DNA of 27,181 nucleotides from Candidatus Heimdallarchaeota archaeon (GTDB lineage: Archaea; Asgardarchaeota; Wukongarchaeia; Wukongarchaeales; JBHIFL01): positions 1 through 27,181 of the forward strand of contig JBHIFL010000055.1 of assembly GCA_046761065.1 (NCBI GenBank), in the 5' to 3' direction. Below, piece after piece: positions 1 through 27,181 of this stretch. The position numbers were made by a program, and so were the translations under genes. Position 1 is the first letter of the stretch. Each line of letters opens with the position of its first letter. Under the pieces are notes generated by a model. The model did not search any database, was not told the DNA's origin, and worked only from the letters and a program-made list of their open reading frames with translations.

Positions 1-160
1 CCTCTCTCCCCTGTTGCCATAGTTGCTCTTCCTCCCGTTCGATAATGGTCAGATAGCGTTTGATAATGGTGGTATCCCTGGCCGTTAGGCGTTCTAGTTG
101 GTGAGCTTTCTTGTGGGTTAGCTGATCATCCATAACGGGAATTTTGACAGTCAGGTGCAT
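1..160 (-). mobile_element. N-terminus of a probable IS200/IS605 TnpB/Cas12f-like protein (partial, runs off the window)
   Basis: Not in the ORF track. ATG at 160 follows GAGGA and an upstream in-frame TGA. It reads MHLTVKIPVMDDQLTHKKAHQLERLTARDTTIIKRYLTIIEREEEQLWQQGRE with no stop to the edge. The 'TVKIP...LT..K...L.RLT.R' pattern resembles archaeal TnpB-like N-termini (recognised from memory). RuvC and Zn-ribbon domains are not visible. Confidence 0.5.
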
Positions 161-448
161 GACGACTAATCTTCCTCAGGATCTGGGCCCCAGCTAGCTC
201 CTTAGCCAACGATCTCTTCCTAACAGTTATCTTTGATACAGTCAAGCTTCTCACAGGTTTTAAAGATTTCTCAGACCCCGTCCGGTAAGTCAAAGTGGGA
301 GGACCATGTTCCCCAGTGTCCTCCGTCGTCTGATTCCTTGTGTTTCGCCTCTTCCTCTGATGAGTTGGTTTTTCCCTCTTCCATCAGCTTGTTAATGCTA
401 TTTTACCACTCTTTTCCCGTCTCTTCCTCGTTCGCTGGGGTCTTCCCT

Positions 449-895
449 TCAAACTTTCCTAATTTTTTCAGTTTTTTCTAGATTTTTGTTCAACCATTGA
501 TCACACCAAGGCTCAAAGGACTCATTGAAGGCTTCCATCTCTTCCAGGGAAAAGTAAGCGGCACAATCTGTTTCAATTCCCCCATCAGAGGTGGGTACTC
601 CACTGACATGATGACATAAGAATACAAGACCCAGCCACCCTTCTCTACGTAAATTCTGAAAACTAAGTAGACCTTCTATCTCTGCTGCAATGCCACCTTC
701 TTCTTGGGTTTCACGCAATGCTGTGGTCTCTGGTGACTCATTGGGGTCTACTATACCCCATGGAATACTCCACTGTCCTTCAAGAGAATGTCCTTTAACC
801 TGGCGTACAAACAGAGCCCGGTTCTCTTGACACACTATCGTGCCTACGCATACAATCATTTTGGGGGGCCAAGCTGATGATTTTTGATTAACCAT
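449..895 (-). CDS. Nudix hydrolase (C-terminus possibly truncated or replaced)
   Basis: Canonical Nudix box GIVDPNESPETTALRETQEEGG preceded by GQWSIPW. The tail after EPWC is encoded by A-rich low-complexity DNA. Confidence 0.85.
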   Translation of the reverse strand: MVNQKSSAWPPKMIVCVGTIVCQENRALFVRQVKGHSLEGQWSIPWGIVDPNESPETTALRETQEEGGIAAEIEGLLSFQNLRREGWLGLVFLCHHVSGVPTSDGGIETDCAAYFSLEEMEAFNESFEPWCDQWLNKNLEKTEKIRKV

Positions 896-923
896 GAGTT
901 TCCCTCTTTGCTGGATGAATAAA

Positions 924-938
924 CCAGTACATTACTGG
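924..938. promoter_or_regulatory. Inverted repeat CCAGTA-CAT-TACTGG upstream of the Nudix gene
   Basis: Perfect 6-bp arms about 30 nt upstream of the Nudix ATG, in the divergent intergenic region. Confidence 0.25.
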
Positions 939-1220
939 AACAGCTTTGTTGTTTATCTTTATTAAAAAATCATCCTGATCACGTTATATATTAGTCTCTA
1001 AATTCCTGTTAAATGACAAAACGAAATAGAACAATGTCAAAGTATTAATGATTGGATTATTCCACGAATTCATTTACAAATGGGATGTACTAAGAATCAA
1101 TATTGCGTTGAAATGCCATGTGCTCTTTTTAAGTTAATGACACTGTAGATAAAACCGTCTTCAAGTGTTCTTTGATGAATTGGTGTTTCAAGTTAGTGTA
1201 CAAAAAAGGAGCAGCCTCCT

Positions 1221-2438
1221 ATGACGGATGTACCTACATCTCCAGAACAAAATAATAGCAATGGTACAAGTTCCCTTGGCCGGAAGAGAAATCTACCAAT
1301 ATTAGTCGTTAGTGCATCTCTAATAGGCGCGGCGGGAACGATCCTATACGCCCTAATGCAACCTCTTGTGTTGCGTTTAGGCGGTTCGATGGCAATCGTG
1401 GGCGTTGTGACATCGATTTCAAGTTTGTCAACGATGTTACCCATGTTTGTCTTTGGGGAATACTCGGATACTGTCGGACGCCGGCGTCCTATGATTGTTG
1501 CTAGTCTGCTCCTGCTTGTGGCTGGCCTCCTTTTCTGGACAGCTACCTATTGGCTGATCCTGATTCCTGCTGTACTCATGGTTGGGTTCGTTTTTGCCCT
1601 TAACTACCCAGCCAGCTCTGCTGCAACAATGGAATCCGTTCCCAGAAGCCGACGCGGGAGGGCTTTTGCGTATCGGTCTGCAGGCCAGCTTCTGGCGGGG
1701 GTGGTTGTCACACTTCTTGGCATTGTTACAGTGCGACGTGGTGACCTCCAGAGTGCCTTTTTTCTCAGTATAGTCTTTGTACTGATCAATCTTGGTTTCA
1801 TCTACTTTGTATTAAGTGAAACACTTATCTCTCCCCGTCAAGCATCCCCGGTCCGTTTATTCCAAAAACTTCGCCATAATTTAAAAATTCACCCCAAACT
1901 CAAAGCTCTGTATATTTATATAGCGATATTAGACCCCCTTGCCTTTGATACAGGGTGGGTCCTCATGCCTGCTCTCCTCACCAACTTTCAAGGTGTTAGA
2001 CCAGATCAAATCCTCCTCTACACAATGATTCAGAGCTTAATTGCAGGCCTTCTCCAACTCATTAGTGTGGCTGGCCGTCTGGCTGATAGGAGCCGAAAAT
2101 GGGGCATGGTATTAGCTGATTCCATTGCAGTCCCATCCATCCTCGCTGTTGCGCTCTTTCCCAGTGAAAGTATCTTTTTAGTAAGTTATATGATGTTAGG
2201 ATTTGCCAATGGATTTTTTGGACCAGCTATAACAGCATATGTGGTCGATCATGTCCCCCAGGAGCGAGTTGCTGCCGAATTGGGGAAATTTTGGAGCAGT
2301 CGGGGGCTAGCCGGCATGTTCCCGCCTATCTTGGGAAGCTTTTTGGCTGCGACTTACGGTTTTAGTGCACCCCTCTTCGTGAACGTGGCTGTTGGTGTAT
2401 TTAGTGTCGCATTTTTAGTATGGAAACTCCAGGGATGA
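1221..2438 (+). CDS. MFS transporter
   Basis: 405 aa, about 12 hydrophobic segments, MFS motif A (GEYSDTVGRRRP; AGRLADRSRK), ESVPRSRRGRAFA loop, upstream AAGGAG. Confidence 0.9.
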   Translation: MTDVPTSPEQNNSNGTSSLGRKRNLPILVVSASLIGAAGTILYALMQPLVLRLGGSMAIVGVVTSISSLSTMLPMFVFGEYSDTVGRRRPMIVASLLLLVAGLLFWTATYWLILIPAVLMVGFVFALNYPASSAATMESVPRSRRGRAFAYRSAGQLLAGVVVTLLGIVTVRRGDLQSAFFLSIVFVLINLGFIYFVLSETLISPRQASPVRLFQKLRHNLKIHPKLKALYIYIAILDPLAFDTGWVLMPALLTNFQGVRPDQILLYTMIQSLIAGLLQLISVAGRLADRSRKWGMVLADSIAVPSILAVALFPSESIFLVSYMMLGFANGFFGPAITAYVVDHVPQERVAAELGKFWSSRGLAGMFPPILGSFLAATYGFSAPLFVNVAVGVFSVAFLVWKLQG

Positions 2439-2534
2439 AGCAATCAAACATTTTCTCGTGTCAACAATGCTTTGAGCCCATAAAGGGGTGATTTAAAAAT
2501 AATTCTAATTAGTTGTTGATCTTGTTTTCGTGTT

Positions 2535-2957
2535 CTATTCTCCACGGGCACCTTTTAAATCCATCGCATGTTCTTGTTCGACCGTAAGGATCTGTCTTAG
2601 GGCTTGCGCAAGCGCGAACTCCTTCGACTCTTCCGCTTGCTCAATCCGTGTCTTGTAGCGGTTGATCGCATCAAGTTCACCATCGAGGTCTTGTCTTAGC
2701 ATTTCTTCATTATTCTCGGAAGTTGCAGGTGATGGCATCGCAACAGTCGGAAATCCTCCAAAATAATCGATAAATTCCGCGAGCGTGAGGGCGTGCTGCA
2801 TCTCCTCCGAAGCGTGGATTTTGAGCTCTTTTATGATATCTCCATACATTGCACCGGTTATCACTCCGCTATGTTGGATGTATTGAACCATTGCGGTATA
2901 TTCAAGGCCCAAATCCTTGTTTAATAAGTCAATTAGTTGTTTCATTTCAATGGGCAT
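2535..2957 (-). CDS. Ferritin-like / bacterioferritin-like di-iron protein
   Basis: Ferroxidase-type pattern LEYTAMVQY..H, EEMQHA, DGELDAINRY, EQEH. GAGGTG RBS favours the ATG at 2957 over the track start at 2966. Confidence 0.85.
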   Translation of the reverse strand: MPIEMKQLIDLLNKDLGLEYTAMVQYIQHSGVITGAMYGDIIKELKIHASEEMQHALTLAEFIDYFGGFPTVAMPSPATSENNEEMLRQDLDGELDAINRYKTRIEQAEESKEFALAQALRQILTVEQEHAMDLKGARGE

Positions 2958-3242
2958 AGATTTCACCTCAAGATATTATTTACTAACAGACTTTGAGTTT
3001 TAAAATTCTTGCACTGCATAACCAAAAATCGTATGGAAGTATAATAATGGAAAAATTATTTTTGATATAGATTTTAAAGCCTTCTAACAGGTGTCCATTG
3101 CAATTAATTAGTCTATAATAGCATAGCAAGATCATTTAAGTTAACATAGAGTCAGAATTTACTAAGATGACATGAATATACCACATACGGAAAAATGCTA
3201 AGCCATATAAACATCTAGGTTTCATTATAGGTGGAATACAAG

Positions 3243-3980
3243 ATGAAAGATTCTTCTAATGATCTGAGCCATTTGAATCAACAAATCCGATCATTAGTTC
3301 TTAAGATGGGAGTAGACAAAATTGGTGTAGCGGACCTAACCCCAGCCAAGAAGTTTATCTCTTGGCAAGGTGGACCGATCCTAGATCCTTATCTTCGAGC
3401 AATATCTATTGGCATTCGCCTTTCAGATGCTGTGGTTGACTCACTTTTTTATCGAGACACGGTAGTGGCGCTAATGACATATGAACGTCATATATACGGT
3501 ATTGTAAACAAGCAACTGAATCAAATCGCCTTGCAAGTTGTCCGTTTGCTCCAACAAGCTGGTTGGCATGCCTTTCCGATTCATGCGTCTCAGACCATTC
3601 AAAAGGCACCCCACCACTTAGGCGTCTTTTCCCACAAACTTGCAGCAAATTTGGCAGGATTGGGGTGGATTGGACGAAGTTGTCTACTGATTACCCCTGA
3701 GTTTGGTCCTCGAATTCGCTGGGCTACTGTCCTCACAGATGTGCCGCTTCCACACGGAACACCCAAAAAGAACAAGTGTGATGATGATTGCAACTTTTGT
3801 GTTACTATCTGCCCTGCCCAAGCTTTCACAGGACGTCAATTTGATCCTTCTGAACCCCGTGAAGCGCGAATGGACGCTAATGCTTGTTATCAATACCTCG
3901 AAAAACGAGAAGAACAAACAGGCGCCCGTATTTTTGGATTATGTGTTGCTGCCTGCCCTATTGGTAGAAATAAACCATAA
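3243..3980 (+). CDS. Epoxyqueuosine reductase (QueG)/reductive-dehalogenase-like 4Fe-4S protein
   Basis: FSHKLAANLAGLGWIGRSCLLITPEFGPRIRWATVLTD signature, CDDDCNFCVTICP, and C-terminal C...FGLCVAACP. ATG at 3243 follows AGGTGG. Confidence 0.8.
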   Translation: MKDSSNDLSHLNQQIRSLVLKMGVDKIGVADLTPAKKFISWQGGPILDPYLRAISIGIRLSDAVVDSLFYRDTVVALMTYERHIYGIVNKQLNQIALQVVRLLQQAGWHAFPIHASQTIQKAPHHLGVFSHKLAANLAGLGWIGRSCLLITPEFGPRIRWATVLTDVPLPHGTPKKNKCDDDCNFCVTICPAQAFTGRQFDPSEPREARMDANACYQYLEKREEQTGARIFGLCVAACPIGRNKP

Positions 3981-4097
3981 GATTTATCCACTCAAAACCA
4001 GTGAATCTTTTTTCTAAATAAAACTAGAAAACTTTGTACAGGAAGAGCTTACAAAATACCATCAGTGCGAATAAGAGCAAATCAATAACAATAGGGT

Positions 4098-4751
4098 CTA
4101 GAATTTTCCAATAAGTCTTCGAGATATTCGAACCGCTTCCTCCGCATCTGGACCATAGCCAGCTGCGCCAATCTCTTTCGCCCACTCTTCACTCACCGAA
4201 GCTCCCCCAATGATAACTTTGATTGTTTCTGCCAATCCTTCTCTCCGCAATGCCTCAATCACTTCCCCTTGCTTCAACATAGTCGATGTCATCATCGCGG
4301 AGAGGCCGAGGATGTCTGGGTTAAGTTCCTTAACTTTCTCCACAAAAGTCTGCGTAGGTACATCGAAGCCGAGGTCGATCACTTCAAAGCCGCTTGCTTG
4401 GAGCATCGTCGCTACCAGTTTCTTCCCGATGTCGTGAATATCGCCCTCGACTGTTCCCAATAGGACGCGGCCCAAATATTTGACTTCCAATCCTTGTCTT
4501 TGGACCTCCTCGATTAAGGGTTTCATTCCAAACTCCATCGCTCGGGCGGCTAACATTAAGTCGGGGAGGTAGAGTTCTCGCTTTTCAAATTGTTCACCGA
4601 TGTGGCGAATTCCTACGGCCAAGCCTTGCTCAATTGCCTCCACGGGATTGATCTCCGCTTCGAGCGCTTCTTTTGCGGCTGCCTCCGCTGCTTCTGAATC
4701 CCCCCGTTCTACAGCCATTCTTAGTTTTTCCAGAATTTCATCTTTAGCCAT
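4098..4751 (-). CDS. Methyltransferase-cognate corrinoid protein (MttC/MtbC/MtgC family)
   Basis: B12-binding motifs GTVEGDIHDIGK, LGLSAMMT and IIGGA, plus N-terminal cap domain (LYLPDLMLAA). AGGAG RBS favours ATG 4751 (MAKDEIL). Confidence 0.95.
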   Translation of the reverse strand: MAKDEILEKLRMAVERGDSEAAEAAAKEALEAEINPVEAIEQGLAVGIRHIGEQFEKRELYLPDLMLAARAMEFGMKPLIEEVQRQGLEVKYLGRVLLGTVEGDIHDIGKKLVATMLQASGFEVIDLGFDVPTQTFVEKVKELNPDILGLSAMMTSTMLKQGEVIEALRREGLAETIKVIIGGASVSEEWAKEIGAAGYGPDAEEAVRISRRLIGKF

Positions 4752-4780
4752 AATAGTTTCTCCTTTCGATTTGTTTCCCT

Positions 4781-6262
4781 TCATTCCTTCCGTTCTCTTT
4801 TTTCAATATCATGAATGATTTCTAAGACGTTCTTTTCGATGTCTTTGTCTAATGGTTCGGGTTCGTGGTCTCTTAGAAGCTGTTTGGCGTATTCTCGCGC
4901 GACTTGTCGCACACTCTTTTGGCCTTTCTTACGCCACCCTTCAAACAGTTCCCTATTAAAGACTTCAGGCAGGTAATGTTCCTTCTTGAAGTGCCTACGT
5001 GTATGTTCGGTAAACAAAAAGTTACCCATAGGTCCAACTTGATCAATTACATCAACTGCCAAGGTCTCATCAGATACTTCAATCCCATCGAGGATTCGGG
5101 CCACCATGCCTAGAGTGTCATGGTCTAATACCACTTTTTCGTACCCAACTGCTAAGACGCCGGGTTCGAGGGCTCCCGTGGTATTTAAGATGAAGTTATG
5201 GCCAGCTAGCGCGGCCATCAGAACTCCAAGTCCGGTCTCCACTCCAGCTTGGTAATCGGGGATGATCGCATCCGTTGGTCCCCCTGTTCCTCGCGAAGGA
5301 ACCCCATAGAAGCGAGCCATTTGGGCAGAGGCCACATTGAGGAGGTACGCTTCAGGACCGCCCAAGGCGAACGCTCCTGTCCGCATATCTACGATGCTAC
5401 TGACTGTGCCATAAAGAAGTGGAGGTCTTCGTTTCGATGAAGCGGCCATTTGGGCAATAACTGCGATCGATAAGAATTCAGCTCCTTGTTGAGCTAAAAC
5501 TCCTGCGAGTGTGGCAGGACCTGCTGCGCCACCCATGATTTCAATTGCAATCAAAATGGGTAACCCTTGTTTGGCATAAACAATGGTGTTTTCGGTGAGC
5601 TCTCGAGGGAGGGTTAAGGGAGGAACGCTCATTGGCCAATGCCACGCGATTGGTTTCCTTCGGAGCTCCTTAATTCCCCCCATTACCGCGGCTTGAAGTC
5701 GAATCGTATCTTCAGCTCGTCCGGTGAAGATGTCGAAGGCTAAACCGGGTTTATCCGTATTTTTTAGGCGTATTAAGAATCTGTGGGCCATGGCCAAGTC
5801 CTTTGGCATTGTCATCTGCTCGACGGTGCCCTCCACGCAGCCGTGAGGGATATGGATGTAAGGGAGCGCATCACCGAGTCGCACGAAGTTTTCAACATCC
5901 TTGAACGTTGCTTGGCGCCGCTGTCCGTCAAAATCGAATACCATTGGCGGCAACCCAGCCATAGAAAAATGAACACGGCTATTTTCAAACTTGCATTTTT
6001 TCTTGGGATTCCGTCCATATAATGTGAACCGTGGAGGGGTCTTACGGATCGCTTCTTCGCATAAATGGGGCGGAATTTTGGCTAGTTGGTTGTCATAATT
6101 AATGTCTGCACCCGCTTCGGCCAAAATCTGTAACGCATCTTCAGAAAACACCTTGACACCAGTGTGCTCTAAAATGTCAAGTGAAGCATAATGGACATCT
6201 TCAATCTGATTCTTGTCCAAAACCTTCATCCGACCCCCACGGAGGCTTTTCACCCAAGTCAC
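4781..6262 (-). CDS. MttB-superfamily (trimethylamine methyltransferase family) corrinoid methyltransferase, pyrrolysine-free, paralog 1
   Basis: About 493 aa with family motifs HYASLDILEHTGV, MGGAAGPATLAG, VDMRTG.F..G.PE, PD.QAG.E, DETLA.DVI..VGP.G.FL..EHT. No in-frame TAG. GTG at 6262 after GGAGTG matches the paralog's start (track start 6283). Confidence 0.93.
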   Translation of the reverse strand: MTWVKSLRGGRMKVLDKNQIEDVHYASLDILEHTGVKVFSEDALQILAEAGADINYDNQLAKIPPHLCEEAIRKTPPRFTLYGRNPKKKCKFENSRVHFSMAGLPPMVFDFDGQRRQATFKDVENFVRLGDALPYIHIPHGCVEGTVEQMTMPKDLAMAHRFLIRLKNTDKPGLAFDIFTGRAEDTIRLQAAVMGGIKELRRKPIAWHWPMSVPPLTLPRELTENTIVYAKQGLPILIAIEIMGGAAGPATLAGVLAQQGAEFLSIAVIAQMAASSKRRPPLLYGTVSSIVDMRTGAFALGGPEAYLLNVASAQMARFYGVPSRGTGGPTDAIIPDYQAGVETGLGVLMAALAGHNFILNTTGALEPGVLAVGYEKVVLDHDTLGMVARILDGIEVSDETLAVDVIDQVGPMGNFLFTEHTRRHFKKEHYLPEVFNRELFEGWRKKGQKSVRQVAREYAKQLLRDHEPEPLDKDIEKNVLEIIHDIEKRERKE

Positions 6263-6390
6263 AGATAAATCCACTCCGTTCACCTGAAATTAGACAATCA
6301 ATAAATACTTTTTGTGATAACATTCCCAAGTTAAAACAATGTATTGAAAGGTGAAAACTTAGTGAATGATAGTCAACGGCTTATGGTAAC

Positions 6391-6440
6391 ATCCAGTCTT
6401 GGATTTTTTCATCGAAACTATCCAAATTTGGATTTTTCAT
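6391..6440. promoter_or_regulatory. Tandem palindromic sites ATCCA-N4-TGGAT, each followed by a T-run and CAT
   Basis: ATCCAGTCTTGGAT (6391-6404) and the perfect ATCCAAATTTGGAT (6420-6433), 29 nt apart, upstream of MttB paralog 1. Confidence 0.5.
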
Positions 6441-6749
6441 TTTTAAGATCGATATGAGACGAACTTAATAATGTTAATAGAATGTATAACTGCACTAAGG
6501 CATAAAAACGTTTGATAATCCTAGCGACTTGGCACCTTTAGTTTTCATCAACCCAACTGATAATAGATGATGCGATTAAGTCATCAAACCTGTTGTGAAA
6601 AGTTTGTACTAGTAATTTATAAAGTCGAATTGTCGACTAATAATGCATCAGGGAGAACAATGGAAAGTTGGAACAAAAGATGAATTTGTAGAAGGATTCT
6701 TTCCGAATCATCGGCAACTCCAGGTTTTTTGAATTCGAACGAGATTAGT

Positions 6750-8231
6750 TCAGCTTTTTAGGTCTCTTTTTTCAATTTCAGTGATGACTTCTCGGACACG
6801 TTTCTCAATATCGGGGTCCAATGGCTCTGGTTGATGTTCCTCAAGGATCTTTTTCACGCGAGCACGAGCCACTTGGCGAACCGACAACGAACCGGCCTTC
6901 AACCATCGCTCCCATAATTCGCGATTAAAGATCTGCGGGTAATAGTGAGACCGAAAGTGCTCCCTTGTATGTTCAGAGAGCAAGAAATTGCCGCCTTTTT
7001 CATTAATCACTTCATCAATTACTTCTGTTGCTAATGTTTCCTCAGAGACCTCAATACCGCCCATAACTCTTGTGACAAGGCCCAACATATCATTATCTAT
7101 AACAATCTTCTCATAAGAGATGGCAAGAACGCCTGGCTCCATTGCTCCGGCGGCGTTATAGATATAAGTATGACCAGCAAGAGCTGAAAGTAATATAGTG
7201 ATCCCACTTTCAATCCCACTCTGGGCATCCGGAACAATCGCATCAGTTAGTCCACCCGTCCCTCGGCTAGGGATATTATAGAATCGAGCGAGCTGAGCTG
7301 TCCCGACATTGAGTAACCCAGTTTCAGCGGTACCTAGGCAAAAAACGCCGGATCTCATATCAACTACTCCCGAGACGGTGCCATACATGAGGGGAGGCCG
7401 GTATTCCTTGGGTGCTGCCATTTGAGCGATTACTGCCCCTCCGAGGAACTCAGCATTCTGCTGTGCAAGAATTCCTGCCAAAGACGCTGGACCACTTGCT
7501 CCACCCATGACTTCAGGTGCGAAGAGGATTGGGAGCCCTTTCTTTGCGTAAACTATTGCATTGTCGGTCAATTCTTTGCTATAAGTCAAAGGACTGGTCG
7601 GGTTATGCCAAAACCATGTCATCGGCTTTCTTCGTAGTTTTTGAATATCTCCATCTAAAACAGCAAGTTGAAGGCGAATCGAATCTTCAACTCCATCACG
7701 AGCAACGTCGATGGCCGGACCGGGCTTATTGGTGTTTTGGATTTGAATAAAAAATCGGCGTGCCATCGTTACGGTTTCAGGCAGCGATACTTCCTCGACA
7801 GTTCCTTGCAGACATGGAGACGGGCAGTGGATGTATTCCAAGGCGTCACCAAGACGGATGAAATTCTTAATATCCTCATGTGTCCCATGCCGACGTTGCC
7901 CATTCAGATCGAGGACAAATGGAGGGGCACCAGCCATACCAAAATAGACGCGTCCCTGTTCAAACCGATATTTGAGTTTATCTCGTCCATAAATATCAAA
8001 TTTTGAAGGGGTTTTTCGAATTGCTTCTTCTACTATATAAGGAGGAATATGAGCATGTTTTGCTTTATGGTTAACATTAGCACCCGCGGTCTCTAGGATC
8101 TTTAATCCTTGTTCAGACAAGACAGTTACGCCTGTCGTATTGAGAATTTCTAAACTTGCATAGTGAATCTCTCTGATTTCGTCTCGATTGAGAAGTTTCA
8201 ATCGGCCTCCCCGAATATCTAGCAACCCCAC
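6750..8231 (-). CDS. MttB-superfamily corrinoid methyltransferase, pyrrolysine-free, paralog 2
   Basis: 493 aa with the same motifs (HYASLEIL, NPTSPL, MGGASGPASLAG, VDMRSG, PDAQSG.E, EETLA.EVI). GTG start after GGAGGAGTGA. No in-frame TAG. Confidence 0.93.
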   Translation of the reverse strand: MGLLDIRGGRLKLLNRDEIREIHYASLEILNTTGVTVLSEQGLKILETAGANVNHKAKHAHIPPYIVEEAIRKTPSKFDIYGRDKLKYRFEQGRVYFGMAGAPPFVLDLNGQRRHGTHEDIKNFIRLGDALEYIHCPSPCLQGTVEEVSLPETVTMARRFFIQIQNTNKPGPAIDVARDGVEDSIRLQLAVLDGDIQKLRRKPMTWFWHNPTSPLTYSKELTDNAIVYAKKGLPILFAPEVMGGASGPASLAGILAQQNAEFLGGAVIAQMAAPKEYRPPLMYGTVSGVVDMRSGVFCLGTAETGLLNVGTAQLARFYNIPSRGTGGLTDAIVPDAQSGIESGITILLSALAGHTYIYNAAGAMEPGVLAISYEKIVIDNDMLGLVTRVMGGIEVSEETLATEVIDEVINEKGGNFLLSEHTREHFRSHYYPQIFNRELWERWLKAGSLSVRQVARARVKKILEEHQPEPLDPDIEKRVREVITEIEKRDLKS

Positions 8232-8405
8232 AGAAAATCACTCCTCCCTCCACCCAAAACTTGCATAGAATAAAACGCTTTTCATGTATCATTTGAATGG
8301 GTTAGCAGCTATATCAATTGTATTTTAGACCTAGAAACGAATTTTTCTCATTAAAATTAAGATTTTCGTATTCAAGGATCAAATACCCAATGAGGTGATA
8401 TAACA

Positions 8406-9302
8406 ATGTATGAGATATCCAACCAAAAGATTGTAGAAATTGGGGGTGTTACTATAGGGGGAATTCCTGGACAAAACCCGACAGTTCTAATCGGATCAAT
8501 ATTCTATCATGGTCACAAAATTGTTGAAGATGCTAAGCATGGACAATTTGATCGAACTAAGGCTGAATCAACAATCAATTTACAAGAAGAGTTTTCTGAA
8601 AAAACCGGCAACCCTCACATGGTGGATATCATAGGTACAACACCCCAAGCTATACAGACCTTCATCGAGTTTGTTGCTAATGTGACTGATGCACCTATCA
8701 TGATTGATGCTCCAACACCCACTATCAGGGTAGCTGGGTTACAATATGCGAAAGATACGGGTTTGATCAATCGTGTTGTCATCAATTCTCTTATTTTCCC
8801 TCCTCAAGAAGAAGAACTTCGAGCCATCCGAGAAGTCGGATTGAAATGTGTTGTTCTTCTTGCACTCAACACGCGAGAGTTCACCACGAAAGGGCGGATT
8901 GATGTTGCTAAAGAGCTGGTGAGAGTGATGCAAACCTATGGAATTGATAAACCACTTTTAGATACCTGTGTCCTAGATATACCTAGCCTTGGGATGGCGT
9001 GGCGTGCGCTATACCTGTTGAAACATGAGTTAGGACTGCCTGTTGGGTGTGGCGCTCATAATGCAATCAACACATGGAAAGGTCTCGATACAAAAATGGG
9101 GAAGCAGGCAAGGAACTCAAGCATTGCTTCAGTAAATGCGATTACAGCAGCTTTAGGTGCCGATTTTGTGTTGTATGGGCCGATTGAGGATGCAGCATAT
9201 GTTTTTCCTGTTGTGGCTATGACAGATGCGGCTTTTGCTCATCTCCTTATGGAAAGTGGAAGTCTGATTGAAAAAACCCACCCTCTATTTAAAATAGCTT
9301 AA
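8406..9302 (+). CDS. mtrH: Stand-alone MtrH/MtgA-family methyl-corrinoid:pterin (H4MPT/THF) methyltransferase
   Basis: IGGIPGQNPTVLIGSIFYHGHKIV, GLPVGCGAHNA, GADFVLYGPIE and C-terminal HPLFK. GAGGTGA RBS. No other mtr subunits nearby. Confidence 0.9.
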   Translation: MYEISNQKIVEIGGVTIGGIPGQNPTVLIGSIFYHGHKIVEDAKHGQFDRTKAESTINLQEEFSEKTGNPHMVDIIGTTPQAIQTFIEFVANVTDAPIMIDAPTPTIRVAGLQYAKDTGLINRVVINSLIFPPQEEELRAIREVGLKCVVLLALNTREFTTKGRIDVAKELVRVMQTYGIDKPLLDTCVLDIPSLGMAWRALYLLKHELGLPVGCGAHNAINTWKGLDTKMGKQARNSSIASVNAITAALGADFVLYGPIEDAAYVFPVVAMTDAAFAHLLMESGSLIEKTHPLFKIA

Positions 9303-9430
9303 AAAAAACGGAAGATGGTGTATTTGATTTAATCACCTTCATTTTCCTAAATCGAACTGATGTAAGTAATATTGGAACGAGCTGAGAAAAAGTGACAATT
9401 CTATCTATTATAGATTAAGATCAGTTGTTT

Positions 9431-10456
9431 CTAAGAAATTACAAGTTTAACAGCTTCTACCATGTTTCGTAATTTCTTCAACACTATCTGGTAGGGTTTA
9501 TCGCCTGGAAAGGCTCCTAGTAAGGGTCCAAAGCCGCAATCCGGCTTGATCATCATATTTTCTGCCCCAAAAGCCTCCATTCCTTTTCGGATCCAATCCT
9601 GAATATTTTCTACACTTTCCACAAAGGTCTCTTCCCCTTCCCCGCCATATATGGTCTTGATAGTTCCAAATGCAAGCATTTTGTCGTGCTCTTCGAGGAG
9701 CTTGCGGTCGAAGAGAGTAAAGTTGTGAGGCGAACTCCGGAATTCATGATCAACGATTCGAACATCTGTTTCCAAGAGCAAATCACGAAGTAAGGGAGAA
9801 ATTTCTCCACATACATGAATAGAAGGGATCGCATCTATACCCTCTTTCGCACGATTCAACTGATGAATGATCATCTGGATCGCTTCGTCTGTGTTCAGAT
9901 CCAGTTGCAGGTCAAAGATCGTGTTTCTTGCCCCTACAAGAAGACCAAGAAGAGGTTCATCGATGGATACAATGTCACATTCCTTGGAATAAGCCTTAGC
10001 AATCATGTTTACATAGGTAACGATGTTCTCACAAAGCTTCGGATATTTTTTGAAGATGTCAACAAGGTTCCATGGAGAATCTTTTTGAATATCTTCCAGC
10101 CGCATATGCGTCATTATCGTAAAAGGACCAGTCACACACGCTCTAAGACCTGTAACAGGCGCGTCTAGATCTTCCATCACTTTAACCATAAGTCGAACAG
10201 GGTGAATAATAGAAGGCGCAGGAGTAGGGGGAGGGGTAAAGTCGGCCCTTATGAAGTAGAGTTTGTTTCGTTTTTCAAGTTTCTTGGCATTTACTAGTGG
10301 ATCCAGAAACATAGCATGCATATCCCCTTGGGGATAATTCACAAAATCTATGCCAACTTCGACTAGATCCCGAACAACACGCCGAATAGTGGCATCCGAA
10401 ATTTCCAAGGGGACACTCCCGACAACGGTCGTTTTCATAGCTAAATCGTTTTGCAT
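9431..10456 (-). CDS. Short 'core' MetE-type (Zn-dependent homocysteine methyltransferase) methionine synthase
   Basis: About 341 aa with the catalytic barrel only: TTVVGSVP, VTGPFT, SIDEP, Zn ligands HVC, DHEF and PDCG, ending KLRNMV.A. AAGGAGAGG RBS favours ATG 10456. Confidence 0.8.
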   Translation of the reverse strand: MQNDLAMKTTVVGSVPLEISDATIRRVVRDLVEVGIDFVNYPQGDMHAMFLDPLVNAKKLEKRNKLYFIRADFTPPPTPAPSIIHPVRLMVKVMEDLDAPVTGLRACVTGPFTIMTHMRLEDIQKDSPWNLVDIFKKYPKLCENIVTYVNMIAKAYSKECDIVSIDEPLLGLLVGARNTIFDLQLDLNTDEAIQMIIHQLNRAKEGIDAIPSIHVCGEISPLLRDLLLETDVRIVDHEFRSSPHNFTLFDRKLLEEHDKMLAFGTIKTIYGGEGEETFVESVENIQDWIRKGMEAFGAENMMIKPDCGFGPLLGAFPGDKPYQIVLKKLRNMVEAVKLVIS

Positions 10457-10478
10457 ACCAAACCTCTCCTTTTCGAAC

Positions 10479-10527
10479 ATATAAATATTTTTTGAGAAGA
10501 CCTCGCGCGCCCCAAAACTTTTTAAAT
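10479..10527. promoter_or_regulatory. Back-to-back archaeal BRE/TATA-like promoters for the metE-like gene (-) and APC permease (+)
   Basis: + strand AAAACTTTTTAAAT at 10514-10527; - strand AAAAAATATTTATAT at about 10479-10493. Confidence 0.5.
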
Positions 10528-10581
10528 CAAAAACATAGAATATTGTGTCTCTTTGAGAGGCAATAACAGGAGAATTAGAAA

Positions 10582-12201
10582 ATGGGTGAAAGCGAAGAGC
10601 GAATATTCCTCCGAGATGCGACAGGACTTGTCAGGGAGGCTGGCTGGACGGATATCCTCACTTTTGCCTCATTAAATATGAGTTGGGGACTCAGTGCCAT
10701 GTGGTTGATCCTTTGGGGACCTTGGTATGGTCCGGGGGGTAGCCTCATCCTAGGCACATTACTAGTTGTTATCCCAATGATCTTTGGTTCACTTGTCTGG
10801 GCATTCATGGCAACAATCATGCCCCGAAGCGGCGGTGACTTCATCTTCAACAGCCGGGCCCTACATCCCCTCCTTGGGTTCATCTCCAGCCTTGGATGGG
10901 TTGCAGTGAACTTCATCTGGTGCGCGGTTCTCGCGGCCTACATTCCTGAGCAGGGGATTGCCCCGCTACTTTACATAGCTGGTTTCGAATCAGCGGCTGA
11001 ATGGATACTCTCATCAGGCGGGGTTTTCATTATCAGTGCTATTATCATTGTTGCCTCAGCTGCTCTTCTATTGTTCGGCATGAAACCCTACCTCTGGGGT
11101 CAGAAGATTCTATTTGGCTTTGGTATTTTGATGTTCATCATCCTCTTCGGGATCTTCGCGGCAAACGATAATGCAGATTTTATCGCGGCATGGAACGCTG
11201 TCGCTGGTGCAGGTAACTATGAGGCAATCAGCGCTGAAGCCCCAGGATACATGGCATCTGAATATGGATACACCTCACTAGCTTTCTCGTTTCCAATGAC
11301 ACTGGCCTTGATCCCAGTGGCCTTCTGGGGGATAGGTTATCCCTATTTCGCCGCTTATGTTGCTGGTGAAACCAAACGCGTCGAAAGAAGCGCACTCATC
11401 GGTATTCCTGGCGGATTGATCCTATGTGGGCTCTCATGGATTATCCTTATTCCACTTGTTCAAAAAGTAGTCAGTTACGAATTTCTCACATATGCTGCAT
11501 TCGCTTATGGTGATGGTTTATCTAGTTATACCCTCCCCTTTGCTCCAATGTACCATGTGTTCGGCATCCTTCTCACACCGAACTCTATGCTCAGATTTCT
11601 CATCGGTTGGGGGTACATCTGCTGGTTGTTAATCTACCCCTTGTATTCGATACTTGGACAAACCCGGATTGCCCTTGCCTGGGCGTTTGATCGTCAAGCA
11701 CCCTCACTCTTCGGCGATGTTAGTGAAAAGTGGCACACTCCAGTAAAAAGCACCATCTTCTTCACGGTTGGAGGCCTTATCTTCTTGGTCTTGTACTCAT
11801 TTGTAATCCATGACATGCTGGCTGGCTTCTCCGCAATGGTCCCCCAGATTATGACAGTCTTCATGATCACAGCGATCGCGGCGATTGTGCTTCCATACCG
11901 CAAACGAACAAAAGCCCTCTACGAGGCCTCGCCCGCCAGTAAATACAAGATTGGGTCGATTCCGTTCATCACAATCTGTGGGGTCATTTACTTCGGTATC
12001 CTTGCCGTGTGCCTTTACTATTACTTCAGCAACCCGTGGCTTGGTGCATGGGATCCCACCGATCCGATAAAGATGACAGCGTTCTACACCATCATAGCAG
12101 TCTTCGTCTTTGGAATTATTTACTATTTCATCAATCGAGCGTACTGGCGGAGAAAGGGTATCGATATCGAGCTAGCTGCTAAAGAACTTCCTCCTGAGTA
12201 G
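10582..12201 (+). CDS. APC-superfamily amino acid/polyamine permease (archaeal type)
   Basis: N-terminal FLRDATGLVRE, MPRSGGDF, AGETK, R...AWAFDR..P, HTPV, and C-terminal GIDI....KELPPE. At least 12 hydrophobic segments. AGGAG RBS. Confidence 0.92.
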   Translation: MGESEERIFLRDATGLVREAGWTDILTFASLNMSWGLSAMWLILWGPWYGPGGSLILGTLLVVIPMIFGSLVWAFMATIMPRSGGDFIFNSRALHPLLGFISSLGWVAVNFIWCAVLAAYIPEQGIAPLLYIAGFESAAEWILSSGGVFIISAIIIVASAALLLFGMKPYLWGQKILFGFGILMFIILFGIFAANDNADFIAAWNAVAGAGNYEAISAEAPGYMASEYGYTSLAFSFPMTLALIPVAFWGIGYPYFAAYVAGETKRVERSALIGIPGGLILCGLSWIILIPLVQKVVSYEFLTYAAFAYGDGLSSYTLPFAPMYHVFGILLTPNSMLRFLIGWGYICWLLIYPLYSILGQTRIALAWAFDRQAPSLFGDVSEKWHTPVKSTIFFTVGGLIFLVLYSFVIHDMLAGFSAMVPQIMTVFMITAIAAIVLPYRKRTKALYEASPASKYKIGSIPFITICGVIYFGILAVCLYYYFSNPWLGAWDPTDPIKMTAFYTIIAVFVFGIIYYFINRAYWRRKGIDIELAAKELPPE

Positions 12202-12230
12202 CTCTGCTCCCACTTCTCCCTTTTTCTTTT
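12202..12230 (+). terminator. Pyrimidine/T-rich archaeal terminator-like tract
   Basis: CTCTGCTCCCACTTCTCCCTTTTTCTTTT directly after the permease stop codon. Confidence 0.35.
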
Positions 12231-12358
12231 AACAATTGTATCCATATCACAAAAAGAACCAATTACTCGTAATCTTTTCGAGGTGGACATTAAAAAGGTC
12301 ATGACACCCTCCACGTATCAAATTAAATATGATGTTTATGAGGGATAGGGGAAAAGGT

Positions 12359-13126
12359 ATGAGTTCTCCAGAAAAATTAGTCCTTGAAGCTGAGCGAGCG
12401 GTTAATGCCGCCTCAGAGAGGAATGTCATCCTACGGGTGTTCGGAGGTGTCGCGATCAGATCCCACTGCCCATCAGCCAGCAATCCACCGTTACTACGAA
12501 AGATCGCGGATGTCGATTTCTTTGGGGTGTCAAAGCAATCTGGTGAGATCCAAAAAGTCTTTAAGGAGCTCAATTACATCCCAGCTGTACGGTTTAATGC
12601 ACTGCGGGGGCGATCAAGGCTTCTCTTTTACGAACCGAAGACAAACAAATCACGAGACATCTTTCTTGACACTTTTGATATGTGCCACCGTATTGACCTA
12701 CGCAAACGGCTTACATTAGAACCGTTCACGATCCCACTCACTGATCTCTTCCTCACTAAGCTTCAGATCATCGAGCTGAATGAGCGTGACTATAAAGATC
12801 TTATCTCACTTCTATTAGATCATGAGGTTGGAAAGGCGGAAACAGAGGAGATGATCAATGGGGCATATATTGCCACACTCTGCGCCAAAGACTGGGGTAT
12901 GTGGAAGACCTTTACGAGAAACCTTGAGTGGACCACTTCTTATGTTGAGAAAAGTCAACTTACACCACCTAACCAGAAGCGGGTAAAGATGCGAATCGAT
13001 AAACTCCAAGAAATAATCGACACAAAGCCCAAATCAGTCTCATGGAAACTTCGTAGCGCCATAGGTGAGCGTATGCTCTGGTACAACCCGGTGGAGGAAG
13101 TCGCCAAAACGATTAAATTTGAGTAA
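12359..13126 (+). CDS. Nucleotidyltransferase-family (Pol-beta fold) protein, uncharacterised
   Basis: LRVFGGVAIRSH...ADVDF (hGG-x-DxD), later DIFLD and DL.LTKLQI....ERDYKD. Start 12359 chosen for its purine-rich RBS (track start 12329). Confidence 0.75.
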   Translation: MSSPEKLVLEAERAVNAASERNVILRVFGGVAIRSHCPSASNPPLLRKIADVDFFGVSKQSGEIQKVFKELNYIPAVRFNALRGRSRLLFYEPKTNKSRDIFLDTFDMCHRIDLRKRLTLEPFTIPLTDLFLTKLQIIELNERDYKDLISLLLDHEVGKAETEEMINGAYIATLCAKDWGMWKTFTRNLEWTTSYVEKSQLTPPNQKRVKMRIDKLQEIIDTKPKSVSWKLRSAIGERMLWYNPVEEVAKTIKFE

Positions 13127-13218
13127 TGCAATGGGACGCTTCCCACTATTCCAAGGATTTATCATCCAAGCGAGATATCACAAGCTATTGTAATGGCTAT
13201 AACTGGAGGAACACAATA

Positions 13219-14166
13219 TTGTTGAAGATTTTTTTCGCTTCAGATGTCCATGGATGCGAAGTGTGCTTTCGGAAGTTTCTAAACGCAGGAAAGTTCTACC
13301 GGGTTAACATAGTAATGCTTGGGGGGGATCTCACAGGCAAGATGGTCGTGCCAGTAGCTAAGCAATCGGAAGGATCATATGTCGCAACTTTTTCAGGGAG
13401 AGAATGGGTAGTTCGCACCCAGTCTGAAATTGATACTCTTACCAAACTGATACAAAACAGTGGTTACTACCCTTATATTACCACTGAAGAAGAGATGCGA
13501 ACACTGCAAAGTAATAAAGAGAATGTGAAAACGCTGTTTTCAGAGTTGATGGCTTCAACAATGCAGCGATGGATCCAGTTTGCTGAAGACCGCCTCCGTG
13601 ATGCCAACATCCGCTGTTTCATTACACCTGGGAATGACGATCAATTCGTTATAGATCAGGTGATTAACGAATCTGATTTCGTTGTAAACCCGGAAGGACA
13701 GGTTGTTAACTTGGATGAAGGGCTTGAAATGATCAGCACTGGCTTCACTAACCCAACGCCATGGAACACTCCACGCGAACTTCCCGAAGAGGAATTGGAA
13801 GAAAAGATCGAGACAATGATCGCCCAAGTAAAGAACATGAATTCCTGTATATTCAACCTCCACTGCCCTCCGATTGGCACGATAATCGATCAAGCTCCTA
13901 AACTTGATGAAACCATGAAGATTGTTCGTAAATCGGGACATGTGGTCATGATAGACGCGGGAAGTCAAGCAGTACGTAACACTATTGAAAAACATCAACC
14001 TCTACTTGGTCTTCACGGGCATATTCACGAGGGAAAAGGCATCGCACAAATCGGAAGGACGATCTGTCTCAACCCGGGCAGCGAGTACGGGGAAGGAATC
14101 CTGCGAGGTGTCATCGTTGCTTTGGACAAGGCAAAAATTAAAAGCCACCTCTTCACATCCGGATGA
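13219..14166 (+). CDS. Calcineurin-like metallophosphoesterase (Icc-related)
   Basis: SDVHG, GGDLTG, PGNDD, HCPP, LHGHIHE, NPGS. GGAGGA RBS precedes the TTG at 13219 (track start 13126 is probably over-extended). Confidence 0.88.
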   Translation: MLKIFFASDVHGCEVCFRKFLNAGKFYRVNIVMLGGDLTGKMVVPVAKQSEGSYVATFSGREWVVRTQSEIDTLTKLIQNSGYYPYITTEEEMRTLQSNKENVKTLFSELMASTMQRWIQFAEDRLRDANIRCFITPGNDDQFVIDQVINESDFVVNPEGQVVNLDEGLEMISTGFTNPTPWNTPRELPEEELEEKIETMIAQVKNMNSCIFNLHCPPIGTIIDQAPKLDETMKIVRKSGHVVMIDAGSQAVRNTIEKHQPLLGLHGHIHEGKGIAQIGRTICLNPGSEYGEGILRGVIVALDKAKIKSHLFTSG

Positions 14167-14416
14167 ATATCTCTTATCACCCTAGAATTAGATAAAATGG
14201 ACTATTACACCATCTTTAAGATACAATTACCATTTGAAAAATATCGAGAAAGAATGAAAAAGCTGGTTTAATCCTTTTTATATTTCATATCATTTGAAGA
14301 ATAGCAATACGACCTTGAATGGTTTATGTTCAAGTTTGACTTAATAGTAATTTATCTAAATACGAGATTTGGTAAGCCATCGTTTGATAAAGCAAGTAGA
14401 TTGGAGTCGACAACGA

Positions 14417-15589
14417 ATGAAACAAGACTGGACAATATATACATTTAATTATTTTGCGATTTTTATCGCGGTGTTCGGGTTTTTCATGAACCTGTACATC
14501 TTACTTCCAGTGATACCCTTATATGCAAGCGTGTTGGGGGTAAAAGAAGCCCTAATAGGGTTGATCGTAGGAACCTTTACCATCGCAGCAGTGTTCGCAC
14601 GAATTCTAATAGGACCCTACTCAAACCGATGGCCTAGGGGAATTTTAGGTTTGGGGTCCACTATCTTCTTTTTTGCGCCCCTCTTGTACGTATTAAGTGA
14701 CTCGTCACTTGAATTACTCATAATCCGACTCTTCAATGGGATCGGGATGGTATTTACCTTAGCATCAATGATTCTTATTGCCAATCTTACCCCACAATCA
14801 AGGTTAGGTGAGGCGATGGGGATCTACGGGTTTTTTATTGTCGCTGCTCAAGCCGCAGGTCCCGCCCTAAGCGGAATGCTAATGGATATGGTAGGGTTTA
14901 CCGGAACCTTCTATGTTGCCACAGGGTTCGCATTACTTAGTGGGTTATCTGGCGCATTTGTTAAGGCCAATTGGGACTCCCAAGCCCATTTAACCTCGTT
15001 GTCAAATGTAGGATATCGCAAAGTGTTAAGGAACAGGAATGTGCTATTGGCCTCACTTGGGATTTTTGTGTTGACCATTACTTATGGTATGCTATTAGCA
15101 TATGGGCCGCTCCACCTGCAAAAGATAGGGATGTCCCCTACTCATCTGGGTTTATTTTTCACCCTGGTAGCGATTGGTGGCATGATAGGACGGCCAATAT
15201 TGGGAAAGCTTTCTGACACGAAAGGACGGACACCTGTGATTATCTCCACTATGCTCCTCACAGCTCTTTGTGTCTATTCCTTTTCCGAATTCGTAGCAAC
15301 GAATATCTTGTTTCTAATGGCACTTTTCTACGGGTTAGGTTTTTGGTCTGCCCATTCGGTGCAATCTACCTTGGTAATCGAAACTATCGACCCGCAATAT
15401 AGAAGCTCGGCGTTAGCGGTATTTACCGCCATTTTTGATTTTGGATTCTCCATCGGTTCGATTGGAATTGGCCTCATAGGGAATGTGGTTACGTTCAGGT
15501 ATCCTCTGTTTTTTCAAATAACTGCTGGCATCCTTGTGATTGGTATAGGAACATTTTCGTATTTCTCATGGCAGCAAATACGTTTGTAG
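14417..15589 (+). CDS. MFS transporter
   Basis: About 12 hydrophobic segments; IPLYA..LG, P..RLGEAMG and GKLSDTKGR (motif A). ATG at 14417 follows GGAG. Confidence 0.9.
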   Translation: MKQDWTIYTFNYFAIFIAVFGFFMNLYILLPVIPLYASVLGVKEALIGLIVGTFTIAAVFARILIGPYSNRWPRGILGLGSTIFFFAPLLYVLSDSSLELLIIRLFNGIGMVFTLASMILIANLTPQSRLGEAMGIYGFFIVAAQAAGPALSGMLMDMVGFTGTFYVATGFALLSGLSGAFVKANWDSQAHLTSLSNVGYRKVLRNRNVLLASLGIFVLTITYGMLLAYGPLHLQKIGMSPTHLGLFFTLVAIGGMIGRPILGKLSDTKGRTPVIISTMLLTALCVYSFSEFVATNILFLMALFYGLGFWSAHSVQSTLVIETIDPQYRSSALAVFTAIFDFGFSIGSIGIGLIGNVVTFRYPLFFQITAGILVIGIGTFSYFSWQQIRL

Positions 15590-15599
15590 CAGCTAAGAC

Positions 15600-16250
15600 C
15601 AAAAAAAGGCAGAAAATTCGAATGGCAACATTTTTCAGTTTTCCAAAATAAGTCCGGAGGCCATTCACATTAGGTTGGTTAAAGATCTCGATGGAATCCG
15701 CTAAATCTTCAAATTTGTCCTTGACTGCATCCTTAGTCGCTCAAATGAGTGGTTTTTGTAGTTCTTTGAAGTTAATCTTCCGAAGTTCGTGGATTTTATC
15801 GTGTTCCTCATTTAACGTTCGCACGATGGTTTCCAAATAATTTGTCTTATGGAATCGATTTCCGCAAGAATTTGGTCTACGTCTTGCTTAGAAGGAGGAG
15901 ATCCTTTCATCCGTTCCAAAAATCCGAAATCACGGCGAGCGACCTATGAGTGTCTTATAAGACTTTCATAATTTTTTTATGACTTGCTGTGACAACATAT
16001 TTCACGCGAAACGCCAAGATATCCTCTTCCGTGCCCCGATAGAATGATGAGCGTACCTTATTCCGGTCAATGGAAGATCCCGGGTCACAGGGGGCCATTG
16101 TTTGGTGGGGAGGGTTCAAGACCTTGTGAAATTTCTTAGTGAGTACAATCTCAAAAGACAATTATTCGGGATTTAAGAATTCGTAGGATACGTTCTTGAG
16201 TTTGTAACTCGACCTTGTGATATGCGTTTTTTCCCATTTTAGAAAGGGAT
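15600..16250 (-). pseudogene. Probable decayed gene of unknown function
   Basis: Protein-like charged helical segments in different minus-strand frames (e.g. QDVDQILAEIDSIRQII; ETIVRTLNEEHDKIHELRKINFKELQKPLI*ATKDAVKDKFEDLADSIEIF), broken by stops and frameshifts. Confidence 0.3.
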
Positions 16251-16263
16251 CTATTTTTGAATT

Positions 16264-16487
16264 TCAGGTCTTGCACTGGTAGCGCTGGCGGCCTTGCTTG
16301 GTCTTGTCAGCTTTCTTGATGTTTTTCTTGGGTTGCTCCTTCTGAAGCTTGGCGTAGTCAGGGCATGCTGCGTTTGGGCAAAATTCCCCAACATGAGCAA
16401 AGGGTGACATGATCTGCCCTCCTCCCAAGGTTACCGCAGAAGGATATAGGATCATATTTCCTGGCAACACTCTTGAAGGAGACCACC
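16264..16487 (-). mobile_element. Truncated IS1-like insertion sequence remnant (left end + Zn-ribbon start of transposase)
   Basis: GGAGGAGG RBS, then MSPFAHVGEFCPNAACPDY...NIKK..KTKQGRQRYQCKT*, an InsA-like Zn ribbon that stops at the 4th Cys. Putative terminus GGTGGTCTCC begins at 16487. Locally higher GC than the flanks. Confidence 0.65.
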
Positions 16488-16509
16488 AAATTATTGAAAT
16501 AATAGGTTA

Positions 16510-16656
16510 ATGTACTTATATGGACTGGGCCTTGGATCTGCTTATACGGTGCAATCAGCCCTGTTAATCGATATCATTGTTTTTCAAGATAGAAACTCGA
16601 CTTTCTCGGTATTTACTACTTGTTTTAATATTGGGATCTCCGTAGGTTCGATCGGA
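16510..16656 (+). pseudogene. Fragment of an MFS transporter paralogous to 14417..15589
   Basis: 16519-16656 aligns without gaps (138 nt) to 15329-15466: YGLGLGSAYTVQSALLIDI...RNSTFSVFT..FNIGISVGSIG vs YGLGFWSAHSVQSTLVIET...RSSALAVFT..FDFGFSIGSIG. Confidence 0.8.
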
Positions 16657-16684
16657 AAGTTCTTCTCAGATCTAATAAAAGAAT

Positions 16685-16745
16685 TAAAATCGAATTTTAT
16701 GAGTTTCGAATGGGATTCAAAGAAAACCTTTTAAATTCGAAATTT
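16685..16745 (+). promoter_or_regulatory. TA promoter with paired palindromic operators
   Basis: TAAAAT-CGA-ATTTTA (16685-16699) and AAATT-CGA-AATTT (16733-16745). The second overlaps the BRE/TATA-like GAAAACCTTTTAAAT. Confidence 0.55.
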
Positions 16746-16766
16746 TATTAAAAGTCGGGTGATCGA

Positions 16767-17021
16767 TTGATTTCAGAAGAATTCGGAAAAGTCGGGTCAA
16801 AAGGGGAACTCTATCCTCCAATAAAGATTCGAAAAGCCTTGGAATTAAATCCTAATACCCATATTCGTTTTTTTGTATCCCCTAAAGGTTACCTTATTGT
16901 AGAAAAAGTAATCTCTGTGGAAGAACTCCTAGCAAAACCAGCCTTAGCAAAAGTCTCGGCAGAAGAGATTGAAAAATTATCGGAAGCAATGCAGCGACAT
17001 GGTGAAAATGAATTTGATTAA
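16767..17021 (+). CDS. AbrB/MazE/SpoVT-family antitoxin (VapB-like)
   Basis: KVGSKGELYPP.KIRKALEL.P swapped-hairpin motif with an acidic tail. Overlaps the downstream PIN gene. Confidence 0.8.
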   Translation: MISEEFGKVGSKGELYPPIKIRKALELNPNTHIRFFVSPKGYLIVEKVISVEELLAKPALAKVSAEEIEKLSEAMQRHGENEFD

Positions 17022-17502
17022 AGTATGTTTAGATACAACCTATTTAATGCCATTATTTGGGTTGGACACGTCTATTAAGAACCTAAAACCTCAGTTCCTA
17101 GAATTGCTTGAGAAAAATCGCTACTTGTTTCACTATTCCCCAGTCTCAATAATCGAAATTAAATGGCAAATTATTAATTTGTCCACATCTAGGCAAAAGG
17201 CTGAAAAATTCGAAACCCAGTTTTCACAAGCTCTAACTGCGTTGAAAGCGGATAAGAGATTTGTGGTTGTAGACTTTCTAGAAGCTAGAATCAATGATTT
17301 TTCTTTTGAATTACGTAAACTTGGCCATACCGACTATTTCGATACAGTAATAGCTGGTTCAGCTGTTTGGGAAACAAAAAAGTTTGTAACCGAAGATGAA
17401 CCATTGAAACAAGTCATCCAACAATATTTTCAAACAACCGTAAATAGCGGATTAAATGAAATTGAGATTATTTCTTGGGATGAATTCTATTCTATTGGAT
17501 AA
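17008..17502 (+). CDS. vapC: PIN-domain (VapC-like) toxin
   Basis: VCLDTTYL, SPVSIIE, DYFD.VI...A, FVTED. GGTGA RBS precedes the ATG at 17008. Confidence 0.8.
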   Translation: MNLIKVCLDTTYLMPLFGLDTSIKNLKPQFLELLEKNRYLFHYSPVSIIEIKWQIINLSTSRQKAEKFETQFSQALTALKADKRFVVVDFLEARINDFSFELRKLGHTDYFDTVIAGSAVWETKKFVTEDEPLKQVIQQYFQTTVNSGLNEIEIISWDEFYSIG

Positions 17503-17707
17503 AAATTCAGTGGTCTAGGGGATTCGGTCCTTAGAATGAGTTTTCTGTGGGAATTAATTTCATTCAAAGCAACGACTAGTGGTCACTCTCAATTAGTAGC
17601 ACATCTCTTATATCCGCTAGAACTATTCCTAACCTAATTATACTAAGAGGATTTGCATATAGTGATAAAAGTCAATCAAAAAAGTAAAGAGTCTTCCCCC
17701 TCAAGTT

Positions 17708-17727
17708 GGAGTCAGTGACTCCTTTTT
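17708..17727 (+). terminator. Hairpin + T-tract between convergent vapC and argF
   Basis: GGAGTC-AGT-GACTCC followed by TTTTT. Confidence 0.4.
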
Positions 17728-17750
17728 AGAAGCTATCTACTTCACTGTAA

Positions 17751-18680
17751 CTAGAGTAGATTCTTGAAAAGCGCACCTGCGGTGTGGAGTCGATTCTCAG
17801 CTTGATCCCAGATGACACTGTGAGCTCCATAGAACACGACGTCTTCTGCTTCGGGTCCTGGGTCTTTTCTCGGGAGGCAATGCAAGAAAATATAATTAGG
17901 ATCCGAGGTTCTTACAAGTTCTTTTGTGACTGAATATCCTTTAAAGTCCTTATAACGTTTTTCTTTCTCCGCTTCATCGCCCAGCGACACGAAGGTATCA
18001 GTAGAAACGACGTGTGCACCTTTAACGGCCTCGACAGGGTCTTCAGTGAGGATTATTTGCGACCCAGTTTCGCTTGCAACCTCCATGACGTACTTCTCAA
18101 TTTCGGGATTGATTCGGTAATTAGCAGGGGATGCCACCGTCATATCAAGACCAAGTTTAGCAGCTCCTATCAAAAGGGAGTGGGCCACATTATTTCCATC
18201 TCCTACCCAGGCAATTTTTAAGTTATCTAGGCGCCCAAGGTACTCTTTGATCACCATTAAGTCTGCAAGGGTCTGCATAGGGTGATATAAATCGGAGAGG
18301 GCGTTGATAACCGGTACCTCAGAGTAGGTGGCAAGAGTTTCCAAGGTGCTCTGGGCGTAAACACGTGCAAGGATACCATGGAGGTATCGTGCCAACACGC
18401 TGGCCGTGTCTCGGATTGGTTCACCCACGGCCAGTTGAAGATCATTCCAATTGAGATAAAGCGAGTTCCCCCCTAGAAAACCCATTGCAACTTGAACAGA
18501 GACGCGGGTTCTGGTACTGGTTTTCTCAAAAAGACATCCCAGAGTCTTGCCCTTCAGGTCTTGGCTTGGTTCCAAGCGGTGAAACTTCTCTTTGAATTGA
18601 GTAGCTTCGTCAATTAGGTAAAGGATTTCTTCGGCTGAATAATCACGTAATGATAGGAAATCACGCCCTTGAAGATCCAA
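17751..18680 (-). CDS. argF: Ornithine carbamoyltransferase
   Basis: FEKTSTRTR, HPMQ, WVGDGNNV, DTFVSLG (SMG-loop variant), FLHCLP, QAENR. TTG start after GGAGG. Confidence 0.92.
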   Translation of the reverse strand: MDLQGRDFLSLRDYSAEEILYLIDEATQFKEKFHRLEPSQDLKGKTLGCLFEKTSTRTRVSVQVAMGFLGGNSLYLNWNDLQLAVGEPIRDTASVLARYLHGILARVYAQSTLETLATYSEVPVINALSDLYHPMQTLADLMVIKEYLGRLDNLKIAWVGDGNNVAHSLLIGAAKLGLDMTVASPANYRINPEIEKYVMEVASETGSQIILTEDPVEAVKGAHVVSTDTFVSLGDEAEKEKRYKDFKGYSVTKELVRTSDPNYIFLHCLPRKDPGPEAEDVVFYGAHSVIWDQAENRLHTAGALFKNLL

Positions 18681-18954
18681 AAATATAAACCTCCGCTTCG
18701 CATGAAATCATTTTTCTCACTTAATAAGCATTCCCTTGAGAACGAATAAAGCAAGCCACTCAAAGTCCTCGTGATGAAAGCTATACGATTTAAATTATAG
18801 GTTTTTAAACGCTTTAATCTCCTCTTAGTCCATCACTTACTCGTCCTTGTATATCTCTAACAGAAACAAAGATTCAGAAGCCATAAGTACCTAATAGCCC
18901 TGAAACAATTTGAAATACATACCGTTGTCATTGGTTCTATTTAGGGGTGAACCG

Positions 18955-19665
18955 ATGGTTTCCAACGAAATTCTAAGAAATATCCTTTTGATGCTGTTCT
19001 GTTATGTTTATGTCGTGTTTATTATCGTTGTCACAAGCAAAATGAATAGAATTTGCCATATCTCACAAAAAGCAGCTCGGAAATTCTTACATGCCATGAT
19101 TGGAAACCTCCCGTTCATTATCCCATTTTTCACCTCAAAGGTTTATCCAGTTCTAGTTGCAGCTCCCTTCATCGTAATTACATTTTTCGCGTCGCCCTAC
19201 TCACCTTCTAAGTTCGTTAGTAGCAGATTAAAGAGTCTAACAGCGTTAACAGAGGAGGGACATCACCTTGGGCTTGTTTTTTACGCGATTTCCTACACGA
19301 TTTTAGCCCTCTTTTTCGCATCTAAGCCCTATGTCTTGGCAGCAGGCATTCTGTCAATGGCTTATGGAGATGGTACCGCAGCTCTGGTTGGAGAGAGATA
19401 TGGCAAAAGAAGATACAAATTGGTTGCGGACAAAAGTATAGAAGGAACAACAGGTATGTTTTGTGCGAGTTTTTTGAGTTTTATTATTTATTTGATATTC
19501 TTTTCTAAGTTCTATTTTTTTTCAGTAATTGATTTATTATTACCTACCATTGCAACCGCCACGGTAGTTACGTTAGTTGAAAGTTTGTCACCCCCAGGGG
19601 GAGATAATTTAACGGTACCAATCGCCGGTGCTTTAACCTTCCTCGTGTTGACCGGAGGTCTTTGA
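18955..19665 (+). CDS. CTP-dependent polyprenol/phytol/dolichol kinase-family membrane protein
   Basis: ARKFLH, G..FYA, MAYGDG.AALVGERYGK, KSIEG, VES.S..G.DNL.VP. GGGGTGA RBS before ATG 18955. Confidence 0.85.
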   Translation: MVSNEILRNILLMLFCYVYVVFIIVVTSKMNRICHISQKAARKFLHAMIGNLPFIIPFFTSKVYPVLVAAPFIVITFFASPYSPSKFVSSRLKSLTALTEEGHHLGLVFYAISYTILALFFASKPYVLAAGILSMAYGDGTAALVGERYGKRRYKLVADKSIEGTTGMFCASFLSFIIYLIFFSKFYFFSVIDLLLPTIATATVVTLVESLSPPGGDNLTVPIAGALTFLVLTGGL

Positions 19666-19669
19666 GCAG

Positions 19670-20230
19670 ATGGAGTTAATCGTTATAGACGGACTAGATG
19701 CATCAGGAAAAAGTATTCAAGGTTTAAAACTTTATAAATTCCTCCAAAATCGAGGGAAAACTGTTTACCTGCGGATTCATCCGTCCAATGACAATTTTTT
19801 TGGGGTAAAAGCAAAAGTGTTTCTCTATTCGAAAGGCAAAAGCGCCCATTTCGCTTCTGCTCTCTTCTATATGTTGGATGTGATCCGATCAGTGTTGATT
19901 TATTCGTGGCAAAGTTATGATTACTTGATTTTTATTCGTTATTTAATGGGAACGGCATATCTCCCCTCCCCGTTGGATAGAATGGCTTACCATTTTTTCG
20001 CATTAGTTGTCCCAACTTCAAAACTCATGTTTTTTCTCGATGTTTCCCCCGAAGAAGCGCACAAAAGAATACGCCAAACACGTAATAAACGAGAAATGTT
20101 TGAAAGCTTAGAGGAATTAAAACGAATTAGGCGAAAAGCCCTTGTCTTAGCATTAATAGGCAAATGGGTGGTTATTAATGCAGACAAGCCCGTAACAGAC
20201 GTAGAAAACGACATTAGAGAGTATCTATAG
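19670..20230 (+). CDS. Thymidylate-kinase-like P-loop kinase (divergent)
   Basis: IVIDGLDASGKS P-loop and FFLDVSPEEA..RI. The canonical DRY motif is replaced by IRY. Starts 4 nt after the prenol kinase gene. Confidence 0.75.
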   Translation: MELIVIDGLDASGKSIQGLKLYKFLQNRGKTVYLRIHPSNDNFFGVKAKVFLYSKGKSAHFASALFYMLDVIRSVLIYSWQSYDYLIFIRYLMGTAYLPSPLDRMAYHFFALVVPTSKLMFFLDVSPEEAHKRIRQTRNKREMFESLEELKRIRRKALVLALIGKWVVINADKPVTDVENDIREYL

Positions 20231-20290
20231 GTAAAGTTGAATGACGACCAAATATGATATTATCATCCAAAATGGCATAATTTTTGAAGG

Positions 20291-20308
20291 ATCCAATCAC
20301 AATTGGAT
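20291..20308. promoter_or_regulatory. Palindrome ATCCAAT-CACA-ATTGGAT upstream of the second transcarbamylase
   Basis: Perfect 7-bp arms, about 120 nt upstream of the ATG at 20428. Confidence 0.35.
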
Positions 20309-20427
20309 TTAGCAGAAATAGGCAAGGAAGATAGGCAAATAGAATACATTAGTTGCGTTAGCAGGGCATTTCTGACACAAGAGAAAGGCAGAACCAACAA
20401 TGATCTCCTCAATAAGGAGGTGCAAAA

Positions 20428-21477
20428 ATGGAACATCCTGCGTTATTGGGCAAAGATTTGATTTGTACTCAAGATTGGTCTAAACATGATCTCGATATAA
20501 TATTAGACCTTGCGGGGAGAATGAAACACGCACGTTACTCTGCAGAATACACCCGATTATTAGAATATAAGACATTTCTTATGTTCTTCTATAATCCCAG
20601 TGTACGGACGAGACAGAGTTTTGAAGCTGCGGCAACTGAACTCGGGGGACACGCCCAATTTCTGGAGCCCAAAGCAATGCGCCTTAAAACACAAAAGACA
20701 GCTGGTGAAACTATTGAAGATGCAGCCCAAGTGATGTCTAGGTATGCGCATGGTTTAGGCATTAGGATCCTTGAAGATAAAATCGGGGCGTATGGGGAAG
20801 GTGAGGCTCTGTTGCGGGAATATGCGAAATGGGCAAGTATTCCTGTGATTTCAATGGCCCATGATAAGTACCACCCGTGTCAGGGGTTAGCAGACATAAT
20901 GGGCTGGTCTGAATGGTTTTACAAAGGAATTAAGTATCCTCCCAACTGGAAGGTACTGAAAGACAAGAAACTATTAGTTGTTTGGGGGCATGGAGCCCTA
21001 GCTAGATCTTGGTGTTCCGTTCAGGAGGCGATGCTTATAGGATCCCGCTATGGAATGGATGTAACAGTCGCTTATCCAGAAGGGTATGATCTAGATCCGC
21101 AAGTGATCAAATGGGCCGAACACAACTGCTACAAAAACGACCAACATTTCGAGACAACTAATCATTTGACCAAAGGATATGAAGGAGCACACGTAGTCTA
21201 TTCTCGCCACTGGATGAGTCCCGAAGCTTACAAAGATGGGGAATTTTTGAAACAACAGGAAATTGAGATGGCCCTAAAGTATCCAGATTGGATTTGTGAC
21301 ACAAAAAAGATGCTACTAACAGATAATGCAATCTTCACTCATCCCATGCCGATTGATCGGGGCCACGAAGTTACTGATGAGATCGCCTCAGGACCAAGAT
21401 CCTGCGTTTATGACGTAGCTGAGAATAGATTGCATGTACAGAAAGCCATTATGGCTCTGACTATGGCTGGACTATAA
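20428..21477 (+). CDS. Transcarbamylase, N-acylornithine carbamoyltransferase-like, specificity uncertain
   Basis: FYNPSVRTRQSF, HPCQ.LAD, YSRHW, HPMP, AENRLHVQKA. No SMG loop. Strong AGGAGGTG RBS. Confidence 0.8.
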   Translation: MEHPALLGKDLICTQDWSKHDLDIILDLAGRMKHARYSAEYTRLLEYKTFLMFFYNPSVRTRQSFEAAATELGGHAQFLEPKAMRLKTQKTAGETIEDAAQVMSRYAHGLGIRILEDKIGAYGEGEALLREYAKWASIPVISMAHDKYHPCQGLADIMGWSEWFYKGIKYPPNWKVLKDKKLLVVWGHGALARSWCSVQEAMLIGSRYGMDVTVAYPEGYDLDPQVIKWAEHNCYKNDQHFETTNHLTKGYEGAHVVYSRHWMSPEAYKDGEFLKQQEIEMALKYPDWICDTKKMLLTDNAIFTHPMPIDRGHEVTDEIASGPRSCVYDVAENRLHVQKAIMALTMAGL

Positions 21478-21507
21478 AAATCCCTTTTGTCAAGGACCTA
21501 GAATCAG

Positions 21508-22608
21508 TCAGGAGATTACCTTCTTTGACTGAATGGTTTCTATGATAAGGTTTTTGGCTTCATCCAGCCTTCCCAATTCTGCAGCTTCAAGATATTCGAA
21601 GCTTTGGGTAAGCTGACCACGAGATATCTTTTCGGCAGCAAATAGAATCGTTTCATTTGTCTCGTCATAGCGTTTCATTTCATCAAGCAGAGACGCATCC
21701 TCCCATGGAACACCAACAAAGTAATTGGCTATCACTAACAGCAGTAAATCGACGTTACTCCGCCATTTATCTTCACTGTCAGCTAGGTTGCGTTCCAATA
21801 TAGGTTTGGTTGTCTCAATTGCCTTTTTAGCGGCGTATCTAACAATCTCAAACTCTTCTTCAGCTTGATCCATTCTGTCAAATTTTACGAAGCATAGAGC
21901 CGCAAGTAAGGCAAACATCGCACTAAGATGATAAAGACGTGCAGTAGCGTTAGCGGATAAAGCTTTAATCTCTAACTGACTGCTTAATTTAGCAAGTTCA
22001 GGAACACCCCGGTTAAAAGCGCTACTTACGGAGCGAAAATGCTCGGAAGCGGACTTATAGTGGTTCTTTCCTAAAGCACGCCATCCTTTTTCTGCGACTT
22101 GTAAAAGTTCTTGTTCGATATTCAATGCGCTCATTACTGCTCGAAGAAAGAACCGTTCAGCTTTATTGGTTTTTTTTTCAACCCCATAGCCTTCTGCGGC
22201 TTTTGCAAAGCATGCAGCAGCGAGTTGGGAATTTTCTTTCCCAGATCGTTGCAAGAAGTCTCCTGCGAGCCCATAGAACTCGGCGGCTGTTCGGTATTGG
22301 TGATTTTCTAGAGCCAGATCCGCAACATGTCGTAGGAGATTCCCGCCATCCAAAAAGGCTTCTCCTCTTTCAAATTGTGTGCTAGCATTTCTCGCATAAA
22401 AAAAGATTTTATCAAGCAACCCCATTTCAGCAAGGAGGGAGAAAAGCTGTTCAAAGAGCTCATAAGCCTTCCCATATTCTTTTCGGAGAATAAAACCCTC
22501 GGCCGCCTGATGCAATAGATCGACTGCCGTTGGGTGATCTCCGGAAGCCAAAGCCGAATTTACCCTATTCAGTAATTCATTGAGCCGATTGAAACGTGCA
22601 TTAGGCAT
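21508..22608 (-). CDS. All-helical TPR/alpha-SNAP-like repeat protein
   Basis: Repeating A..F/Y..A helical hairpins (AVDLLHQAAEGF, AAEFYGLAGDFL, AAACFAKAAEGY, AERFFLRA). AGGTGA RBS. Confidence 0.6.
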   Translation of the reverse strand: MPNARFNRLNELLNRVNSALASGDHPTAVDLLHQAAEGFILRKEYGKAYELFEQLFSLLAEMGLLDKIFFYARNASTQFERGEAFLDGGNLLRHVADLALENHQYRTAAEFYGLAGDFLQRSGKENSQLAAACFAKAAEGYGVEKKTNKAERFFLRAVMSALNIEQELLQVAEKGWRALGKNHYKSASEHFRSVSSAFNRGVPELAKLSSQLEIKALSANATARLYHLSAMFALLAALCFVKFDRMDQAEEEFEIVRYAAKKAIETTKPILERNLADSEDKWRSNVDLLLLVIANYFVGVPWEDASLLDEMKRYDETNETILFAAEKISRGQLTQSFEYLEAAELGRLDEAKNLIIETIQSKKVIS

Positions 22609-22751
22609 GAACTCACCTTTCCAATAAGCTTGATTTTATTGTATCCTAATCTCAATGAAAAGCATATTCGAATTCAATCATTTGGGTTTTTCATTTGAAG
22701 GGGTCTATCGCAATTTGCTTAGTTTCAGAGGCATTCCCCAACTGATCTAGG

Positions 22752-23126
22752 TCAGAAATAGGTAGTTCGAATATGTTCCACTGCGTTTAAGAGTTTTTTT
22801 TCAATTTTTTCGTTTAGATCAGTTAAAACAATTCCAAGAATGAACATTGGAGATAATTGAGCTAGGAAGATAACGTAAGAATCGAATCGGCGTGTACTAA
22901 TTCTCCATCGTTCTGGGTCTGTTAAGATATCACGTAAACTCCATTCGGATCGAATTACAAAGCCAATTTGTTTAAGTAAGAAGGTTTTATCATAGGTAGG
23001 GGGTATTATTAGTGTTTGAGTGCCTCCACGAGAGTAAAGGATGCAAGCTTCAACATTAGGTAACGTGACAACATCCTCAAGAAAATAAGCAAGTGCTTCT
23101 TTATGAAAAGTCATAGAATCACCCAC
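22752..23126 (-). CDS. Small Roadblock/LC7- or profilin-fold-like protein
   Basis: About 120 aa with helix, VEACILYSRGG strands, helix, three hydrophobic strands (YVIFLAQL..FILGIVL) and a C-terminal helix. Fold assigned from the pattern only. Confidence 0.5.
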   Translation of the reverse strand: MGDSMTFHKEALAYFLEDVVTLPNVEACILYSRGGTQTLIIPPTYDKTFLLKQIGFVIRSEWSLRDILTDPERWRISTRRFDSYVIFLAQLSPMFILGIVLTDLNEKIEKKLLNAVEHIRTTYF

Positions 23127-23350
23127 ATACTATAAACCGATAAATGTTATGGAAGCGATTCAATTCCAAATATCCGACTAATAGCTAATATCTCGCAAGG
23201 ATTAATATTCTAAAAATTTTCGAGGGTTTTCAAGACTACTAGGGTTTATTTTCCCCATTTTTCCGAAAGAGGTCATATCATGTGCTTAGAAGTTGATTTG
23301 GTCGAGAATAGGATATTTAAGATTCTTAAGGGAAAACCTATGGTATACTT

Positions 23351-24088
23351 TTAGACGGCATTTATAAATTCCCGATATTGATCAATTGACTTCTTTACAA
23401 AATGTTCTACAAAAACCGTTGCAGGTTGTTTATAAATTGTCATCGGAGGTCCAACTTGTTCAATTCGACCGTCATTCATCACTGCGATATAATCACCAAT
23501 TGTAAAGGCTTCAACTTGATCATGAGTTACATAAACGGTTGTCACGCGGGTTTCTTTTTGAATTCTTCGAATTTCATGCTTCAAATTCTGCTTAAGTGTG
23601 GCATCAAGGTTTGCCAACGGCTCATCAAACAGTAGGATTTGAGGAAAAGGTGCGAGTGCCCGTGCGATTGCCACTCTTTGCTGTTGTCCACCACTCAACT
23701 CGCGCGGATATCTTTTATCAAGCCTTTGGAGACCAACCAGCTCAATTAATTCCTGGGTTCGCTCTCGAATTTGGTTTGGGGGGAAATTTTGCGCTTCTAG
23801 GCCAAAACTAATATTTTTTTCGACAGAGAGGTGAGGAAAGAGGGCTATACTCTGAAAAACATACCCTATCCTTCGATTTTCGGCGGGGAGGAGTGTTACC
23901 TCTTGTCCATTAAAACGTATAGCACCTCGATCCGGTTGTTCTAATCCAGCAATTATTCGGAGTGTTGTCGTTTTCCCACATCCAGAAGGTCCAAGGATCA
24001 CTAATAAATCCCCTTTTTGCACTTCTAAATCTAACCCACGAAGAACCGGGGTCCCCCCAAAACTTTTCCAGACCTGAGCTAATTTCAA
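23351..24088 (-). CDS. ABC transporter ATP-binding subunit (ThiQ/Fe3+/polyamine class)
   Basis: Walker A GPSGCGKT, signature LSGGQQQR, Walker B LLFDEP, H-loop VTHD. Short, with no C-terminal TOBE domain. Confidence 0.92.
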   Translation of the reverse strand: MKLAQVWKSFGGTPVLRGLDLEVQKGDLLVILGPSGCGKTTTLRIIAGLEQPDRGAIRFNGQEVTLLPAENRRIGYVFQSIALFPHLSVEKNISFGLEAQNFPPNQIRERTQELIELVGLQRLDKRYPRELSGGQQQRVAIARALAPFPQILLFDEPLANLDATLKQNLKHEIRRIQKETRVTTVYVTHDQVEAFTIGDYIAVMNDGRIEQVGPPMTIYKQPATVFVEHFVKKSIDQYREFINAV

Positions 24089-24097
24089 TTCAATCAG

Positions 24098-24274
24098 CTA
24101 GAGACCTCCTTCCTCTTTTCCGTAGAATATAATTGGCATTAAGAGCACACAACATATTTATTAACGAATTCATGGCGGCTGTAGCTTAATACACCCACTT
24201 AACAAAGTAATTAGTTGCGGTGGGGTTCTATAATCTTCTGCGTTGATGAAGTACCGAATCTCAAATTCATTTAC
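24098..24274 (-). pseudogene. Decayed C-terminal remnant of an ABC permease (ThiP/FbpB-like)
   Basis: Across frameshifts it reads VNEFEIRYFINAEDYRTPPQLITLLSG / AAMNSLI / ICCVLLMPIIFYGKEEGGL*, resembling the GEFGA....TLP..IY....AAAM C-terminus of this permease class. The stop lies immediately before the ATPase start. Confidence 0.55.
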
Positions 24275-24402
24275 TAACTTCGATAATCCCAGTACCTCTA
24301 AAAGAAGATTATATAAGTCCTTAATACATTTATAGGTCATTCACAATTAGATATTAGAACAAAGTAGAAGTTGTCTACGCCCCAAAACACGAGTGGATCC
24401 CG

Positions 24403-25341
24403 ATGAGATTGCCCTGTGAGATCATTGTAAATGATCTTTTACCTTTTCTCAGGAAAGTGATTGCAGAACGCCTCCATTCCAAGGGGTACACGCAAACTCA
24501 GATTGCACATATGCTGAATGTGAGTCAACCCGCAGTTTCCTATTATTTGAAACTGGAAATTCCCCAAAGTAGGTACAATTTAAACTCCATTAAAGATAGG
24601 GGTTTGAAACTCGCAGACAAACTAATGTCCGGGGAATCGGTCTCCACAATCATTAATGACATCTGTAGCTTGTGTATGTCTCATCGCACCTTCGGTATCA
24701 CTTGTCGATTTCATCGTGAGCAATTGGAGCTTGAAGAAGATTGTACCGCTTGCATCGTAAATATTCCTACACCTATGATCTCCGAAAGAGAAGAGGCGTT
24801 ACAAGATCTTAGAGCCGCGATTGAGATGATTGAAGACACCCCCGAGTTCGTCCAAATCATGCCTGAAGTGCGAGTTCAGATCGTCCGCTCCATTTCTAAT
24901 ACGCGGAGTACTGAAGAAATTGCAGCTGTCCCGGGTAGAATTGTAAAGGTCAAAGGAAAACCAAAAGGTGTAGCAAACCCGGAATTTGGAGCATCCAGTC
25001 ACACAGCGGAGATTCTCCTCGCATTTGTAAGAAAGAATCCTACGTTAGGGACCAGAGCAGCGATTTGCATAAAATATGACTCGACGATTCAACGGGCGAT
25101 TGAAGAGCTTGGGCTTACCTATGAACGACTGAAGATCACAAATTTCTCGAGCGAAGAAGGTGGGAATAATAAGGGAATAGTACATGCGATTGAAACCCAA
25201 CTCCAAAAAGAAAAAACCCCGGAGATCGTTATCGATCCTGGAGGAGAAGGCAGGGAACCAATCGCATACCTCTTTGGAAAAACCGCCACTGAAGTGTCAC
25301 ACCAATCGATCAAAATAGCCCAAAAAGTTCTTTTGGCATAA
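24403..25341 (+). CDS. thiR: ThiR-like transcriptional regulator (HTH + ThiN-like thiamine-phosphate-binding domain)
   Basis: N-terminal PCE...LP.LR..IA..L...GYTQ.QIA..L.VSQPAVSYYL HTH and C..C...C..H linker. ThiN-like MPEVR, AAVPGRI, PEFGASSH.A, D.G..G.EP. Confidence 0.82.
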   Translation: MRLPCEIIVNDLLPFLRKVIAERLHSKGYTQTQIAHMLNVSQPAVSYYLKLEIPQSRYNLNSIKDRGLKLADKLMSGESVSTIINDICSLCMSHRTFGITCRFHREQLELEEDCTACIVNIPTPMISEREEALQDLRAAIEMIEDTPEFVQIMPEVRVQIVRSISNTRSTEEIAAVPGRIVKVKGKPKGVANPEFGASSHTAEILLAFVRKNPTLGTRAAICIKYDSTIQRAIEELGLTYERLKITNFSSEEGGNNKGIVHAIETQLQKEKTPEIVIDPGGEGREPIAYLFGKTATEVSHQSIKIAQKVLLA

Positions 25342-25721
25342 ACCAGAGACGTCTCATACCAAAAGATGGTAAAGTGCCAGATTACCTTTAATGGTCGATG
25401 GAGTTCATAGGACTGATTTCATTTTCCAAGGCCCAAGCTAACGTATCGTAAACCATATATAACCCTTAAAAAGATGCAACGATGTTCTGTTCTCTTTGTA
25501 GCTCCTTCAGCTTGTTTACTAACGGCTTAATGGGTCACGCATACCAAATGAGTTGCGAGAAGAGGAGGGAATTTCCTCTGGTGTGATATTTTATCCTTGA
25601 TATTTCATTAAACCTTCGGATACGTGTTTCTAACCACATAGATCACCTCCACATTGATTTAGTTGGCTTTATATAGAACCTTCTCCTGATTATCTATGAC
25701 AAGATGTAAAGGGTGTAGCCT

Positions 25722-27181
25722 TTGAAAAAACAAATGGGATTTATCACAAGTCTTTGTGTAATACTCCTAGTCTTTACTTCAGCCTCAAATCCAGCGCTTG
25801 CAGCAACGACTATTGAAGAACTTGGACATTCTTGGGACAACGCTTACTTAGCCATAGTTGCTGATGTGAATCAGCCAAAAGACGAGTCCATTCACTTAGT
25901 GGCGGATCTCACTCCTGAGACAGCTCACACAATAACCCCCCAACCGGATATAAATGCAGCAATTAACAACCAGTTCTTCTTTTCATACATTAACCAGAGC
26001 GGGATGGAAGTGGGATACCTCGCCCTCGAAAGATTAGCCAAAACCACGTTTATACAATACAATAGAACCGCACCGTTCCAAGCCCTCTTCACTCACTTTA
26101 CGAATGATGCTGGAACCGATGTGTTCGTCGTTGTTAACTTTGATGGTCTCCTCGCGTACAGTGGAGGGGGAAGGCATCGCGGAGTGCTCGATCCAGATGA
26201 CGAAATCTTTCTTGGATTAACTTTTGGAGGTCAAGGGCTCGCCGATCTACTTTCCGCGTTTTTAGTGAATAATGGCTTGGAGCCATTACCCCATTGGAAT
26301 GTGACACCTTTCTTTGAATACAATGAAACAGATGGAAGTTTCAGCTTTGGGATGACCTATCACAACTTGCTCGTCAGTTGGCTGTCTCTCACTAGTGAAA
26401 ACCAAGACTACGATAAGCTTGGCCAGGAGTTGGCGGGTCCCCAGTTGAGGGCAATAAGTCTCTTTGATAATGTAACCTTCCGTTATGATCTCTCATTTGA
26501 AACGGACGCCTCAGGGTTAACTATGGCGAGAATCGCAGCAAACTACGATTTTGGCAGTACTGATATCATTGCGATTGGGTATCAAAACGATCCAGAGGTA
26601 GACGATCGGGAAGAGAAAGCGAAAACACGCCTTGAGAAGGTGCGAGACGACAAAAAGCTCACAGGAGAAGTCAAAAATATAGAACTAACTCCTAACAACC
26701 TTGAGGAGCATAGTGCTGTGATGATATATACTGACGATCTTGCGAAGCTGCGAATTCATGGACCACTAGACGAAACTCCAGGATTTGGCTTAGCAGTGGT
26801 CAATAGTGCAATAATTATTACCGTTGGCGATTATATTATTGAAAAAGATGGAAAAGCCCTCGATCCCACAACGGCTGGAGACGTTGGCAGCGTTACAATG
26901 GTTGTTGACGGTAAGAAGACCTTCGAGTCGGATTATAAGACGAAAGGTGATTATTCAATAGTTTGGGCAAACGGTACTAGTCGAGAAGATATTCCAGTGT
27001 TTAATACTATTATTCCAGCAGGAAGGCGGGGGTTCAATGCCCCATATTTCATCCTCCAGCGCCTTATCTTGGCACCTTGGTTGTTAGGAATAGCGAAAGA
27101 TCTCAGAAAACAACAAACAACCACAGAACAAGTAACTGTAGAGCATTACTTCATTGCTTCAATGTTCCCATTTTGGAGTGG
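25722..27181 (+). CDS. Secreted/cell-surface glycoprotein, uncharacterised (partial, at least 486 aa)
   Basis: Not in the ORF track. Open from TTG 25722 (GGGTG RBS) to the window end without a stop. Signal peptide MKKQMGFITSLCVILLVFTSASNPALA. Six N-x-S/T sequons. Ends ...SMFPFWS. Confidence 0.85.
   Translation, partial: MKKQMGFITSLCVILLVFTSASNPALAATTIEELGHSWDNAYLAIVADVNQPKDESIHLVADLTPETAHTITPQPDINAAINNQFFFSYINQSGMEVGYLALERLAKTTFIQYNRTAPFQALFTHFTNDAGTDVFVVVNFDGLLAYSGGGRHRGVLDPDDEIFLGLTFGGQGLADLLSAFLVNNGLEPLPHWNVTPFFEYNETDGSFSFGMTYHNLLVSWLSLTSENQDYDKLGQELAGPQLRAISLFDNVTFRYDLSFETDASGLTMARIAANYDFGSTDIIAIGYQNDPEVDDREEKAKTRLEKVRDDKKLTGEVKNIELTPNNLEEHSAVMIYTDDLAKLRIHGPLDETPGFGLAVVNSAIIITVGDYIIEKDGKALDPTTAGDVGSVTMVVDGKKTFESDYKTKGDYSIVWANGTSREDIPVFNTIIPAGRRGFNAPYFILQRLILAPWLLGIAKDLRKQQTTTEQVTVEHYFIASMFPFWS

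Follow-up and report, generated by a model that had tools for sequence, protein, structure and literature searches.

Can one small corrinoid protein in an Asgard archaeon supply methyl groups both to a pterin and to methionine synthesis? The question is raised by a stretch of 27,181 nucleotides (the window, at its full length), in which genes of a corrinoid-dependent demethylation system adjoin a gene for a MetE-like zinc methyltransferase. The initial annotation of this DNA proposed that both outputs draw on the same methyl carrier.

Gene Order and Host

Five intact ORFs, each with a strong family match, bear out the gene content, strands and coordinates first annotated. The genes for a corrinoid protein, MttB1 and MttB2 lie on the minus strand, followed by a divergent MtrH-like gene on the plus strand and a convergent MetE-like gene on the minus strand. 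Because Logan contigs span the junctions, this order is not an assembly chimera: contigs from three (X1, X3 and X4) of four hydrothermal-vent runs of one study cover MttB through MtrH to the MetE-like gene, and those from all four cover the junction between the MetE-like gene and the adjacent permease. The host is an uncultured archaeon of the Asgard group, from hydrothermal-vent material, as the nearest MetE-like homologues (84–87% identity, from ‘Heimdallarchaeota archaeon’ MAGs) corroborate. Its order is sparsely sampled and differs from Atabeyarchaeia and Freyarchaeia, and it stands alone in its family among the genomes compared. Completeness of the genome stands at 91% and contamination at 8%. 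The gene layout is lineage-specific.

A Probable Demethylation System With Pterin Output

By homology, MttB1 (4781–6283, minus strand; PF06253, 383 bits) and MttB2 (6750–8231, minus strand; PF06253, 346 bits) are paralogous non-pyrrolysine methyltransferases (MT1) of the MttB superfamily, sharing 59% identity. MttB1 scores 400 against TIGR02369, under the cut-off of 525; its true start is probably near 6253, and a homologue at 93% identity is 490 aa long. Orthologues of MttB2 at about 90% identity occur in relatives. The position of pyrrolysine is held by Pro in MttB1 and Leu in MttB2, and no in-frame stop was found in either gene or in any of the genome’s 10 MttB genes, so the description of both proteins as pyrrolysine-free stands. 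Their top solved-structure match is MtgB of Desulfitobacterium hafniense (277 and 256 bits). The betaine-binding positions of MtgB (Y97/R312/H348/F356) read G/R/N/V in the window’s MttBs, where only R312 is kept (1/4); with three of the four residues replaced, glycine betaine was rejected as a probable substrate. Between the two genes lies an AT-rich spacer of 466 bases (6284–6749) with no ORF of at least 80 aa and no Rfam match. A TATA-like element, TTTATAAA, is visible in it, and MttB1 and the corrinoid gene are probably transcribed from a promoter of their own within this spacer.

The corrinoid protein (4098–4784, minus strand) belongs to the MttC/MtbC/MtgC type and is the predicted methyl carrier, given its PF02310 and PF02607 matches (B12-binding, 103 bits; B12-binding_2, 67 bits), a TIGR02370 score of 222.4 (cut-off 215.3) and a DxHxxG motif in the form GDIHDIG; it falls short of the NCBIfam cut-off for MtgC. 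Its ATG shares 4 bases with the MttB1 stop codon, and the gene is translationally coupled to MttB1. Among 80 MttB loci, linkage to a corrinoid gene recurs in 33, and 11 have MtrH no farther than 10 kb from MttB.

The MtrH-like protein (8406–9302, plus strand), a methyl-corrinoid:pterin methyltransferase (MT2) by family, matches PF02007 (287 bits) and NF002142 (328, cut-off 287), while missing the MtgA equivalog (241 vs 550) and TIGR01114 (251 vs 271). Its divergent pairing with MttB2 is preserved in a relative (L130). Since Mch, an MTHFR homologue and CdhD/E are encoded in the genome, the methyl branch is able to accept the methyl group, and together with the family matches this makes the proposed MT1/corrinoid/MT2 reading with pterin output well supported. 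The initial annotation also called the system self-contained, a description that has to be given up: the window contains no RACo/RamA activase, and two copies sit on other contigs (C108 and C2).

Convergent on the corrinoid gene is a QueG/RdhA-like protein (3231–3980, plus strand) with two 4Fe-4S motifs and Fer4_7/Fer4_16 matches, whose score against TIGR00276 (QueG) is 63.7 bits, under the cut-off of 200. This neighbor is preserved in a close relative (L129, 83% identity) and occurs in only one other of 80 MttB loci. At the far end, divergent from the MetE-like gene, an APC-superfamily permease (10582–12201, plus strand; AA_permease_2, 69 bits) is a candidate importer of a methyl donor or a sulfur amino acid; homologues adjoin MttB at three other loci (L125, L149, L151). 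It is co-oriented with genes (12329–14166, plus strand) for a nucleotidyltransferase-fold protein (265 aa, no Pfam match, grouped by the Atlas with ‘nucleotidyltransferase family’ clusters) and a metallophosphoesterase (346 aa, weak Metallophos matches). The three genes form a multi-copy module, with paralogous trios on four other contigs (C57, C39, C46 and C64).

A Candidate Core Methionine Synthase

The MetE-like protein (9431–10480, minus strand; PF01717, 33.4 bits, cut-off 21) is a core zinc methyltransferase that lacks the folate domain. Its start is probably M9 at 10456, because homologues are called at 341 aa; the same position is the end coordinate of the initial annotation. Residues S22, Q51 and D174 of the homocysteine site and H222, C224, E246 and C315 of the zinc site are invariant and agree with the ligands given for core synthases in PMC7857596. 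The structural model (pLDDT 91.5) has 3RPD and the Thermotoga maritima MetE C-domain as its top folds, with 4AY7 also among the matches, and the modeled fold resembles MetE/MesD rather than MtaA/UROD. The earlier assignment as a folate-domain-less core methionine synthase is thus strengthened, every catalytic residue being retained. Against the MesA-type model NF002119 the protein scores 100 (cut-off 258). It belongs to an uncharacterized family of about 340 aa found in Asgard, Thermoproteota and Hadarchaeota, and a long branch (1.13, 100% support) divides its clade from the MesA-like proteins of Asgard.

The protein is the sole PF01717 match in the 91%-complete genome, in which no PF02574 match (the MetH/BHMT-type homocysteine domain) was found, and no other candidate for methionine synthase turned up there; at this completeness and contamination, a further synthase could have escaped detection. 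SAH hydrolase is present, and the de novo homocysteine gene (HcyBio) was not found in the genome.

Relation to Known Systems

Clusters of non-pyrrolysine MttB, MtbC-like corrinoid protein and MtrH have been published for the Asgard groups Atabeyarchaeia and Freyarchaeia (Valentin-Alvarado et al., 2024, PMC11291895). They share with the window the three protein families, the absence of pyrrolysine, the proximity of MttB to MtrH and a non-methanogenic Asgard host with Wood-Ljungdahl genes. The window differs in its two tandem MttB paralogues and its convergent core-MetE gene; that publication makes no mention of methionine synthase. The MtgB/MtgC/MtgA glycine betaine:tetrahydrofolate system of D. 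hafniense follows the same logic, from MT1 through a corrinoid protein to a pterin MT2 of MtrH-like fold, whereas here the host is archaeal, the pterin is probably H4MPT, and the MtgA and MtgC cut-offs are missed.

The core synthases MesA, MesB and MesC (Schroeder and Thauer, 1999; Deobald, 2020; Price, 2021, PMC7857596) are likewise about 340 aa long and made up of one domain, of the MetE C-terminal type. The zinc site (H-x-C...E...C) and the homocysteine site (Ser/Gln/Asp, where Gln matches MesA/MesC) are common features, as are anaerobic hosts that carry Wood-Ljungdahl genes and lack any other methionine synthase; unlike in most MesC, the C643 position in the window’s protein is Cys rather than His. 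Characterized core synthases use methylcobalamin (PMC7857596). The present family is not covered by Price et al., whose text makes no mention of Asgard.

In Ruegeria pomeroyi, MtgBCDE uses one corrinoid subunit both to demethylate betaine and to make methionine (Mausz et al., 2025, PMC12478193). The scheme proposed here follows the same logic, in which an MttB-family demethylase and a common corrinoid subunit work with a pterin methyltransferase active in both directions and a module that binds homocysteine. That system, however, is bacterial and aerobic, has an MtgE of BHMT/MetH type in place of the MetE type and is proven genetically, whereas the link in the window is known from gene order. 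Given these three studies (PMC11291895, PMC12478193, PMC7857596), the amine-to-methionine concept is less novel than the initial annotation assumed.

Which Methyl Donor Serves the MetE-Like Enzyme?

Linkage of the MetE-like gene to the cluster is not conserved in other genomes. Across 80 loci of the wider family, MttB lies nearby in two, none has a gene for a corrinoid protein or MtrH in the surrounding 10 kb, and in 57–60 of the 80 the gene sits in a block of housekeeping genes (Snf7, dehydroquinate synthase II, L35Ae, GH57). MttB (E ≤ 1e-60) is present in 4 of 16 Asgard genomes carrying the family and absent from 12. The relative L130 has a corrinoid gene and a second MtrH after MtrH, where the MetE-like gene would stand, and in the window the convergent MetE-like and MtrH genes are not co-transcribed. 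These patterns would suit an ordinary methylated-amine-to-pterin system beside which a housekeeping MetE-like gene had drifted by chance, its enzyme taking methyl from CoFeSP (CdhD/E), the Wood-Ljungdahl corrinoid Fe-S protein. CoFeSP, encoded in this genome, is the predicted donor for MesB/MesC (Price et al., PMC7857596), and CdhD/E occur in 13 of the 16 Asgard genomes with the family; they also occur in 19 of 28 without it, so the co-occurrence is not specific. Nor does co-occurrence with small corrinoid proteins prove anything, as these are near-universal in Asgard (at least one in 16/16 genomes with the family; 42/44 overall). Chance is harder to reconcile with the close relative L143, where a divergent APC permease and MetE-like pair is preserved and the MetE-like gene again adjoins a co-oriented MttB despite rearrangement. 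A convergent MesA-like gene follows a corrinoid–MttB pair in the Asgard family f18 (L121, L122, G046), and core-Mes genes directly adjoin MttB in L071/L077 and on the high-GC contigs L202/L203. Core-MetE or MesA-like genes thus stand next to MttB in at least four independent lineages, two trees indicate that the adjacencies arose as separate events, and chance would yield such adjacency in roughly 0.1–0.3% of cases per lineage. We consider chance placement unlikely, although it deserves serious weight.

The permease pair in L143 also bears on two other readings, both of which seem to us highly improbable. The MetE-like enzyme might run in reverse or on another thiol, as an MT1-type methylthiol:corrinoid methyltransferase passing methyl from imported methionine or another S-methyl compound through the corrinoid protein to the MtrH-like protein, with the permease as importer. 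Enzymes of the MtsA/MtaA type, zinc-dependent members of the same clan, move methyl groups between thiols and corrinoid proteins; 4AY7 is among the fold matches, and the lack of any HcyBio match would fit. Yet methionine demethylation is thermodynamically unfavorable, the residues and fold are MetE-like and not MtaA-like, and SAH hydrolase yields homocysteine that needs remethylation by the sole synthase candidate. Alternatively, imported S-methylmethionine or betaine might methylate homocysteine directly, bypassing corrinoid, as in MmuP/MmuM or BHMT; the divergent layout recalls mmuP–mmuM. Against this, use of such donors is not known for any member of the MetE family, the characterized core enzymes using methylcobalamin, and the permease module recurs at at least five other genome sites from which a MetE-like gene is absent.

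Proposed Mechanism

Our overall reading, to which we attach moderate confidence, combines a corrinoid methyl-transfer system (4098–9302) with a MetE-like methionine synthase acting on methyl-corrinoid. Homology and sequence establish the family of every protein, the conserved catalytic residues, the lack of pyrrolysine and the gene order; from these we infer the class of substrate, which way the methyl flows, the choice of pterin and, most of all, the connection of this corrinoid protein to the MetE-like enzyme. MttB1 and MttB2, as lineage-specific paralogues, would transfer methyl from an N-methylated compound to the small corrinoid protein in its Co(I) state. The MtrH-like enzyme, which is probably bidirectional, would carry it on to a pterin, with H4MPT the likeliest; reductive reactivation would occur in trans through an activase of RACo type whose gene lies on a different contig. 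The MetE-like protein would be the organism’s methionine synthase, a folate-independent ‘core’ zinc enzyme taking methyl from a methyl-corrinoid protein and passing it to homocysteine regenerated from SAH. That the neighboring corrinoid protein, or its paralogues, is a physiological donor we propose tentatively, as slightly short of an even chance. MtrH-like protein, corrinoid protein and MetE-like enzyme would then amount to a dismantled MetH, to which the MttBs add a methyl input.

Of the two outputs first proposed, the pterin branch is supported; the methionine branch is weakened by its unconserved linkage and by CoFeSP as a rival donor, yet the recurrent Mes–MttB adjacency keeps the two-output idea plausible. 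With a demethylation system and the sole candidate methionine synthase side by side, one methyl carrier may serve both in this archaeon.

Gene Organization and Host Genome

ORF listing and profile searches recovered all of the genes that the initial annotation had described in the window. The ATG of the gene for a 228-aa corrinoid protein (4098-4784, minus strand) overlaps the stop codon of MttB1 (4781-6283, minus strand) by four bases, and an AT-rich spacer of 466 bases separates MttB1 from MttB2 (6750-8231, minus strand). No ORF and no Rfam match was found in this spacer, and an Rfam search over the window returned zero matches. The MtrH-family gene (8406-9302, plus strand) is divergent from MttB2 across a 174-base gap, and the MetE-like gene (9431-10480, minus strand, 349 aa) converges on it with a gap of 128 bases. 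Compared with homologous proteins, the MetE-like gene probably starts at 10456, which would give the same length as its homologues, 341 aa. An APC permease gene (10582-12201, plus strand) diverges from the MetE-like gene, and on the other flank a gene for a QueG/RdhA-like Fe-S protein with two clusters (3231-3980, plus strand) converges on the corrinoid gene.

All of these junctions are spanned by independently assembled contigs from a hydrothermal-vent study (four runs), ruling out an assembly chimera. These runs also revealed variation. At 9301, the poly-A run that starts at the MtrH-like stop codon is two bases shorter in three of the four runs, leaving the TAA intact. Each of the four runs also carries, at comparable depth, two versions of a 121-base stretch (10160-10280) in the N-terminal region of the MetE-like gene; they differ at eight positions, so two strains or alleles coexist. 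Elsewhere in the window, a stretch of about 1.4 kb (15590-16968) lacks ORFs of at least 90 aa on both strands and has no match in Rfam.

The host genome (4.4 Mb, 234 contigs, 91% complete, 8% contamination) is the only member of its family in the set of genomes compared, with two relatives in the same order and remaining neighbors in the "same phylum". The closest homologues of its MetE-like protein (84-87% identity) come from "Candidatus Heimdallarchaeota archaeon" MAGs, and those of the second tier bear the names Promethearchaeota, Thor-, Hod-, Hermod- and Odinarchaeota. The earlier description of the host as a probable Asgard archaeon is therefore supported. Its inventory comprises ten MttB genes, six small corrinoid proteins, three MtrH-like proteins and two RACo/RamA activases. 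The genome also encodes CdhD/E (the Wood-Ljungdahl corrinoid Fe-S protein, CoFeSP), Mch and an MTHFR homologue, and the methyl branch of the Wood-Ljungdahl pathway is therefore available to take a methyl group.

Flanking Genes and Activases

The APC permease, a 265-aa nucleotidyltransferase-fold protein and a metallophosphoesterase follow one another on the plus strand as a multi-copy module (10582-14166). By tblastn, paralogous sets occur at three or four places on contig C57 of the host genome and also on C39, C46 and C64, with phosphoesterases 40-52% identical. Permease and nucleotidyltransferase homologues also lie beside MttB in another Asgard genome (L125) and on two metagenome contigs (L149, L151). 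We nevertheless down-weighted an MttB-specific reading of the module because of the 5-7 paralogous copies elsewhere in the genome. As to the other flank, the QueG/RdhA-like gene also adjoins the corrinoid gene in a close relative (contig L129, 83% identity), but MttB loci that are more distant do not conserve it, and the host genome has weaker paralogues on four other contigs (C81, C37, C59, C83).

The initial annotation had called the system self-contained, which proved wrong. We found no RamA/RACo activase in the cluster, and PF14574 matches in the host genome were limited to contigs C108 and C2, both outside the window. The C108 activase is housed in an additional corrinoid methyltransferase operon (C108:3000-9000, locus L210), which differs in type from the cluster in the window and has the order URO-D, corrinoid protein, RACo, MtrH, URO-D. 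This RACo is full-length (Fer2, linker, middle and ASKHA domains), the flanking genes encode URO-D-family methyltransferases, and the operon resembles O-demethylase/methoxydotrophy systems of the Mto/Mtv type.

Two Non-pyrrolysine MttB Paralogues

Both MttB proteins match PF06253 far above its cut-off of 25 bits (MttB1, 383 bits; MttB2, 346 bits), covering model positions 29-493 of 500, and on sequence they belong to the non-pyrrolysine branch of the MttB superfamily (PF06253/COG5598). As previously proposed, they are pyrrolysine-free. Their ORFs are uninterrupted and lack an in-frame TAG (UAG), on which ground pyrrolysine read-through was rejected. The pyrrolysine position is occupied by Leu in MttB2 (aligned to X of 7xcl) and by Pro, within the homologous motif GGPTDA, in MttB1. 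Scores of 399.9 and 399.4 bits fall short of the Pyl-type MttB equivalog TIGR02369 (cut-off 525), and none of the ten MttB genes of the host genome has an internal stop.

The best solved-structure match of both paralogues is Desulfitobacterium hafniense MtgB (277 bits for MttB1, 256 for MttB2), followed by Methanosarcina barkeri MttB (216 and 240 bits, respectively). In MtgB, glycine betaine is held by Y97, R312, H348 and F356 (PMC13080624). In the alignments to 9yce (numbered two below the native protein), both paralogues have G, R, N and V at these positions. Glycine betaine was rejected as a predicted substrate of MttB1 and MttB2 on the basis of these residues. The two are thus non-Pyl MttB-superfamily enzymes to which the betaine assignment does not carry over.

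MttB1 and MttB2 are 59% identical and form a lineage-specific clade in the MttB tree with a third paralogue on contig C54. The nearest database relatives of this clade (41-51% identity), named "MttB family" or nameless, come from Bathyarchaeia, Hadarchaeum, Methanomethylicia, Thermofilaceae and Thermoplasmata. Related organisms carry separate orthologues of MttB1 (93% and 74% identity) and of MttB2 (about 90%), which places the duplication far enough back for it to have been maintained. The assignment of both to non-Pyl enzymes agrees with a previous study that placed Asgard and TACK MttBs in a "previously uncharacterized group" (PMC11291895). The same study describes Asgard genomes in which MttB-like, MtbC-like and MtrH genes occur together. 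This part of the cluster is thus already known in kind from Asgard archaea.

Corrinoid Protein and MtrH-like Enzyme

The corrinoid protein passes the TIGR02370 cut-off (222.4 bits against 215.3), contains the B12-binding cap and Rossmann domains (PF02607 and PF02310), and carries the DxHxxG motif as GDIHDIG; it scores below the MtgC and MtbC equivalog cut-offs. The MtrH-like protein matches PF02007 with 287 bits and subfamily NF002142 with 328 bits (cut-off 287). It reaches neither the MtgA equivalog NF047990 (241.4 bits, cut-off 550) nor the true MtrH equivalog TIGR01114 (251.1 bits, cut-off 271.4), and there are no further mtr genes within the window. The proposed sequence of MttB demethylase, corrinoid protein and pterin methyltransferase (MT1/corrinoid/MT2) is supported.

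A Candidate Methionine Synthase

The MetE-like protein gives a weak match to PF01717 (33 bits) and misses the MesA equivalog NF002119 (100.4 bits, cut-off 258). A phmmer search against PDB sequences returned nothing, and the N-terminal folate-binding domain was sought through PF08267 without a match. Its predicted model (pLDDT 91.5) is a single barrel of the MetE C-terminal type, with MesD (3RPD) and the C-terminal half of Thermotoga maritima MetE as top fold matches (TM 0.66-0.71) and MtaA and UROD ranking lower. We took the functional positions of core methionine synthases from Price et al. (PMC7857596). Among 20 family members, the zinc ligands H222, C224, E246 and C315 are invariant, corresponding to H641, C643, E665 and C726 of Escherichia coli MetE. 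The homocysteine residues S22, Q51 and D174 (S433, E484 and D599) are likewise invariant in the family, and the Gln at the E484 position is also found in MesA and MesC.

The MetE-like protein is the sole PF01717 match in the host genome, where a search for a MetH/BHMT-type homocysteine domain found none and SAH hydrolase is encoded. For these reasons, it is most likely the organism's methionine synthase. A protein on contig C17 with a weak second match to the MetE-like profile (66 bits) and no Pfam family was not counted as one. The wider family of about 340 aa, which also spans Hadarchaeota, Thermococci-labelled, Thermoproteota and Bathyarchaeota members, scores 83-97 bits against NF002119, as compared to 258-295 bits for true NF002119-type proteins in other Asgard lineages. 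A long branch (1.13, 100% support) splits it from the latter in the Mes tree; the family is distinct.

Linkage and Methyl Donor

The neighborhood of the MetE-like gene was surveyed across 80 genomes in which the family occurs at 32-40% identity. The usual setting is a conserved housekeeping block of Snf7, a 665-aa zinc-ribbon protein, dehydroquinate synthase II, L35Ae and GH57; across Asgard genomes, the stand-alone Snf7/ESCRT-III gene and the zinc-ribbon gene lie beside the MetE-like gene in 57-60 of the 80 loci (e.g., L006:11729-12379, L022:7916-9913). No corrinoid or MtrH gene was found within 10 kb of the MetE-like gene at any of the 80 loci, and 12 of the 16 Asgard genomes sampled that carry the family have no MttB; like the housekeeping setting, these counts speak against a link to the cluster. 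Synteny in close relatives is known from three metagenome contigs only (L129, L130 and L143), which bear identical names despite differing sizes.

An MttB neighbor recurs on L143, where the divergent APC and MetE-like pair is kept and a co-oriented MttB gene, sister to the MttB1/MttB2/C54 clade, lies 170-190 bases downstream of the MetE-like gene. Against this, what comes after the pair of MttB2 and MtrH on L130 is a corrinoid gene and another MtrH gene rather than the MetE-like gene, and MttB adjoins the family in only 2 of the 80 loci. On L143 (353-3094), the permease and MetE-like genes are each split into two frames, so this contig is either of low quality, misassembled or decaying.

Comparable arrangements occur elsewhere. 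In three genomes of Asgard family f18 (G037, G027, G046), 30 bases separate the end of a corrinoid-MttB pair from a MesA-type synthase gene that converges on it; loci L071 and L077 have convergent MetE-like and MttB genes; and on high-GC contigs L202 and L203 a Meth_synt_2-like gene lies immediately upstream of MttB. The MttB and Mes trees both set these adjacencies apart, indicating at least four independent origins. Given a rough chance expectation of 0.1-0.3% per lineage for direct adjacency, the recurrence therefore looks real, though it is the exception rather than the rule.

To our knowledge, no experiment has identified the physiological methyl donor of the folate-independent "core" methionine synthases; a corrinoid protein is only predicted. 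Price et al. predicted MtrA as the donor for MesA and CoFeSP for MesB and MesC, and speculated that some paralogues may use other corrinoid proteins (PMC7857596). For the MetE-like protein, gene order in the host lineage favors the small corrinoid protein. If its place beside the cluster were instead coincidental, CoFeSP would supply the methyl group, as is favored by the family's usual housekeeping context and by the presence of CoFeSP in the host genome. Co-occurrence does not discriminate between these donors: CdhD/E are encoded in 13 of the 16 genomes that carry the family and in 19 of the 28 that lack it, and small corrinoid proteins are almost universal (42 of 44 genomes).

The most economical reading of the cluster makes the corrinoid protein a methyl hub. 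It would be loaded by MttB1 and MttB2 from an imported methylated amine or, alternatively, by the MtrH-like enzyme from methyl-H4MPT. Unloading would proceed through the MtrH-like enzyme to a pterin and the Wood-Ljungdahl methyl branch, or through the MetE-like enzyme to homocysteine, yielding methionine. Of the two outputs originally suggested, the pterin side is supported by the MT1/corrinoid/MT2 families. The methionine side, with real but modest comparative support and clear rivals, is plausible if somewhat short of probable. We put forward more tentatively still that a small MttC-type corrinoid protein serves as the hub and that its homocysteine unloader represents a putative fifth, uncharacterized core methionine synthase family, found in Asgard, Thermoproteota and Hadarchaeota. 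Such a connection between methylated amines and methionine has been demonstrated genetically for Ruegeria MtgBCDE (PMC12478193), in which a non-homologous protein family provides the homocysteine module.

Should the link fail, the window would hold one more Asgard non-pyrrolysine MttB system of known type. As it stands, the cluster offers a concrete five-protein set (synthase, small corrinoid protein, loading enzymes and pterin methyltransferase) in which to find the methyl donor of core methionine synthases. If the proposed hub is real, it would put a name to this long-sought physiological donor and give bacterial MtgBCDE an archaeal counterpart whose components are mostly non-homologous. Asgard archaea could then take the methyl group of methionine straight from environmental methylated amines, and their core metabolism would be linked to the turnover of osmolytes in vents and sediments.
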